Source of the DNA: Candidatus Fervidifonticultor sextus
GTDB taxonomy: Bacteria > Sysuimicrobiota > Sysuimicrobiia > Sysuimicrobiales > Humicultoraceae
NCBI GenBank assembly: GCA_031459875.1
Contig: JAVKHQ010000002.1
Location: 32,001 to 96,000, forward strand
DNA: 64,000 nt
Direction: 5' to 3'
Part shown: positions 1-64,000 of the stretch, piece after piece
How the letters are laid out: every line of letters starts with the position of its first letter
Numbering within the stretch: the stretch's first letter is position 1
The notes under the pieces: generated by a model
What the model was told of the DNA's origin: nothing
Database searches by the model: none
What the model saw: only the letters and a program-made list of their open reading frames with translations
Translations under genes and position numbers: made by a program

Positions 1-1
1 C

Positions 2-805
2 GCCTTCCTCACGATCTTCGACCACACGACGGAACGCCCGCTGCAGCCCAACCTCCTGTGGATCTTCGCGCTGGAGATGAACCGCTACATGCAGACCTAC
101 GGCATCTCCAAGCGCGACATCGCGCTCGTGGCCGTGAAGAACAAGCGCAACGCCGCCGACCATCCCGCCGCGATGCTGGGCGAGGCCGACATCACCGTGG
201 AGGACGTGCTGAACTCCGAGGTCCTGGCCTGGCCGGTCCAGCGCCTGGACGTCAGCCCGGTGAGCGACGGGGCGGTCGCCGTCGTCTTCGCCGCGGAAGA
301 GGCCGCTGCCCGCATCACCGACCGGCCGGTCTGGGTGCAGGGCGTCGGGTGGAACCTCGACACCGCCTACTGGACGAACCGCGATCTCGCCTACCCGGAG
401 TACGTGGAACGCGCGGCCCGGATGGCCTACGAGATGGCGGGCGTCCGCGAGCCACGCAGGGAGATCCACATCGTCGAGCCCTACGATCCCTTCGACTACA
501 AGGAACTCCACCACCTGGAAGGGTTGCTGCTCGCCGATCGCGGGAAGGCGCCGGAACTGGTGGCCCAGGGCGTGACGCGGCGCGATGGGACGATGCCGTC
601 GTGTCCGTCCGGGGGGCTGCTCGGCGTGGGCAACCCCATCGCCGCCGCCGGCCTGATGAAGGTCGCAGAACTGTTCTGGCAACTGCGGGGCGAGGCGGGC
701 CGGCGGCAGGTGCCGGGGCGGCCCGAACGGGGCCTGGCGCAGGCGTGGGGCGACCTGATGCAGGTGGGGACGGTCGTGATCCTCGGCACGCGGCGGCCCG
801 GGTGA
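2..805 (+). CDS. Thiolase-family protein (acetyl-CoA acetyltransferase/SCP2-thiolase-like), 5' truncated by window edge
   Basis: Frame open from base 2; motifs KNKRNA, SPVSDGAVA, EPYDPF, SGGLLGVGNPIAAAG; followed by two DUF35 genes. Confidence 0.85.
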   Translation, partial: AFLTIFDHTTERPLQPNLLWIFALEMNRYMQTYGISKRDIALVAVKNKRNAADHPAAMLGEADITVEDVLNSEVLAWPVQRLDVSPVSDGAVAVVFAAEEAAARITDRPVWVQGVGWNLDTAYWTNRDLAYPEYVERAARMAYEMAGVREPRREIHIVEPYDPFDYKELHHLEGLLLADRGKAPELVAQGVTRRDGTMPSCPSGGLLGVGNPIAAAGLMKVAELFWQLRGEAGRRQVPGRPERGLAQAWGDLMQVGTVVILGTRRPG

Positions 806-811
806 GGCGGA

Positions 812-847
812 TGAGGAGGCTCCGGACGGTGAGGAGGCTCCGGACGG
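812..847 (+). repeat. 18-bp tandem duplication TGAGGAGGCTCCGGACGG x2 including a Shine-Dalgarno-like GAGGAGG
   Basis: Directly visible between thiolase stop and next ATG. Confidence 0.9.
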
Positions 848-848
848 G

Positions 849-1364
849 ATGAAGGAGCGCACCGCACCCCTGCCCGCCACGGCGCTGACCGAGGCGGACA
901 TTGCCGGCGGGCGCGTGCTCTCGGTGCAGTCCCGCCTGCGGGCGGAATATGCCTGGGACGCGGGACTGGCCATCGGCCGCTACCTGGAGGGCTTGCAGGC
1001 TGGGCTGATCCTCGGCGTCCACTGCCGCCGCTGCCGGCGGACCGTGGTGCCGCCCCGGGCGTTCTGCGAGCAGTGCTTCGGCCCCATGGACGCGTTCGTG
1101 CCCCTGGCAGACACCGGGACCGTGAACACCTTCTCGCTGTGCTACGTCACCTGGGACGTCCAGCGCGTCGAGCAGCCGTTGATTCCGGCGGTGATCGACC
1201 TCGACGGCACCTCGCCCCGCTGCGGCATCCTCCATCTGCTCGGCGGGATCAGGCCCGACGCCGTGCGGGTCGGCCTGCGCGTGCGGGCGGTGTGGAAGCC
1301 CGCGGGCAGGCGTCAGGGCGCCATCACCGACATCCGCTACTTCAAGCCGGTGGGGCGAGGCTAG
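849..1364 (+). CDS. DUF35 Zn-ribbon/OB-fold protein (thiolase partner)
   Basis: CRRC...PPRAFCEQC zinc ribbon, then OB-fold ending G-L-R-V-R-A-V-W..DIRYF. Confidence 0.9.
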   Translation: MKERTAPLPATALTEADIAGGRVLSVQSRLRAEYAWDAGLAIGRYLEGLQAGLILGVHCRRCRRTVVPPRAFCEQCFGPMDAFVPLADTGTVNTFSLCYVTWDVQRVEQPLIPAVIDLDGTSPRCGILHLLGGIRPDAVRVGLRVRAVWKPAGRRQGAITDIRYFKPVGRG

Positions 1365-1366
1365 CG

Positions 1367-1837
1367 ATGCCGCTGGAACCGACGCTGCACGTCCAGCGGC
1401 TGCGGGCCTGGCGGGGGACCCTGCCGGTCGCCAGCCGCTACACGTACGGTCCGGCCGGAGAGCGGTTCTTCCGCGCGCTCAAGGACGAGGCGCGGCTGCT
1501 GGCGACCCGCTGCGGACGCTGCGGGATCACCTACGTCCCCGGCAGGTTGTTCTGCGAGCGCTGCTTCGACGAGTTGAACGAGTGGATCGAGGTGGGACCG
1601 GCAGGCACCGTGGAGGCGGTGACCACGGTGCACTGGGGACCGGACGGCTCACGCCTGGAGCGGCCGGTCCTGCTGGCGCTGGTCCGACCGGACGGCGCCG
1701 ATACCGTGCTCGTCCACTATCTGGGGAATGTGTCGCCTGCCGACGTCAGGATCGGGTTGCGGGTCAGACCCGCCTTCAAGCCCCCGGGACAGCGGACGGG
1801 CTCAATCCTGGACATCGTGCACTTCACGCCGGCATAG
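1367..1837 (+). CDS. DUF35 Zn-ribbon/OB-fold protein (second paralogue)
   Basis: CGRC...FCERC, GSILDIVHF; ATG 2 nt after previous stop. Confidence 0.9.
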   Translation: MPLEPTLHVQRLRAWRGTLPVASRYTYGPAGERFFRALKDEARLLATRCGRCGITYVPGRLFCERCFDELNEWIEVGPAGTVEAVTTVHWGPDGSRLERPVLLALVRPDGADTVLVHYLGNVSPADVRIGLRVRPAFKPPGQRTGSILDIVHFTPA

Positions 1838-1888
1838 AGGGGTCGGTCGAGGGTCCGACCCGGAGAGCACGTTCGAGCGGAGGGGCCG

Positions 1889-2386
1889 TTACCGCCGGGA
1901 GTGGTGCCCCTCGACGATGCGGCGCATGTCTTCCAGCAGGCGGAGGGTGTCGGCCTCGAAAGTCTCCTGGATCAGGGCGAACTTCCCCAATTGCTCGGGC
2001 GTCAGGACTGCGGCGATGGCCTGCAACTCACGCTGCCGACGGATGTTCATCTCGGCGCGCAGCGCGTTCAACTCGGCCACCCGGGCCCGGATCACCTCGT
2101 CGTCCCGCGGGGTCTGCGCCGTCAACTGCCTGATCTCTCGCACCAGCGGCCGCGCCCGGCGCCCCATCTCCAGCCGGATGTTCTTCAACGCCTTGATCCG
2201 GGGCAGGATCTTGACGATCTGGCCCTCGGCCAGGTCCAGTTCGTCCACCAGGCGCCAGAGCAGGAACGCCTCGATGATCCGCTCGCCTCTGGGGGTGGGC
2301 TGGACTTCCTGACCCGCCGCGGGCAGGACGAGGGCGGCGGCCGCGATGAGCAGCCCGGCCAGCAGGCGCCCGGGTGACGCGATCAC
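1889..2386 (-). CDS. Periplasmic Spy/CpxP/ZraP-like helical protein
   Basis: Signal peptide, LDLAEGQ and VLTPEQ (LTxxQ) motifs; GTGA overlap with anti-sigma gene. Confidence 0.65.
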   Translation of the reverse strand: MIASPGRLLAGLLIAAAALVLPAAGQEVQPTPRGERIIEAFLLWRLVDELDLAEGQIVKILPRIKALKNIRLEMGRRARPLVREIRQLTAQTPRDDEVIRARVAELNALRAEMNIRRQRELQAIAAVLTPEQLGKFALIQETFEADTLRLLEDMRRIVEGHHSRR

Positions 2387-2898
2387 GGCGGCCTCCGGTC
2401 GGTGACGCCATCGGTCTCGAGCACGAGGCCCGCCCGCCACGTGTCGAGCACCTCTCCCAGCGACGGGAGCGTGGCGGACATCGTCTCGGTCACCAGCCCG
2501 CGGGCGCGGAGGGTGACGGGATCGGGCGCGGGAGAGCGCGGCGGGGTCAGCCGCACCGCCGCGGAGACCGCGAGCGCCAGCGCCGCGGCGGCGGCCAGCG
2601 TTCCCCAGGCATGGCGCGGTGAGGCCATCCACCGGCGCATGCGGAGGGGCCACGGCTGCCGCTCCAGGGCGATCCGCGCCTGGAGCCGGTCGGTGAACTC
2701 CGCCCAGAAGCCGGGCGGCACGGCGAACGCTCCGGCACCGCGCAGCCGCGCCACCGTGGTCTCGATGGCGGCCGCCTCACGGCGACAGCCGGCGCAGACC
2801 GCCAGGTGCTCGGCGATCCCGGTGCGGTCCTGCGGCGACAGCGTCCCGGTGGTTGCCTCGACCAGGCACTCGAGCACCTGGCGGCAGCGCGGCGTCAC
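2383..2898 (-). CDS. Zinc-binding anti-sigma factor (zf-HC2) with one TM helix
   Basis: HLAVCAGC (HxxxCxxC) motif, downstream hydrophobic helix, coupled to ECF sigma. Confidence 0.85.
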   Translation of the reverse strand: MTPRCRQVLECLVEATTGTLSPQDRTGIAEHLAVCAGCRREAAAIETTVARLRGAGAFAVPPGFWAEFTDRLQARIALERQPWPLRMRRWMASPRHAWGTLAAAAALALAVSAAVRLTPPRSPAPDPVTLRARGLVTETMSATLPSLGEVLDTWRAGLVLETDGVTDRRPP

Positions 2899-3458
2899 GG
2901 CGCGCGCACCCCCTGCGCCTCCAGCGTCTGGCGCAGCCTCCGCACCGCAGCGAACATCGTCGCCTTCACGGTCCCTTCCGAGCAGCCCATGATGCGGGCG
3001 ATCTCCTGATAGGGGAGGTCCTGGTACAGCCGCAGGACGGCCATGGCCCGCTGCCGCGGCGGCAGCGCCGCCACCGCACGCGCGATGAGCCAGCCGAGCT
3101 CGCGCCTCTGGGCCTCCTCGTCGAGGCCCGGTGTGGCCAGGCGGTCCAGCAGGCTCTCGTCGGCGTCGGGCAGCGAGATCCGGGCGCGCCGGTCTCGGGC
3201 GTCCAGGCACAGGTTGACGGTGATCCGGTAGAGCCAGGTGGAGAGCTGCGAACGGCCGTCGAACCGAGGGAGCGCCCGGTGGGCGCGGATGAAGACCTCC
3301 TGGGTCACGTCCGCGGCATCCTCGTGGCTGCCGAGCATGCGCCGCGCGACGCGGTAGACCCCCTCGCGGTACTTGATCACCAGCGCAGCGAACGCGCTCT
3401 CTTCGCCGCGTCTGAAGGCCTCCAGGAGGTGGCGGTCCTCGGCGTCCACGATCGCCAT
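2895..3458 (-). CDS. ECF (sigma-70 family) RNA polymerase sigma factor
   Basis: DAADVTQEVF, STWLYRITVNLC, LPPRQR, YQEIARIMGCSEGTVK; TG-n-TACAAT 5 nt before ATG suggests leaderless mRNA. Confidence 0.95.
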   Translation of the reverse strand: MAIVDAEDRHLLEAFRRGEESAFAALVIKYREGVYRVARRMLGSHEDAADVTQEVFIRAHRALPRFDGRSQLSTWLYRITVNLCLDARDRRARISLPDADESLLDRLATPGLDEEAQRRELGWLIARAVAALPPRQRAMAVLRLYQDLPYQEIARIMGCSEGTVKATMFAAVRRLRQTLEAQGVRAP

Positions 3459-3567
3459 CATTCATTGTAACATCGCGCAAAAGATCCGGGTTTAGTCGAT
3501 CGCTCCGGCGTGGAAAAAGGTGCTACTATTAGAACACGACACACATCCAAAGGGGGGAGAGAGCCAC

Positions 3568-4194
3568 ATGCCATTCGAACTGCCTCCGCTGCCGTACGCG
3601 TACAACGCGCTGGAACCGCACATCGACGAGCAGACCATGCGCATCCACCACGACAAACACCACGGCACGTACGTGACGAACCTGAACAAGGCGCTGGAGA
3701 GCGCGGCGAACCTGCAGGGGAAGACCATCGAGGACCTCCTGATGAACCTGGCTGCCGTGCCCGAGTCCATCCGCACGGCGGTGCGGAACAACGGGGGCGG
3801 CCACTACAACCACACGATGTTCTGGAACATCATGGGTCCCGGTGGGGGCGGCGCGCCGGGGGGCGACCTGGCGAAGGACATCGCCGCCACCTTCGGCTCG
3901 TTTGACGCCTTCAAGGAGGCGGTGAACAACGCCGGGCTGGGCCGGTTCGGTTCGGGCTGGGCCTGGCTCGTGCTCGACGGCAACGGCAAGTTGACGGTCA
4001 CCAGCACGCCCAACCAGGACAACCCCCTGATGGACGGCCAGAAACCCATCATGGGCGTGGACGTCTGGGAGCACGCCTACTACCTGAAGTATCAGAACCG
4101 GCGGGCCGACTACCTGCAGGCGTGGTGGAACACGGTCAACTGGAAGGAAGTGGAGGCGCGGTACGCGAGGGCCAGGCAGGGGACGCTCCCCTAG
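3568..4194 (+). CDS. sodA: Mn/Fe superoxide dismutase
   Basis: [38 protein letters not shown]. Confidence 0.97.
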
Positions 4195-4295
4195 CGCCGC
4201 CGGGCTCCGCCGTCGTGGCGGGATCGGGCAGAGCAGCAGGAGGCCGGTGGCCGAGAGCCGAAGCCGAACCATGCGCAGCGTGAAGGTGGAGGGCC

Positions 4296-4478
4296 ATGGA
4301 AGAGGTCGAGCTGTGTTGCCCCTACTGTGAAGCGGTGATGGAGCAGCGCTTTCACCTGCACATGCCGGAGTTCGTCTGGTACGAGTGCCCCATCTGCGGG
4401 CATCGCGCCGAACCGCGCGGCGGGCACTACGTGACGCCCGAGGACGAGGCCGAGACCTACCAGCCGTCGCCCTACTAG
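4296..4478 (+). CDS. Small zinc-ribbon protein, 60 aa
   Basis: CPYC...CPICGH, GGAGG SD upstream. Confidence 0.65.
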   Translation: MEEVELCCPYCEAVMEQRFHLHMPEFVWYECPICGHRAEPRGGHYVTPEDEAETYQPSPY

Positions 4479-4507
4479 CCGCGCCCGCCTGTCGGCCTCT
4501 CTGCGGG

Positions 4508-5284
4508 TCAGGCCTGCTCCGGGGCCAGCCGCTCCTTGACCGCGGCCACGATGTGGTCTGCGAGCCGGTCCAGGATGGCCTCGCCGATCTCGGGCCGCGC
4601 GCGGGTGGCATCCCCGATGATGCCGTTGGGCGTCACGGCTCGCAGCCCGCGCCGGAAGAGGTCGTCGGGATCGATCGGCCCCACCAGCCCCCGCTCCAGA
4701 CGCCCGGCGTCCACCAGATGCGGGTGGAGCCGCATCATGATCGAGGTCTCCGTGGCGTCGGCGTGGATGACCTCCACGTCCTGGGGGGCGCCGAGGCCCG
4801 AGGCGGTCTCCACCATCAGCCGGGACATCGCCATCAGGTCCCGACGTCCTGCGAACTCGACGATCCGTACCCCCCGCTGCCCGAACTCCTCGCGCAGCCG
4901 GCGGGCAGCGATCTCCAGGGCATCGAAGTTCCCGCCGTGCGACGAGAGCAGCACGAAGGTGTCGAACCCGTGCGGGACCAGCGACCGGACGTAGGCCATG
5001 ACGGTCTGGATGAGGACCTCCTGCGGCACCGACAGGCTGCCGGGAAACGCCAGGTGGTGGTCGGAGCAGCCGGGCCGGATCACCGGGGCCAGCAGCGCCC
5101 GGCCGAGCCGGCGCGCCACCCGCTCGCCGACCGCGTGGCCGATGGCCGCGTCGGTGACCATCGGGAGGTGCGGGCCGTGTTGCTCGACGGACGCGGTCAC
5201 GATCACGACGGTGCGGACGCCGGCGCCCAGGGCCTGCTCCACGTCCGGCCAGGAGAGTTCTTCCAGCAGCACGGTGTCCTTCAT
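4508..5284 (-). CDS. Creatininase/creatinine amidohydrolase family protein
   Basis: SVEQHGPHLP, SDHHLAFPGSLS, SHGGN, HADATETS. Confidence 0.92.
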   Translation of the reverse strand: MKDTVLLEELSWPDVEQALGAGVRTVVIVTASVEQHGPHLPMVTDAAIGHAVGERVARRLGRALLAPVIRPGCSDHHLAFPGSLSVPQEVLIQTVMAYVRSLVPHGFDTFVLLSSHGGNFDALEIAARRLREEFGQRGVRIVEFAGRRDLMAMSRLMVETASGLGAPQDVEVIHADATETSIMMRLHPHLVDAGRLERGLVGPIDPDDLFRRGLRAVTPNGIIGDATRARPEIGEAILDRLADHIVAAVKERLAPEQA

Positions 5285-5294
5285 CTCGTCCTCC

Positions 5295-6923
5295 TCACGG
5301 CACCTCGTGTTCCAGACCGGCGAGCGCGCCACGGGCCAAGACGGCGCGGCCGTCGACTACCGTGGCCAGCACCTGCACGCGGAGCAGGTCCTCGGGGGAT
5401 CCGGCATAGGGATCGCGGTCCAGCACGATGAAGTCTGCGACCTTGCCCGCCTCCAGCGAGCCCTGCCACGTCTCGGTGCCGGATGCGTGCGCCGCCCCCA
5501 CCGTGTACGCGCGCACGGCCTCCTCCAGCGTCAGGCATTCCTCCGGATACCACGACCGGCCGCCGGGCTCGCCCTCCCGGCGCCGGGTCACCGCGGCATA
5601 GAGCCCGCGCCAGGGGTCCGGGGTCTCCACCGGCGCGTCGGAGCCAAACGCCAGGACTGCGCCGCTGGCCGCCAGCGACCGCCAGGCATACGCCCACCGG
5701 GCGCGGGCCCCCCAGTAGCGCTCGGCGATCTCCCGATCGGCGGTGGCGTGGACCGGCTGCATCGAGGCGACCACGCCCAGCCGGGCCAGCCGCGGCAGGT
5801 CGTCGGGGTGAAGGAGCTGCACGTGCTCGATGCGGTGCCGCGCGCCGATTCGCCGCGACGCGGCGGCGTGCCGCTCGTACACATCGAGGGCGTCGCGGTT
5901 TGCGCGGTCGCCGATGGCGTGGATGGCGGTCCACAGGCCGGCGGCGACCGCGCGCCCGACCAGGGCGTCGAGTTCCTCGGGCGCGCGCACGCGGATGCCG
6001 GTGTTCTCCGGCTGTCCGTCGAAGGGCAGTAGCATGCTGGCGGTCTGCGATCCAAGGGTCCCGTCGGCGAAGATCTTCACCGGCCCCACACGGAGCATCG
6101 CGTCGCCCAGGCCGGTGCGGATGCCCACCGTCGCCGCGGCGTCCAGGAGCCGGTCGGGCAGGCAGGCGACGACCCGGAGGGTCAGGGCGCCCCGCGCATG
6201 CAGCCGCTGGAGGGCGGCGAAGTGGTCGGCGGCAGCCGCACCGGGGCTGGTGAAGGTGTGCACGCCGGTGATCCCAAACCGGTGCAGGTCGGCGGCGGCG
6301 GCCAGGGCCGCGCGCTCGAGCTGCTCCGGGGTCGGCGGCGGAATGACGCGGCGGACCAACGCCATGGCTTCTTCTTTCAGGAGGCCGTCGGGGAGCCCGA
6401 CGCCATCGCGCCCGATGGCGCCGCCGGGCGGGTCGGGGGTCTTGGGCGTGATCCCGGCCGCGCGCAGGGCCGCCGAGTTCACCCACAGGAGGTGGCCGTC
6501 CTTACTGGTCAACGCCGCCGGCCGGTCGCCAGTGACCGGATCCAGGTCGGCGCGCGTGGGGAACCGGTCCTCCACCCACAGGTTCTTGTCCCAGCCGTGG
6601 CCGAGGATCCAGGCCTCAGGCGGCCGACCCGCGGCGGCAGTCGCCACCGTCCGGACGGCCTCTGCGATCGAGCGGGTCTCCCGCAGGACAACCTGCAGCA
6701 GCCCGAGGCCGTAGCCGACGAGGTGGATGTGCGCGTCGACAAGACCCGGGAACACGGGACGGCCCAGCAGGTCGATGCGCCGGGCACGGGGAAAGGCCGC
6801 CAGGAGGTCGTCGGACTCACCGACCGCCAGGAGCCGCCCGCCGGCGGTGGCCAGGGCCTCCGCCTCGGGGGTCGGACCGCCGCGGGCGTGCACGCGCGCC
6901 CGATAGAACACCGCCAGGGACAT
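5295..6923 (-). CDS. Amidohydrolase-3 family (YtcJ-like) metal-dependent hydrolase
   Basis: PGLVDAHIH, KIFADG, HAIGDRA, RIEH, FGSDAPV. Confidence 0.92.
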   Translation of the reverse strand: MSLAVFYRARVHARGGPTPEAEALATAGGRLLAVGESDDLLAAFPRARRIDLLGRPVFPGLVDAHIHLVGYGLGLLQVVLRETRSIAEAVRTVATAAAGRPPEAWILGHGWDKNLWVEDRFPTRADLDPVTGDRPAALTSKDGHLLWVNSAALRAAGITPKTPDPPGGAIGRDGVGLPDGLLKEEAMALVRRVIPPPTPEQLERAALAAAADLHRFGITGVHTFTSPGAAAADHFAALQRLHARGALTLRVVACLPDRLLDAAATVGIRTGLGDAMLRVGPVKIFADGTLGSQTASMLLPFDGQPENTGIRVRAPEELDALVGRAVAAGLWTAIHAIGDRANRDALDVYERHAAASRRIGARHRIEHVQLLHPDDLPRLARLGVVASMQPVHATADREIAERYWGARARWAYAWRSLAASGAVLAFGSDAPVETPDPWRGLYAAVTRRREGEPGGRSWYPEECLTLEEAVRAYTVGAAHASGTETWQGSLEAGKVADFIVLDRDPYAGSPEDLLRVQVLATVVDGRAVLARGALAGLEHEVP

Positions 6924-6959
6924 GGGCAGGGGAAACGTTCCCCGGCGGCCGGCGATCTC

Positions 6960-7445
6960 CTACCCGGGCAGCGCCCGCAGCAGCCTCGCCATCTGGATCG
7001 CCGCCTGCGCCGCCTCCTCGCCGCGGTTCACCGTGCCGCCGGCGCGCGCGGCCGCCTGGGCGGGGTCGAAGACCGCCAGCACCTCGTTGATGAGCGGCAC
7101 GCCGGTTTCGAGGGCGACCCGCGCGATCCCTGCCGCCGCGTTCTGCGCCACCAGGTCGAAGTGCAGCGTCTCGCCCTTGATCACGCACCCCAGGCAGATG
7201 ACTGCGTCGTACCGCCGGGTCTCGGCCAGGCGGCGGGCCGCCAGGGGGATCTCAAGGGCGCCGGGCACCCAGGCCACATCCACCCGTGCGGCGCCCCGCT
7301 GCGCCAGGACCGCCTGGGCACCCTCCAGGAGCCGCTGCGTGATGGCCTCGTTGTACCGGCTGACGACGATGGCAAACGACAGGCCGGTGGCGTCGTCGCC
7401 GCCGCGGTAGACGCGGGACCCGGCCTCCATGGCGCCAGCGGTCAC
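6960..7445 (-). CDS. ribH: 6,7-dimethyl-8-ribityllumazine synthase
   Basis: IVVSRYN, VPGALEIP, LGCVIKGETLHFD. Confidence 0.96.
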   Translation of the reverse strand: MTAGAMEAGSRVYRGGDDATGLSFAIVVSRYNEAITQRLLEGAQAVLAQRGAARVDVAWVPGALEIPLAARRLAETRRYDAVICLGCVIKGETLHFDLVAQNAAAGIARVALETGVPLINEVLAVFDPAQAAARAGGTVNRGEEAAQAAIQMARLLRALPG

Positions 7446-7458
7446 GGAACGGTCCTCC

Positions 7459-8682
7459 CTACTCGAGGCTGAGCAGGTGCCCCAGGCGGTGGCGCTTGGC
7501 CTTCAGGTAGGCGTAGTTCTCGCGGTTCGGGGGGACCTCCAGGGGCACACGTTCGACGACCTGGAGCCCGTAACCCTCCAGCCCGGCCCGCTTCAGCGGG
7601 TTGTTGGTCAGCAGGCGCATCTGCCGCACGCCGAGGTCGGCCAGGATCTGGGCGCCGACGCCGTAGTCGCGCGGGTCCGGCGGGAACCCCAACAGTTCGT
7701 TGGCCTCCACGGTGTCGCTCCCCCGGTCCTGCAGCGCGTAGGCCCGGATCTTGTTGTCCAGCCCGATCCCGCGGCCTTCCTGGCGGATGTAGACGACGAC
7801 GCCGCGGCCCTCCTGCTGGATCATGCGCATGGCGGCCTGGAGCTGCTCGCGGCAGTCGCACCGCAACGACCCGAAGACTTCGCCCGTCAGACACTCGGAG
7901 TGCATCCGGACCAGCACCGGCGCCCCGTCGTCGACGGTGCCCTTCACCAGGGCCATGTGGTGCGAACCGTCCAGGAGGTTCTCATAGACGACGCCGGTGA
8001 ACTCGCCGACGGTGGTGGGCAGGCGGGTCTGCCCCTCCCGCCGCACGAACCGGTCGGTGCGCAGGCGGTGGCGGATCAGGTCCTTCACGGTGAGGATCTT
8101 CAGGCCGAAGCGCCTGGCCATCTGGCGCAGCTCCGGCAGGCGGGCCATGGTGCCGTCTTCGTGGACGATCTCGCAGACGACCCCCGCGGGCTGGAGCCCG
8201 GCCAGGCGCGCCAGGTCCAGCACGGCCTCGGTGTGCCCGGCGCGCCGCAGCACCCCGCCGGGCGCCGCGCGCAGGGGGAAGACGTGACCCGGCCGCACCA
8301 GGTCGTCGGGTCCGCCCTCTTTGGCCAGCAGGCGGATGGTGAGCGCGCGGTCGTGGGCCGAGGTCCCCGTGCCGCCGCGGCGGGCGTCCACCGACACGGT
8401 GAACGCCGTCCCGTACTTCGAAGTGTTCTCGGTCACCATGAGGGGCAGCCGGAGGTCGTCGCACCGCTCCGGGGTGAGCGGGACGCAGATGAGCCCGCGG
8501 CCATGGGTCATCATGAAGTTGACGGCCTCCGGCGTGGCGTGCTCGGCCGCCATGATGAGGTCGCCCTCGTTCTCACGGGCCTCGTCGTCCACGACGATGA
8601 GCATCCGCCCGGCCCGCAGGTCCTCCACCGCCTCCTCCACCGTGGCGAACTCGCTCCTGGCGACCTCGGTGCGATCCGTCAT
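7459..8682 (-). CDS. ribBA: Bifunctional DHBP synthase / GTP cyclohydrolase II
   Basis: DDEARENEGD, RPGHVFPL, RAGHTEA, HSECLTGEVFGSLRCDC, QEGRGIG, LTNNP. Confidence 0.97.
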   Translation of the reverse strand: MTDRTEVARSEFATVEEAVEDLRAGRMLIVVDDEARENEGDLIMAAEHATPEAVNFMMTHGRGLICVPLTPERCDDLRLPLMVTENTSKYGTAFTVSVDARRGGTGTSAHDRALTIRLLAKEGGPDDLVRPGHVFPLRAAPGGVLRRAGHTEAVLDLARLAGLQPAGVVCEIVHEDGTMARLPELRQMARRFGLKILTVKDLIRHRLRTDRFVRREGQTRLPTTVGEFTGVVYENLLDGSHHMALVKGTVDDGAPVLVRMHSECLTGEVFGSLRCDCREQLQAAMRMIQQEGRGVVVYIRQEGRGIGLDNKIRAYALQDRGSDTVEANELLGFPPDPRDYGVGAQILADLGVRQMRLLTNNPLKRAGLEGYGLQVVERVPLEVPPNRENYAYLKAKRHRLGHLLSLE

Positions 8683-9281
8683 CTGCCCTGCGCTCCTCTG
8701 GCGAGCCGCTCCACGTACTTGGCCAGGATGTCCACCTCGAGGTTGACGCGATCGCCGCGGCCCCGCCGCCCCAGCGTCGTGACCGCCAGGGTATGGGGGA
8801 TCAGCGCCACGGCAAAGGGCCCCCCGTCGCGCGCACGCGCCACCGTGAGGCTGACCCCGTCCACGGCAATCGAGCCCTTCTCGACGATGTACGGCAGCAG
8901 GTCGGACGGCGGCTGGATCTCCATCCAGACCCCGTCGCCCTGGGGTTCGAGGGCCGTGATGGTGCCCACGCCGTCAATGTGCCCCTGGACGATGTGGCCG
9001 CCCAGCCGCTGGTCGAAGCGCAGCGGGCGCTCCAGGTTGACGGGGTCGCCGGGCCGCAGCGCTCCCAGCGTCGTCCGGCGCAGCGTCTCGACCGCCAGGT
9101 CCGCCTCGAACGCCCCGCCGTCGACCGCCACGATGGTCAGGCACACCCCGCTGACCGCGATGCTCTCGCCCACGCGGGCGCCGTCCAGCAGCGCCCCGGC
9201 GTGCACCCGCAGGCGTGCCCCGCCCGGCCCATGCTTCACACCCCGGACCTCGCCCATCGCCTCGATGATGCCGGTGAACAT
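8679..9281 (-). CDS. ribE: Riboflavin synthase alpha chain
   Basis: MFTGII, GVCLT, GGHIVQGHID, KGSIAVDGVSLT, VNLEVD. Confidence 0.96.
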   Translation of the reverse strand: MFTGIIEAMGEVRGVKHGPGGARLRVHAGALLDGARVGESIAVSGVCLTIVAVDGGAFEADLAVETLRRTTLGALRPGDPVNLERPLRFDQRLGGHIVQGHIDGVGTITALEPQGDGVWMEIQPPSDLLPYIVEKGSIAVDGVSLTVARARDGGPFAVALIPHTLAVTTLGRRGRGDRVNLEVDILAKYVERLARGAQGR

Positions 9282-10405
9282 CACCCCTCCCCCGCCGCGG
9301 CCAGGTAGCCTTCGACCACGAGGTCTTCGCCCAGCGGCCGGACCTGCACGTCGCGCAGCTGGATCGCGCCGGCGACACCGTTCAGGCCGGGACCGTCCAG
9401 CGGCGTGGGCGCCTGCGCGCCGCCGAGCAGGCGCGGGGCGATCAGCGCGATGACCTTGTCCACCACGCCCGAGGCCAGCGCCGAGGCATTCACGGTCCCG
9501 CCGCCCTCGATGAGCACGCTGAGCAGCCCGCGGCGGCCCAACGTCTGCATCAGGGCGCGGAGGTCCACCGGCCCGCCGGTATGGTCCTGCACGAGCACCT
9601 CCACGCCGGCACGGCGCAAGGCCTCCACACGGTCTGCCGGCGCGGCGGCGGTGGTGGCGACCAATGTCGGCGCGTCGGCCACGCCGGTCACCACGCGGGC
9701 ACCCGGCGGCGTCCGCAGCCGGGAATCCACGACGATGCGCAGGGGGTTGCGGGGCGCCGGCTGGGCGTCCGCCGGGAGCCGGCACGTGAGCTGCGGGTCA
9801 TCGGCCAGCACCGTCTGGACCCCCACCAGCACTGCGTCGTAGCGGTTGCGCAGTTCGTGCGCGTAGCGACGGGCGGCTTCGCCGGTGATCGCGGTGGCGC
9901 TGCCCCGGCGCGCGGCGATCTTGCCGTCCAGACTCATCGCCCATTTGAGCGCGACGAACGGCACGCCGGTCCGCCGGTGTTTGACGTAGAACTCGTTGAC
10001 CCGCCGCGCCCGGGCTTCGAGGACGCCGACCGCCACGTCCACCCCGGCCTCCCGCAGCCGCGCGAGGCCCCGGCCGTTCACCCGGGGATCGGGATCGGCC
10101 ATGGCCGCGACCACCCGGCGGACGCCGGCGTTGATCAGCGCTTCGGTGCACGGGCCGGTCCTGCCGGCGTGGCAGCAGGGCTCGAGCGTGACGTAGAGGG
10201 TGGCACCGCGCGCCCGACCGCCGGCTTCGCGCAGCGCCACGACCTCGGCGTGCGCCGCCCCGGCCCGGGCGTGGAAGCCACGCCCCACGACCTGCCCGTC
10301 GGCGACGACCAGGGCGCCGACCAGCGGGTTGGGGCTGGTCCGCCCCGCCGCGCGTTGGGCGAGCGCGAGCGCTTCTTCCATCATCCTGGTGTCGTCTCCC
10401 GTCAT
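9281..10405 (-). CDS. ribD: Diaminohydroxyphosphoribosylaminopyrimidine deaminase/reductase
   Basis: PNPLVG, HAE, TLEPCCH..RTGPC, SLDGKIA, IEGGG. Confidence 0.97.
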   Translation of the reverse strand: MTGDDTRMMEEALALAQRAAGRTSPNPLVGALVVADGQVVGRGFHARAGAAHAEVVALREAGGRARGATLYVTLEPCCHAGRTGPCTEALINAGVRRVVAAMADPDPRVNGRGLARLREAGVDVAVGVLEARARRVNEFYVKHRRTGVPFVALKWAMSLDGKIAARRGSATAITGEAARRYAHELRNRYDAVLVGVQTVLADDPQLTCRLPADAQPAPRNPLRIVVDSRLRTPPGARVVTGVADAPTLVATTAAAPADRVEALRRAGVEVLVQDHTGGPVDLRALMQTLGRRGLLSVLIEGGGTVNASALASGVVDKVIALIAPRLLGGAQAPTPLDGPGLNGVAGAIQLRDVQVRPLGEDLVVEGYLAAAGEG

Positions 10406-10550
10406 CCTGACCTGCGCTCAGCAAAACACGAACGCCCGGGATCCACAGACCTCCGGGCGCAACACACATCCGGAGCGGCATTCGGGCTGACCACCGCGGC
10501 ACCCATAAAGCCACCGCGGCCCGGCCACCCAAACCCGGACTCCACGTCCG

Positions 10551-10690
10551 ACCTTCTCCCATCCGGACTATACCGTCGGCCCCGGAGTTCCACCGGATCA
10601 GCCCCGCCGCACGCGCGCCGAGGGTCGCGGGCTATTACCGCCGATCGGGAATTGCCGGCACATCCGGCCGGCTCACCCTGCCCCGAAGGT
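10551..10690 (-). ncRNA. FMN riboswitch (RFN element)
   Basis: Minus strand: CTTCGGGGCAGGGTGA...AATTCCCGATCGGCGGTAA..AGCCCGCGA...GATCCGGTGGAACTCCGGGGCCGACGGTATAGTCCGGATGGGAGAAG, upstream of ribD. Confidence 0.95.
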
Positions 10691-10712
10691 CTGCTATTCG
10701 GTTGACAGGTGT

Positions 10713-10741
10713 AGTGTAGCATCAGAGGCAAAGAGCGGCAA
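10713..10741 (-). promoter_or_regulatory. Sigma-70-type promoter of rib operon (TTGCCG-17-TACACT)
   Basis: 17-nt spacer, extended TG, just upstream of FMN riboswitch. Confidence 0.65.
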
Positions 10742-10834
10742 GGCAGACGCGCCGGCCCCAACCCCGTGATCCGGAGCGGCGGCCGCCACCAGACCGGCAG
10801 GCAACCGGCCCATCCCCTGCGAATGTCTGGCTGA

Positions 10835-11515
10835 GTGAGCCGATACCAGCCGCCGCCGCGCAGCGCCTTTACACCCAGGGAACTCGCCATCATCGACGCC
10901 CACCGCACGCCCCGGCAGGTCCAGCACTTCCTCGACTACGGCCTCCGGTACAACCACCACCGCGTGGGGAAGTGCTTGCGCTCGTTCCGCCAGGTGCTGC
11001 GCGAGGGTGAGGTCATGTGCATGGAAGCCGCCCTGGTCGCGGCCGTGATCCTGGAGCAGCACGGCTATCCCCCCCTTGTCGTCAGCCTGGAGTCGCAGGA
11101 CGACCTGGATCACGTCCTCTTCGTCTTCCAGCACCGCGGCCGGTGGGGCGCGGTGGCCCGCTCGCGGGATGCAGGCCTGCACGGGCGGAAGCCCGTGTTC
11201 CGGACCATCCGGGACATGGTCTGGAGCTACTACGATCCCTACGTGGACTTCACCGGACGGCTCACCGGCTACGCGCTGGTCGACCTGCGCCAGGTGGGCG
11301 CCTACGACTGGCGGTTCAACGAGCGGAACATGTGGTGGCTCGAGCGCTACCTCATCGACTATCCCCACGTGCGCCTGCGCTCATCGGACCGGCGATACCG
11401 ACGGCTCCGGCAGCGATACGTCGAATTCCGGCGGCAGCATCCGGACGCGCCGGTGGTCTACTACCCCGGTCGGGAACGCTGGATGTCGGCCGGACCCACT
11501 CCGACCCGCGCCTAG
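10835..11515 (+). CDS. Hypothetical protein, possibly transglutaminase/papain-like fold
   Basis: CMEAAL...DHVLFVF...WGAVARSR pattern; coding-like codon use. Confidence 0.6.
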   Translation: MSRYQPPPRSAFTPRELAIIDAHRTPRQVQHFLDYGLRYNHHRVGKCLRSFRQVLREGEVMCMEAALVAAVILEQHGYPPLVVSLESQDDLDHVLFVFQHRGRWGAVARSRDAGLHGRKPVFRTIRDMVWSYYDPYVDFTGRLTGYALVDLRQVGAYDWRFNERNMWWLERYLIDYPHVRLRSSDRRYRRLRQRYVEFRRQHPDAPVVYYPGRERWMSAGPTPTRA

Positions 11516-11541
11516 GCAGGGCCGAGCCGAGCCGCCCGCCG

Positions 11542-12816
11542 CTAGCCGTGGACCGGTGCCCGAAGCGGCCGGGCCGAGCGCACCTGCGAGAGTTCCTGGA
11601 CGAGACCAACGACCAGCCTGGCCGCTTCCTCCAGATGGGCCGGCGTCACGTTGGCGGGCACGTCGGTCGGCTGATGGTAGTGGGGATCCACTCCCCGATG
11701 CAGGAAGACCGTACGGATGCCGTAGGACTCGAAACTCACGTGGTCGCTTCCGGCGGCCCGGAACCGGGACACGGGGATCCCCAGACGCTGGGCGACCCGC
11801 TCGGCGGCGCTGACGATCGCGTCGTCGCGACCCGGGGAGGTGCCGACCATGAGCCGCTGGCCCCACCCGACCATGTCGAGGTTGATCATGGCCACCACAC
11901 CCTGCCGGCGCTCCTCGGCGAACGCCCGCGAGCCGTAGAGGCCCAATTCCTCGGCGGCGAACAGGACGAACTGGACCGTGCGCGCGGTCGGCACGCCGGC
12001 CAGGACCCGGGCAGCCTCCAGCGTGGCGGCGACGCCGGACGCGTTGTCGTTGGCGCCGGGGGCGGCGGGGACCGAATCGTAGTGGCCGCCGACGACGATG
12101 GTCTCGTCGGGCCGCACCTCTCCGCGCTTGGTGGCGACGACATTGACCGTGGAACGGCTCTCGAAGACGGTGTCGGCGACCACGCGCAGGCGCACGCGCC
12201 CCTGCTGCGCGGCCTCTGCCAGGCGCCAGCCCTCGTCTTGCGAGATGGAGACCGCCGGGATCTCCGACCGCTGTCCCAGAGTCCCGGAGAGGATCCCGGG
12301 CTGATTGTTGTAGATGACGACGGCGAGCGCCCCGCGCGCGGCGGCATTGGCCGCCTTCTCGCGGAAGGTGATGCTCCCGCGCTCAACGAGCGCCACCACG
12401 CCGCGCACCGGTTTTCCCTCGAAGTCGGCGGGCCGGCCCAGGCCGGCCACCACCACATCGGCTTCGATCCCGCCCGGCGGCGTTGATGCCGAGAAGAAGA
12501 GCGCCTGCGCGGCGATCGTCCGGGCCGAGGGGCCCAGCTGCACCACCTCGACGCGTCGGGCCTCGAAGAACGGGAACTGGAAGGTGTGGAACTCAACGGG
12601 ATACCCGTATTGACGGAGTTGCGTGGCCAGATAGTCGGCGGCCTGCCGCTCCGATGGCGTCCCGGCCGCGCGCGGCCCGATGACGCCGGCCAGGTGCTGG
12701 ACGTGCGCGAAGGCCGCATCGCCAGATGGCGCAGGCTGCGCCACCACCGCCGGCCCGAGCAGGGCCAGCGCGGCCATCACTGCCAGTGGAATTGACCCTG
12801 CCCGGCGCATTCGCAT
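11542..12816 (-). CDS. Secreted M28 family aminopeptidase with PA domain
   Basis: Signal peptide, ALVERG..F.EKA PA domain, GGHYDS, GANDNASG, AEELGL, NLDMVG, SDH, YHQPTD. Confidence 0.93.
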   Translation of the reverse strand: MRMRRAGSIPLAVMAALALLGPAVVAQPAPSGDAAFAHVQHLAGVIGPRAAGTPSERQAADYLATQLRQYGYPVEFHTFQFPFFEARRVEVVQLGPSARTIAAQALFFSASTPPGGIEADVVVAGLGRPADFEGKPVRGVVALVERGSITFREKAANAAARGALAVVIYNNQPGILSGTLGQRSEIPAVSISQDEGWRLAEAAQQGRVRLRVVADTVFESRSTVNVVATKRGEVRPDETIVVGGHYDSVPAAPGANDNASGVAATLEAARVLAGVPTARTVQFVLFAAEELGLYGSRAFAEERRQGVVAMINLDMVGWGQRLMVGTSPGRDDAIVSAAERVAQRLGIPVSRFRAAGSDHVSFESYGIRTVFLHRGVDPHYHQPTDVPANVTPAHLEEAARLVVGLVQELSQVRSARPLRAPVHG

Positions 12817-12879
12817 GCCGCCACCCCCCGGAACGTGTACAGGATAACGACGCACCCGGCGCGTTTGTTTCCTGCCTGC

Positions 12880-13353
12880 CTACTGCGGCCGGGCCAGGTC
12901 GGCGCTTTGGCCTCCGGTCGCGCGGACCAGATCCTCCGGCGCAACGGCGAAGATCGCGGTCGGCGTGCCCGCCGCGGCGTAGACGACCTCGTACTGCAGG
13001 AGATCCTCGTCGATGAGCGTCTCCATCGGTGTCGCATGTCCCACCGGCGGGACCCCGCCGATGGCGAACCCGGTGGCCTCGCGCACGTAGTCGGCATCGG
13101 CGCGCTGGACGTGGACGGCCCCGAGGGCACGCGCCAGTTTCGTCGGATCGACCTGGTTCTTCCCCGAGGCCAGCACCAGGACCGGCCGGCCGTCGGCGAT
13201 GAACACCAGCGACTTCACGATCTGCCCCAGGGTGGTTCCGATGGCCCTGGCCGCATCCTGCGCCGTGCGCGTCCCCTGGGGGAACTCGAGGATCTCGACG
13301 GACACCCCCGCGGCCTCCAGCGCCTGGCGCACGCGGTCGGTGGCCGACGGCAC
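12880..13353 (-). CDS. YbaK/EbsC aminoacyl-tRNA deacylase family
   Basis: QIVKSLVF, TGFAIGGVPPVGH, AAAGTP. Confidence 0.92.
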   Translation of the reverse strand: MPSATDRVRQALEAAGVSVEILEFPQGTRTAQDAARAIGTTLGQIVKSLVFIADGRPVLVLASGKNQVDPTKLARALGAVHVQRADADYVREATGFAIGGVPPVGHATPMETLIDEDLLQYEVVYAAAGTPTAIFAVAPEDLVRATGGQSADLARPQ

Positions 13354-13359
13354 GGGCGC

Positions 13360-14154
13360 CTACGGCCGCCGGGCGGGAAACCGGCCGGCCAGCGCGGCCT
13401 GGACGATGGCCTTGACCTCTGGGTGGAAATCCTTCCGGAGGACCCACTGCAGGAAGCCGCGATCTCGCTCCGCGACCTCGCGCAGCCGCCGGCCGCGGAT
13501 GCCCTCCGGTCCGAAGGCAAAGACGGCTTCTCCACCCTCCCAGAGGAACTTGCCTGTGGCATCCACGGCGTCGGGATCGCGCGGCTTCGGGGTGAAAAAC
13601 TCGGCCAGTTCCTGCGGGGTCCGCGGGAGGTCGGGGTAGGTGGCCAGCTGCGCGTCCAGGACCTCCAATGACGCCTCCACGTCGGCCCTGGCACTGTGGG
13701 GCTCGGCCAGATCCTTCCCGCAGTAATACCTGTAGGCGGCCGTCAGGTCACGGGGCACCTTGCGGTGGTAGATCACCTGGGCGTCTACGACCGCGCGGCC
13801 GGTCATGTCCAGGCGCAGCCCCGCCAGCGCCAGTTCGCGGTGGAGGATCGGCAGGTCGAACCGATGGATGTTGAATCCGGCCAGGTCCGCATCGCCGATG
13901 AAGGCCAGCAGGTCGCGCGCGATCTCCGGAAACCGCGGCGCGTCCGCCACGTCGGCGTCGGTGATCCCGTGGAAACGCGTGGATTCCGGCGGGATCGGCA
14001 CCCCGGGGTGGACCCGGCGCGTCAGCGTGTCGCGGCGGCCGTCGGGATGGACCTTGATGAGCGAGATCTCCACCACGCGGTCACTCGCGGGGTTGACGCC
14101 GGTGGTCTCCACGTCGAGGAAGACGATGGGGCGCTGGAGCCGCAGGGTGCGCAC
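13360..14154 (-). CDS. DEDDh 3'-5' exonuclease (DNA Pol III epsilon-like)
   Basis: LDVETTG, GFNIHRFD, HSARADV. Confidence 0.9.
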   Translation of the reverse strand: MRTLRLQRPIVFLDVETTGVNPASDRVVEISLIKVHPDGRRDTLTRRVHPGVPIPPESTRFHGITDADVADAPRFPEIARDLLAFIGDADLAGFNIHRFDLPILHRELALAGLRLDMTGRAVVDAQVIYHRKVPRDLTAAYRYYCGKDLAEPHSARADVEASLEVLDAQLATYPDLPRTPQELAEFFTPKPRDPDAVDATGKFLWEGGEAVFAFGPEGIRGRRLREVAERDRGFLQWVLRKDFHPEVKAIVQAALAGRFPARRP

Positions 14155-14191
14155 AGCATGTGGGGTTCGCGTGGCGGAGGCCGGGCTCCTA

Positions 14192-15271
14192 CTAGAAGTG
14201 CGCGATGAGCCGGTGGAGGTAGCCCAACCCCGCGCTCTGGAGCAGCACGACGGCGCCGGCGACGGCGGCCAGCCGGAGCAGGCGCCGCGCGCGGATCGAC
14301 TCCGCCCTCGCCTGCGATCCGGATCCAGCCCCTCCTGCGATGGCCGGGAGCCGGCGCGCCGCCACCGTCAGACCGGTCAGGCACGTCAGCAACGCCAGGA
14401 CGACCCCGTGCTTGGCAAACAGCAGCATGCCGTAGCCCGCCCCGAACGGGACGCGTCCGAACTGCGCCAGGCGGCGCTGCAGGCTGCCGGATCGCCAGTC
14501 CACCTCGACGGGCATGTTGTAGAGCGAGTTGTACACCCCCGTGGCCGCCAGTAGCGCCACCGCGATCCAGGAGACGGCGACGAGCCGGCGCAGTGCGGAG
14601 GCGGCGGGAGGCTGTCCCGCGCCCCCCGTCGCGCGCAGCGCGGGCCACACGAACCCTGCGATCAGGAGCCCGCTCACCCACACCGCGCCGACCATCAGGT
14701 GCACCGTCAGCACCCCCAGGTTGACCCACTCGCGGCCGCCCAGGCGCACCCCGGCGGCCGTCGCGATGACCTGGAGCGTCTCGCGCCGGCCTGCGCCGGC
14801 CTGCCCGGTCACGTGCACCTCGAGGGTCTTGCGCACCGGGACGACGGGGCCGCTGACTTCAACGTCCAGCGTCCAGCGCGCCGGATGCAGGAATGTTACC
14901 GCGCCGGCATACAGTCCTGGGACGTACGGCGATTCCTCGAACGTCAGCGTGGGCAGGATCATCCGGTGGGGTTCGGCCATGCTCGGCGTCACCCGCACCG
15001 TGGCGTGGCGGATGGGCTCGCGGCTGTCCTGATCCAGGAGGCGCACGGACACCAACCAGGTGATCTGTTCTGTCGGCTGCGTCAGGACGCGGACCTCAGG
15101 GACCGGCCGGCCGAAGCGGTGCGCCAGCGCGGGAGCGCCGGCGAGGAGGCCGCCTGCCAGCGCGACCGCCAGGCCACCGGCCAGAGCCGCCAGCAGCCTT
15201 CCGGTCAGCCAGCGGTCGCGGCGGACGCCTACGGACTCCAGATGCGAGTCCCGGGCCGGTAGGACGCCCAC
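14192..15271 (-). CDS. Membrane protein with N-terminal YtkA/FixH-like Ig domain and C-terminal CopD-like TM region (start uncertain)
   Basis: Signal/anchor, SMAEPH..PGLY.G...W; HLMVGAVWVSG, ATGVYN, YGMLLFAKH resemble CopD. Confidence 0.55.
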   Translation of the reverse strand: MGVLPARDSHLESVGVRRDRWLTGRLLAALAGGLAVALAGGLLAGAPALAHRFGRPVPEVRVLTQPTEQITWLVSVRLLDQDSREPIRHATVRVTPSMAEPHRMILPTLTFEESPYVPGLYAGAVTFLHPARWTLDVEVSGPVVPVRKTLEVHVTGQAGAGRRETLQVIATAAGVRLGGREWVNLGVLTVHLMVGAVWVSGLLIAGFVWPALRATGGAGQPPAASALRRLVAVSWIAVALLAATGVYNSLYNMPVEVDWRSGSLQRRLAQFGRVPFGAGYGMLLFAKHGVVLALLTCLTGLTVAARRLPAIAGGAGSGSQARAESIRARRLLRLAAVAGAVVLLQSAGLGYLHRLIAHF

Positions 15272-16365
15272 GAGAACCAGAAGTGGGTGCCGTGCACGAT
15301 GGGTTGGAGCCGGCGGCCCGACAGCCGTCCGGCGGTCGCCTGACCCAGGATGTTCCAGGTGCTCTTCGTCTGGTCATCGGCGAACTGCACGCCGCGCGCT
15401 GTGAAGGTCAACGTCCTCCCCTCGATCACCGGCGAGAAGACGCCGGCGGCCCCGACGTCCCGTCCGGAGGCCAGGTCGGACGTGTCGAGGGCCGAGGCCG
15501 TCCCCTTCTGGAAGAAGACGACGATGGGCACCCCGCCGACGGTGTCGTGGACGATGCCCACCCGTTCCAGCCGGCTGAACGGATAGGCCACATCCTCACC
15601 CTTGATGGACACCGTCACCACGCGCTCCATCGGCCGCAGCCGGGGATCGCGCTCCCCGGTGTAGAGGAACGGTGACGAGTTGATGTTGTCGTACCCCACG
15701 TACGGGTTGCGGCCGTAGGGGCGGTTGTGCCCGGTCTCCCGTGAGAGCACCTTGCCGCCGGGCCGGGCCCCGCGAAACGCCGCCCACGAGACGATCTGCG
15801 AGGGGAGGAAGGTGAGGCGCTTCCCGGTCAGGTCCCCGACGATGGCCTCCCCCGAGACCTGCCACCACCATGACTCCGTCTGCCGGTCGTACATCACCAG
15901 CGCGCTCCTGTAGAGCCGCCCGGTCGTGCCGAAGTCGTACTCCTGCCCCTCGAGCCGCCGGGCGAAGGTGATCGAGGTGTTGCACAGCGGGCAGAAGGTC
16001 ACCGCAGCCGGCACCCCGCCGACGGTGTCGTTGACGATCTCGTGCCAGATGAGGATCTGGAGCGGGTACGCCCGGGCGTCGGTTCCCTGCTCGAAGAAGA
16101 CGACCGGCTCAGCCGGTTTCAACCACCTGTCGCCCTCGGCCACGGTCTGGAACTTCGGCCGGTCGATGGCGGGGATGCCGTCCTTGGGCGGGCCGCCGGA
16201 GCGGATCTCGCCCGGGGGGACGCTGAACTTCTTGAAATTGGTCTTCCATTCGGTGGGATCGAAGACCCCCTGCGCCCGTGCGATCCCGCCGGGCCCGGGC
16301 ACGACGAGTCCGGCACCCAGCGCGATCACGCCGACAAGCACGACCCCCGATACGCGACCCCGCAT
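15229..16365 (-). CDS. DUF3179 domain secreted protein
   Basis: SGGPPKDGIPAID, AYPLQILIWHEIVND, TFCPLC, YDRQTESWW, HFWFSW. Confidence 0.9.
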   Translation of the reverse strand: MRGRVSGVVLVGVIALGAGLVVPGPGGIARAQGVFDPTEWKTNFKKFSVPPGEIRSGGPPKDGIPAIDRPKFQTVAEGDRWLKPAEPVVFFEQGTDARAYPLQILIWHEIVNDTVGGVPAAVTFCPLCNTSITFARRLEGQEYDFGTTGRLYRSALVMYDRQTESWWWQVSGEAIVGDLTGKRLTFLPSQIVSWAAFRGARPGGKVLSRETGHNRPYGRNPYVGYDNINSSPFLYTGERDPRLRPMERVVTVSIKGEDVAYPFSRLERVGIVHDTVGGVPIVVFFQKGTASALDTSDLASGRDVGAAGVFSPVIEGRTLTFTARGVQFADDQTKSTWNILGQATAGRLSGRRLQPIVHGTHFWFSWASYRPGTRIWSP

Positions 16366-16441
16366 GGCGTCGCCTCCCGCTGCGCAGATCATCCACCCGC
16401 AGGCCCTTTCGACTAGTGTCGGCGCCCGTCCCCCGGCCTTC

Positions 16442-16457
16442 TGTAGTCCCGCTCACA
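16442..16457. promoter_or_regulatory. Putative Crp/Fnr-family binding site TGTAG-N6-TCACA
   Basis: Near-consensus TGTGA-N6-TCACA between divergent genes; Crp gene 1.2 kb away. Confidence 0.45.
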
Positions 16458-16545
16458 TCTCCCTGTAAGCGGCATTACAGCACGGAGCGGCCGGGCGTCT
16501 ATCGTTAGGTCTTGTAGCCACTCACCTCAAAAGGAGGGTCAGCCC

Positions 16546-17082
16546 ATGCACATGTCGCGCAGGACTCTCGAGGGCCTCGCGGGAGTCGTCGTCCTGACCG
16601 TGCTTGCGTTTGCCGGGGGGTATCACGTCGCGGCTCAGGGTCGGCTGTCGGACACCTTTGCCGCCTCGTTTGGGCGTCAACTCGCCCAGCAGATGTCCTA
16701 CAAGAGCCCGTTCGAAACCGATGCGCCCGACCACGTCTGGGCCCTGGGAGACGACCAGAGCGTCACGTTCATCCACTTCGACAGGCCCTTCGCCGACGCC
16801 ACCCGGGTCATCTACGTGGGGTTCGGGGTGAAGGGCCGCTGGTGTGCCGAAGACCAGGCGGCGCTTGAGAAGATCGCCGGCAAGGGGTTCACACACTTCC
16901 ACCGGACCGCCAAAGTGGCGACCTGGGACGCCGGCCACGGCGGCGCCAGGGCCGGCGAGCCCGGCTACTGGCTGAAGCACATGGCCGTGGGTCCGGGGTT
17001 CAAGATGCCGTGGGGCGAGGTCAGGCCCGGCGCGACCGACACGGCGTTCATGCCCACGACGGCGCCCAGGTGCGGGTCGTAG
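16546..17082 (+). CDS. Exported hypothetical protein, His-rich (possible metal binding)
   Basis: AAGGAGG SD, N-terminal TM, PDHVW, FIHFD, FTHFH, WLKHM. Confidence 0.7.
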   Translation: MHMSRRTLEGLAGVVVLTVLAFAGGYHVAAQGRLSDTFAASFGRQLAQQMSYKSPFETDAPDHVWALGDDQSVTFIHFDRPFADATRVIYVGFGVKGRWCAEDQAALEKIAGKGFTHFHRTAKVATWDAGHGGARAGEPGYWLKHMAVGPGFKMPWGEVRPGATDTAFMPTTAPRCGS

Positions 17083-17087
17083 GGAGT

Positions 17088-17540
17088 TTGCCGTACCAGC
17101 GCGCGCGGGGGGCGGCGGAGCGGGCTGCCCCCCTGGTGGCCCTGGTGCTGGCCGTCCTCCTGGCCGCCGTCGGCTGCAGCCGCGGGTCCGGCCCGGGCCC
17201 GCAGGCTGGCACCCCCCAGGTGCGCGGCGACCCAGAGCGCGGCGAGCAGTTGTTTGGCGAGAAGGGGTGTATCGGCTGTCATACCGTCGGTGGCGTCGGA
17301 GGCCAGGTCGGCCCCAACCTGACCGAGGTCGGGCGCCGCGACCTGGCGCGCGAGCGGCCCGGCCGGACCTGGCCGGACGTCTCCGCCTACATCCGGGAGT
17401 CCATCAAAGATCCCCAGGCCTACATCGTGCCGGGGTTTCCCAACCCCTCGCCGATGCCGAGCGCCGAGGTGTTCTTCCTCTCGGAGCGAGACATTGACGA
17501 CCTCGTCGCCTATCTGGTCAGCGTCTCGAGGACGAAGTAG
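17088..17540 (+). CDS. Monoheme cytochrome c lipoprotein
   Basis: Lipobox AVGC, CIGCH, GPNLT, YIRESIKDP, MP axial Met. Confidence 0.85.
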   Translation: MPYQRARGAAERAAPLVALVLAVLLAAVGCSRGSGPGPQAGTPQVRGDPERGEQLFGEKGCIGCHTVGGVGGQVGPNLTEVGRRDLARERPGRTWPDVSAYIRESIKDPQAYIVPGFPNPSPMPSAEVFFLSERDIDDLVAYLVSVSRTK

Positions 17541-17605
17541 CCGTCTGGGGGCTCGACAGGGCGCAGCACGGGGGATGGCGGCGCCCCGCACGGTCGGTGC
17601 GTTGG

Positions 17606-18292
17606 CTACTCCGCCCGGACCCGCAGCCGATCCAGGTCCAAGACGACGATGTGCCGGTCTTCGACCGCAATCAGCCCCTCGTCACGGAACCGGGCGAGGA
17701 CATTGGTCACGGTCTCGCGCGTCGCCCCGATCATGCTGGCCAGGTCCTGATGGGTCACGCGCAGCGCCAGCCGGCGGCCCTGCCCGTGGGATTCGCCGTA
17801 GGCCTCCGCGAGTCGGACCAGCAGTGTCGCCAGGCGCTCGGGCACATCGCGGAAGGACAGGTTCTCGATCGCCTCCTCGGCCCTGCGCAGCCGTTCGGCC
17901 AGCACCTTCATCACCCGCAACGCCAGCTCGGGCTTGGAGCGGACCAGGTCTTCGAAGTCCTGCCGGCGCAGGACGCAGAGCAGCGTGTCCTCGAAGGCCT
18001 CGCAGTGGACCTCGGCCTGCGCGCCCACCAGCGCCCGCTCGCCAAAGATGTCACCCCGCTCGGGAGGGTCATCCGGGCGGGCGATGACCTTGCCGCGCTC
18101 GTAGCGGCGCATCTGCGTGCGCTGGGCGAGCCGGCGCATGTCCGCCTCGGTCAAATCGGCGAAGATGTTGATGTGCTGCAGGTACCAGAGTTTCTCGTTC
18201 TCGGTGGGAAGCGCGCGGGCGGCTTCGGCCGAACCGCCGGCACGAGGACCAGTCCGGCGGCGCCAGCGTTCCCCCAGCCAGGAAGCAGGCAT
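17606..18292 (-). CDS. Crp/Fnr family regulator, apparently with in-frame deletion in cNMP-binding domain
   Basis: GDIFGE, THQDLASMIGATRETVT HTH; GxV(K/R) beta-strands absent between PDDPPE and RGDIFGE. Confidence 0.8.
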   Translation of the reverse strand: MPASWLGERWRRRTGPRAGGSAEAARALPTENEKLWYLQHINIFADLTEADMRRLAQRTQMRRYERGKVIARPDDPPERGDIFGERALVGAQAEVHCEAFEDTLLCVLRRQDFEDLVRSKPELALRVMKVLAERLRRAEEAIENLSFRDVPERLATLLVRLAEAYGESHGQGRRLALRVTHQDLASMIGATRETVTNVLARFRDEGLIAVEDRHIVVLDLDRLRVRAE

Positions 18293-18371
18293 CGAGGGCA
18301 CCTCTTGCACCAGCGGGTCTGCCCGAAGCATACCACACCGGCAGGGAGGGGCAACACAATCACGCATGGCC

Positions 18372-18823
18372 TCAGCGGAAATCTTTTCCTGGGAGGATCC
18401 GTTCTTCGGTCTCCATAATGGCTTCATTGGTCAAGAATCCGGCTTCCTTGAGCCCGGGAATACTGGGAATCACAGGGGCGACGCCGGAAGCCACGATCAC
18501 CTTGTTTGCTTCGACTTCACGGCCTCCCACTTCCAGCCGATTTGGCCCAAGAAAGCGCGCCCGGCCTCTGATCAGGTCGATTCGGGGATTCCGCTGCAAA
18601 CTCCGCTCAACGCCTGAGAAGACAGTGGAGATGACCGCATCCTTGCGGGCCCGAATGCGGGGCCAGTCCACCGCGATCCCCAACGCGCGGAACCCGAACT
18701 CCCCGCCCCGAAGCGCGGTGTGGATCGCCTTACCTGGGCGCCCGTGTCGGCGGCCCGGTTCGCGGCGCCGAGCCCGCCCATGCCTGCCCCGATAACGGCA
18801 AGGGCCGACTGCGCCAGGCGCAT
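18372..18823 (-). pseudogene. Truncated, frameshifted pyridine nucleotide-disulfide oxidoreductase (MerA/Lpd-like)
   Basis: VIGAGMGG in one frame, VDW..RKD..GRARF..VIVASG..PSIPGL in another; redox CxxxxC and C-terminal two thirds missing. Confidence 0.75.
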
Positions 18824-18857
18824 CCCTCCACATTCTCGCCAGCGTTCGAAAGCCTCT

Positions 18858-20270
18858 TTAGTTTACGCAGCAGCTCATCCGTGAAATATCGCGGCGGAAG
18901 GCCTGCGCGGCGAGCTTGATCCCCTCGCTCAGCGTGGGAAAGACATGCACCGTGTCGATGAGATCATCAACTGTCAGCCCAAACTTGACAGCCAGCGTCG
19001 CTTCGTGGATGAGGTCGGCCGCCATGGGCGCGACGACGTGGACCCCCAGGACCTGTGCAGTCTCCGGGTGGATCACCATCTTGATGAGCCCACGGATCTC
19101 CTTGATGACCTTGGCCTTTGAGATCTGGTCGATGCGCACCGTCCGACAGGCGCAGGCGTTGAAGCGCTTCATCGCTTGCTCCTCGGTGAGGCCGACGCCG
19201 GCGACCTGCGGGTTGGTGAACACCGCGTGGGGCACATGTTCGTAGTTAATGGATTTCTGAGATCCGGTGAGGGCGTTCTCGGCAGCCAGATAGCCTTCCT
19301 TGGCGGCTACGGTCTCGAGCTGCATCTTCCCCACGACGTCGCCGGCCGCGTAGATGGTCGGTACCGTGGTCTGCAGCCAGTCGGTGACCTTAATGAAGCC
19401 GCCCCGGGTGACCGCAATGCCCGCCTTGTCGAGGCCGAGCCCGTCGGTATTGGGCGCCACGCCAGCCGCAAGCAGCAGGTGGGTTCCCCTGAACGTGCGG
19501 CGGCCCTGCTCCAACTTCACCTCGGCCACCTTGGTCCCATCGGCCTCCTGATGCACCCGCTCGATCACCGCGGAGGTGTAAATCGCGATGCCCTCCTCCT
19601 CGAGCGATCGCTGCAGTTCTGCGGCGACCTCGGGCTCCTCGCGCGGCAGGACCTGCGGCATCAGCTCCAACACCGTCACCTCGGTGCCGAAGTGGGCGAA
19701 GAGTTGGGCGAATTCGAGACCAAGCGGCCCGGCCCCGACGACGATCAACGACCGGGGCAGTTCCAGCATGGTGAGCGCCGTCTGGTTGTCCAGCCACTCC
19801 ACGCTGTCCAGACCCGGGATCGGCAGGCGCTTCGTCTGGGAACCGGTCGCCAGCACAATGCGGTTGCCCTGCAGGACTTCGCCGTTGACCTCCACCTCAG
19901 TGGGAGACCGCAGGCTGGCACGGCCTTCGATGTACTGGACTCCACTGAGCCCCTCGAGGACGTTGACGTAGTTGCTCTGGCGGTGGGCCGCAACCAGTTT
20001 GTCCTTCTCAAGGACCGCCGTCCGGAAGTCCACGCGTGGTCGGTGTGCGCCCGCGAGGGCCTCAAAGCGCGGGAACTGGGGATAGTAGTACTCGTCCCCG
20101 ACTGTCAGGAGGAACTTGCTCGGCACGCAGCCGACGTTGACGCAGGTTCCTCCTATAGGAAGGCCCGCGTTGATCATCACCGCTGGGGCGCCGAGTTCGG
20201 ACGCGCGCGTCGCCGCTGAGAAGGCTGCCGCCCCGCCGCCAACGATAATCAGATCGAAGCGCTCCATCAT
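18858..20270 (-). CDS. merA: Mercuric reductase (no N-terminal NmerA domain)
   Basis: [30 protein letters not shown]-terminal SCCVN. Confidence 0.93.
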
Positions 20271-20668
20271 GACCTCCTCCGTCGCCTGAGAGGCCTCCGT
20301 GCGAGCCGCCCTCGGTCAATAATCGTGCAGCTCTGGATCCGCTCGCAGTTATCTGCGACCAGCTCTTTGGCGATGGCCAGCAGCTTTCCCACCCGGCGGT
20401 CGCCGACACGGTAGAAGACCTGGCGCCCCTCCTGCCGCGTGGCCACATACCCGCACCACCGCAGGCAGGCCAGATGGCTGGACACACGACCCTGAGGAGC
20501 GCCGGTCAGCTCGACAAGGGCCGTGACGTTCTTCTCACTGTCCATGACGGCTTCCAGAATCCGAAGCCGGGTCGGATCTCCCAACGCCCGGAAGAACTTC
20601 GCGAGCAGCAGGTCTTCCGACAGCGCAGGGAGCACAAACGGGGCGGTCATCTGCTCACTCACTGCCAT
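20267..20668 (-). CDS. ArsR/SmtB metalloregulator (CmtR-like)
   Basis: [25 protein letters not shown], distal Cys pair. Confidence 0.9.
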
Positions 20669-20692
20669 GGTGACACCCTCCTTCGTTGCGGC

Positions 20693-21418
20693 CTAAGAGC
20701 CGAGTCCCGGCAGAATGCGGCTCGTTGTGAACTGGTAGTAGATGAGATAAGCCCCGGCGGCGACCATGCCGAAGCCCCCTGCCCATCGGACGCAGGGCAC
20801 CAGAGCGCGCAGGGACTGTGCCAGCAGCCCGCGTCCAATTCCTGCGGCAGTCGATAACGCCAGGAGCACCAGGCCCATCCCCAGCCCGTAGGTCAGGAAC
20901 ACGACCAGACCCGGCACGAATCCCCCGGCTGCCAGCGCCTGCGTCGTCACGATGAGGAAGACCGGCAACGTGCATCCTAGGGACGCTAGGCCGTAGCCAG
21001 CCCCGAACAGATAGAACGCTCGGTACCCTCTTGCGCGCATGACCGAGGACCGGCGCTCGGCGGGATTCGGCACGGCCAGGCCGATTTGCCACCGCGGCCG
21101 GACCAGCATGGCAGCACCGGCGCCCACCACGACCGCTCCAATGACCAGCCCCAGCCAGGGGATGTAGCGCGTCATCGCCACGCCGGCTGCAGAGATCAGC
21201 GCGCCGGTCAGCAGAAAGACCGTCAGCACACCCGTGGTCATCCCGAGACCGACCCCCACCCCGCGGAGAACATCGCCCGGCACGTTGGAGTCATTGCCCG
21301 TCCGGCCCACGAAGTACGTGAGGTAGGCAGGCAACATGGCGAATCCACACGGGTTGAGCGTGGCCACCATCCCCGCTGAGAACGCCCATGGAACCAGCGA
21401 GAAGAGATTCTCCATCAC
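20693..21418 (-). CDS. CcdA/DsbD-family membrane disulfide transporter
   Basis: NPCGFAMLPAY and SLGCTLP. Confidence 0.88.
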   Translation of the reverse strand: MMENLFSLVPWAFSAGMVATLNPCGFAMLPAYLTYFVGRTGNDSNVPGDVLRGVGVGLGMTTGVLTVFLLTGALISAAGVAMTRYIPWLGLVIGAVVVGAGAAMLVRPRWQIGLAVPNPAERRSSVMRARGYRAFYLFGAGYGLASLGCTLPVFLIVTTQALAAGGFVPGLVVFLTYGLGMGLVLLALSTAAGIGRGLLAQSLRALVPCVRWAGGFGMVAAGAYLIYYQFTTSRILPGLGS

Positions 21419-22002
21419 AGGATCTGCGCGATCAGGCGCCGCAGGGTCTCCTGGTCCAGGAACCCCTGCCAGCGCGCGCGCACGACGCCCTGCCGATCGA
21501 CGAAGAGGGTCGTCGGCATACTGCGGAGGTGCAGGATCTTCACCACAGTGTGGCCGCTGGGATCGTAGACCGTGGGATACGTGATGCGCAGCTTGTCCAC
21601 CATCCAGCGCAGCGAGTCCTCAGAATCCAGGACGCCGATCCCGAGGACTTGAAGCCCCTGCGCCTTATGGTCCTGAAAGGCGCGCTGTATGCGCGGGATC
21701 TCCGCCCAGCAAGACGCGCACCACGACGCAAAGAAGTTGACCACCGCGGGTTTCCCCTTCAGATCGGCGGCAGAGAACGTCCCGCCCCCCAGGGCGGGAA
21801 GGCTGAAGGCGGGCAGCAGATCGGCCGTTGCCGCGGCGGACCCCGTTGCAGCAATGGGAAGGGGTGATTGCGCGATCGATTGTGGGCGCCCTGCCGACCG
21901 GGTAAAGAGGACAACCCCAACGGCCGCCACGATACCCGCAGCCACCAGGATCCCGAGCGCCTTCGTCATCCGTAAACCCACTTGACGACCCCGGTCCTTC
22001 AT
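21415..22002 (-). CDS. TlpA-family thiol-disulfide oxidoreductase, membrane anchored
   Basis: VVNFFASWCASC, MPTTLFVD. Confidence 0.9.
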   Translation of the reverse strand: MKDRGRQVGLRMTKALGILVAAGIVAAVGVVLFTRSAGRPQSIAQSPLPIAATGSAAATADLLPAFSLPALGGGTFSAADLKGKPAVVNFFASWCASCWAEIPRIQRAFQDHKAQGLQVLGIGVLDSEDSLRWMVDKLRITYPTVYDPSGHTVVKILHLRSMPTTLFVDRQGVVRARWQGFLDQETLRRLIAQIL

Positions 22003-22046
22003 GGCACCCCTCCTGACCGTAGCACTGCTATGCGCTGATCGTCTGT

Positions 22047-22235
22047 CTACAGCATGCGCTTGCGCCGGGCGACCCTGTAGGCGGCATAGGCAATACCTCC
22101 GAGGCCGACTGCGATCAGCGCGATCTCTCCAAGGAGAAGCCCGGCCCCGATGCTGACGCCCGAAATGAGGAGGATGGGCAGCGCGCAGCAAAACCCCAGA
22201 AATGCGGCAGTGAGCATCGCTTCTCTGGCATTCAC
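22047..22235 (-). CDS. Small two-TM protein with vicinal Cys pair (MerT/MerF-like Hg transporter)
   Basis: GFCCALP in TM1, basic C-tail, mer context. Confidence 0.65.
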   Translation of the reverse strand: MNAREAMLTAAFLGFCCALPILLISGVSIGAGLLLGEIALIAVGLGGIAYAAYRVARRKRML

Positions 22236-23170
22236 CGCGGATTCCCCCCTCCAGGCAGTGCGGCTGACCGATCCGTTCGAGCGAACCAGATGCGATCGGG
22301 CGTGCTGGAGTTCCGGTCAGCCGTCCCGACAGCGGCGAGCCACGGGCCGTCCAGTTGAAGCCCGAGCACGGTGCCGGGCATCGTGCCTCGCCAGCGAGCC
22401 CTGTCGGAGGGCGTACGGACAACCACATTCGGACCAATGGCGACCGCGATCTCCCCACGGGGCGACCCGGCGACAAAGACCGGACCCTGAGCATCCGTCC
22501 AGCGTCCCTGCAGGGCGCCTGACAGGCTGACCACGGCCCCCACGCGGCCGCGGAAGTCGCTGACAACGATCGATCCACCGGCGGCTTGCAAAATCGGCAC
22601 CGCCGTCGGACCAAGCGATAGGGACCATCGGCGGCGTCCGGTGCGCGCGTCGATGCCCGTCAATTGGAGGTCGCCGGCGGTGGTTTTCTGGGCTATCGCC
22701 AGCAGGCCCCCAGGGAAGAAGGCCAGATCCGCGTAGCGGGTTCCGGCGAGTGGTACCTGGCGAAGCAGCCGGCCGGTCCTGGCGTCGAAAATAGCCACCG
22801 CCTGAGAGCTCGCAGCGGCAGCGAGCCCGTCGGCGGAAAGGGCGACGGCCGTGACGTTGCGATGGGGCGCCCGCCACTGGACGCCATCGGCCTGCACCGC
22901 CACGACCTCGTGCTCTAACGAACCAGGGCGGACCCGCACCACGCCCGCGAGGAACTGCTCCCCGGCCGCCACCGCATCAAGGGTGACCCCATCGAGCTCC
23001 ACGCGCTTCGACGTGCCTCCGCTCAGCGAGATCAGCAGCAGTTCGTCGCCGCTGGCAAAGACCTGGCGGCCCCTGAGGAGAAAGCCGACCGCCGGAGTCC
23101 CACAGCAGTTGCTGTTGCGATACTCTGCGGACCAGATCTCCCGTGCCGATCGTACATGGAAGCGGTCTCC
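22232..23170 (-). pseudogene. Beta-propeller (PQQ-like repeat) protein, 5' end lost; contains NCC motif
   Basis: Repeats such as AVALSADG, IFDARTG, IDARTG..RW; frame open to in-frame TAG at 23171-23173 with no clear start. Confidence 0.55.
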
Positions 23171-23232
23171 CTACCACAGTCGCGCGTGCTCTTCCGACCG
23201 GAAGAAGTTGTTCTAACCTCAGCCTCCGTCCC

Positions 23233-23674
23233 GGTAGAGATCCGGGATTTACCTGTGCCAAAGGAGCTCTTCGAGCGTCCAGGGGTGATCGGTGAGGCGC
23301 GCGGCCATGGTCGGGGTGCGGTGACGCCACCGGCGCTGCGATGCGCCGTCAGGCATCGCGATCCGGAGGGCCCCGTGGGGTCAGGCGAAGTTGTCGTAGG
23401 CATCGATGAAGTCCAGAGCTTGCTGCAAGGGCCGACGTTTCTTGGAAAAGCCGAGCGTCTTGCGGGCGATCCGGCGGACTTCCTGCCGCAGGGTCAAGTC
23501 TCCAGCAGCACCTCGGCATACGGCCGGAAGGCACCTAGGGTGAACAGGGGCAGGGTACCGTCCAGACAGCGACGGATCCGCTGGAACAGGCGCCGTGCGC
23601 TGTAGAGGTTGCGATTGCCGACGATCGACGCCAACCGCAGGCGGTAGTGGGGGGCCACAGCCCGCCGGATCCAA
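23233..23674 (-). mobile_element. IS1-family transposase remnant (internal stop and deletion)
   Basis: LTLRQ..RKTLGFSK..YDNF*PHGALR..RTPTMAARLTDHPWTLEELL; candidate terminal GGTAGAGATCC at 23233. Confidence 0.75.
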
Positions 23675-23689
23675 GTACTGCCTACGCTG

Positions 23690-24430
23690 CGCCCGCGGCC
23701 AGAGGAGACGGGTAACGGCGCTGCGGGCTTATCGCTCCAGGGGAATTTTGGCCTCACCACCACGCGGCCGGGGAGTCTGCTCAAGCCGCACATCCCCATC
23801 CGCTCCTTCGCCCAGTGGGATGAGCACCGCCCCGGTTTTATCGAAATGGATCTCGTGGGTCTTCACCGCACTCACCACGATCCGCGACCAGCTCCCCTTC
23901 CCCCTGCTGGGCCTCGACGCCGACAACGACAACGCCTTCATCAACGCCCACCTGATCGCCTATTGCCGTGCCGAGCACCTCACCTTCACCCGAGCCCGTG
24001 AGTACCGGAAGAATGACCAGGCCTACGTCGAGGAACGGAACGGCGCGGTCATCCGCCGCGTCATCGGCTATGATCGCTATGAGGGCGAGCCGGCGACCGC
24101 GGCCCTCAATGCCGTCTACGAGGTCCTCCGCCTCTGGATCAACTTCTTCCAACCGTCCATGCGACTCATCGCCAGGCAGCGCGTCGGCACGAAAGTCCAC
24201 AAGCGCTACGATCAGGCCAGGACCCCTTACCAGCGAGTCCTCGACTCGCCCACCGTCTTGGCAGCAGACAAGCAGGCGCTCCGAGACCTCTACCTCACCC
24301 TCAATCCCATCAGCATCCGGGACGAGCTCGACCACCGGCTGCAGAGGCTCTGGGCCCTCCGCTCAGAGTAAGATCTACGATGAGTCAACAGGTCCACGGA
24401 GAGTAAGGTTTTCAGATGAGTCAACACCAA
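23690..24430 (+). mobile_element. Integrase-core (rve/ISNCY-like) DDE transposase remnant with frameshift
   Basis: TTRPGSLLK..IPIR..PGFIEMDLVG then shifted LPFPLLGLDADND.AFIN..KNDQAYVEERN..NFFQPS..TPYQRVL; end repeats GAGTAAG..GATGAGTCAACA at 24366-24390 and 24401-24426. Confidence 0.8.
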
Positions 24431-24497
24431 TCACCGCCTGACCTGCCTCAGCGGCGTGAGTGGGGTGGGCCGGGCTGACTGTGCGCCTGCAGACCCG

Positions 24498-25940
24498 TCA
24501 ATACGCCCGGGCGTAGTAAACCGTCGCCGTCGCCGCCTGCCCGCAGGCCGGGCAGGACCCTACCGGCACATCATCCAGCGGGATGACCCGGGGCGAGGCG
24601 CCGGTGCGGTCGCGGACGGCATCTTCGCAGGCCTGCGCGCCGCACCAGCCGGTCCGTATGAACCCCCGCCGGTCCCGGATCGCGTCCTCAATCTGGTCCA
24701 GCGTCTCCGCCGCCACGATGTGCGCGTCGAGGAAGGCCCTGGCCCGCGCGAAGTAGGTGCGCTGCACGTCGTCCAGCGCCGCGGCCACGGCCCGCTCGAT
24801 ACCGTCTGCCGCCACCGTCTCTTTCCGGCCGTCGGGGCGTCGGACCAGCACGACCTGGCCTGCCGCCACATCCCGCGGCCCAACTTCCAGGCGGAGCGGG
24901 ACCCCTCGCATCTCCCAGTCGTTGAACTTCCAGCCCGGCGTGTACTCGTCGCGGTCGTCCAGGCGCACGCGCGCCACGGACTTCAGCCGGCCGGCGAGAT
25001 CGCGGGCGGCGGCCAGCACCCGCTCCGTGTCCTTCCCCAGGATCGGCACGATGACCACCTGGATCGGCGCGATACGCGGCGGCAGGCTCAGGCCCCGGTC
25101 GTCGCCGTGGGCCATCACCAGCGAGCCGATCAGGCGGGTGGTCACGGCCCAGGAGGTGGTCCAGACATACTTCTCGGTGTTGTCACGGTCGAGGAACTTC
25201 ACCCCGAAGGCCCTGGCGAAGTTCTGCCCGAGGAAGTGGCTCGTGCCCGCCTGGATGGCCTGCCGGTCCGGCATGAGGGCTTCCAGGGTGTACGTCCAGT
25301 CGGCTCCGGCGAACTTCTCCGACGGCGGCTTGCGCCCCACTAGCACCGGGATCGCCAGGACTTCCTCCAGCAGCTCCCGGTAGATTTCCAGGATCAGCCG
25401 GCACTCCCGGTCGGCCTCTTCCAGGGTGGCGTGCGCGGTGTGACCCTCGTGCCAGAGGAACTCCGCAGTCCGCAGGAACAGTCGCGTCGCCTTCTCCCAC
25501 CGCACCACGTTGTTCCACTGCAGCAGCAGGATGGGCAGGTCCCGGTAGGACTGGATCCACCTGGCGTACATGGGCATGATGATGGCTTCCGACGTCGGCC
25601 GCACCGCCAGCCGCTCGGCCAGTGCCTCCGCGCCGCCGTGGGTCACCCAGGCCACCTGCGGGGCGAAGCCCTCGACGTGCTCGGCCTCTTTCTTGAGCAG
25701 CGACTCGGGGACGAACAGCGGGAAGTAGGCGGTGACGTGGCCGGTGGCCTTGAAGCGCTCGTCCAGCCAGCGCTGGATGCCCTCCCACAGCGCGTATCCG
25801 TAGGGCCGGATGACCATGCACCCGCGCACCGGCGAGTAGTCGGCCAGTTCGGCCTTGAGGACGACGGCGGTGTACCAATCCGAGAACTGCTCGGATTTGC
25901 TGGGGATCTCCCTGACGAACGCCTGGGTCTCAGAGGACAT
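24498..25940 (-). CDS. proS: Proline--tRNA ligase (archaeal/eukaryote-like type)
   Basis: FSDWY, HVEGFAPQ, RPTSEA, VRWE, FLRTAEFLWHEGH, QAGTSH, C-terminal ARAY. Confidence 0.97.
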   Translation of the reverse strand: MSSETQAFVREIPSKSEQFSDWYTAVVLKAELADYSPVRGCMVIRPYGYALWEGIQRWLDERFKATGHVTAYFPLFVPESLLKKEAEHVEGFAPQVAWVTHGGAEALAERLAVRPTSEAIIMPMYARWIQSYRDLPILLLQWNNVVRWEKATRLFLRTAEFLWHEGHTAHATLEEADRECRLILEIYRELLEEVLAIPVLVGRKPPSEKFAGADWTYTLEALMPDRQAIQAGTSHFLGQNFARAFGVKFLDRDNTEKYVWTTSWAVTTRLIGSLVMAHGDDRGLSLPPRIAPIQVVIVPILGKDTERVLAAARDLAGRLKSVARVRLDDRDEYTPGWKFNDWEMRGVPLRLEVGPRDVAAGQVVLVRRPDGRKETVAADGIERAVAAALDDVQRTYFARARAFLDAHIVAAETLDQIEDAIRDRRGFIRTGWCGAQACEDAVRDRTGASPRVIPLDDVPVGSCPACGQAATATVYYARAY

Positions 25941-26079
25941 GATCCGCTCCCGCCTGAGGGTTCGGGGATTATCCTAGCATACTCCCGCCGGACTTCACGG
26001 ACGCGCGCGGTGGGCCGCTGAGGCCCCGGTGGGAGTGCTGCGCGAGAGGCGGGACCCACCCCGCGGAGAACCGTTCCCG

Positions 26080-27636
26080 CTATCGTCCCTCCAGCCATGT
26101 GTTCCAGAAGGCGTGACCCGGCTGGCCGGTGTAGCCCTTGAGCTCCTTCCGATGGAGGTGCAGCAGGAAGTAGTCGCCGTACTTGATGGCCGGGACCTCC
26201 TCCCAGAACAGTCGCTGGGCGCGCTGCCAGATCTCCATGCGCACCTTCGGGTCGGTGTGCCGCTGGAGCAGGGTCATCATGCCCTGCATGTCGCGGCTCT
26301 CGTACCAGCCCGGCCAGGTGGGGTTGAGGACGAGGACCTGCGTGGGATCGGGAAAGGTGAGTTGCGCGGTGTTGAGGGCATCCCACAGCTCAGGGCGCGT
26401 CCGGCGCGAGATGAGCGTCGCCCAATCCACGACCTGGAAGTCGAAGACGAACCCGGCGCGTTCCAGCATCGGCTTGGCGATCTGCGCGGAGATCCCGTAG
26501 GCCTGGTACTCCATGGTGGTCATCCACTTGATGGGCTCCCCGCGGTAGCCGGCCTCCGCCAGCAACTGCCGCGCCCGCTCGGGGTTGCGCTGGTGGTAGT
26601 GCTCGCGGCCCACGTCGGTCCACATGTAGTGCGGCTTCGGCAGCAGGGCCGGGTCGAGGCGCCAGAACCGCGGGTGGCCGAAGGTGCCCCGCATGATCGC
26701 CTCCATGTCGAGGGCGGCCAGCCAGGCCTGCCGCATCTTGGGGTTGACAAAGGGACCCGTCCGCTTGTTGAAGACCGTCGTCAGCCACAGCGGCACGGGC
26801 GGGACGAACGGCACCAGGTTCGGGTCGGCCTGGAGGCGCGGGAACTCGTCCTGGGGCACGCTGTCGGCGAAGTGGTAGTCACCCCGAATCACCCCCGCGA
26901 TGCGGACGGCGACGTCGGGCACCGGCACGAAGATGAGCGTGTCGAGGTAGGCCACCTTCCGTCCGGTGAACCCGTCGGGCGCCTCGCTGCGCGCGCTGTA
27001 GCCGTCGAAGCGGTCCAGCCGGACGTGCCGGTCGGGGAGGTGTTCCACAAACCTGTACGGTCCGGTGCCGATATACCGGCGGATGGGGCCGGCTCCCGCT
27101 TCCTCGATCACCTCCTTCGGGTAGATGACCGCCCCCTGGAGGGAGAACCCCAGGTCGACCAGGATCGGACCATAGGGTTCCTTGAGGGTGAGAACCACAG
27201 TGTGCGGATCCGGCGCGCCGAGCGAGCGGACCACCGAGAACAGGGCGCGGCCGCGCGTTGCGAGCCGTCCCCAGCGGGTCAGCGAGGCCACCACATCGTC
27301 ACTGGTCAGGTCGCGGCCGTGGTGGAAGCGGACGCCGCGGCGCAAGGTGAAGGTGTAGGTCAGTCGATCCGGGCTCGCTTTCCAGGTATCGACCAGCATG
27401 GGACGGGGTTCGAACGTGCTGGTGAGCGCGAACAGGCCTTCATAGACGTGGAGCATGATGTCCCCGACGATCACGGCGGTCGTCAGGTGCAGGTCAAGGG
27501 TCGGGGGTTCCCCGATGTGGGCCATGCGGAAGACCCCGCCGCGTCGGGGCTGGGCCTCCCCTGAGGTCATCGGAACCGCCGCCAGGATCATGGCGAGCAG
27601 GCCCGCGCAAAGGTAGCGCGCTGCGCGTCCCATCAC
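26080..27636 (-). CDS. ABC transporter substrate-binding protein, family 5 (peptide/nickel), orphan
   Basis: EPPTLD, YTFTLRRGVRFHHG, IGTGPYRF. Confidence 0.92.
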   Translation of the reverse strand: MMGRAARYLCAGLLAMILAAVPMTSGEAQPRRGGVFRMAHIGEPPTLDLHLTTAVIVGDIMLHVYEGLFALTSTFEPRPMLVDTWKASPDRLTYTFTLRRGVRFHHGRDLTSDDVVASLTRWGRLATRGRALFSVVRSLGAPDPHTVVLTLKEPYGPILVDLGFSLQGAVIYPKEVIEEAGAGPIRRYIGTGPYRFVEHLPDRHVRLDRFDGYSARSEAPDGFTGRKVAYLDTLIFVPVPDVAVRIAGVIRGDYHFADSVPQDEFPRLQADPNLVPFVPPVPLWLTTVFNKRTGPFVNPKMRQAWLAALDMEAIMRGTFGHPRFWRLDPALLPKPHYMWTDVGREHYHQRNPERARQLLAEAGYRGEPIKWMTTMEYQAYGISAQIAKPMLERAGFVFDFQVVDWATLISRRTRPELWDALNTAQLTFPDPTQVLVLNPTWPGWYESRDMQGMMTLLQRHTDPKVRMEIWQRAQRLFWEEVPAIKYGDYFLLHLHRKELKGYTGQPGHAFWNTWLEGR

Positions 27637-27668
27637 GATCTCCTTTCAGTCCCTCTGGATTCGCCCCG

Positions 27669-28106
27669 TCACGCCGGCATGCGGTCGAAGGCGGGCCCCT
27701 GCCCGTTCAGGCCGGCCTGGGCCGCCAGGCGCTCCGCCGTGGCCGTTCCGTGGTTGATGGCGCGGACCCGGCCGTCGGGGCCGATCACCACCGTGCTGGG
27801 CACGGTCAGGATCCCGAAGCGCTCGACGAGGGCCTCGTACTCCAGCGCATCCACGTCCCGCACCACGACGCGCCCGGGGTACTGCCGGGCCAGGGCGTCG
27901 AGGGCGGGGCGCTGGATCATCTTGCAGGGCGCACAGTCGGGAGCCGAGAAGGACAGGACCAGCGCGCCGGCCTGCGCCGCGCCGAAGGTCTCCACCACGT
28001 CGTGGGCGCGGGCGCCCATGACCCGCCGCCGCCGCCACGCAAGCCACAGCCACACCGCCCCCACCGCGGCCAGCACGATCACGAGGGCTGCAACCGGCGC
28101 GCTCAT
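27669..28106 (-). CDS. Membrane-anchored thioredoxin-like protein
   Basis: N-terminal TM, FSAPDCAPC, ILTVPST. Confidence 0.85.
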   Translation of the reverse strand: MSAPVAALVIVLAAVGAVWLWLAWRRRRVMGARAHDVVETFGAAQAGALVLSFSAPDCAPCKMIQRPALDALARQYPGRVVVRDVDALEYEALVERFGILTVPSTVVIGPDGRVRAINHGTATAERLAAQAGLNGQGPAFDRMPA

Positions 28107-28115
28107 GGCGGTCCC

Positions 28116-28562
28116 CTACGCGCCCTCGGGACGGCGGGGCAGCCACCCGCGCCGGGAGAGCTGGTAGTACACGAAGCACCCCGCGCAGAACCCGACCGTG
28201 ACGTTGAGAAGCGCGAGGGCCGCCACCAGGCCGGCCAGCACCCAGCCCAGCGTGGACACGCCGGCGAAGAGCGCCAGGGTGGATGCCGCCAGGACCGCCG
28301 CGCCGACCCCCTGCGCGAAGCGGTGGGGCGCCGGGTCGTCGGGGATGATGCGTGGCCGGGCCAGGCGCAACGGCACCGCCACGCGATGATAGAGTAGCCG
28401 AAACAGGCTCCTCGTCGGCGACGCCGCACTGGTGGCCAGCGCCGCGGTCAGGAACGCGATCAGCCAGGGCGCCTGCAGCGCGCCGGCGACCACGACCCAG
28501 ACCGCGATGACGAGCTGGGCGAACTTGATGGCTGTCTGATCGACCGTCAATCCCTGCGCCAT
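28116..28562 (-). CDS. DUF4395 membrane protein
   Basis: PHRFAQGVG, GFCAGCFVY. Confidence 0.88.
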   Translation of the reverse strand: MAQGLTVDQTAIKFAQLVIAVWVVVAGALQAPWLIAFLTAALATSAASPTRSLFRLLYHRVAVPLRLARPRIIPDDPAPHRFAQGVGAAVLAASTLALFAGVSTLGWVLAGLVAALALLNVTVGFCAGCFVYYQLSRRGWLPRRPEGA

Positions 28563-28680
28563 GATGCACTCTCCTCCGTCCTCTCGGCCAGACTGCGCAG
28601 AGCCGGTGCGGAGGCTCGTGCCGGGCGCCTGCGATCAGGGTGCGATGTAGGGCGGAGCTACCAGCGGGCGGGGTGGACGA

Positions 28681-28776
28681 TCAGGCGAAGGCGCCAGGCT
28701 GCCTCCGCCGTGGACAGATGCACTGTCGCGGGGTGTAGGGGCTGTGGGCCCGTCGAGTCCACAGGATGATCTTCAT
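28681..28776 (-). CDS. Putative Cys-containing leader peptide MKIILWTRRAHSPYTPRQCICPRRRQPGAFA (31 aa)
   Basis: GAGGA SD, directly after a TTGACA-17-CATAGT promoter, upstream of DUF4395. Confidence 0.55.
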   Translation of the reverse strand: MKIILWTRRAHSPYTPRQCICPRRRQPGAFA

Positions 28777-28790
28777 CGTCCTCGTCAAGA

Positions 28791-28819
28791 ACTATGGCAG
28801 ACCGCCCCGGAGGTGTCAA
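28791..28819 (-). promoter_or_regulatory. Sigma-70 promoter TTGACA-17-CATAGT
   Basis: Perfect -35, 17-nt spacer. Confidence 0.7.
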
Positions 28820-28987
28820 GGCGTCCTGCCCGATCCCGCCGATCCGCAGAGGCCCTCGAGGGCGCACGGCTGCGTGCGTTGACGGCCGTTGCCGAGTCCT
28901 GTAGTCTGACAGCGTGCCAGCGTACGGTCGCACCGCTACCCCGCCGGTCGGTCGTCCCGCGCCCTCCGGGATCACGCCGCTTCGGTC

Positions 28988-30241
28988 ATGAGTCTCACGC
29001 AACTCCTGACGCTGGGCATCTTCGTCGTCACCTATGCGCTTGCCGTCAGCCGGGTCGTCAAGATTGCGTACGTCTCGCTGGCCGCCGCGGCGCTGCTGGT
29101 GGTCACCCGTATCCTGACCCCCCACGAGATCGTCACCCAGGCCCTCAAGTGGGACGTGCTGGGCATCTACTGGGGGTTCATGATGGTGTCCATCGCCTTC
29201 ATGGACAGCGGGGTCCCCAAGCTGCTGGCCGAGCGCATCCTCTACCATGCCCACACCGAAAAGCATGCCGTCCTCTACCTGGCGACCGCCACGGCCGGCC
29301 TCTCCATCTGGATGGAAAATGTGGGGGTCGTGTTGATGATGGCGCCCATCGCGCTGGAGATCAGCCGGCGGCTGAACTCTTCCCTCTTCCCCTACATGGT
29401 CACCGTGGGCATCGCTTCCAACGTCGTGACGACCGTGACCATGGTCGCAGACCCGCCAACGATCATCCTGGCCATCGAGACCGGCATGAAGTTCAAAGAC
29501 TTCTACTGGTTCCTGGGGCGTCCGGGACTGGGGACCCTGACGGTCGTCGCCGTCATCGCCGCGCTGCTGACCCTGCTCCTCCAGTTCAGAGGGATGTCCC
29601 AGCGCATTGATCTGCCCGAGGACCGTGCGCCGGTGACCTGGGGCGCGACGGTCCTCTTCGTGGTGGCGGTGACGGCGCTCGCCTTCGGCCACGAGCGGGG
29701 GCTGCCGCCGGGGATCGTGGGGGTGGCGGCCGGCGCCATCGCCCTGTGGCTGAACCGGGGGCGGTTCCGCGCCATGTTCGTGGAGTTCGATTGGAATTCG
29801 TTTGCCTTCATCATCGGGATCTTCGTCGTGGTGCACTCGCTGCGTTCGACGGGGTTGCTGACGGAGTTCGCCCGCCTGCTCCACGGCATCGGCCTCCAGA
29901 GCCCGGCAGTAGCCATGGCCGGCCTGATCTGGATCGCCGTGGCGGCGTCGTCGTTTGTCGACAACGTCCCGTTCACCGTCCTGATGATCCCGGTCGCCCA
30001 GGACCTGGCCCGGCTCCTGGGGATCAGCCCCTGGCCCTTGCTCTACGGCATGCTGGTCGGCACCGGCAGCGGCGGCAACATCACCCCCGTGGGGGCCACC
30101 GCCAACGTCTTCGCCTGCGGCTTCCTGGAGAAGCACGGCTACAGGATCCACCTGGGCCAGTACATGAAGATCAGCGTGCCCTTCACGGTGGTGGCGGTCG
30201 GCGTCGCGCACATCCTGCTGGCCGTCTTCTGGCTGCGGTAG
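28988..30241 (+). CDS. ArsB/NhaD/SLC13 (ion transporter superfamily) anion permease
   Basis: MENV, ADPPTIIL, SSFVDNVPF, GGNITPVGATANV. Confidence 0.88.
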   Translation: MSLTQLLTLGIFVVTYALAVSRVVKIAYVSLAAAALLVVTRILTPHEIVTQALKWDVLGIYWGFMMVSIAFMDSGVPKLLAERILYHAHTEKHAVLYLATATAGLSIWMENVGVVLMMAPIALEISRRLNSSLFPYMVTVGIASNVVTTVTMVADPPTIILAIETGMKFKDFYWFLGRPGLGTLTVVAVIAALLTLLLQFRGMSQRIDLPEDRAPVTWGATVLFVVAVTALAFGHERGLPPGIVGVAAGAIALWLNRGRFRAMFVEFDWNSFAFIIGIFVVVHSLRSTGLLTEFARLLHGIGLQSPAVAMAGLIWIAVAASSFVDNVPFTVLMIPVAQDLARLLGISPWPLLYGMLVGTGSGGNITPVGATANVFACGFLEKHGYRIHLGQYMKISVPFTVVAVGVAHILLAVFWLR

Positions 30242-30269
30242 CCCACCCTCCCCACGGGCCCGCCGGGTC

Positions 30270-30312
30270 TTGACAGCGGGACTCGAGCATGTCCATTATT
30301 TAGGAGTCCTAA
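30270..30312 (+). promoter_or_regulatory. Promoter (TTGACA..CATTAT) and palindromic operator TTAGGA-G-TCCTAA at 30300-30312
   Basis: Inverted repeat overlapping the start region of the MarR gene. Confidence 0.6.
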
Positions 30313-30314
30313 GT

Positions 30315-30968
30315 ATGAAGTACCTGGGTTCCGATCCCTTTGACACCGCCGCGGACCCGCCCACGCAGCGCATCGCCGCCGGTCTGGCCAAGGTGGGACT
30401 GGTCCTCAAGCACCAGGCCTGGCGCCGAGCCGGTGGGAGGGGGCTCTCGCCCACCCAGGCCCAGGTCCTGACAACCTTGCGGCACGCGCCGCGGGGGATG
30501 CGCCTCGGTGCAGTGGCCGACCGGCTGGCCGTCACCTCGGCCACCGCCAGCGAGGCGGTGGGCGCACTGGCGCGGAAGGGGCTGGTCCGCAAGGCGCGGG
30601 ACGTCGCTGACTCCCGGGCAATCTCGATCCGGCTCACGCCGGCAGGCCGCCGGGCGGCCGGCCACCTCGCCGGCTGGCCCGATGTCCTGCTCGACGCCGT
30701 GGACGCCCTCGGGCCGGACGAACAGGCTGTCTTCCTGCGAGGGCTGATCAAGATGATCGCCCTCCTGCAGGAACGGGGGCAGATCCCCGTCTCGCAGATG
30801 TGCGTCACATGTCGCTTCTTCCGGCCGCACGTGTACCGCAATCCAGACCGACCGCACCACTGCGCGTTTGTCGGCGCCCCCTTCGGCGACCGGCACCTGC
30901 GGCTGGACTGTCCGGATCACCAGCCAGCCGTCCCACAACACCTCGATGGGAGGAGGTCGGACGCATGA
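30315..30968 (+). CDS. MarR-family regulator with C-terminal Cys/His cluster
   Basis: GLSPTQAQVL, wHTH, LTPAG; CVTC..HHC..DCPDH. Confidence 0.88.
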   Translation: MKYLGSDPFDTAADPPTQRIAAGLAKVGLVLKHQAWRRAGGRGLSPTQAQVLTTLRHAPRGMRLGAVADRLAVTSATASEAVGALARKGLVRKARDVADSRAISIRLTPAGRRAAGHLAGWPDVLLDAVDALGPDEQAVFLRGLIKMIALLQERGQIPVSQMCVTCRFFRPHVYRNPDRPHHCAFVGAPFGDRHLRLDCPDHQPAVPQHLDGRRSDA

Positions 30969-31555
30969 ACGAGCAGACCATCCCGGGCTACTGGTACGGC
31001 ACCACCCAGGTGGCCCGTTCTCCGGTGACGCCAGACGATCTGGCACGCCTCAAACAGAGCGTCCTGTTTACCGACGACGACGAGCGCTACCTGCGTATGG
31101 CAGGAAAGGTGCTGGCCGACCAGGTGGAGGAGATCCTGGATGTGTGGTACGGGTTTGTCGGATCGCACCCTCACCTGGTCTACTACTTCACCGGCCCCGA
31201 TGGTCACCCCGATGCCAGCTATCTCGCCGCGGTCCGCCGGCGCTTCGGCCAGTGGATTCTCGACACATGTCGGCGAACCTACGATCAGGACTGGCTGAAC
31301 TATCAGCATGAGATCGGCCTGCGCCACCACCGGACCAAGAAGAACCAGACCGACGGCGTGCGCTCGGTACCCCATATCCACCTGCGATACCTGGTCGCTT
31401 TCGTCTACCCCATCACGGCCACCATCAAACCGTTCCTGGCCAAGGGAGGCCACAGCCCCGATGAGGTGGAGAAGATGCACCAGGCGTGGTTCAAGTCCGT
31501 GGTGCTCCAGGTCGCGCTGTGGAGCCGCGCCTACGTCGGCGGGGACGACTGGTAG
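30965..31555 (+). CDS. Protoglobin
   Basis: IPGYWYG, LDVWYGFVGSHPHL, RFGQWILDT, EIGLRHHRTKKNQTD. Confidence 0.92.
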   Translation: MNEQTIPGYWYGTTQVARSPVTPDDLARLKQSVLFTDDDERYLRMAGKVLADQVEEILDVWYGFVGSHPHLVYYFTGPDGHPDASYLAAVRRRFGQWILDTCRRTYDQDWLNYQHEIGLRHHRTKKNQTDGVRSVPHIHLRYLVAFVYPITATIKPFLAKGGHSPDEVEKMHQAWFKSVVLQVALWSRAYVGGDDW

Positions 31556-32222
31556 GCGTCCAGCCGGACTCGCCCGGCTCGGCGCCCTGCGCCCGGATCC
31601 AGGCCATGGCCTCGGCGATGGCGGCCTCCTGTGCGCCCCGGGACTCGGCCGGAGGGGGCAGCGCCGGGCCGATCCGCACGGCCACCCGGCCCGGTCGGGG
31701 CAGACGGGCGCCCAGCGGGAAGACCCGGCCGGTCCCGATCAGGGCGACCGGGGTGATCGGGACGCCGGCGCGGGCAGCCAGGAGGGCCGCCCCGCGGCGG
31801 GGCGCACGAGGCTGCGGGCTCACCCCGCCTTCGGGGAAGACCCCGACCTTGCGGCCGGCGGTCAACGCCAGCAGCGCCTCGCGGACGGCATCGGTGTCCA
31901 CCTCGCCCCGGCGCACCGGAATGCAGCCGTAGGTCCGCATCGCCCAGCCCACGGCCGGCAGGGCCAGGAACTCGCCGGCCGCCACGAACAGCACCCGGTC
32001 CGGCACCGCGGCGGCGATGAAGAGCGGGTCCAGGGCGCTGGGATGGTTGGCCACGAGCACGGCGGCGCCCGCAGGATACCGCTCGAGGCCTTCGGCGTGG
32101 AACCCGAAGAGCACGCGGAGCAGGGCGCCGACGACCGCGTGCGTGAGTCGGAACAGGAAGGTCTCCCGAGGCCACCGGGAGGGCCGGAGCCGGTGCGGGC
32201 GGCGGTGGTGGTCCTGATCCAT
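31491..32222 (-). CDS. PlsC-like lysophospholipid acyltransferase
   Basis: NHPSALD, VFPEGG; 3' end overlaps convergent protoglobin gene. Confidence 0.85.
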   Translation of the reverse strand: MDQDHHRRPHRLRPSRWPRETFLFRLTHAVVGALLRVLFGFHAEGLERYPAGAAVLVANHPSALDPLFIAAAVPDRVLFVAAGEFLALPAVGWAMRTYGCIPVRRGEVDTDAVREALLALTAGRKVGVFPEGGVSPQPRAPRRGAALLAARAGVPITPVALIGTGRVFPLGARLPRPGRVAVRIGPALPPPAESRGAQEAAIAEAMAWIRAQGAEPGESGWTPTSRPRRRRRGSTARPGAPRT

Positions 32223-32260
32223 GCGTCGGGAGCGGGAGCAGGGCGAGGACCCAAGAGGGC

Positions 32261-33073
32261 CTACTCGGGGACGATCCTCGCGACCTTCACCGTGTTCTGG
32301 ACCGCGGCCACCTCGGGCACCCGGCCGGCCACCTCGCTGGCGGCGAGGCACTCCTCCGCCGAGAACACGAGTCCCCCGAGTGTAACGACTCCCCGGTGCG
32401 CGGTCACCTGAAGATCCGACCGCGCCAGCCGCGCATCCATCTTCAGGGCCTCGGCCACCCGGGCCGCCAGCGCCCGATCGCGCACCTCCTGGCGCGAAGC
32501 CTCGTCGGCCTGAAACTCCGGAGCGTCCAGCAGCCGCTCGATGAGGCCGCAGCCCTCCTCGACGGTGATCCGCTCGGTGTTGATGACGAGATCGTAGAGG
32601 TCGCTGTCCTCCCACTCCACGTCGAAGAACTGCCGCAGGCGGGCCCGCACCCCCGCATCGTACCGCTGGGCCAGCGCCCGGGCCTCGACGCGCGGGATGT
32701 GCAGGCGGTCTGCCAGCCGCCCGACCCGCACCTCCAGCGGCGCGCAGACGCGCACCCGCACCGCGTGGCGGACGCCCCGGAGCAGCATGGTGGACCAGCG
32801 GCCCAGGAGGACCACGTTGTCTTCCGCCGCGAACGCCAGGACCGCCGCGGCCACGTGGAGGTAGTTCCGGCGGCCCGGTTCGCTGAGCCGCTCCCACAAT
32901 CCCGGAGGGGCCTCGACCGACTCCAGCAGCTGCTGCTCGCTGATCTCTCCGAACCGTGCCGCCTCGGCCAGGATCTCGCGCCGCACGTGGCGGTAGCCGC
33001 GGCGCTGGGCCAGGCGCTCTGCGATATAGGTACCCAGGCTGCCCAGTTCACGGGTCATCGCAACGATCCCCAT
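32261..33073 (-). CDS. Cytidylate kinase-like family protein fused to BON domain
   Basis: TRELGSLG, VLLGRW, YDLVINT; C-terminal GVVTLGG..VAAVQN. Confidence 0.82.
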   Translation of the reverse strand: MGIVAMTRELGSLGTYIAERLAQRRGYRHVRREILAEAARFGEISEQQLLESVEAPPGLWERLSEPGRRNYLHVAAAVLAFAAEDNVVLLGRWSTMLLRGVRHAVRVRVCAPLEVRVGRLADRLHIPRVEARALAQRYDAGVRARLRQFFDVEWEDSDLYDLVINTERITVEEGCGLIERLLDAPEFQADEASRQEVRDRALAARVAEALKMDARLARSDLQVTAHRGVVTLGGLVFSAEECLAASEVAGRVPEVAAVQNTVKVARIVPE

Positions 33074-33102
33074 CGGCCCTCCGCCTCCAGGAACACCCGT
33101 GC

Positions 33103-34632
33103 TCAGGTGCGATCCGCCGCACCGGCCGCTGCCTGACCGCCCGGGTTCTTCCCCCGGCGCAGGGCGCGATAGGCGGGCAGGAGGAAGAGCACGACACTGG
33201 CCAGGATGAAGAGCAGGGCGATCGGCCGGGTGAAGAAGATGGCGGGCGAGCCCTGCCCCATGATGAGGCTCTGGCGCAGGGCCTGCTCGGTCATGTCGCC
33301 GAGGACCAGCGCGACGACCAGGGGGGCCAGGGGGTAGTCGAGTTTCTTGAACAGGTACCCCGCCACGCCCGCCCCCAGCATGAGCCAGAGGTCGAGGATC
33401 TGGTTGTTGGTGGCATAGGCCCCGATGCTGGAGAAGATGACGATCAGCGGGGCCAGGATGCCGAACGGGATCCGGTTGATGGCGGCGAAGACGGGGACCA
33501 GGGTCAGGACCAGCAGGACCCCGATGAGGTTGGCGGTGTACATGGACCCGATGAGGCCCCAGACGAACTCCCGCTGTTCTTTGAACAGCAGGGCCCCGGG
33601 GTTGAGGCCCCAGATGAAGAAGCCCGCCAGCATGACGGCGGCGGTGGGCGAGCCAGGGATCCCCAGGGTGACCATGGGCAGCAGCGCGCCGATACCCGCC
33701 GCGTGGGCGGCGGTCTCCGGCGCCACCACGCCCTCGACCTCGCCCTTGCCGAACCGTTCGGGGTGCCTGCTGAACTGCCTGGCCATGCCGTAACTCATGA
33801 AGGAGGCCGGGGTGGCTCCGGTACCCGGGAGCACACCAATCCAGAACCCCAAAATCGTCGCGCGGACGAGCGTGGTCACGTACCGGGGAAACAGCCTCCA
33901 GGTCTCCCACACGTCACGGAATCCCAGGCGCGCGCGGATGCCTTCCAGCCGCAGCCCTTCCTCCACGGTCAGGAGGATCTCGCCGAGGCCGAAGAGGCCG
34001 ATGGCAATCACGACGAAGTTGATGCCGCCCTGGAGGGCCACGACACCGAAGTGCATCCGCGGCTGTCCCGTCACGATGTCGAAGCCCACGGTCGCCAGCA
34101 GCAGGCCCAGCAGGGTCATCAGGATCGTCTTCGCCGGATCCCCGCCGCCCAGCCCGGCGAACGTCGCAAAGGCCAGCAGGAACACGGCGAAGTTCTCCGG
34201 GGGCCCAAACCGGAGCGCCAGGTCGGCCAGCGGCGGGGCGAAGAACGTGAACAGGACGATGGACACCAGCGCCCCGATGAACGACGACGTGAACGCGGCG
34301 GTCAGCGCGATGCCCGGTTTGCCCTGCTTGGCCAGCGGATAGCCGTCGAAGGTCGTGGCCACCGACCACGGCTCCCCCGGGATGTTGAACAGGATCGCGG
34401 TGATCGCGCCCCCGAAGATGGCGCCCCAGTACACCGACGCCAGCAGGATGATGGCTGAGGTCGGCTTGAGGGTAAAGGTGAGCGGCAGCAGCAGCGCGAT
34501 GCCGTTGGTCCCCCCCAGGCCCGGGAGCACCCCGATGGCCGTGCCCAGGACCAAGCCGACCACTGCCACGCCCATGTTGACGGGGGTGAGCGCGACCCCC
34601 AGGCCGTAGAGCAGATCGCTGAAGACGGACAC
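33103..34632 (-). CDS. tctA: Tripartite tricarboxylate transporter large membrane subunit
   Basis: GVLPGLG, NIPGE, APETAAHA, LGIPGS. Confidence 0.92.
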   Translation of the reverse strand: MSVFSDLLYGLGVALTPVNMGVAVVGLVLGTAIGVLPGLGGTNGIALLLPLTFTLKPTSAIILLASVYWGAIFGGAITAILFNIPGEPWSVATTFDGYPLAKQGKPGIALTAAFTSSFIGALVSIVLFTFFAPPLADLALRFGPPENFAVFLLAFATFAGLGGGDPAKTILMTLLGLLLATVGFDIVTGQPRMHFGVVALQGGINFVVIAIGLFGLGEILLTVEEGLRLEGIRARLGFRDVWETWRLFPRYVTTLVRATILGFWIGVLPGTGATPASFMSYGMARQFSRHPERFGKGEVEGVVAPETAAHAAGIGALLPMVTLGIPGSPTAAVMLAGFFIWGLNPGALLFKEQREFVWGLIGSMYTANLIGVLLVLTLVPVFAAINRIPFGILAPLIVIFSSIGAYATNNQILDLWLMLGAGVAGYLFKKLDYPLAPLVVALVLGDMTEQALRQSLIMGQGSPAIFFTRPIALLFILASVVLFLLPAYRALRRGKNPGGQAAAGAADRT

Positions 34633-34635
34633 GCG

Positions 34636-35109
34636 CTATCTCCGGTAGAGGAGGTATTCCAGGATGACACCCTTGGGCAGCAGGAGGAGGAACCACCGCT
34701 CGAAGATGAGGAAGAGCCCCAGCGGGATCAGCACGCTGACCAGCACGATGGTGACCGGGCGGTGGCGTCCCACGAACAGCGTGTAGCCTGCCAGGTACAG
34801 GGCCCCGCCCAGGTAGAGCCCCAGGTAGTCGATGAGGGCCACCACGGCCACCATGGGCAGGAACGCAGCCACGAGGGGCTTCCAGGCGCCGGGTGGGAGG
34901 AAGGGCCGGTCGCCGCCCGGAGCCGCCTGCAGGCTCTTAAGCAGGATCAGGATCGCGTTGAATGCCAGCCCGATCGCCAGCACCGTCGGGAAGAACCCGG
35001 CTCCCGGGCCCGTCGGGGTCCAGGCGACCGGCAGGCGGACTGCTTCCCGCAAAAGCAGGATGGCGCTCGCGACGAGCGCGAGCGCCATCGCCTGCCCGGC
35101 CCTATGCAT
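34636..35109 (-). CDS. tctB: Tripartite tricarboxylate transporter small subunit
   Basis: GPGAGFFP, 4 TM, LPKG. Confidence 0.88.
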   Translation of the reverse strand: MHRAGQAMALALVASAILLLREAVRLPVAWTPTGPGAGFFPTVLAIGLAFNAILILLKSLQAAPGGDRPFLPPGAWKPLVAAFLPMVAVVALIDYLGLYLGGALYLAGYTLFVGRHRPVTIVLVSVLIPLGLFLIFERWFLLLLPKGVILEYLLYRR

Positions 35110-35133
35110 GGGGCATCCGGTGACGGGGCGGGA

Positions 35134-36156
35134 TCACTCTTTGGGCACCAGCCCGCCCCTGACCATGAGGGTGCGCACCTGGGCGTCCTTCTGGTCCAGC
35201 CACCGCACGAACTCGGCGCCGGTCAAAAACGCCTTCGTGTAGGCTCCGCGCTCGATGAAGTCGGCCATCTCCCGGGTGTCCAGCACCTTCCGAAACACGT
35301 CCTGGTAGAACACCACAGCCTCACCCGGCATCTCCGGCGGCCCGAAGATCCCGCGCAGCATCATGTATTCCAGCGGGAACCCCAGTTCCTTCATCGTCGG
35401 GATCTCCCGCCACCTGGGGAAGGGCACGCGCTCACTGGCGAAGAACGCCAGCGGCCGCACCCGCCCCGCCTCCCAGTGCCCGACGGCCTCGATGGGGTTG
35501 TTCACCGTGAAGTCCACCTGCTTGCCGACCAGCGCGGCTGCCACGGCGCCTCCGCCTGGGAACGGGACATAGGTGAACTTCACGTCCCACGCCTGCTCGA
35601 GCATCACCATGATGATCTCGTCTTCCTGCTTGGATCCCGTGCCGGCCATCTTCAGGCTGCCGGGCGGCGCGGCCTTGGCCGCCCGCTGGAAGTCGGCGAC
35701 GGTCCGCCAGGGCGAGTCGGCATGGACCCACAGGACGAAGTGGTCCAGCAGGAGTCGGGCGATCGGGGTCAGGTCCCGCCAGGAGAACCGGCCGCCGTCG
35801 CGCTTGCGGATGACCTGCGCGATGGGCGTGGCGAACAGGTTGTCCAGCGTGATGAGGATCGTGTGGGGATCCCCGGTCTTGTCGATCATCCACAGGAACG
35901 CCTGGGCCCCGGCGCCGGCCGGCCGGTTGACCGGGATCAGCGGCTGGGGCGAAAGGTGATACTGGGCCACCAGCGGCGCGATGAACCGCGCCTGCTGGTC
36001 GGCACCTCCCCCGGTGCCTGCGGGGACGGTCCACTCGACGGGGCGGCGGGGCGCCCAGGCCGGGCCGCCAGAGGCGGGCCCCACAAGAACCAGCGCCCCT
36101 ACCAGTCCGAGGGCCAGTGCGAGACGAGCCGTGCGGAGTTCCAGCGTCATCTCCAT
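35134..36156 (-). CDS. tctC: Tripartite tricarboxylate transporter substrate-binding protein (Bug/TctC)
   Basis: VPAGTGGGAD..AR, NRPAGAG, VPFPGGG, IPTMKELG. Confidence 0.92.
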   Translation of the reverse strand: MEMTLELRTARLALALGLVGALVLVGPASGGPAWAPRRPVEWTVPAGTGGGADQQARFIAPLVAQYHLSPQPLIPVNRPAGAGAQAFLWMIDKTGDPHTILITLDNLFATPIAQVIRKRDGGRFSWRDLTPIARLLLDHFVLWVHADSPWRTVADFQRAAKAAPPGSLKMAGTGSKQEDEIIMVMLEQAWDVKFTYVPFPGGGAVAAALVGKQVDFTVNNPIEAVGHWEAGRVRPLAFFASERVPFPRWREIPTMKELGFPLEYMMLRGIFGPPEMPGEAVVFYQDVFRKVLDTREMADFIERGAYTKAFLTGAEFVRWLDQKDAQVRTLMVRGGLVPKE

Positions 36157-36304
36157 CCCCTCCACTCAAGGTATTGGTGACGAAGTCGGTCATGAAGAGG
36201 GCAGCTCCCCGATCCCGTCGGATGGGGAGCCGTGGTGTCTGTGAGATTGCCCGGCACGCGCGAGATCACCCGAGGCCTCCGGCCAAGCCCCGGTGCGTTC
36301 CAAA

Positions 36305-37330
36305 TCAGGCCGGCGGCTTGTCCTTCCCGAGTTCGCTGGCAAACGGAATGACGCCGGGGATCAGCCATTTGTTCCACATCTCGTCGACCTTGGCCTGGAA
36401 GTAGTCGATGTCGTCGTCGGTGAAGTGGGCGAAGCGTCCCTGCCGGAGCAGGTAGTCGCGCACCGGCAGGCGCTTGGTCCGACCCTCGGCGATGCCCTTG
36501 GACCGCCCGTAAAGCCTGAGGGTGTGGTTCTCCACCTCGTAGAGCGGCCAGATGCCGCAGTTGACGGCCAGTTCCCCCAGTTCGTGGGAGAGCATCGGGT
36601 CGTAGTCCCACCCCTTGGGGCAGGGGTCCAGGGAGTGGATGAAGGTGGGGCCGCCGATCGACAGCGCCTTGCGCACCCGGTTCATCATGTCCACGGCGTA
36701 GGAGGCGCAGACGGTGGCCACGTACCGGCACTCAGGGTGCCCCGCGGCCAGCATCCCCGCCACGTTCTTCTTCCACCGGGTGTGCAGGATGCGCTTCATC
36801 TTGCCCGGCGGGCTGAAGGTGGTGTGCGCGCCCCAGGGGGTGACCCCCGAGAGCTGGATGTCGGTGTTGGCGTAGGACTCGTTGTCGTAGAGCAGGATCA
36901 GGAAGTTGTAGTCGGTGTGGGTGAGCGCGGCCGAGATGGCCGACAGCCCCATGTCGGCACCGCCACCGTCGCCGCAGAAGGCGATGACGTTGATGGGCTC
37001 GCTGGGGATCTTGCCCTTGCGCATCAGCACCCGCAGCGCCGCTGCGGTGCCCAACCCGGCCGACCCGCTGCTGCCGAGCTGGGTGTGCATCCAGGGGACC
37101 ACCCAGGAGGTGCTGTAGTACGTCGTGTTGGCGACGTACATGCACCCGGTGCTGCCCAGCACGATGGTGCGCGGCCCGGCGGCCTTGACCATGAGCTTCA
37201 TGACCAGGGCCGACTCACACCCCTGGCACGTCCGGTGGCCGGAAGTGAAGTACTCCTCCAGCGGCACCTTCTTGACCCCTTTGAAGGGGTCGAGGACCGG
37301 AGTCGGATACGTCTCGATCGCGTCCGCCAT
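36305..37330 (-). CDS. 2-oxoacid:ferredoxin oxidoreductase beta subunit (TPP, 4Fe-4S), oxalate oxidoreductase-like
   Basis: GHRTCQGC, TGCMYVANT, GDGG, YDNESYANT, PCPKGW. Confidence 0.9.
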   Translation of the reverse strand: MADAIETYPTPVLDPFKGVKKVPLEEYFTSGHRTCQGCESALVMKLMVKAAGPRTIVLGSTGCMYVANTTYYSTSWVVPWMHTQLGSSGSAGLGTAAALRVLMRKGKIPSEPINVIAFCGDGGGADMGLSAISAALTHTDYNFLILLYDNESYANTDIQLSGVTPWGAHTTFSPPGKMKRILHTRWKKNVAGMLAAGHPECRYVATVCASYAVDMMNRVRKALSIGGPTFIHSLDPCPKGWDYDPMLSHELGELAVNCGIWPLYEVENHTLRLYGRSKGIAEGRTKRLPVRDYLLRQGRFAHFTDDDIDYFQAKVDEMWNKWLIPGVIPFASELGKDKPPA

Positions 37331-37344
37331 TGCTGCCACCCCCG

Positions 37345-38568
37345 CTATTCGCGCAGCCCAATCCAGTAGGTGTCGGCCAGCCGCTCGCCGTTGGCGGCCC
37401 GGTAGACCATGTCGGTCATCTCGTGCACGTTGGGCACGGTGACCTCGCGCCCGCCGAGGCCGCAGATGAACCCCACCACTGGCGGCCGCCGCTCGGCGCC
37501 GTAGAGGGCGGTGCGCACCTCGTTGGCGACGACGCCGCTGAAGTAGGGCGACCCGAACGAGTAGTCCCGGTCGATCACGCCGACCGCCGCGAAGCGCCCC
37601 AGGACCTCCTGCAGGAGCTCGGTGGGAAACGGCCTAAACCACCGCAGGCGCACGAAGCCCACCTTCCGGCCCTCCCTTCGCATCTTGCGGATGGCCACCT
37701 TGACCGGCATCGACAGCGTCCCCATGCCCAGCAGGACCACGTCGGCGTCGTCGGTCTCGTACTCCTCGAAGAACGGGTTGCCGTAGCGCCGGCCGAAGAT
37801 GCGCTCGAAGTCGGCATAGGCCTCGCGGATGACCTGCGGAGCGCGCCGGGCGGCCGCGTCGTTCTGCTTGCGGATCTCCATGACCCAGTCCTCATTGGCC
37901 TGGGGGGCCACCGTGATGGGGTTGTCGGGGTGCAGGGTGAGGTCCCCGCGGTTGTAGCGCGGCAGGAACTCGTTGACCCACTCCTGCGGCGGGATCTTCA
38001 CCAGCGACTGCGAGTGGGTCAGGAAGGCCCCGTCGCATCCGATGGCGCACGGCAGGAAGACGCGGCGGTCCTCGGCGATGCGCCAGGCCAGCAGGGCGGT
38101 GTCCAGGGCCTCCTGCGCCGTGTCCACCCAGACCAGCAACCACCCCAGGTCCCGCACCGCCAGGGCATCGTTGTGCTCGACGCCGAAGGCGCCGGGATCG
38201 TCCAGGGCCCGGTTGCCCACCATGGCCACCATGGGGATCCGCAACGCCGGGGTGACGGTAAGGGCCTCGAAGGCGTACATCCACCCCACGCCGCTGGAAC
38301 CCACGAAGACCCGCGCGCCCACCGCCGAGGCGTGCTTGACGATCTCGAACTGCGAGTGCTCGCTCTCGGCGACGATGTACTCGCAGTCCAGTTCGCCGTT
38401 GGCCACGAGTTTGGCCACGTACTGCATCACGGTGTCATAGGGACGGATGGGGTAGGCGGTGATCACATCCACGTCGGCCAGCTTGCAGGCGACCGCGATC
38501 GCCTCGCTGCCGCTGATCAGCGCCTCGGTTTCCCGCAGTGCGACTTCGGCTTCTCTGACCTGTGCCAT
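37345..38568 (-). CDS. 2-oxoacid:ferredoxin oxidoreductase alpha subunit, oxalate oxidoreductase-like (YPIRP)
   Basis: YPIRPY, ESEH, GSSGVG, NRALDDPGAFGVEH, RPFP, GLGGR. Confidence 0.9.
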   Translation of the reverse strand: MAQVREAEVALRETEALISGSEAIAVACKLADVDVITAYPIRPYDTVMQYVAKLVANGELDCEYIVAESEHSQFEIVKHASAVGARVFVGSSGVGWMYAFEALTVTPALRIPMVAMVGNRALDDPGAFGVEHNDALAVRDLGWLLVWVDTAQEALDTALLAWRIAEDRRVFLPCAIGCDGAFLTHSQSLVKIPPQEWVNEFLPRYNRGDLTLHPDNPITVAPQANEDWVMEIRKQNDAAARRAPQVIREAYADFERIFGRRYGNPFFEEYETDDADVVLLGMGTLSMPVKVAIRKMRREGRKVGFVRLRWFRPFPTELLQEVLGRFAAVGVIDRDYSFGSPYFSGVVANEVRTALYGAERRPPVVGFICGLGGREVTVPNVHEMTDMVYRAANGERLADTYWIGLRE

Positions 38569-38606
38569 CGTCACCCTCCTTGCACGCGCTGACTCGGACG
38601 CATCGG

Positions 38607-39833
38607 CTATCCTCCTGCGCTGGCCTCGGTGGTGTCCTCGCCGCCGACCTTCTCCTGACCGCCCTTCGCCATGCCCACCGCCGCCATGGCCTTGATCTGC
38701 TCCTGGTACTGCCCGCGATAGCGGAAGCCGTGCGACCGGTCGGGGCGGTGCTGAATCTTCTCGGCCACCCAGGCCTGGTATCCGGCCCGATCCGCCTTCC
38801 ACATCTCCCACTGGCTGGCGTTGTCGGTGAACGCAGACTCGTTCACCATGGTGATGCAGTGATCGATGGGGCAGACCGCCTCACACACGCCGCAGCCGCA
38901 GCAGGCCTCCATGTTGGCGTCGTAGAGCCCGTCGGGTGTGACGTCGAAACAGGAGTCCGGGCACTGCAGCCAGCACAGCGTGCACTTGATGCACTTGTCG
39001 AAGTCGACCACCGGCCGCATGGTGCGGGTGCTGAACTTCTTGAAGTAGGGGTTGCGCGCCGGCCGGTAGCCTCCGACCTGCCCGGTGACGGGGTCGGCGA
39101 TCCCGTTGCCCATGGCAATGCTGCGGATCGTGACGCCCTCGGCCATCTCCTTCCATCCGGGCAGGACGAACGCGTAGGGGGTGTCGGTGACCCCGACCCC
39201 CGCTGGCACCTCGGTGACCTCCACCCGCTCATACGCCTTGCGGGATGAGAGCATCTTCAGTTCGTCGTTCCACTCCTCCAGGATGGCCTGCTCGACCGCC
39301 TTGAGCCCCACCATCTCGGGGACCAGCCTGGCGATGGTACCCAGCAGCCGCACATCGGTGTGGTCGTCCTTGTAGACCCACAGGCCGGAGAAGCTGGGGA
39401 TCGCGCGCAGGACCGCCAGGTGGTAGGGGGCGTCCTTGGCGTGGATCATCTGGAGCAGGTCGTCGAACCCCAGCATGGAGGTCACGATCAGGTAGCCACC
39501 GGGATTGAGGAGCCGGTTGATGGGCTGCAGGCCGTACCAGGCCCACGACTCCACGCCCTTGCACAGCGTGTCGTCCACCGCGATGGTGACGTCCACGTGC
39601 TTGGGCTCGTACTGGGCCATGCTCTCCTCGAGGGTCTCCTCGTCGGGGGCGATGATGGCGAAGTTCTTGGCCGGGATGCCGTTGCGCTCCGGCGAGTCGC
39701 CGTACCGCCCGAAGGAGATGCCGGTCTTGCCCTCCTTGGAGGCCGCCAGGACCAGTCCGCGGCTGATGTGCTTGGCCAGGGTCTTCTGGAAGATCCCGCG
39801 GTAGACGATTTCCACCGCGTAGCTGCGCCTCAT
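38607..39833 (-). CDS. Fused gamma/delta subunit of 2-oxoacid:ferredoxin oxidoreductase (2x4Fe-4S)
   Basis: YGDSPERNGIP; CIKCTLCWLQCP and CCGCGVCEAVCP. Confidence 0.88.
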   Translation of the reverse strand: MRRSYAVEIVYRGIFQKTLAKHISRGLVLAASKEGKTGISFGRYGDSPERNGIPAKNFAIIAPDEETLEESMAQYEPKHVDVTIAVDDTLCKGVESWAWYGLQPINRLLNPGGYLIVTSMLGFDDLLQMIHAKDAPYHLAVLRAIPSFSGLWVYKDDHTDVRLLGTIARLVPEMVGLKAVEQAILEEWNDELKMLSSRKAYERVEVTEVPAGVGVTDTPYAFVLPGWKEMAEGVTIRSIAMGNGIADPVTGQVGGYRPARNPYFKKFSTRTMRPVVDFDKCIKCTLCWLQCPDSCFDVTPDGLYDANMEACCGCGVCEAVCPIDHCITMVNESAFTDNASQWEMWKADRAGYQAWVAEKIQHRPDRSHGFRYRGQYQEQIKAMAAVGMAKGGQEKVGGEDTTEASAGG

Positions 39834-39876
39834 CCTCGACTCCCCCTCACCCTCGTCCGCGTGCCGCACCGCCCGG

Positions 39877-40632
39877 TCACCGTCGCGGGGCCCCGGCGCC
39901 CACGGGCTGGCGCTCGGACAGCAACATCTCCTCGATCTGCTCCAGGTGGTTGAGCATGGCCTGCCCGGCGGCCTCGGCGTCGCGGCGGCGGATCGCTTCC
40001 AGGATCTGCCGGTGCCCGCGCAACGAGCGCTGCGGCCGGCCGCGCCCCTGCAGCGACCGCTCGCGGCCCTCGCGCAGCAGGTCCATCAGGACGTCGATGA
40101 CCCGCAGGACCACCTGGTTGCGCGACGCCCGGGCGATCAGGTCATGGAAGGCGCTGTCCTCTTCGATGGCCAGGCCGCCGGCCTCGACCTTGGCCGCCTG
40201 CCGGGCCAGAATGGCCTCCAGCGCCTGGATCTCCTCGGGGGTGGCGTGGCGGGCAGCCTCGCGGGCAATCGCCGGCTCGATCATCTTGCGCACGGCGAGC
40301 AGGTCGGCGAGCAGGTCGCGCCGGGCCAGCAGGGCCGAGGCCAGCGGCGCCACCAGGTTGTCGGTGGAGAGTTCCCGGACCACGGTCCCCTCGCCCTGCC
40401 GCGGCTCGAGGAGCCCGGCGACCTCGAGGGTGCGGATGGCGTCCCGGACCGACGTGCGGCTGACACCCAGCGCCGCAGCCAGCTGGCGCTCGGGCGGCAG
40501 TTTGTCCCCGGGCTTGAGGCGGCCGTCGGCGATCAGGCGGCGGATGCGCGAGGCGACCTCCTCGTGGACCTTCGTCCGGCGGACGGGTTCCAGGGAATCC
40601 TTCAAGCGGTCAACCCGGGGTTCTTGACCCAT
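39877..40632 (-). CDS. FadR/GntR family regulator (LldR/PdhR/GlcC-like)
   Basis: LKPGDKLPPERQLA..GVSRTSVRDA, RQGEGT, FCD domain DSAFH. Confidence 0.92.
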   Translation of the reverse strand: MGQEPRVDRLKDSLEPVRRTKVHEEVASRIRRLIADGRLKPGDKLPPERQLAAALGVSRTSVRDAIRTLEVAGLLEPRQGEGTVVRELSTDNLVAPLASALLARRDLLADLLAVRKMIEPAIAREAARHATPEEIQALEAILARQAAKVEAGGLAIEEDSAFHDLIARASRNQVVLRVIDVLMDLLREGRERSLQGRGRPQRSLRGHRQILEAIRRRDAEAAGQAMLNHLEQIEEMLLSERQPVGAGAPRR

Positions 40633-40643
40633 ACGCTGAAGAT

Positions 40644-40705
40644 TGGTCCAATGGTCCAACATCTGCCCGCAAGAGAAGTATGATGCCCGGGGGAGGGCGT
40701 GTCAA
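40644..40705 (-). promoter_or_regulatory. Promoter TTGACA-17-CATACT (40677-40705) with downstream tandem TGGTCCAA x2 candidate FadR operator (40644-40659)
   Basis: Direct reading; TGGT half sites are typical of FadR-subfamily operators. Confidence 0.65.
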
Positions 40706-40930
40706 GTGACCCCGGCGCTCACACGCCTTTAGGCAGAGGGGGCGGGTAACTGGAGAGGAATGCGCTGAGGTTGGATGCTCACGCTGGACGCCTTGCCGCT
40801 CAGGACCCGGTGAATGTTCTGCTGGATACTTCGGCGGCCTGCAACCGGTGAACGGTCGCCGAGGGGTCATATTACCCAGGCTGAGTTTCCCCAGCCTGGG
40901 GGGTCATATTCAATACATTCGGTGGCGACC

Positions 40931-42211
40931 CTACCGCCCGACCATCCTCCCTCCCGACGGCCCCCGTGTTGCTGGCACGCGATCCCGCGGCAGACCGTAG
41001 GCACAGCAGGCGGCGACCAGGCCGCCGACGCCCAGCGCCCCAAACGCCCAGCCCCAGGTGGTCGCCACCACTCCCGGGGGATTCGTGGCGTCGAGGATGG
41101 CCCCGAAGACGAGCGGTGCCGCGGCGCCGGCACCGAAGCCCAGGATTGACCGCACCGCCAGCGCCGCGCCCAGGTAGGCGGGGCGCACCGCCTCGGTCAG
41201 CGCCACCGAGAGCACAGGCGAGTCACCCAGCGCCGCAAATCCGTACAGCGCGCCGACGAGGGCCAGGACGGCCAGCGGCGCGGCGACCAGCCACCCAAAG
41301 ACCAGTGAGCAGCCGGCGCTGGCGGCGGCCAGCGCCAGCAGCACGGTGCGCCGTCCCAGGCGGTCGGAGAGGTGCCCCATCGACGACGAAGCCAGCAGGC
41401 CCATGACATGGAATGCCGACGCCAGATACGCGCCCACCTCGGCGGACCTGACGGCCGCCGCCCCTGCACGGGCCAGGCTGGCTGCGACAAACGCCGGCGC
41501 CCAGGCCCACATGCCCAGCAACTCCCACGAATGGAAGACGTAGCCGGCCGTCAGGCGGACGGCCTGCGGGTTGCGGAAGACCTCGGTCTGGACGCGCAAC
41601 GTTGCATGCCGCGGGTGTACCACGTTGGGCGTCGAGCGCAGCGCCAGCCACGCGACCACCAGTCCCAGTACAGGCCCGGTGGCTGCTGCCATGAATGCGA
41701 GGGGGTAGCCCCCGCGGGGCAGCATGGCCCCGGTGAGGAGCAGCGACGCGGCGTGGCTCAGCGAGGAACTGGCGATCAACCAGCCCATGGCGCTGCCGCG
41801 GGTCTTGGGGGGAAAGCGGTCCGCGATAAGCATGATGGCTGTCGTGTACGTCCCGCCCTGGGCCACTGCCGCCAGCGTCAGCAGCACGAGACCGGAGGCA
41901 TAGGACCGCGCCAGGGACGCGAAGGCCAGTGCTGTGGCCGCGCTGGCCACCGCCGAGGACAGGTAGACGCGGCGAGCGCCGACCCGGTCGGCCAGCCACG
42001 AGAAGGCCAGCAGTGAAACGGCGTAGCCGACCTGAAACCCGGTGGAGACCGACCCCGCCTGCGTGCCGGACATATCCCACGCGACCCTGAGCACCGGCAG
42101 AGACGCTGCGTAGGTCATGAAGATCAGGGTCGTGAAGAAGCGCGCGCTGCACAGCCCCAGCAGCCACAGGTCAGGCCGGTCTTGGGAGTTCACGGCATGC
42201 GCCTGGGCCAT
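40931..42211 (-). CDS. MFS transporter
   Basis: LADRVGARR, LSDRLGRR, 12 TM. Confidence 0.92.
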   Translation of the reverse strand: MAQAHAVNSQDRPDLWLLGLCSARFFTTLIFMTYAASLPVLRVAWDMSGTQAGSVSTGFQVGYAVSLLAFSWLADRVGARRVYLSSAVASAATALAFASLARSYASGLVLLTLAAVAQGGTYTTAIMLIADRFPPKTRGSAMGWLIASSSLSHAASLLLTGAMLPRGGYPLAFMAAATGPVLGLVVAWLALRSTPNVVHPRHATLRVQTEVFRNPQAVRLTAGYVFHSWELLGMWAWAPAFVAASLARAGAAAVRSAEVGAYLASAFHVMGLLASSSMGHLSDRLGRRTVLLALAAASAGCSLVFGWLVAAPLAVLALVGALYGFAALGDSPVLSVALTEAVRPAYLGAALAVRSILGFGAGAAAPLVFGAILDATNPPGVVATTWGWAFGALGVGGLVAACCAYGLPRDRVPATRGPSGGRMVGR

Positions 42212-43546
42212 CCGCCGCACTCAACCGCACACACCTGCCACTCGCCTGGAACCCCCTTGAGGGCGTGCCGGCCTCGCTCTTGGAACAGGATCCCCGAACC
42301 GGCCACCAGATCCCTGACCGTGCTGGAGGCCAGGACCTCCCCCGCGCCCGCCAGCGCCGCGACCCGGGCGCCAATGTGCACGGCGATGCCACCGATGGTG
42401 GAGCCCATGACCTCCACTTCTCCGGTGTGCAGGCCCGCTCTGATCTCGATGCCGAGCCCGCGCGCCGCGTCGCGGATAGCGCAGGCGCATCGGATCGCTC
42501 TGGCCGGTCCGTCAAAGGAGGCAAGGAAGCTGTCGCCGGCCGTATCGATTTCCCGCCCCCGATACCGCCGGAGTTCAGCGCGCACCACAGCCCGATAGCG
42601 TTCGAGGAGATCCCGCCAGCGGCGATCTCCCATCTCCGAGGCCCGCTCGGTGGATCCCACGATGTCGGTGAACAGGACGGTGGCCAGGATCCGGTCGGGC
42701 TCGGGAGCCGGTGTTGCCCAGGTGAGGAACTCCTCGATTTCGGTCAGGATGGCGTCCTGATCGCCGACAAACGGGAGGTGGTCCTCGCCGGGCACCTCCA
42801 CGAGCCTGGCCCCGGGAACGCGCTGGGCCATGTACCGGCTCGCCTCGACGGGCAGTGTCACGTCGCCCGTCCGGTGGATCACCAGCGTCGGCACCCGGAT
42901 GGTCGGGAGCACGTGCCTGATGTCGATCTGGTAGTTCATCCGCGTCAGCGCCACCACGGCACCCGGGCTCGCGCTCCGGGTCAGGTAGGTTGCCCACCAC
43001 TGCCTGAAGCGCTGGTCGCCCGCCAGACTCGGCGCGCGGAGGTCAAGCAGGACCGGTTCTCCCCATCGCTCGCGGATCTCCCGCACGAGGGCATCCAGGT
43101 GTTCCTGCGTGGCGCCCCACGGGTAGTCCGGTGCCCAGGCACGGCGCGCATACGACCCGTACATGACCAGCGCCAGGGTTCTCTCGGGGTGCGTGGCCGC
43201 AAACAGCGCACACATCGGCCCCCCCCTCCGAGATGCCCAGCAAGGCAGCCCGCGGCGAGCCCACAGCATCCATGACCGCCCGGACGTCGTCCATGCGCTG
43301 CTCGAGCGTAGGGAGTTGAGAGTCCGGAACCCGGTCCGAGAGCCCGGTCCCCCGTTTGTCAAACAGAATGAGGCGAGAGAACGATGCCAGGCGGGAGAGG
43401 AACCGGGCGAAGGACGGCTCTTCCCAGTAGTAGTCCAGGTGGGACACCCAGCCCATCACAAAGACGAGGTCGATCGGGCCGCGCCCGACCACCTGATAGG
43501 CGATGTTGACATCGCCGCTGCGAGCGTACCGAGTCTCCGGCTGCAT
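42190..43546 (-). pseudogene. Alpha/beta hydrolase + class III adenylate/guanylate cyclase fusion (LipJ-like), frameshifted in a G8 tract
   Basis: FDKRGTGLSD and GISEGG in one frame, GGPMC..LFTDIVGST..GLHTGE in another; C8 run at 43219-43226. Confidence 0.85.
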
Positions 43547-43578
43547 GCGAACTGACCCCGTCGCCCTGCCGCCTGCGC

Positions 43579-44859
43579 CTAGCGGCGCCCGACCAGCAGC
43601 GGCAGGATCTCCATCCCCCGCAGGTGCCCGAGCGCCCCGCGAGCCGCGGCGGACTCCGTGAACCGGCCTGCGCCATCGGGCGCGGTCCCGGCGCCGCTGA
43701 CCAGCAGCGGCACCGGGTCGGCCGAGTGGCCGCGCAGTTCGCAAGGCGTCGCATGGTCGGCGGTCACCGCCACGACCGCCTCGTCCAGGGCGAGCCCGGG
43801 CAGCAACGTGCCGAAGAAGTGTGCGTCGATCTCCTCGATCACGCGGCGCTTGGCGGGGCAGTCGCCGTCGTGGCCGGGCTCGTCCGGGCCCTTGAGGTGC
43901 AGGTATAGCCCGTCGAACTGTGGCAGGACCTCCAGGGCGCGGCGCGCCCAGGCCTGGTAGACCTCGCTGCGGCCCGCGGCGGCTCGGTGGGGCACTTCCA
44001 CAATACCCATCCCCAGGTACCGCGCGATGCCGCGCTCGACCGGCATTTCGACGAAGCAGCCGAGCCGGACGCCGAAGCGTTCGCGCATCGGCGGGACCGA
44101 GGGGAGGTGGTCGCCGCCGTCGCGCACCAGGATCAGGTTCCCGGGCGGCTTGCCCTCGGCCCGGCGGCGGACGTTCACCGGATGGGCGTCCATGATGGCG
44201 CGGCTCTTCCAGGTGAACTCGTTGACCAGCGCCGCGGCGGTGCGCGCCTCTGCCGAATCGTCGAGGGGCACGCACTCGGCTACCTCGTCCTTGAAGGTCG
44301 CCAGCGCGACGCCCAGCCCCCCGACCCGTCCGTAGGCGGGGTCGGTGTTGGAGATCTTGGCGCTGAGGCGTCCTTCGAGGGGGTGGAAGACGACCGCGCA
44401 ACGGTGCCCGATCGAGGCCGCCACGACCACCGTGGCCGGCGCGCTCTCCAGGCGGATCTGGGCGGTGACCGCCTCCGCCAGCGCATGGGCCTCTTCCGAG
44501 GTCAGGTTGCGGCCCACCCGGCGGTCCAGGATCCGCCTCCCCTCGCCGCCGGTCGCGAAGTTGCCGCGCAGGGCTAGGTCGCCGTCGCCGAAGGCGAGGT
44601 CGGCGCCCAGCGCCTCCAGCGGTCCCCTCCCGGCGTGGTAGACCATCGGGTCATACCCCAGGATGGCCGTCACCGCCACGTCCGACTCGGGTGCGATCCC
44701 CTCGCCGACGGTCGTGACCAGCCCCTGCTGCCCGGCGGCCGCCAGGCGGTCCAGGTGGGGGGTCGCGGCCGCCTCCAGCGGCGTACGGCCGCCGAGGGCC
44801 GCGATCGGCCGGTCGCCGGCGCCATCCAGGATCACGTAGAGGATCTTGGTGCGACTCAC
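43579..44859 (-). CDS. apgM: Archaeal-type cofactor-independent phosphoglycerate mutase (ApgM family)
   Basis: ILDGAGD, TPLEAA, PESD, KGPDEPGHDG, TADHATP, HSADPVP. Confidence 0.85.
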   Translation of the reverse strand: MSRTKILYVILDGAGDRPIAALGGRTPLEAAATPHLDRLAAAGQQGLVTTVGEGIAPESDVAVTAILGYDPMVYHAGRGPLEALGADLAFGDGDLALRGNFATGGEGRRILDRRVGRNLTSEEAHALAEAVTAQIRLESAPATVVVAASIGHRCAVVFHPLEGRLSAKISNTDPAYGRVGGLGVALATFKDEVAECVPLDDSAEARTAAALVNEFTWKSRAIMDAHPVNVRRRAEGKPPGNLILVRDGGDHLPSVPPMRERFGVRLGCFVEMPVERGIARYLGMGIVEVPHRAAAGRSEVYQAWARRALEVLPQFDGLYLHLKGPDEPGHDGDCPAKRRVIEEIDAHFFGTLLPGLALDEAVVAVTADHATPCELRGHSADPVPLLVSGAGTAPDGAGRFTESAAARGALGHLRGMEILPLLVGRR

Positions 44860-44899
44860 CTGGCCTCCCCACGAGCCGCCCGGATAGCAGGCGCGGGGC

Positions 44900-45775
44900 T
44901 CATCGCGCCAGCGCCGCCACCAGGTCCGGACTCAGTGTGCCCGCGTAGACCTCCTCGGCCGGCCCGGTCATCCGGATCCCCCAGTTCTCGGCCACCGCCA
45001 GCATCAGGTCTCCGCCCGGCGCCGAGACGGTCACCTGGCGGTCGGTGAGACCCTGGCGCACGGCGGCCGCCGCCACGGCGCTGGCGCTCGTCCCCGAGGC
45101 CATGGTCTCGCCGGCCCCGCGCTCCCAGATGAGGATCCGGACGCGGTCGCGGGAGACGACCTGCGCGAACTGCACGTTGGTCCTCCTGGGGAACAGGGGA
45201 TGCGTCTCCAGCAGCGGCCCCAGCCGATGGAGGTCCACCAGCGCCAGGTCGGGCACGAAGGCCACGCAGTGGGGGTTGCCCACCGACACCGCCGTGATGG
45301 CCAGGGGCCGGCCCGCCACGTCGATCACCTCGTCCACGACGTCGCGGGGCGGCCCGGCCACCGGGATGTCGGGACTCCAGAACGTCGCGCGGCCGATATC
45401 CACGGTCATCCGATCCACACGGCCGCCGGCGAGGTGCAGCGTGATGCCCGCCGGGCCGCCCGGAGTCTCCACGGTGAAGGTGGTCTGCGTGGCGTACCCG
45501 TGCTCATAGAGGAATTTCGCGAAGATGCGCAGCCCGTTCCCGCTCTTCTCCGCCTCGCTGCCGTCGGGATTGTAGATGCGCAGCCCGAAGTCGGCCCGGG
45601 CCGCCGGCGCCAGCGCCAGGATTCCGTCGGAGCCGACGCCCACGTGGCGGTCGCAGAGGCGGCGGATCGCCTGCGGGGTCAGGGCGAAGTCCAGCGCCGC
45701 CGGGTCCAGCACGATGTAGTCGTTGCCCAGCGCGTGGGACTTGACGAACCAGTTCCGGCCGGAGGGCGGGGTCAT
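44900..45775 (-). CDS. dapF: Diaminopimelate epimerase homologue with both catalytic Cys replaced by Ser
   Basis: KSHALGNDY, NPDGSEAEKSGNG, GNPHCV, WERGAGETMASGTS. Confidence 0.85.
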   Translation of the reverse strand: MTPPSGRNWFVKSHALGNDYIVLDPAALDFALTPQAIRRLCDRHVGVGSDGILALAPAARADFGLRIYNPDGSEAEKSGNGLRIFAKFLYEHGYATQTTFTVETPGGPAGITLHLAGGRVDRMTVDIGRATFWSPDIPVAGPPRDVVDEVIDVAGRPLAITAVSVGNPHCVAFVPDLALVDLHRLGPLLETHPLFPRRTNVQFAQVVSRDRVRILIWERGAGETMASGTSASAVAAAAVRQGLTDRQVTVSAPGGDLMLAVAENWGIRMTGPAEEVYAGTLSPDLVAALAR

Positions 45776-46773
45776 CCTCCGCGGTGCTCCGGCAGGGCTG
45801 ACGTGGCCCGCATCCTCCCCGGCATCCGGCCCGCCCGCCGCAGCGCACCCTCGATCAGGCGCTCGACGAGCGCCGGGAAGTCGATCCCTGCAGCGGCGGC
45901 CGCTTTGGGGAACAGGCTGCCCTCGGTCAGGCCCGGAATGGTGTTCACCTCCAGCACGACGACATCGGTCTCCCGCACGAACAGGTCCACCCGCGCGAAA
46001 TCCGCGCAGCCGAGGGCACGGTAGGCCCGCAGCGCCACCGACTGCGCCCGCCACACCGCCGCCTCGGGCAGCCGCGCCGGGCAGATCTCCTCTGCCGCGC
46101 CCGGAGTATACTTGGCCTCGTAGTCGAAAAACTCCCGCCTGGGGATGATCTCCACCAGCGGGAGCGCGACCGGCTCGTCCCGTTCGGGATCGTCGAGGAC
46201 CGCGCAGGTGGCCTCGGTCCCGGTCAGGTACTCCTCCACGAGGACCGCATCGCCGCACCCGAAGGCCGCATCCAGCGCCGGGCCCAATCGCTCCGCCTGG
46301 CGGACGATGCTCACCCCGATGCTGCTGCCCAGCGCATTGGGCTTGACCACGCAGGGGAAGCCCAGGGTCTGCTGGACCTCGGCCGCGAGCCGCGCCTCGC
46401 GCGCGGGCCGCTCGGCGCGTCCGAGCGCCAGGTAGCCGGGGGTCGGGATGCCGTTGAAGCCCAAGAGCTGGCGCGACCGGCGCTTGTCCATGGCGAGCGC
46501 GCTGGCCAGCACGCCCGAGCCCGTGTAGGGGATCCCGGCGAACTCCAGCATCCCCTGCATCGTCCCGTCTTCGCCGTAGGGACCGTGGAGCGCGATGAAC
46601 GCCACGTCGAGGTCCGCCGGCGGGAACCAGGGGCCGCGCGCGGGGATCTCCAGGGGCACCGGATCGAACCGGCCGGGGTCCATTGCGGCCAGCACCCGCC
46701 GGCCCGACGCCAGGGAAACCTCGCGTTCCTGCGACGGGCCGCCCATGAGCACGCCCACCCGCAGCCGGCTCAT
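45772..46773 (-). CDS. ddl: D-alanine--D-alanine ligase
   Basis: GGPSQEREVS, LHGPYGEDG, GSSIG, FFDYEAKY, EVNTIPG. Confidence 0.93.
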   Translation of the reverse strand: MSRLRVGVLMGGPSQEREVSLASGRRVLAAMDPGRFDPVPLEIPARGPWFPPADLDVAFIALHGPYGEDGTMQGMLEFAGIPYTGSGVLASALAMDKRRSRQLLGFNGIPTPGYLALGRAERPAREARLAAEVQQTLGFPCVVKPNALGSSIGVSIVRQAERLGPALDAAFGCGDAVLVEEYLTGTEATCAVLDDPERDEPVALPLVEIIPRREFFDYEAKYTPGAAEEICPARLPEAAVWRAQSVALRAYRALGCADFARVDLFVRETDVVVLEVNTIPGLTEGSLFPKAAAAAGIDFPALVERLIEGALRRAGRMPGRMRATSALPEHRGG

Positions 46774-47735
46774 GCCGGGACCTCCTTCACCGGAGCCTCC
46801 GTCGGGCCCCGTCGGAGCCGCCAGGCCGCGATGCGCTCGTGGAGCAGGGCTGCGGCGCCTTCGCTGAGCACGCTGGCAAAGGGGATGACCCGGCAGTCTT
46901 TCGGGATCAGGTCGCGGATGCGGTCCAGCACCCGCGGGGCAGCCAGCACGACGTCGGTCTCGCGGAGAATCCGGACTAGGCCATCGGGCTCCGCCAGGGT
47001 TGCCCTCTGCAGCCGCGGGGTCCGCAGCCCGACCGCCGCCAGCGACCGGGCCTTGCTGGTGACGCCCTCGCGCGTGGCGCAGACGAGGGCGACCCGGATG
47101 GTGCGGGGCAGACGCGCCACCTCATCCAGGGTGCGGAAATCAGGGAGCGCCATCAGGCCCACGACCTCGGTGCTGCGGACGCGGCTGCGCACGTCCTCGA
47201 CGTGGAAGAAGGTCGTCGCCACTAGGTCCACCTCGGCGAGACGGCGGGAGATGTCCTCCAGGAGCACCGGCACCACCGGCACCTCCACGGCCTCGCGCAC
47301 CAGCCGGGAGAAGTAGGCCAGGTCGACGGGGTTGCACTCCACGAACCCGACGCGGGGGCGCGGTGCGGTGCGCCGCGCCCCCGCCCTCACGGTGATGGCG
47401 GCCAGCAGGTCGTCGAGGCGAACCCCGGCGGCGGTGGCCGCCGCCAGCAGCCGATCGATCTGCGTGGCCAGCAGGCGCGAGGCGTGCGGCGACGGCGGCC
47501 TCCAGACCACATGGGTGCCGCGACCGGGCGCGGCGTCCAGCACGCCTTCCGCCTCCAGGTCGGCGTAGGCACGGGCGACGGTATTCCGGTTGACCCGCAG
47601 GAAGCCGGCCAGGGTGCGCACGGGCGGAAGCCGGGTACCGGATGCGAGGTGCCCCGTCAGGATCTGGTGGCGGATCTGCGCCTTGAGCTGGTCGGTCAGC
47701 GGAATTGAGCCGCGGCGGTGGAGGGAGAGACGCAC
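46770..47735 (-). CDS. GntR family (YtrA-like HTH) regulator with extended effector domain
   Basis: LPPVRTLAGFLRVNRNTVARAY, GRGT, GFVECN. Confidence 0.88.
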   Translation of the reverse strand: MRLSLHRRGSIPLTDQLKAQIRHQILTGHLASGTRLPPVRTLAGFLRVNRNTVARAYADLEAEGVLDAAPGRGTHVVWRPPSPHASRLLATQIDRLLAAATAAGVRLDDLLAAITVRAGARRTAPRPRVGFVECNPVDLAYFSRLVREAVEVPVVPVLLEDISRRLAEVDLVATTFFHVEDVRSRVRSTEVVGLMALPDFRTLDEVARLPRTIRVALVCATREGVTSKARSLAAVGLRTPRLQRATLAEPDGLVRILRETDVVLAAPRVLDRIRDLIPKDCRVIPFASVLSEGAAALLHERIAAWRLRRGPTEAPVKEVPA

Positions 47736-47739
47736 GGAT

Positions 47740-47791
47740 CTTGTCCTAATATGATTAGGACAAGTATGCCCCGGCCCTGCCGTCCTGTCAA
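47740..47791. promoter_or_regulatory. Perfect inverted repeat CTTGTCCTAAT-N3-ATTAGGACAAG (47740-47764) overlapping minus-strand promoter TTGACA-17-CATACT (47763-47791)
   Basis: 11-bp arms, AT-rich island in GC-rich DNA, between divergent operons. Confidence 0.8.
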
Positions 47792-47882
47792 CGGCGCCGG
47801 CTCATGCCACCCGAGAGGCCCCGCGCTTGGGGCACAGAATCGTTTCTTCGAGTCAGCGCCGTCAGGCGGGCGGAGGGGACCG

Positions 47883-48989
47883 ATGAGGATCGTAGAGATC
47901 GCGGTCTTCGGCTACGACCTGCACTACGTCCACGGCGACTACGTGATGTCCGGGGGACGCACCGTGCGCGCGCTGCCCTCCACCGTGACCAGGGTGACGA
48001 CCGACGAGGGGGTCGTCGGGTGGGGGGAGACGTGTCCGCTGGGGCAGACCTACCTGCCGGCCTTCGCCGGGGGCGCCCGGGCGGCCCTGCGCGAACTGGC
48101 GCCGGCGCTGGTGGGCGCCGACCCCTGCAACCTGGCCGAGGTGCACCGGCGGCTCGACGGCGCCCTGGCTGGCTTCGGCTACGCGAAGAGCCCGCTGGAG
48201 ATCGCCTGCTGGGACATCTTCGGCCGGGCGAGCGGCCAGCCGCTCTACACGCTGCTGGGCGGGCAGCGGCAGGCGCGCTACCCGCTCTACGTGGCGGTGC
48301 CTCTGGGCAGCGCCGAGGCGATGGTGGCGTACGTGCGCGCGCGGCAGGCCGAGGGCATCCACCGCTTCCAGTTGAAGGTCGGCGCCGATCCGCGCGACGA
48401 TGCCGAGCGCGTCCGACGGGTGGTGGAGGCCACGGGCGACGACGACCTCGTCATCGCGGACGCCAACGGCGGATGGCGCCTGCAGGATGCGGTGGTCGCC
48501 GCACGCCTGCTGGAGCCGCTGCCCCGCGTGTTCCTGGAGCAGCCGTGTCCGACGCTGGAGGAGTGCGCTGCGGTCAGGAGGGTGACGACGCTGCCGATGG
48601 TCTACGACGAGGTCGTCACCGACGTCCCCTCGCTGCTGGCCGCCGTCCAGGTCGGCGGGGCCAGCGCGGTCAACCTCAAGATCAGCCGGGTCGGCGGGCT
48701 GAGCCGGGCCCGGGTGCTGTGCGACCTCGCTCAGGCGCTGGGCCTGTCGGTGACGATCGAGGACACCTGGGGCGGGGACGTCACCACGGCGGCGGTCAGC
48801 CACCTGGCGGCCACGGTGGCGCCCGAGGCCCTCTTCACCGTCTCCTTCATGAACGACTGGACGGCAGAGCACATCGCCGGCCACCAGCCGCGCTCCCACC
48901 AGGGCGTCGGCGGGCCGAACCCGGGGCCGGGGCTGGGCATCGAGGTGGACGTCGAGGCCCTCGGGCCGCCGCTGTTCACCTGTCGGTAG
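47883..48989 (+). CDS. Enolase superfamily (mandelate racemase/MLE) enzyme, proline-betaine/hydroxyproline epimerase-dehydratase-like
   Basis: GWGETCPLG..YLP, FQLKVG, DANGGW, LEQPC, DE, NLKISRVGG, EDTWGG. Confidence 0.85.
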   Translation: MRIVEIAVFGYDLHYVHGDYVMSGGRTVRALPSTVTRVTTDEGVVGWGETCPLGQTYLPAFAGGARAALRELAPALVGADPCNLAEVHRRLDGALAGFGYAKSPLEIACWDIFGRASGQPLYTLLGGQRQARYPLYVAVPLGSAEAMVAYVRARQAEGIHRFQLKVGADPRDDAERVRRVVEATGDDDLVIADANGGWRLQDAVVAARLLEPLPRVFLEQPCPTLEECAAVRRVTTLPMVYDEVVTDVPSLLAAVQVGGASAVNLKISRVGGLSRARVLCDLAQALGLSVTIEDTWGGDVTTAAVSHLAATVAPEALFTVSFMNDWTAEHIAGHQPRSHQGVGGPNPGPGLGIEVDVEALGPPLFTCR

Positions 48990-49043
48990 GGGAAGAGGGA
49001 GCCGGTCCGGTGCCAGCGAATCCGGCGTCTCGAGGAGTCAGGG

Positions 49044-49856
49044 ATGCATCCTCCTGCCTACTGGCGGGGCGAGATCAGAGCGGGCCGCTGGCGAAATCCG
49101 ACCGCCGGGCTGGCGCCCGGCTACCTCCAGGCCAATCTGGTGGTCGTCCCGCAGGCTGCGGCGGCGGCGTTCCGTCTGTTCTGTGCACGCAACCCCAAAC
49201 CGTGCCCGCTGCTGGAGGTCACCGCGCCCGGTGACCCGGAGCCGCGCGCCACCGCCCCCGGTGCCGACCTGCGCACCGACGTCCCCCGCTATCGGATCTA
49301 CTGCGACGGAGAGTTGGTCGAGGAGCGCGACGACCTCACTGACCTCTGGCGGCCGGACCTCGTCGCGTTCCTGCTGGGCTGCTCGTTCACCTTCGAGGAC
49401 GCGCTGCAGCGCGCGGGCCTGCCGATCCGTCACCTCGAGTGCGGCTGCAACGTGCCGATGTACGTCACCAACCGACCGTGCCATCCGGTCGGGCCGTTTG
49501 CCGGACCGCTGGTGGTCAGCATGCGGCCGTTTGCCGCCGAGGACGTCCCACGGGTGGTGGAGATCACTGGCCGCTATCCGCTCGCGCACGGGGCCCCGGT
49601 GCACGTCGGCGACCCCGGGGCGCTGGGCATCGAGGACCTCAACAGCCCGGACTACGGGGATCCGGTGCCGGTGGCCCCCGGGGAGGTGCCGGTGTTCTGG
49701 GCGTGCGGCGTGACCCCCCAGGCGGTGGCCCGGGCGGCCCGGCTCCCGGTGATGCTCACCCACGCGCCGGGGCACATGTTCATCACCGATGTGGATGCCA
49801 AGGAGGCGCATGTCTTCGAGACCACCCCTGCCAGGGGATCGGGGAGGGAGCCATGA
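49044..49856 (+). CDS. DUF1445 putative hydro-lyase (D-glutamate cyclase/YcsI-like)
   Basis: [47 protein letters not shown]. Confidence 0.92.
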
Positions 49857-51139
49857 TGACACGGATCTCTCGACGCAGGTTCCTGCAATACTCGGGCGCC
49901 GGAGTGGGGGCGCTGGTCCTGGGAGACCGGCTGGCGGGAATGCTGGCGGCCCAGGAACCGACGGTGGCTGTCGGCGCGGTCTACCCGCTCACCGGCGCGC
50001 TGGCACGCATCGGCGCGGCGATTCGCAACGGCATCGAACTGGCGGCCGAGATCGTGAACACCCCGCACCCGGACCTGACGCTGCCGCTGGCGGCCGCCTC
50101 GGGACTGCCCAGGCTGGGCAACCGGAAGATCCGCCTCATCTGGGGCGACTCGCGCGGCGACCCGGCCACCGGGCGCGCCGAGGCCGAGCGGCTCATCGAG
50201 CGGGAGCGCGTGGTGGCGCTGATCGGCTCCTACCAGAGCGCGGTGACGGCCACCGCGAGCCTGGCGGCCGAGGCGAAGGGCATTCCCTTCCTCAACCCCG
50301 AATCGTCGTCGCCCCGGCTCACCGAGCGGGGCTTCAAGTGGTTCTTCCGCACGGGTCCCCACGACACTACCTTCACCAAACTGTTCTTCGACCTGATGGA
50401 GGACTTGAAGCGGCGCGGGCACCGGATCACCCGGGTGGCCGTCCTGGCCGAGGATACCGAGTTCGGGGCCACCGCCGCCGGTGTGGCGGAGGGGTTTGCC
50501 CGGGTCTACCGGTACGACCTCGTCGGCAAGGAACTGTACACCTCGCCCCCGGCCAGCCTGACCGCCGAGTTCCTGCGGCTGCGCGCCCAGAACCCGGACG
50601 TGATCATCGGCGCCAACTATCTGGTGGACGCCATCCAGATCGTCCGGACGCTGAAGGAGATGCGCTGGTTCCCCCAGGGCTTCATGGTCCACGCCGGCTT
50701 CACCACCGTGCCCGACTTCCTCCAGGCCGCCGGCAGGGACGGGTGGTACTTCCTGGCCCGCGCGCCGTGGGCGCTGGGCATCGGGCGGCGCAAGCCGCTG
50801 GTGGCCCGCGTCAACGACCTCTACAGGCGGAAGTACGGCTCGGACATGGACGAGGTCGTCGCGCGTGCCTTCACCGGCATGCTGTGCCTGGCGGATGCCA
50901 TCAACCGCGCCGGCGGGACCGCGCCGGCCGCGATCCAGAAGGCCCTCCAGGAAACCAGCATTCCGGGCGCGCAGCTCATCATGCCGTGGGAGGGCATCGA
51001 GTTCGACGGCCGGGGCCAGAACAAGCACGCCGCCGGGCTCATGGTCCAGATCCTGGACGGCGACTACAAGGTGGTGTGGCCGTTCGAGATCGCCGAGGCT
51101 CCGATCGTCTGGCCGGCCCCCCCGTGGGACCGGCGCTAG
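49853..51139 (+). CDS. Branched-chain amino acid-type ABC substrate-binding protein (Tat signal)
   Basis: [32 protein letters not shown]. Confidence 0.92.
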
Positions 51140-51202
51140 ACCACCCCGGGGGGACCCGCCGGGCGGGTGCCCCCGGGCCCCGGGTCAGGTAGGGCCCATC
51201 CG

Positions 51203-52066
51203 GTGGACCTCTTCTTCCACGCGGCGGTCAATGGGGTGGTCCTGGGGCTCGTCTACGCCCTGGTGGCGCTGGGCCTGTCCTTCATCTGGGGCGTCATGGA
51301 CGTGGTGAACTTGGCCCACGCCGAGTACCTGATGCTGGCGCTGTACGCCACCTACTGGCTGTGGGCGCTGGGCCGCGTGGATCCCGCCCTGGCGGTGCCG
51401 GTGGTGGTCCCGCTGTTCTTCCTCCTCGGGTGGCTCACCTACCGCCTGCTGGTCCGCCATCTCCTGCGGGCGCCGCTCGCCACGCAGATCTTCGCGACGT
51501 TCGGCCTCCTCTTCTTCCTCAGGTACTCGGCCTTTGCGGCGTTCGGCCCCAACGTGCGCGGGGCGCTGGAGGTCGCCGCGCCTGCCAGCCTCAGCCTGCT
51601 CGGCGTCCCGATCGCGGCGCCGAAACTGGTCGCCGCCGTCGTCTCGCTGGCCGCGTTTGGCGCCCTGGCGCTGTTCCTGCGCCGCACGAAGACCGGCCGG
51701 GCCCTGCAGGCGGTCGCCCAGAACCGCGACGTGGCCCTCGCGCTGGGCATCCCGGCGGACCGCATGTACGCGCTGGCGTGGGGGATTGGCATCGCCAGCG
51801 TGGCGCTGGCCGGCGTGCTGCTCTTCCCCTTCTACCAGGTGTCGCCCACGATCGGCGATGCGTTCCTGCTCATCGCCTTTGCCAGCGTCGTGCTGGGTGG
51901 GTTCGGCCGGGTGGATGGAGCGCTGGTCGGCGGAATCTGCATCGGGCTGGTGGAGAATGTGCTGGGCACCCTCCTGCTGCCCACGTTCAAGCTGCTGTTC
52001 GTGTTCGCCGTCTTCGTGCTGATCCTGCTGGTCCGGCCCGAAGGCCTGGTGGGCGAGCCACAGTAA
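51203..52066 (+). CDS. LivH-like ABC permease
   Basis: ALGLSFIWGVMDVVNLAH, TGRALQAVAQN, VLGGFG. Confidence 0.9.
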   Translation: MDLFFHAAVNGVVLGLVYALVALGLSFIWGVMDVVNLAHAEYLMLALYATYWLWALGRVDPALAVPVVVPLFFLLGWLTYRLLVRHLLRAPLATQIFATFGLLFFLRYSAFAAFGPNVRGALEVAAPASLSLLGVPIAAPKLVAAVVSLAAFGALALFLRRTKTGRALQAVAQNRDVALALGIPADRMYALAWGIGIASVALAGVLLFPFYQVSPTIGDAFLLIAFASVVLGGFGRVDGALVGGICIGLVENVLGTLLLPTFKLLFVFAVFVLILLVRPEGLVGEPQ

Positions 52067-52082
52067 CCGGGCACTGACAGGG

Positions 52083-52115
52083 CGGCGGTGACGGACCGGC
52101 GGTGACGGACCGGCG

Positions 52116-52120
<5 letters not shown>
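52083..52120 (+). repeat. 14-bp tandem repeat CGGCGGTGACGGAC x2.7 ending in the GTG start of livM
   Basis: Directly visible. Confidence 0.85.
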
Positions 52121-53878
<1,758 letters not shown>

Positions 53879-53882
<4 letters not shown>

Positions 53883-54640
53883 GCGGTAACCCCACACCCA
53901 CCACGTCGCCTGCCGGGCGTGCGGACGGCGTCCTGCTGGAACTCGCCGACGTCCACGCCGGCTACGACCGCCGGGAGGTGATCCGCGGGGTCAGCCTGCA
54001 CGTGCGCGCGGCGGAGATCGTCGCCATGATCGGCCCCAACGGCGCCGGCAAGTCCACGCTGCTCAAGACGGTCTTCGGCTTCCTCGTCCCATCGGCCGGC
54101 GAGATCCGCTTTGCCGGCGAGCCTATTGGGGGGCGCACGCCGCCCGAGGTGCTCCGTCGCGGCATCTGCTACGTGATGCAGGGCTACAGCATCCTGCCCA
54201 ACCTCACGGTGGAGGAGAACCTGGAGTTGGGCGCCTACATCCGCAGCGACCGCCGCGTGCGGGAGGACGTGGCGCGGGTGCTGGACCTCTTCCCGGTCCT
54301 CCGGGAGCGACGCCGGCAGCGGGCGCGCGTGCTCTCCGGCGGCGAGCGGCGGATGCTGGAGTTGGCCCGCGTCCTGCTGCTGGCCCCCCGGCTGGTGCTT
54401 CTCGATGAACCGACCATCGGCCTGGCGCCCCGGGTCATCGACGAGGTGTACGGGATCGTGCACGACCTGCGCGCCCGCGGCATCGCGCTATTTATCGTCG
54501 AGCAGAACGCCCGAACCGCCCTGCGCCACGCCGACCGCGCCTACGTGCTGGAGCAGGGGCGCGTGCGGTTCGAGGGCAGCGGGGAGGAAATCCTGCACCA
54601 CCCGGAGGTCCAGCAGGCCTACCTGGGCCTGCAGCGGTAG
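53879..54640 (+). CDS. LivF-like ABC ATPase
   Basis: GPNGAGKST, LSGGE, LDEPTIGLAP, EQNA. Confidence 0.92.
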
Positions 54641-54705
54641 CCCGGGCGACGGCCCGCCGTCTGCCTCGGGCAACAGACGCGCGGGCCGAGCGAGCGGCGC
54701 ATCCC

Positions 54706-55581
54706 TCAGCCGGCCACCTCGGCCAGCCCGTCCTGGATCACGGCCTTGCCCGCGGGATTGCGCGTCTCAAACCCGTAGACGCTGCGGCCCTCGTGCTCCC
54801 CGGCTGGCCAGAGGTAGGTGGTGATCGTCTGGCCCGGGAGTACCGGCCGGGCGAAGCGCACCGCGAGGCGCACCAGCCGGGAGGGGTCGTTCTGGCAGGC
54901 GTGTTCGATGAGGACGCGGCCGACGAACGCCATGGTGCACATGCCGTGGACGATGATGCCCGGCAGGCCCACCGACCGGGCGACGTCGGGGTCCAGGTGA
55001 ATCGGGTTCCGGTCGCCGGACGCCTCGGCATACCGGTAGGTCTGGTCTCCATCGAGCGTCTGAGAAACAGCCACGATGCGCCCGGCGGCCTCCGCCTGGG
55101 CCTTGGCCTCGGGCGGTATCCGGTGATCGGGCGCCATCTCGCCGGCGGCCTGGCCCCTGAACCTGCGGCGGAAGACGAGCGTGACGTAGGTCTCGTTGAG
55201 CAGGTCGCCGTGGACATCGCGCGTCCGCGTCTTGATCACCACCGTCGTCCCGAAGACCCCGGGGTGGACGCCGACCGGCGCCGCCTGTGTGCGCAGCACC
55301 ATCCCGGGCACAATGGGCCGGTAGATGCGCACGTCCTGACCGCCGTGGAGCCCCCACCGGCGGTCCTCCCGGGCAATCAGCCGATCCACAACCCGGTCGA
55401 TGTGCTCGCCGATGGGCACGCCGGCGAACAGAGGCGGCGCCACCATTCCGGCCGCATGCAGGGGGTGGACATCGTTCGTAGCAGCCGCGTAGGCTCTGAC
55501 GTGCTCCACCTCCACGGTGAAGGGGCGTTCTTCGGTCCACTCCCCCAACCGGTCCAGTTCAACGTGAAGCGTCTCCGTCAT
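54706..55581 (-). CDS. Double hot-dog MaoC-family (R)-hydratase/dehydratase
   Basis: YAAATND, LHGGQ, YAEASGDRNPIHLD, IVHGM. Confidence 0.9.
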   Translation of the reverse strand: MTETLHVELDRLGEWTEERPFTVEVEHVRAYAAATNDVHPLHAAGMVAPPLFAGVPIGEHIDRVVDRLIAREDRRWGLHGGQDVRIYRPIVPGMVLRTQAAPVGVHPGVFGTTVVIKTRTRDVHGDLLNETYVTLVFRRRFRGQAAGEMAPDHRIPPEAKAQAEAAGRIVAVSQTLDGDQTYRYAEASGDRNPIHLDPDVARSVGLPGIIVHGMCTMAFVGRVLIEHACQNDPSRLVRLAVRFARPVLPGQTITTYLWPAGEHEGRSVYGFETRNPAGKAVIQDGLAEVAG

Positions 55582-55696
55582 TTCCTGACCCCTGCGCCGA
55601 CAACTTCCGGGACGGCCGGATGCCTTCTCCTGGGTGCCCGGATTCCCGTCCGGAGGTCGCGCCCACCCCTTTCGGGCCGTGTCGTATAATCCCTCC

Positions 55697-56431
55697 GTGG
55701 CCGCGCTTCCGCCGCTGCGAGGCGTCATCTTCGACCTCGGCGGGACGCTCATCTACCCGACCACGACCGACGAGCACGGCATCCGCTCGCTCGCGGCCTG
55801 GCTGCGTGCGCAGGGGTGGCCGGCGGATGTGGAGGACGCCATCCGCCAGGCGCGGCGCTGGGTCCTGGCGATGACCGCGCAGACCGGCCGGCAACACACC
55901 ATGGCGGAGGGGATCCGACAGGCGCTGGCTCGCTGCGGCCGGCCTGCGCCCGACGACGGGTTCGTCCACGAAGCAGAGCAGGTTTTCTTCGGACCCGAAC
56001 TGGCCGGGTACCGCCCCTTCCCCCACGCCCACGAACTGCTGCGGCGCCTGCAGGCGGCAGGACTGCGGACGGGCTGCATCTCCAACGCCACGTCGCACTG
56101 GCTGGTCGAGCGCATCGTGGATCAGATGGGATTCCGCCCCTACCTGGACCCCGTGGTCTCCTCGGCGGCGTTCGGGCGGACGAAGCCCGATCCGCACATC
56201 TTCCGATCGGTCCTCGACCGGTGGGGCATCCCGCCGCAAGAGGCCGCCATGGTCGGCGACACGCTGGCCGCCGACATCGCCGGCGGCGCAGCGGCGGGCA
56301 TGCGGACCCTCTACGTCACCATGCAGCCGCACCCCGGCAACGCCCGGTCCGCCGACGTCCGGGCCGACGCGGAGGCGGCGACGCTGGAGGAGGCGGAGCG
56401 AATCCTGCTGGAGTGGGCGGGGAGGGGCTAG
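55697..56431 (+). CDS. HAD-superfamily hydrolase, probably leaderless
   Basis: FDLGGTL, ISNA, KPDPHIF, VGDTLAADI; TATAAT at 55685-55690, 6 nt before GTG. Confidence 0.88.
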   Translation: MAALPPLRGVIFDLGGTLIYPTTTDEHGIRSLAAWLRAQGWPADVEDAIRQARRWVLAMTAQTGRQHTMAEGIRQALARCGRPAPDDGFVHEAEQVFFGPELAGYRPFPHAHELLRRLQAAGLRTGCISNATSHWLVERIVDQMGFRPYLDPVVSSAAFGRTKPDPHIFRSVLDRWGIPPQEAAMVGDTLAADIAGGAAAGMRTLYVTMQPHPGNARSADVRADAEAATLEEAERILLEWAGRG

Positions 56432-56901
56432 CCGCCCCGGGCGACATCAATGAGACGCTGCAGCGCCGCCAGCGCGTCGTCCAGCCGGTCGGCGGGAACC
56501 AGCAGGTGGTCGTGGTGGAACGACGAGAGCACCCGTGCTTCAATGCCCGCCTCGGCCAGGGCGGCGGTGACGACCGTGAGGTAGGAGGCTGTGATCAGGT
56601 CCACCGTCGCCTCCAGGGTGACGAGCCGGTAGCCGCCCTCCTCCCGGGCCCCCCGGAACTTCGCGCGCACGCGCGCCCACTCGTCCTCGGCGAGGACAAT
56701 GGTCTGCTCGTGGGGGAAGAACTGCACGAAGAAGGGGGCGTGCACCTCGGCCATGGCCTTGCGCATGCTGACCTCGTAGAACGGGGAGACCCCGACGACC
56801 ACAAACCCCCGGGGATCGATCCGCAGCGCCGTCGCGGCCAGCAGCCGGGCGATCTCGGGATCTGTCGGCACGGGATCCGTCTGATGGGGATCCATCGCCA
56901 A
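56428..56901 (-). CDS. ACT-domain protein (CASTOR/ACT_7-like)
   Basis: YRLVTL, ALAEAGI, SSFHHDHLLVP. Confidence 0.75.
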   Translation of the reverse strand: MAMDPHQTDPVPTDPEIARLLAATALRIDPRGFVVVGVSPFYEVSMRKAMAEVHAPFFVQFFPHEQTIVLAEDEWARVRAKFRGAREEGGYRLVTLEATVDLITASYLTVVTAALAEAGIEARVLSSFHHDHLLVPADRLDDALAALQRLIDVARGG

Positions 56902-56908
56902 AGGGCGG

Positions 56909-58087
56909 TCAGGCGACGGCCCGCAGCGCCTGATCGAAGTCGGCGATCAGGTCGTCGGCGTCTTCCAGGCCCACCGACACGCGGATCAGGCCCTCGGTGA
57001 TCCCCACCTGTTCCTGCTCGGCCCTGGGGATCCCGATGCTGGTGGTGGACGCGGGATGCGTGACCAGCGTCTCGACCCCGCCCAGGCTGACGGCCAGCAG
57101 GCAGAGGCGCAGGGACTCCACGCAGCGCACGCCGGCTGCGAAACCGCCGCGCACCTCGAAGGACAGCATGCCGCCGAAGCCGCGCATCTGACGCGAGGCG
57201 ACGGCGTGGTGAGGGTGGGTGGGGAGCCCCGGATAGTGCACCGCCGCGACCCGGGGGTGGCCGGCCAGGAACTCCGCCAGCCGCCGGGCGTTCTGGTTGT
57301 GCCGCTCGACCCGCAGTCCCAGCGTCTTGAGGCCGCGCAGGAGCAACCAGGCGGCGAACGGATCGAGCACCGGCCCCAGGATGCGCAGTGTCCGGACGCA
57401 CCGGCGGATCAGGTCGTGCCGGCCGACGATCACGCCGGCGGTGACGTCCGCATGCCCGCCCAGGTACTTGGTCGCGCTGTGCACGACCAGGTCGACGCCC
57501 AGCGCCAGCGGCGTCTGGTTGAAGGGCGAGGCGAAGGTGTTGTCCGCGATGGTCACCGCGCCGACCCGCCGCGCGAGGGCCACCACAGCGGCGATGTCGG
57601 TCACCTGGATCAGCGGATTGTTGGGCGTCTCGATGTAGAGCAGCCGCGTGGTCGGCCGCAGCGCCCGCTCGTACGCGGCGGCGTCCACCGAGTCGATCAG
57701 CGTGACCTCCACCCCCCGCCCGGGGAGGATCTCCGTGAACAACTCGTAGGTCGCCTGATACACGGCGCGCGGAGAGACCACGTGGGTGCCCGGTTCGGTG
57801 ACCGCAAGCACCGCGGTGGAGATCGCGCCCATCCCGGAGGCGGCCGCCAGGGCGTCCTCCCCGCCCTCCAGCAGCGCCATCCGTTCTTCGAACAGGCGCG
57901 TGGTGGGGTTGCCCCACCGCGTGTAGTACCACCCCTCGCCCCGGTCGGCGCCCAGGGCGGCGCCCTGCGCCATGGTGTCGAACCGGAATGTAGAGGTCTG
58001 GTAGATGGGGAGACTGACCGACTTCAAGGGATCTCGCACCGTCCCGCCGTGGATGGCACGGGTCTGAAAGCCCTGGAACTCGCCCAT
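56909..58087 (-). CDS. Cys/Met metabolism PLP enzyme (methionine/cystathionine gamma-lyase family)
   Basis: PIYQTSTF, YTRWGNPT, SGMGA, ETPNNP, DNTF, HSATKYLGGH, SLGGVETL. Confidence 0.93.
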   Translation of the reverse strand: MGEFQGFQTRAIHGGTVRDPLKSVSLPIYQTSTFRFDTMAQGAALGADRGEGWYYTRWGNPTTRLFEERMALLEGGEDALAAASGMGAISTAVLAVTEPGTHVVSPRAVYQATYELFTEILPGRGVEVTLIDSVDAAAYERALRPTTRLLYIETPNNPLIQVTDIAAVVALARRVGAVTIADNTFASPFNQTPLALGVDLVVHSATKYLGGHADVTAGVIVGRHDLIRRCVRTLRILGPVLDPFAAWLLLRGLKTLGLRVERHNQNARRLAEFLAGHPRVAAVHYPGLPTHPHHAVASRQMRGFGGMLSFEVRGGFAAGVRCVESLRLCLLAVSLGGVETLVTHPASTTSIGIPRAEQEQVGITEGLIRVSVGLEDADDLIADFDQALRAVA

Positions 58088-58216
58088 GGTCCTGCCTCCG
58101 AGGGAGTGCAACATGGCCCCATCGTGGTTCAGTCCTGCGGCGCGATTCCCTGCCGGAGGCACCGGACCCCGCAGAGCACGGAGGGGCATCCGTCGGCGCC
58201 TCCGAAGCATGGGGTG

Positions 58217-58849
58217 GTGACCCGCATCCTCCTCGTCCGGCACGGCCAGACCGAATGGAACCGCCAGGAGATCTTCCGCGGGCGGGCAGACGTACCCCCA
58301 AGTGAACTCGGGGTCAGGCAGGCGATGGCCGTGGCGGCGCGCCTCGCCAGCGAGGAGATCTCGGGTGTCTACTCCAGCCCGCTCCGCCGGGCGATGGTCA
58401 CGGCACACCATGTGGCCGCCGCCGCGGGCCTTGCGCCTCGGGCCGTCGAGGACCTGACGGACATGAGCTACGGGGCCTGGGAGGGGCAGCCCCACGACCG
58501 GGTCAGAGCGCGATACCCCGACCTCTACGCCCGCTGGCTCTCCGAGCCTCATCGGGTGCGGCCGCCGGAAGGCGAGACGCTCGCCGAAGTCCGCCGGCGG
58601 GCGACCGACGCGGTGCACCGCATCGCCGCCGACCATCCGAACGCCACCGTCGCCGTGGTGTCGCATCGCGTGGTCAACAAGGTGCTGCTCTGCGCGACCC
58701 TCGGTCTTGGGGACGATGCCTTCTGGCGGATCCGGCAGGAGACCGGCTGTCTGAACGTCCTGGAGTGGACCGGGGATCCTCCCAGGGTCCTGCTGGTCAA
58801 CGACGTCTGCCACCTGCGGGGGCTGGAGCGGGACCGATCCGACTTTTGA
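58217..58849 (+). CDS. Histidine phosphatase family protein
   Basis: LVRHGQTEWN, SSPLRRA, YGAWEG, VSH. Confidence 0.92.
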   Translation: MTRILLVRHGQTEWNRQEIFRGRADVPPSELGVRQAMAVAARLASEEISGVYSSPLRRAMVTAHHVAAAAGLAPRAVEDLTDMSYGAWEGQPHDRVRARYPDLYARWLSEPHRVRPPEGETLAEVRRRATDAVHRIAADHPNATVAVVSHRVVNKVLLCATLGLGDDAFWRIRQETGCLNVLEWTGDPPRVLLVNDVCHLRGLERDRSDF

Positions 58850-58868
58850 GGAACGACGGCCTCTCGCA

Positions 58869-58897
58869 TTGACAGGGCGGCGTGGCCTGGGTACCAT
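58869..58897 (+). promoter_or_regulatory. Sigma-70 promoter TTGACA-17-TACCAT
   Basis: Upstream of fluoride riboswitch 1. Confidence 0.75.
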
Positions 58898-58914
58898 GAG
58901 CACGAACTGCATGA

Positions 58915-58961
58915 GGCGATGAGGCTCGCCCCAACTGCCGTCACCGGCTGATAGCCTCTAC
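58915..58961 (+). ncRNA. Fluoride (crcB) riboswitch 1
   Basis: GGCGATGAGGCTCGCC-CCAACTGCC-GTCACC-GGCTGATAGCCTCTAC; GAGGC/GCCTC pseudoknot pairing. Confidence 0.9.
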
Positions 58962-58987
58962 CCGAGCGGGTAGGGGCGATTTCTTTT
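58954..58987 (+). terminator. Riboswitch expression-platform intrinsic terminator
   Basis: GCCTCTACCC-GAGC-GGGTAGGGGC followed by GATTTCTTTT; overlaps aptamer 3' end. Confidence 0.75.
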
Positions 58988-59030
58988 CCGCCGACCGCCC
59001 AACCGGATTCCAACAATCACGGGGGATCCC

Positions 59031-59918
59031 ATGACCGACACCTGGACCGCGATGCTGATGGGGATGCTCATCTTCGCGGCGGCGCTCGTCTCCGTCGAGG
59101 TCGGGATCTCGGTGGCGCTCATCGAGATCATGGTGGGCGTGCTCGCCGGCAACATCCTGGGGCTGCACACGACTCCCTGGATCGACTTCCTGGCCGGCCT
59201 CGGCGGCATCGTCCTGACCTTCCTGGCCGGGGCTGAGGTCGATACCGACATGCTGCGGGAGCAGTTCACAGCCAGCCTCTGGGTCGGCGGGCTCTCGTTC
59301 CTGCTGCCGTTCCTGGCGGCCTGGGGGTTCGCCCTGTGGGTGCTGGACTGGACGCCGTCGGCCTCCAGACTCGCCGGGGTCGCGCTCTCGACGACCTCGC
59401 TGGCGGTGGTCTATGCCGTGCTGGTCGAGACCGGCCTGACCCAGACGCCGCTGGGCAAACTGATCATGGCCAGCACCTTCATCACCGACTTCGGTACGGC
59501 CGCGGCGTTGAGCATCCTGTTCGCCCGGCCGACGCCGTGGATCCTGGCATTCCTGGCAGTCTCGGCGGTCATCATCGCGGCCATGCCGCGGCTGCAGCCC
59601 TGGTTCTTCCGGCGGTACGGCAACCGGATCATCGAACCCGAAATCAAGGGGGCGTTCGCCGCCCTGCTGGTGTTGTACACCACCCTCCTGATGAGCACCG
59701 GTCTGACCTTCGGGACGATCTCGTCCCTCTACGGCCTTCACGCGGGGATCATCGACCGGACGCAGTTCTCGCTGTTGGTGACCGCGGTCATCCTGAGCGC
59801 GGTGGTGCCGACGGTCATCGCCCAGCGCGTCTGCGATCCGCGGCGAGCAGGCCTCCGGCCGCAGCCTGCGCCCGCTGTAAGGTTCGCACCGTCAATGGAA
59901 GGCGGGGAGGACTCATGA
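59031..59918 (+). CDS. Cation:proton antiporter (CPA2), apparently with in-frame internal deletion
   Basis: LTFLAGAE, STTSLAVVY, FITD, EPEIK, TTLLMSTGLTFGTIS; only 295 aa. Confidence 0.8.
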   Translation: MTDTWTAMLMGMLIFAAALVSVEVGISVALIEIMVGVLAGNILGLHTTPWIDFLAGLGGIVLTFLAGAEVDTDMLREQFTASLWVGGLSFLLPFLAAWGFALWVLDWTPSASRLAGVALSTTSLAVVYAVLVETGLTQTPLGKLIMASTFITDFGTAAALSILFARPTPWILAFLAVSAVIIAAMPRLQPWFFRRYGNRIIEPEIKGAFAALLVLYTTLLMSTGLTFGTISSLYGLHAGIIDRTQFSLLVTAVILSAVVPTVIAQRVCDPRRAGLRPQPAPAVRFAPSMEGGEDS

Positions 59919-60355
59919 TCAGGCACATCCTTGTGGCGCACGACGGCTCCGAGGAAGCCCGGCGGGCCGTCGAGGTAGGGGTGGACCTGGCCCTGCGCTA
60001 CGGCGCCAGGGCGACGCTGCTCACGGTCATCCAGCACCCGGCCTACGCGGCGACGGTCGGAGAGGTCCAGGAGGCCGACACCGAGAAGCGGACCTTCGCG
60101 GAGCGCCTCCAGCGGGAGGCGATCGAGGCGGCCCGGCTGCGCGGTCTGGACATGGCGGCAGCGGTCGTGCCGGGGCACCCGGCGGAGGCCATCGTGGACT
60201 ACGCCCAGAGCCACGACGTGGACCTCATCGTGATGGGACACCGCGGCATGTCGAACCTGCGCCGCATTCTGGTCGGCAGCGTCGCGGACCGGGTTGTCGA
60301 CCACGCCCCGTGCATGATCCTGGTCGTCCCGCGCGGGAGGCACCGTCGAGGGTAG
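59915..60355 (+). CDS. Universal stress protein
   Basis: ILVAHDGS, GHPAEAI, DLIVMGHRG, GSVADRVV. Confidence 0.93.
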   Translation: MIRHILVAHDGSEEARRAVEVGVDLALRYGARATLLTVIQHPAYAATVGEVQEADTEKRTFAERLQREAIEAARLRGLDMAAAVVPGHPAEAIVDYAQSHDVDLIVMGHRGMSNLRRILVGSVADRVVDHAPCMILVVPRGRHRRG

Positions 60356-60360
60356 AAGAC

Positions 60361-61551
60361 GTGGCTGCACCCTCAAGCCCGGCTCCGCGCGCAGGTCTCC
60401 CAAGGGACACCGCCCTGAGGTTTGTCGTCCTGCTGGGAGCCGTCAGCCTGTGTGCCGACGCGACCTACGAGGGAGCCCGGAGCATCACGGGACCCTTTCT
60501 CGCGATCCTCGGTGCTAGCGGCGCGGCCGTCGGCCTGGTGGCGGGGCTGGGGGAGTTGGTCGGCTACGCGCTCCGCCTGGTCTCCGGCTACTGGAGCGAC
60601 CGCACGGGACGGTACTGGGCGATCACGCTGTGGGGCTACGCGCTCAACCTGGTGGCCGTCCCCCTCCTGGCCCTCGCAGGCCAGTGGCCGGTGGCCGCGG
60701 CGCTCATGATCGCCGAGCGAACCGGCAAGGCACTGCGCACGCCCGCCCGCGATGCCATGCTGTCCCATGCCACCAGGAGCATCGGGCGCGGATGGGGTTT
60801 CGGCCTGCACGAAGCCCTGGATCAGATCGGAGCGGTGCTCGGCCCCCTGGTCGTGGCGGCGGCCCTCCACGTCCACGGCAGTTACCGGCTGGGCTTCGCC
60901 GTGCTGCTGATCCCTGCGCTCCTGGCATTGGGTATCCTGGCGGCCGCGCGCCTGCTCTACCCTCGTCCCAGAGACCTCGAGGTGGGTCCCCCGGCGCTGG
61001 ACGCCTCCGGATTCCCGCGCGCCTTCTGGCTCTACCTCGCCGCGGTGGCGCTGGTGGCGGCCGGGTACGTGGATTTCCCGCTCATCGCCTACCACTTCGA
61101 GAAGCGGGCGGTCGCCCCGGCAGGCTGGATTCCCATCTTCTACGCCGTCGCCATGGGGGTGGACGCGCTCGCCGCGCTGCTCTTCGGCCGGATCTTTGAC
61201 CGGATCGGGATCGGGGTTCTGGCGGTCGTGTCTCTGGTCTCCTCGCTGTTCGCGCCCCTGGTCTTCTTGGGGGGATTCCACTTTGCGCTCGCCGGCATGG
61301 CGCTCTGGGGGGTGGGCATCGGCGCGCAGGAGTCGATCATGCGGGCCGCCGTGGCCGGCATGGCGCCCGCACACCGGCGCGGATCCGCCTACGGCCTCTT
61401 CAACGCGGGGTATGGCGTGTTCTGGTTCCTGGGCAGTGCGCTGATGGGGCTGCTCTACGATGTGTCGATCAGGTCACTGATCGTCTTCTCGGTGGCGACG
61501 CAACTGGCCTCCATCCCCCTGATCCTCGCGACGAGACGGGCCGTCCAGTGA
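60361..61551 (+). CDS. MFS transporter
   Basis: DATYEGARSI, SDRTGRYW, ERTGKALRTPARD, LHEALDQIGA. Confidence 0.92.
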   Translation: MAAPSSPAPRAGLPRDTALRFVVLLGAVSLCADATYEGARSITGPFLAILGASGAAVGLVAGLGELVGYALRLVSGYWSDRTGRYWAITLWGYALNLVAVPLLALAGQWPVAAALMIAERTGKALRTPARDAMLSHATRSIGRGWGFGLHEALDQIGAVLGPLVVAAALHVHGSYRLGFAVLLIPALLALGILAAARLLYPRPRDLEVGPPALDASGFPRAFWLYLAAVALVAAGYVDFPLIAYHFEKRAVAPAGWIPIFYAVAMGVDALAALLFGRIFDRIGIGVLAVVSLVSSLFAPLVFLGGFHFALAGMALWGVGIGAQESIMRAAVAGMAPAHRRGSAYGLFNAGYGVFWFLGSALMGLLYDVSIRSLIVFSVATQLASIPLILATRRAVQ

Positions 61552-61575
61552 CTCACCGCCGGAGGGAAGGTCAGC

Positions 61576-62307
61576 CTACCCCCGCCACACCATCCCGGGC
61601 GCGCCGCTGACCTTGTGCAGGACGCGGCGCCAGGCCGTGCGCTCGCCGTCGCTCATCGGTTCCTCCCGGAACCGATAGTCGTGCTTGCGCCAGAACTCCT
61701 CAAGGTCGCGCACCAGGCGCTCCATCAGCCCGCGCTCGGTTTCCAGCAACCACCGTAGCGACGCCTCTCTGCCCACATGGCGCATGACGGCCACGAGGTG
61801 CCGGAGGCAGAGCCCCAGGCTTCCTTCGTAGCGGGTGCGGAAGTCCTGGTCGGGCAGGGCCTGCGCGGTGGCCCACGCGTACCGGTCCTCGCCGTCCCAC
61901 TGGTCGCTGCAGGCAGGACAGGGCCGCCGCGGTTGTAGCCAGGCGCCGACGGCCCGGGCCAGCGACCCGCGCCGCGCCCGGCTCCGGGGCAGCGCCCGCC
62001 GTCCGGCGGCGACCAGCGCGGGTGCTCGGGCCAGGTCGACGAAGGCTCGGTGAAACTCGTCCAGCAGATGCCGGTAGACGATCGCGATGCCGGTGGCGCA
62101 GTCGAAGATGGTGGACAGTTGCCAGGCGTGGGCCGGGCAGAAGCCGCGCGCGTCGATAAACGCCGTGCGCGACCACGGGTCATTCACCCGTTCGTAGAGA
62201 AAGCCGTCGAGGAAGCGCCGGGTTCCGGTCACGCAGAGGTGGCAGATGGCGCAGTGCTGCGCATCAAGCGTCTCATAGACGGCATGGAACAACTGATCTC
62301 GCTGCAT
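61576..62307 (-). CDS. DUF6062-like protein with duplicated CxxC...CxxH zinc sites
   Basis: CAIC..YERVND..GFCPAH; CPAC..GLCLRH; KHDYRF. Confidence 0.8.
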   Translation of the reverse strand: MQRDQLFHAVYETLDAQHCAICHLCVTGTRRFLDGFLYERVNDPWSRTAFIDARGFCPAHAWQLSTIFDCATGIAIVYRHLLDEFHRAFVDLARAPALVAAGRRALPRSRARRGSLARAVGAWLQPRRPCPACSDQWDGEDRYAWATAQALPDQDFRTRYEGSLGLCLRHLVAVMRHVGREASLRWLLETERGLMERLVRDLEEFWRKHDYRFREEPMSDGERTAWRRVLHKVSGAPGMVWRG

Positions 62308-62323
62308 GCCTCAGGTGCGCCCC

Positions 62324-62755
62324 CTAAGGTCCCTCTTCGCCCGCGGGCCGGTCAGACGGCGCGTCCGCGCCTCCCGTTCCCCCTTCACGGTCGGTCAGGG
62401 CCTGCCGCAGACGATCCCGCCGCGCGCGCTGCTGGCGGATCGAGACCTCAAACTGGCGGTTGGAGCGCTCGAGTCCGGTGAGATTCAACCTCAGCGTGCG
62501 GATGGCCTCGTCGGCGATGTAGGCGCGCTGGCGCAGGACCGCCATCTCGGCGCGGGCAGCCATCCACTCGTTCTGGATCTGCTCGATGGTCAGCGACGGC
62601 GCCAGCATGGCGTCAGCGCCGTAGGCCAGCAGGATCTTGACGGCCTCCTGGGGGGTCCAGCCCTTCATAGCGATGAAGGCGTCGAGGCGGGCCCGCAGAC
62701 GGTCGGGGAGGCGCACTGCGATCCGCTCAAGGGATGGGAAGATCACCTCACCCAT
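62324..62755 (-). CDS. Hypothetical protein: RHH-like N-terminus plus coiled coil
   Basis: GGAGGGAAGG SD; IAVRLP-helix-GW-helix, heptad region. Confidence 0.7.
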   Translation of the reverse strand: MGEVIFPSLERIAVRLPDRLRARLDAFIAMKGWTPQEAVKILLAYGADAMLAPSLTIEQIQNEWMAARAEMAVLRQRAYIADEAIRTLRLNLTGLERSNRQFEVSIRQQRARRDRLRQALTDREGGTGGADAPSDRPAGEEGP

Positions 62756-63248
62756 GGAATCCCTTCCCTCCCCTGGCGGGCAACAGGCTGCGAAACCAGT
62801 CTCGGAAGGCACCCCTGCGGCCACGTGGAGGGTCGGCACCGGCGGTCTTTCCGTCGGCCTCCTGCAGGCGAGTCATCAGCGAAGTGCTCTCATCCCGCAG
62901 CGAGCGCATGGTTCGCCGGTTCTGCTGCAGTGCGGCGCCCAGGGCGCGGACGGTCTCGCCCAGTTCGTGGACGATTTTCTCCGCGGCAATCGTCCGGGCA
63001 CGCATCGAGACCAACAGTGCCTGGGTCTCGCGCCGCTTCAGTTCCTGCCGCTCGACCTCCGCCTCCTGACCCGGGTGGCCTTCCAGCGCCTTCCATGCCG
63101 CCTCGTCCCGGAGAAACCGGTCGAGGCCCTGCTCGAGCAACCACGGCAGCCCATCATCGGGCTCTCGCCCGGCGGCATCCAGGGCCCGCCGGATCGTCGC
63201 CCAATCCTCTGCCAACAACTCGACCTCAATACTCCCGGGCACCCCCAC
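62748..63248 (-). CDS. Hypothetical protein: RHH-like N-terminus, coiled coil, C-terminal amphipathic helix (start uncertain)
   Basis: IEVELL-helix-G-helix, heptads, FRDWFRSLL; overlaps next gene. Confidence 0.65.
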   Translation of the reverse strand: MGVPGSIEVELLAEDWATIRRALDAAGREPDDGLPWLLEQGLDRFLRDEAAWKALEGHPGQEAEVERQELKRRETQALLVSMRARTIAAEKIVHELGETVRALGAALQQNRRTMRSLRDESTSLMTRLQEADGKTAGADPPRGRRGAFRDWFRSLLPARGGKGFHG

Positions 63249-63294
63249 GCTGCCACCGTCCTGCGTGCCGACGCTGCAGACCGTGCGCCGAAGC

Positions 63295-63330
63295 AAAAAG
63301 CCCCTACCGACTCTGCCAGTCAGTAGGAGC
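63295..63330 (-). terminator. Riboswitch expression-platform intrinsic terminator
   Basis: GCTCCTACTGACT-GGCAG-AGTCGGTAGGGGC-TTTTT. Confidence 0.85.
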
Positions 63331-63372
63331 TATCAGCCTCGCGTCACAAGGCGATCGGCGAGCTCCATCGCC
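63323..63372 (-). ncRNA. Fluoride (crcB) riboswitch 2
   Basis: Minus strand GGCGATGGAGCTCGCC-GATCGCC-TTGTGACGCGA-GGCTGATAGCTCCTAC; GGAGC/GCTCC pseudoknot pairing. Confidence 0.88.
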
Positions 63373-63392
63373 TATGTACTTGTCGTACATTT

Positions 63393-63421
63393 ATCCTAAA
63401 TCGCATCGGGCGGCTTGTCAA
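63393..63421 (-). promoter_or_regulatory. Sigma-70 promoter TTGACA-17-TAGGAT
   Basis: Upstream of fluoride riboswitch 2. Confidence 0.75.
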
Positions 63422-63481
63422 ACGCAGACTCGGGAGAGCCTGCCTCGTCGGCGAGTCCTGTGCGGCCATCCCTCGGGCCCG

Positions 63482-64000
63482 CTACGCCTCCCGGCCCACC
63501 TCCGCCACTACGATCCCGACCAGAATCAACAAGGCACCAAACGCCTGCCGGCCGCTCAGGACTTCTCCCAGCAGGAGATACGCGGCCACTGCGGCGGCCA
63601 CGGGCTCAAAGGTGAACATCAACCCCGTGTGTGAGGGGCTCGTGAACCGCTGCGCCCAGGTCTGGATCACGAGCGCACCCACGGTGGCGGTGGTCGCCAT
63701 GAAGAGGATCATCCCCCAAATGCCCGGCGGCGCAGCGACCAGCGCGCGCAGGGGGCGCTCCACGGACGCCGCCAGCGTACTGAGCGCCGCCACCGAGACC
63801 ACTTGGGCCGCCGCGAAGGCCAGGGGGTCCAGTGCCGGGCCCAGGCGCCCCACCAGCACAATGTGCAGGGCGAAGCAGAAAGCGCACCCCAGCACCAGCA
63901 GGTCCCCCAGATTGGCGCCGATCGGGTCGTCAAGCGTGAGCAGCGCGAGTCCGGCGCTCGCAGTGGCGATGCCGGCCCAGACCCGGCCCCGGGGGCGGCG
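63482..64000 (-). CDS. DMT/EamA family transporter, 5' truncated by window edge
   Basis: GDLLVLGCA, QTWAQRF, FTFEPVAA, GALLILVG. Confidence 0.88.
   Translation of the reverse strand, partial: RRPRGRVWAGIATASAGLALLTLDDPIGANLGDLLVLGCAFCFALHIVLVGRLGPALDPLAFAAAQVVSVAALSTLAASVERPLRALVAAPPGIWGMILFMATTATVGALVIQTWAQRFTSPSHTGLMFTFEPVAAAVAAYLLLGEVLSGRQAFGALLILVGIVVAEVGREA

Follow-up and report, generated by a model that had tools for sequence, protein, structure and literature searches.

For genes of unknown role, few clues to function are as dependable as control by a riboswitch, and it was in this way that CrcB and CLC-F came to be seen as exporters of fluoride. A multi-gene fluoride operon behind a fluoride riboswitch, with Usp and ion transporters, is reportedly present in Enterobacter cloacae FRM. 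As targets of fluoride riboswitches, the available part of a 2024 review (PMC11139923) names Fluc/CLC-F exporters, Na+/H+ antiporters, pyrophosphatase, HAD phosphoesterases, enolase, formate hydrogen lyase and chorismate mutase, and the available part of Weinberg et al. (2010; PMC2864571) names mutS, K+ or Cl- transport and formate hydrogen lyase. The latter source also describes, for many crcB RNAs, a terminator that overlaps the 3' pseudoknot strand.

The window analysed here, a stretch of 64,000 nucleotides from the hot-spring bacterium Candidatus Fervidifonticultor sextus (GCA_031459875.1, contig JAVKHQ010000002.1), contains a three-gene operon (ORF1, ORF2 and ORF3; Table 1) whose leader resembles the Bacillus cereus crcB leader and other transcriptional fluoride riboswitches (RF01734) in its aptamer with P1, P2 and pseudoknot and in a terminator overlapping the 3' pseudoknot strand. 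The difference lies in the genes, as the families of ORF1, ORF2 and ORF3 are absent from the target list in the available part of the 2024 review (PMC11139923). A literature search outside the gene tables of Baker et al. (2012), which may name such proteins, led to no paper on this fluoride-switched operon, and the ORF1, ORF2 and ORF3 families are not mentioned in the available part of a 2026 preprint that refers to the fluoride riboswitch.

Operon leader and fluoride island

The promoter-like site is the sole one of its kind within positions 61400-63600 (mean of 0.1 in shuffled sequence). The aptamer matched the full length of the Rfam model (1-64) with 41.2 bits against a gathering score of 34 and an E-value of 5.6e-8 for a search of the whole window, and its conserved core nucleotides, P1, P2 and pseudoknot are all intact. 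Between the two aptamers of the window, the pseudoknot shows a compensatory difference (GAGCU/AGCUC versus AGGCU/AGCCU). Among 37 distinct Rfam-validated aptamers the five pseudoknot pairs were 100% paired, with four of the five changed on both sides, and over all 13 pairs 97.3% were paired, with 11 of the 13 changed on both sides. For the 25 aptamers found ahead of the ORF1-ORF2 pair in the lineage (see below), 98.2% of cells were paired and 5/13 pairs had both sides changed. The segment AGCUCCUAC is common to the aptamer 3' end and the terminator stem, which is directly followed by TTTTGCTT; the fold has an energy of -53.6 kcal/mol (z = -5.2). Since the 5' arm of the terminator is the 3' pseudoknot strand of the aptamer, the element can be read as the expression platform of an ON switch.

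Table 1. Features of the three-gene operon and of the convergent companion operon in the window.
Feature	Position	Strand	Description	Basis
Promoter-like site	63393..63421	-	sigma-70 type, TTGACA-17-TAGGAT	10/12 consensus matches
Fluoride riboswitch aptamer	63317..63381	-	crcB motif (RF01734), with P1, P2 and pseudoknot	Rfam Fluoride model
Intrinsic terminator	63289..63331	-	14-bp stem 63331-63299 and U-tract	fold
ORF1	62748..63248	-	166 aa, GTG start, no Pfam family	ORF list, profile search
ORF2	62324..62755	-	143 aa, no Pfam family	ORF list, profile search
ORF3	61576..62307	-	243 aa, DUF6062 (PF19538)	Pfam profile
Companion operon	59031..61551	+	ends 24 nt from the ORF3 stop	
MFS transporter	60310-61551	+	companion operon	
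Usp	59921-60355	+	companion operon	
Na_H_Exchanger	59031-59918	+	CPA2 type, looks shortened; companion operon	
Second fluoride riboswitch	58906..58967	+	heads the convergent operon	Rfam, 42.8 bits

A preliminary description made from the letters of this DNA had proposed the promoter, a crcB-type aptamer at 63323-63372 with a covarying pseudoknot, an overlapping U-tract terminator and three tightly spaced ORFs, none of them an exporter. The promoter-like site was located at the place given in Table 1, the proposed aptamer span falls inside the Rfam match and passes the Rfam threshold, covariation and terminator overlap were recovered as given above, and all three ORFs are present and co-oriented, with the start of ORF2 overlapping the end of ORF1 by 8 nt. 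The absence of an exporter held up as well, with no Fluc/CLC match for the three ORFs and no predicted membrane domain in the models of the three proteins. No RNA sequencing run with the operon locus was found; four DNA runs, all from a single hot-spring study, contain the stretch.

The two riboswitches of Table 1 are the only fluoride riboswitches in the genome. In a relative (locus L022), Na/H exchanger, Usp and MFS genes together with DUF6062 are found on one strand behind a single riboswitch, and in further relatives of the locus there are also enolase, H+-PPase and MutS-type ATPases. Profiles for CrcB (PF02537) and CLC (PF00654) gave 0 matches in this 96.2%-complete genome, while the controls were positive in 11 and 12 of 14 genomes. 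The island resembles that of E. cloacae FRM and similar ones in having several riboswitch-led genes, including Usp and ion transporters, but differs from them in belonging to a genome without detected CrcB or CLC and in two genes from a family without a Pfam model.

Recurrence of the genes behind fluoride riboswitches

That these genes are linked to crcB riboswitches elsewhere, one of the checks named in the preliminary description, was borne out for the pair as well as for DUF6062. The ORF2 family was detected in 26 of 94 genomes of the lineage, with an adjacent ORF1-profile match in 26/26, and 25 of the 26 have a same-strand match of RF01734 (E <= 1e-3) at an upstream distance of 450-1000 nt, the genomes being related, so that these counts overstate independent events. 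Thirteen of the 25 matches attain the cut-off of 34 bits, the other 12 having scores of 23-33.9 bits; they form part of a lineage total of 80 riboswitch matches in 42 genomes. A same-strand upstream Fluoride match that reaches or exceeds the cut-off accompanies DUF6062 in 28 of 77 loci with about eleven phylum-level labels, these counts being covariance-model results only, because a regular-expression scan missed several Rfam matches and added the sub-threshold loci L024 and L067. Operon partners of the riboswitch-linked DUF6062 genes are enolase, H+-PPase, Na/H exchanger, Usp, MFS and DUF190, and MFS genes directly follow the module in relatives.

Metagenomes scanned with a 10-sequence subset (A8) of a diverse alignment gave 57 loci with single-gene relatives of ORF1/ORF2 (the wider family). 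A same-strand upstream match of our own aptamer model, which is roughly calibrated and was trained partly on six of these loci, was present in 32/57, and DUF6062 was on the same strand in 26/57. Rfam Fluoride matches at E <= 0.01 were obtained for 15 of the 20 closest loci, and 2 of 20 more distant loci given to Rfam attained the cut-off; the Rfam search left out 17/57, and the other matches rest on our own model. When metagenomes were scanned with the fused double-module relatives, 0 loci were confirmed.

Within the lineage, 8 of the 26 genomes carry the pair behind its own riboswitch and no DUF6062, and in the genomes G002, G047 and G050 pair and DUF6062 belong to separate, convergent transcription units. 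DUF6062 in turn stands alone behind a riboswitch in many phyla, and ORF1/ORF2 relatives were seen in 8/77 DUF6062 loci. Since these 8 genomes have the pair but no DUF6062, and most phyla have DUF6062 but not the pair, the two are not obligate partners; the complete trio is, as far as the sampled sequences go, lineage-specific. A type II toxin-antitoxin or defence system was also considered for the trio and rejected, given 0 PADLOC matches for ORF1, ORF2 and ORF3, solitary DUF6062 behind riboswitches in other phyla and the pair without DUF6062 in 8 genomes.

A linkage that is incidental or decayed, with an aptamer no longer responding to fluoride or with ORFs that are not expressed proteins, appears very improbable to us. 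It could draw on the scores of the pair-linked aptamers (23-48 bits), which lie below the values of up to 60 bits seen for the second riboswitch of these genomes, and on the shortened look of the adjoining Na/H exchanger gene, but the core nucleotides, P1, P2 and pseudoknot are intact, the switch-pair arrangement is retained in 11 genera and in unrelated metagenome lineages, and the three proteins are conserved among relatives (35-91% identity) with invariant residues. In our judgement the locus is very likely a genuine operon under fluoride control that codes for a conserved module of RHH-coiled-coil and DUF6062 proteins.

Features of the encoded proteins

Homologues of ORF1 and ORF2, whose absence had been named beforehand as an argument against the proposal, were found in 20 and 27 clusters respectively, and relative P0020 shares the GTG start of ORF1. 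ORF1 consists of a strand-helix-helix N-terminus, a long coiled-coil helix and a Trp/Leu/Arg-rich C-terminal tail; in ORF2 a predicted ribbon-helix-helix (RHH) domain at residues about 8-51 is followed by a helix over residues 57-127. Searches with the two sequences gave no Pfam RHH family match at E <= 0.1, and residues 12-53 of ORF2 weakly matched RelB/DinJ (NCBIfam, sub-threshold E 0.055; RelB in the PDB, E 0.17-0.48). Identities suggested for these families by PDB sequence profiles were rejected, as they comprised ankyrin-like low-complexity sequences, coiled coils and the sub-threshold RelB only. An Atlas search with ORF2 led to unnamed clusters and, as a lead only, to a NikA-like cluster at 0.86.

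The predicted structure of ORF2 (mean pLDDT 79.8) pointed to the RHH fold that the preliminary description had suggested. The segment 8-51 can be superposed on entire RHH domains with Z 5-6.4 and an rmsd of about 2 A over 43-48 residues, the top named superposition being PutA (2ay0_C; Z 6.4, rmsd 1.9 A, 44/44 residues), with NikR, CopG, Arc and antitoxins at Z 5-6 and MatP (7nyw_I), a known example of an RHH domain combined with a coiled coil, at Z 5.0. RHH proteins account for 48 of the 50 entries listed as fold matches of ORF2, and a Foldseek list also contains RHH matches. That ORF1 and ORF2 are paralogues, as had also been stated, is suggested by an hhalign probability of 29% (E 5.9e-4) and by cross-matches of the ORF1 profile on ORF2; this part of the earlier claim stands at reduced strength. 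Their heteromeric nature fared better. Complex prediction, built on our own alignments, gave a parallel ORF1-ORF2 heterodimer with an ipSAE of 0.78 against 0.00 for the best control, contacts at least 89% alike between runs and a partner pLDDT of at least 84, and a natural ORF1-ORF2 fusion exists in relative P0077, besides tandem double-module relatives. The ipSAE mark used is attained by 116 of 157 solved complexes and by 2 of 215 mismatched pairs; since RHH dimers and coiled coils are akin to many solved complexes, the pass may partly reflect this likeness. The predicted interface comprises the N-terminal strands (ORF1 1-14, ORF2 6-17), helix 2 and the long helices.

Compared with RHH DNA-binding proteins (CopG, Arc, NikR, the PutA N-domain, ParG and antitoxins), the pair has in common the predicted fold of ORF2 and the predicted dimerisation through N-terminal strands, but it differs in being a predicted heterodimer of two diverged putative paralogues, in an added helix of ~70 residues with a conserved C-terminal tail, in conserved acidic residues on one of its strands and in giving no sequence-family match. 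To our knowledge, essentially every characterised RHH domain binds DNA, and we know of no characterised RHH protein under riboswitch control; a literature search for fluoride riboswitch together with ribbon-helix-helix gave only a general metallostasis review that has both terms.

The strand of ORF2 reads R-I-A-V-R-L-P, with R11 and R15 pointing outward, and helix 2 begins with G-W-T; we take this strand to resemble those of DNA-binding RHH proteins such as CopG. In ORF1 the outward strand residues are acidic (S-x-E-x-E; E6 and E8), E6 being nearly invariant, and in the wider ORF1/ORF2 family the outward positions are occupied by S/T/E/P/H/D and are not basic. The acidic outward strand of ORF1 is unusual for a DNA-reading ribbon and counts against a regulator. 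A hydrophobic/basic C-terminal tail after a low-complexity linker recurs in ORF1 relatives, some ORF2 relatives (P0064-P0066), fused forms and the wider family. The FRDWFRSLL tail of ORF1 in the window was equalled in amphipathicity by 91/500 shuffled tails, and the helical hydrophobic moment of the tail lay above that of shuffles (p <= 0.05) in 5/18, 2/24 and 2/26 sequences.

ORF3 matched PF19538 with 60 bits against a cut-off of 27, residues 16-235 of 243 aligning with profile positions 17-238 of 243. The two CxxC..CxxH sites noted earlier are both present as Cys3His sites (C19 C22 C57 H60 and C130 C133 C167 H170) and conserved in an alignment of 66 sequences, which shows no variation at C19, C22, C130, C133, C167 and H170 and conservation of at least 90% at C57 and H60; EFWRKHDYR is a further conserved motif. 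We infer that DUF6062 may bind two zinc ions, for which a weak likeness to zinc-type bS18 (PDB profile search, E 0.013) is the sole outside support. The AF2 model of ORF3 is all-helical (pLDDT 93.1, pTM 0.86). A Foldseek search of the PDB yielded no match at E <= 1e-3, the best E-value being 0.27, and a wide structural comparison of DUF6062 (VIA) reached a best Z of 5.0, inside the background for helical proteins; poor matches to solved folds are no argument for a new fold. With respect to PF19538, a family without functional annotation, ORF3 keeps every invariant Cys and His and differs from other members in following a riboswitch and an RHH pair. Elsewhere DUF6062 is solitary, duplicated or fused in tandem (L025, L027 and L035), and in Atlas clusters a DUF6062-like domain is joined to dynamin-family GTPases. 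A full-text literature search gave no paper that mentions DUF6062.

Possible roles of the module

At high fluoride, the Mg-F-bound pseudoknot would hold AGCUCCUAC, so that the terminator could not form and RNA polymerase would enter the operon. ORF1 and ORF2 would be made by coupled translation and assemble into the parallel heterodimer, in which the N-termini would form one ribbon-helix-helix domain and the long helices a coiled coil of roughly 60-70 residues. This dimer may relay the signal of the riboswitch to genes that have none of their own, or feed back on the fluoride island, with DUF6062 as its zinc-containing partner or effector. We regard the dimer as a fluoride-induced DNA-binding regulator and DUF6062 as its zinc-containing partner or effector only tentatively, the assignment being somewhat doubtful. 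The statement as a whole, namely an ON switch gating a non-exporter module together with a dimer acting as a DNA-binding regulator with DUF6062, comes close to an even chance in our estimate and falls slightly short of it.

A different use of the same fold would be a dimer that binds no DNA and acts as a peripheral-membrane or protein adaptor, with DUF6062 as the working part; we consider this unlikely, if by no means negligible. The RHH-like head would then serve dimerisation or DUF6062 docking, the coiled coil would be a stalk, the Trp/Leu/Arg-rich end would anchor the protein to the membrane or to a partner, e.g. the co-regulated MFS/CPA2 transporters, and DUF6062 might, for example, bind fluoride or a metal-fluoride complex or protect a target. 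The acidic or neutral outward face of the ORF1 strand, found in the wider family too, would suit such a role, as would the recurring hydrophobic/basic tail, the MFS genes directly after the module in relatives, the DUF6062-like domain on dynamin-family GTPases and the solitary DUF6062 behind riboswitches in many phyla. Yet the hydrophobic moment of the tail beats shuffles in just the few sequences counted above, the proteins contain no transmembrane segment, the Arg-x-x-x-Arg strand and a Thr where helix 2 begins are retained in ORF2, and essentially all characterised RHH domains bind DNA.

If the dimer does bind DNA, its target could also be limited to its own operon. ORF1-ORF2 would then be a mere autoregulator comparable to RHH antitoxins or plasmid repressors and DUF6062 an independent enzyme or stress protein, which would mean no three-part complex and no wider regulon. 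Fold matches that are nearly all RHH repressors and antitoxins, small overlapping genes in first position of the operon, and a pair separable from DUF6062 in evolution, in G002, G047 and G050 even placed in a different convergent unit, speak for this version. It is nevertheless improbable, for autoregulation on top of a riboswitch would be redundant, the three proteins belong to no toxin-like or defence family according to PADLOC, the 8 genomes with the pair behind its own riboswitch have no DUF6062 to regulate, and a long coiled coil with a conserved tail is foreign to simple operator-binding repressors.

Overall, a fluoride-induced regulator or adaptor that acts together with the zinc protein is the role that we prefer. 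Apart from the regulator proposed above, a more general formulation can be given, according to which DUF6062 and the RHH/coiled-coil family may constitute an unrecognised, exporter-independent arm of the microbial fluoride response, whose fluoride-induced complex of zinc protein and coiled coil would sense, sequester or counteract intracellular fluoride or metal-fluoride complexes, or would relay the signal to a wider regulon. We put this forward with reserve, at well below an even chance. The logic of riboswitch wiring that led to CrcB and CLC-F marks two uncharacterised families here as dedicated fluoride-response genes, one of them (DUF6062) in Pfam without annotation and the other (RHH/coiled-coil) without any Pfam model. 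Both families co-occur in several lineages and share operons with the fluoride-sensitive enolase and pyrophosphatase. Their recurrence behind the fluoride riboswitch in many uncultured bacteria points to a so far undescribed fluoride-tolerance function other than export. The role of these families could reveal how cells cope with intracellular fluoride, or how its signal spreads beyond the riboswitch-controlled genes, and would be relevant to fluoride toxicity, to life in fluoride-rich hot springs and to engineered microbes that release fluoride from organofluorines. If the more general formulation is true, organisms apparently without Fluc and CLC-F, such as this hot-spring bacterium, would depend on the exporter-independent arm.

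Riboswitch, operon and convergent neighbour

All parts of the riboswitch-operon unit outlined in the preliminary description, a promoter-like site, an aptamer, an overlapping terminator and three ORFs, were present on the minus strand; the feature is real and its earlier interpretation is supported. The aptamer assignment was confirmed with the Rfam Fluoride model (RF01734; scores in the table), and the TTGACA-17-TAGGAT type of site occurred once in 2.2 kb (61400-63600) against 0.1 expected. The 3' pseudoknot strand of the aptamer (AGCUCCUAC) is contained within the 5' arm of the terminator, which, judged from the sequence, is how transcriptional ON switches are usually built, and terminators overlapping the aptamer are described for many crcB RNAs (Weinberg et al., 2010; PMC2864571). 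The RNA belongs to a known riboswitch class, in which it is unexceptional, and the riboswitch part of the mechanism appears standard and well supported at the sequence level. The three ORFs start about 40 nt past the terminator.

Features of the window, with positions in window coordinates
Feature	Position	Strand	Remarks
Whole unit	63421-61576	minus	promoter-like site, aptamer, terminator, three ORFs
Promoter-like TTGACA-17-TAGGAT	63421-63393	minus	sequence match
Fluoride aptamer	63317-63381	minus	full-length Rfam Fluoride match, 41.2 bits (gathering score 34)
Terminator	63331-63299	minus	14-bp stem, then U-tract UUUUGCUU
ORF1	62748-63248	minus	166 aa, GTG start
ORF2	62324-62755	minus	143 aa, ATG overlaps ORF1 stop by 8 nt
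ORF3	61576-62307	minus	243 aa
Second fluoride riboswitch	58906-58967	plus	42.8 bits; terminator-like CCUCUACCCGAGCGGGUAGGGG and U-tract directly 3'
Companion operon	59031-61551	plus	behind second riboswitch; CPA2-type Na/H exchanger, universal stress protein (Usp), MFS transporter
Na/H exchanger ORF	59031-59918	plus	CPA2-type, 295 aa
EamA-family transporter gene	63482-64000	minus	end 60 nt upstream of promoter-like site
Weak terminator-like hairpin	63546-63532		inside 3' end of EamA-family gene
FMN riboswitch	10547-10694	minus	92.5 bits
Vibrio antisense RNA AS9 model match	8453-8558	plus	53.3 bits (cut-off 50), GC-rich; looks like a chance or coding-region match

The assembly (3.05 Mb, 96.2% complete), of which the window is contig 12, has hot-spring Armatimonadota MAGs as closest named relatives by record titles, and the DUF6062 protein of the related locus L004 is 91% identical to ORF3. 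A genome-wide Rfam search gave exactly two fluoride riboswitches, both inside the window. The companion operon is convergent with ORF3, leaving 24 nt between the stop codons, and a scan of 61400-63600 detected no intrinsic terminator separating the operons. No match to CrcB/Fluc (PF02537) or CLC (PF00654) was found in the genome with profiles that gave matches in 11/14 and 12/14 control genomes, respectively; at 96% completeness both are likely absent, and fluoride might be exported by the MFS or CPA2 protein under riboswitch control. The Na/H exchanger is short compared to the 420 aa of its relative in locus L022: the two are 76% identical up to residue 215 of the window protein, beyond which it aligns in the same frame to residues 283-417 of the relative, so that its transporter core lacks roughly 100 residues. 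Possible causes are an in-frame deletion, a collapse in the assembly or a variant that is naturally shorter.

Linkage to fluoride riboswitches

The lineage search covered 94 genomes from 31 genera. Members of the ORF2 family were detected in 26 genomes (11 genera), in every case adjoined by an ORF1 profile match, and comparison of coordinates placed an RF01734 match (E <= 1e-3) on the same strand 450-1000 nt upstream of the pair in 25 of them, thirteen scoring at least 34 bits and twelve 23-33.9 bits; only G034, a 72% complete genome, gave no such match. These are part of 80 riboswitch matches in 42 lineage genomes, one of them in G024, a genome flagged unpublished and left out thereafter. P1, P2 and the pseudoknot persist in these 25 aptamers, with 98.2% of cells paired and both-sided changes in 5 of 13 pairs. 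An incidental or decayed linkage between riboswitch and genes ranks last among the readings considered and appears highly improbable.

DUF6062 was detected in 21 of the 94 genomes. Among those bearing the pair it lies 3' on the same strand in 15 (including one split by a contig end), is convergent with its own riboswitch in three (G002, G047 and G050) and is absent genome-wide in eight. In lineage relatives an MFS gene comes after the module of pair and DUF6062, and next to it a further riboswitch heads genes for Na/H exchanger, Usp and two MutS_V proteins. At three relative loci (L107 270-3594, L108 3365-6478, L109 1875-5239 (minus)), the second fluoride riboswitch, just 3' of the module and higher-scoring, drives Na/H exchanger, Usp and two MutS_V-domain ATPases, in agreement with the mutS linkage of crcB RNAs reported in 2010 (PMC2864571).

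Across phyla, the comparison took in 77 DUF6062 loci of species-representative genomes; 28 have a same-strand upstream Rfam Fluoride match at or above the cut-off, and in five of the 77 the upstream sequence is shorter than 150 nt. Recurrence behind crcB-type riboswitches, by which the preliminary description had proposed to judge the operon, was thus found for both the pair and DUF6062. The record titles label positive loci as Armatimonadota, UBP3, Thermodesulfobacteriota, Ignavibacteriales, Sumerlaeota, Clostridia, Acidobacteriota (Terriglobales and kin), Eisenbacteria, Spirochaetota, Omnitrophota and Aerophobetes, and negative ones mostly as Chloroflexota. Companions in positive operons are the fluoride-tied Na/H exchanger, Usp, MFS, DUF190, H+-PPase and enolase, and further Metallophos_2, HEAT/zinc-ribbon proteins and AAA_16 ATPases. 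In L022 a single riboswitch is followed on one strand by Na/H exchanger, Usp, MFS and DUF6062, which is the window's two convergent operons merged. In Acidobacteriota, SAM-I/IV riboswitch matches just over the cut-off (about 42-43 bits; L069 2250-2372, L071 2246-2368, L078 2251-2373) precede the DUF6062 operon and its fluoride riboswitch by about 1.3 kb.

Outside the lineage, a metagenome scan gave 57 loci of single-gene RHH/coiled-coil relatives with the same architecture as the pair (strand-helix-helix, YAVMKFRAF...LExNVxGL coiled coil, Trp/Leu/Arg-rich tail). The Rfam search covered 40 of the 57: among the 20 closest, 15 matched Fluoride at E <= 0.01 and 13 reached the cut-off, and among 20 more distant ones only two did. 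Our own covariance model, trained on 38 Rfam-validated aptamers and giving rough E-values, matched upstream on the same strand in 32/57 loci (E <= 3.3e-5; six being training loci); upstream sequence is short in many of the loci with no match. DUF6062 shares the strand of the RHH gene in 26/57, lying either 5' or 3' of it. Aptamers before the single-gene relatives L113-L127 (e.g. L118 2345-2436) have an additional hairpin, about 25 nt long, inserted between P1 and P2, which brings Rfam scores down to 31-45 bits; variants that diverge further, whose P1 is AGCG...CGCU, fall wholly under the cut-off.

Genes named for fluoride riboswitches in a 2024 review (PMC11139923) include exporters, Na+/H+ antiporters, pyrophosphatase, HAD enzymes, enolase, formate hydrogen lyase and chorismate mutase, and the discovery paper (PMC2864571) lists mutS, formate hydrogen lyase and K+/Cl- transport. 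The window's three ORFs are absent from the gene lists of these two sources, to which the comparison was confined; a full-text literature search for 'DUF6062' found no mention.

Predicted structures and possible function of the three proteins

ORF1 and ORF2 matched no Pfam family. Homologues, whose existence had been left to be checked, fall into 20 clusters for ORF1 and 27 for ORF2 (90% identity), and the ORF2 profile retrieved only 69 representatives (E <= 1e-3) among 1.84 billion, making this a small family. In the ORF2 model (pLDDT 79.8) an extended N-terminus is followed by two helices (18-31, 35-51) and a single long one (57-127). In line with the RHH-type N-terminus proposed earlier, residues 8-51 of this model align structurally with complete ribbon-helix-helix domains, best with that of PutA (Z 6.4, rmsd 1.9 A, 44/44 residues), followed at Z 5-6 by NikR, CopG, Arc, ParG and RHH antitoxins; 48 of the 50 entries among the structural matches listed are RHH proteins. 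A paralogous origin of ORF1 and ORF2, also proposed, is weakly supported by their hhalign comparison (probability 29%, E 5.9e-4, 139 columns) and by cross-matches of the ORF1 profile to ORF2 in six loci (E 6e-5 to 8e-4). The suggested heteromer is backed by prediction of the complex, which reached an ipSAE of 0.78 in three runs, whereas none of three controls exceeded 0.00, with at least 89% contact agreement and partner pLDDT of at least 84. This mark is reached by 116/157 solved complexes and 2/215 mismatched pairs; the value is model confidence from alignments built for this analysis, and the folds resemble solved dimers. The prediction supports a parallel heterodimer with an interface of N-terminal strands, helix 2 and long helices, for which a natural fusion (P0077, 302 aa; ORF1-like half 35-140, ORF2-like half 160-265) is independent support. 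More distant relatives have two modules per single chain.

ORF3 was confirmed as a DUF6062 protein (PF19538, 60 bits, cut-off 27). In an alignment of 66 sequences C19, C22, C130, C133, C167, H170, D210 and Y211 are invariant, and conservation reaches at least 90% for C57, H60 and most positions of EF(W/I)RKHDYR, giving the two CxxC...CxxH modules noted before. The confident, all-helical AlphaFold2 model (pLDDT 93.1, pTM 0.86) had nothing over background in Foldseek (best E 0.27) or in VIA-align (best Z 5.0 over 48,161 chains), and the sole hint from sequence is that both modules weakly resemble the zinc-type ribosomal protein bS18 (E 0.013). Zinc binding by the two modules is therefore putative. 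In Thermodesulfobacteriota-type loci (L025 3249-4811, L027 4001-5536, L035 328-1899) two DUF6062 copies are fused in tandem into proteins of 511-523 aa, the second copy having no EFWRKHDYR motif, and in L027 and L035 a zinc-ribbon and HEAT-repeat protein lies 3' of the fusion; L042 has two separate DUF6062 genes. In Atlas clusters a DUF6062-like domain is joined to dynamin-family GTPases.

The protein evidence consists of conservation, co-location and predicted structure, from which we infer the remaining mechanism. PADLOC gave no match for ORF1, ORF2 or ORF3, leaving a toxin-antitoxin or defence role unsupported. An adaptor or membrane-tethered complex with no DNA binding and DUF6062 as effector, ranked second and rather unlikely, would fit the conserved hydrophobic/basic C-terminal tail, suggestive of membrane or partner docking; however, helical amphipathicity of the tail is no better than in shuffled tails for most sequences, and the ORF1 tail proposed earlier as an amphipathic helix (FRDWFRSLL) likewise did not surpass its shuffles. 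That the pair is a mere autoregulator and DUF6062 independent ranks third and seems quite improbable. The RHH domain argues for a DNA-binding regulator, as do the ORF2 strand R-I-A-V-R-L-P and the G-W-T opening its second helix, both patterned as in RHH proteins that read DNA. The acidic, conserved outward strand residues of ORF1 and the S/T/E/P/H/D at these positions in the wider family speak against such a role. Ranked first, though tentatively, is that the RHH/coiled-coil dimer may be a fluoride-induced regulator acting with DUF6062.
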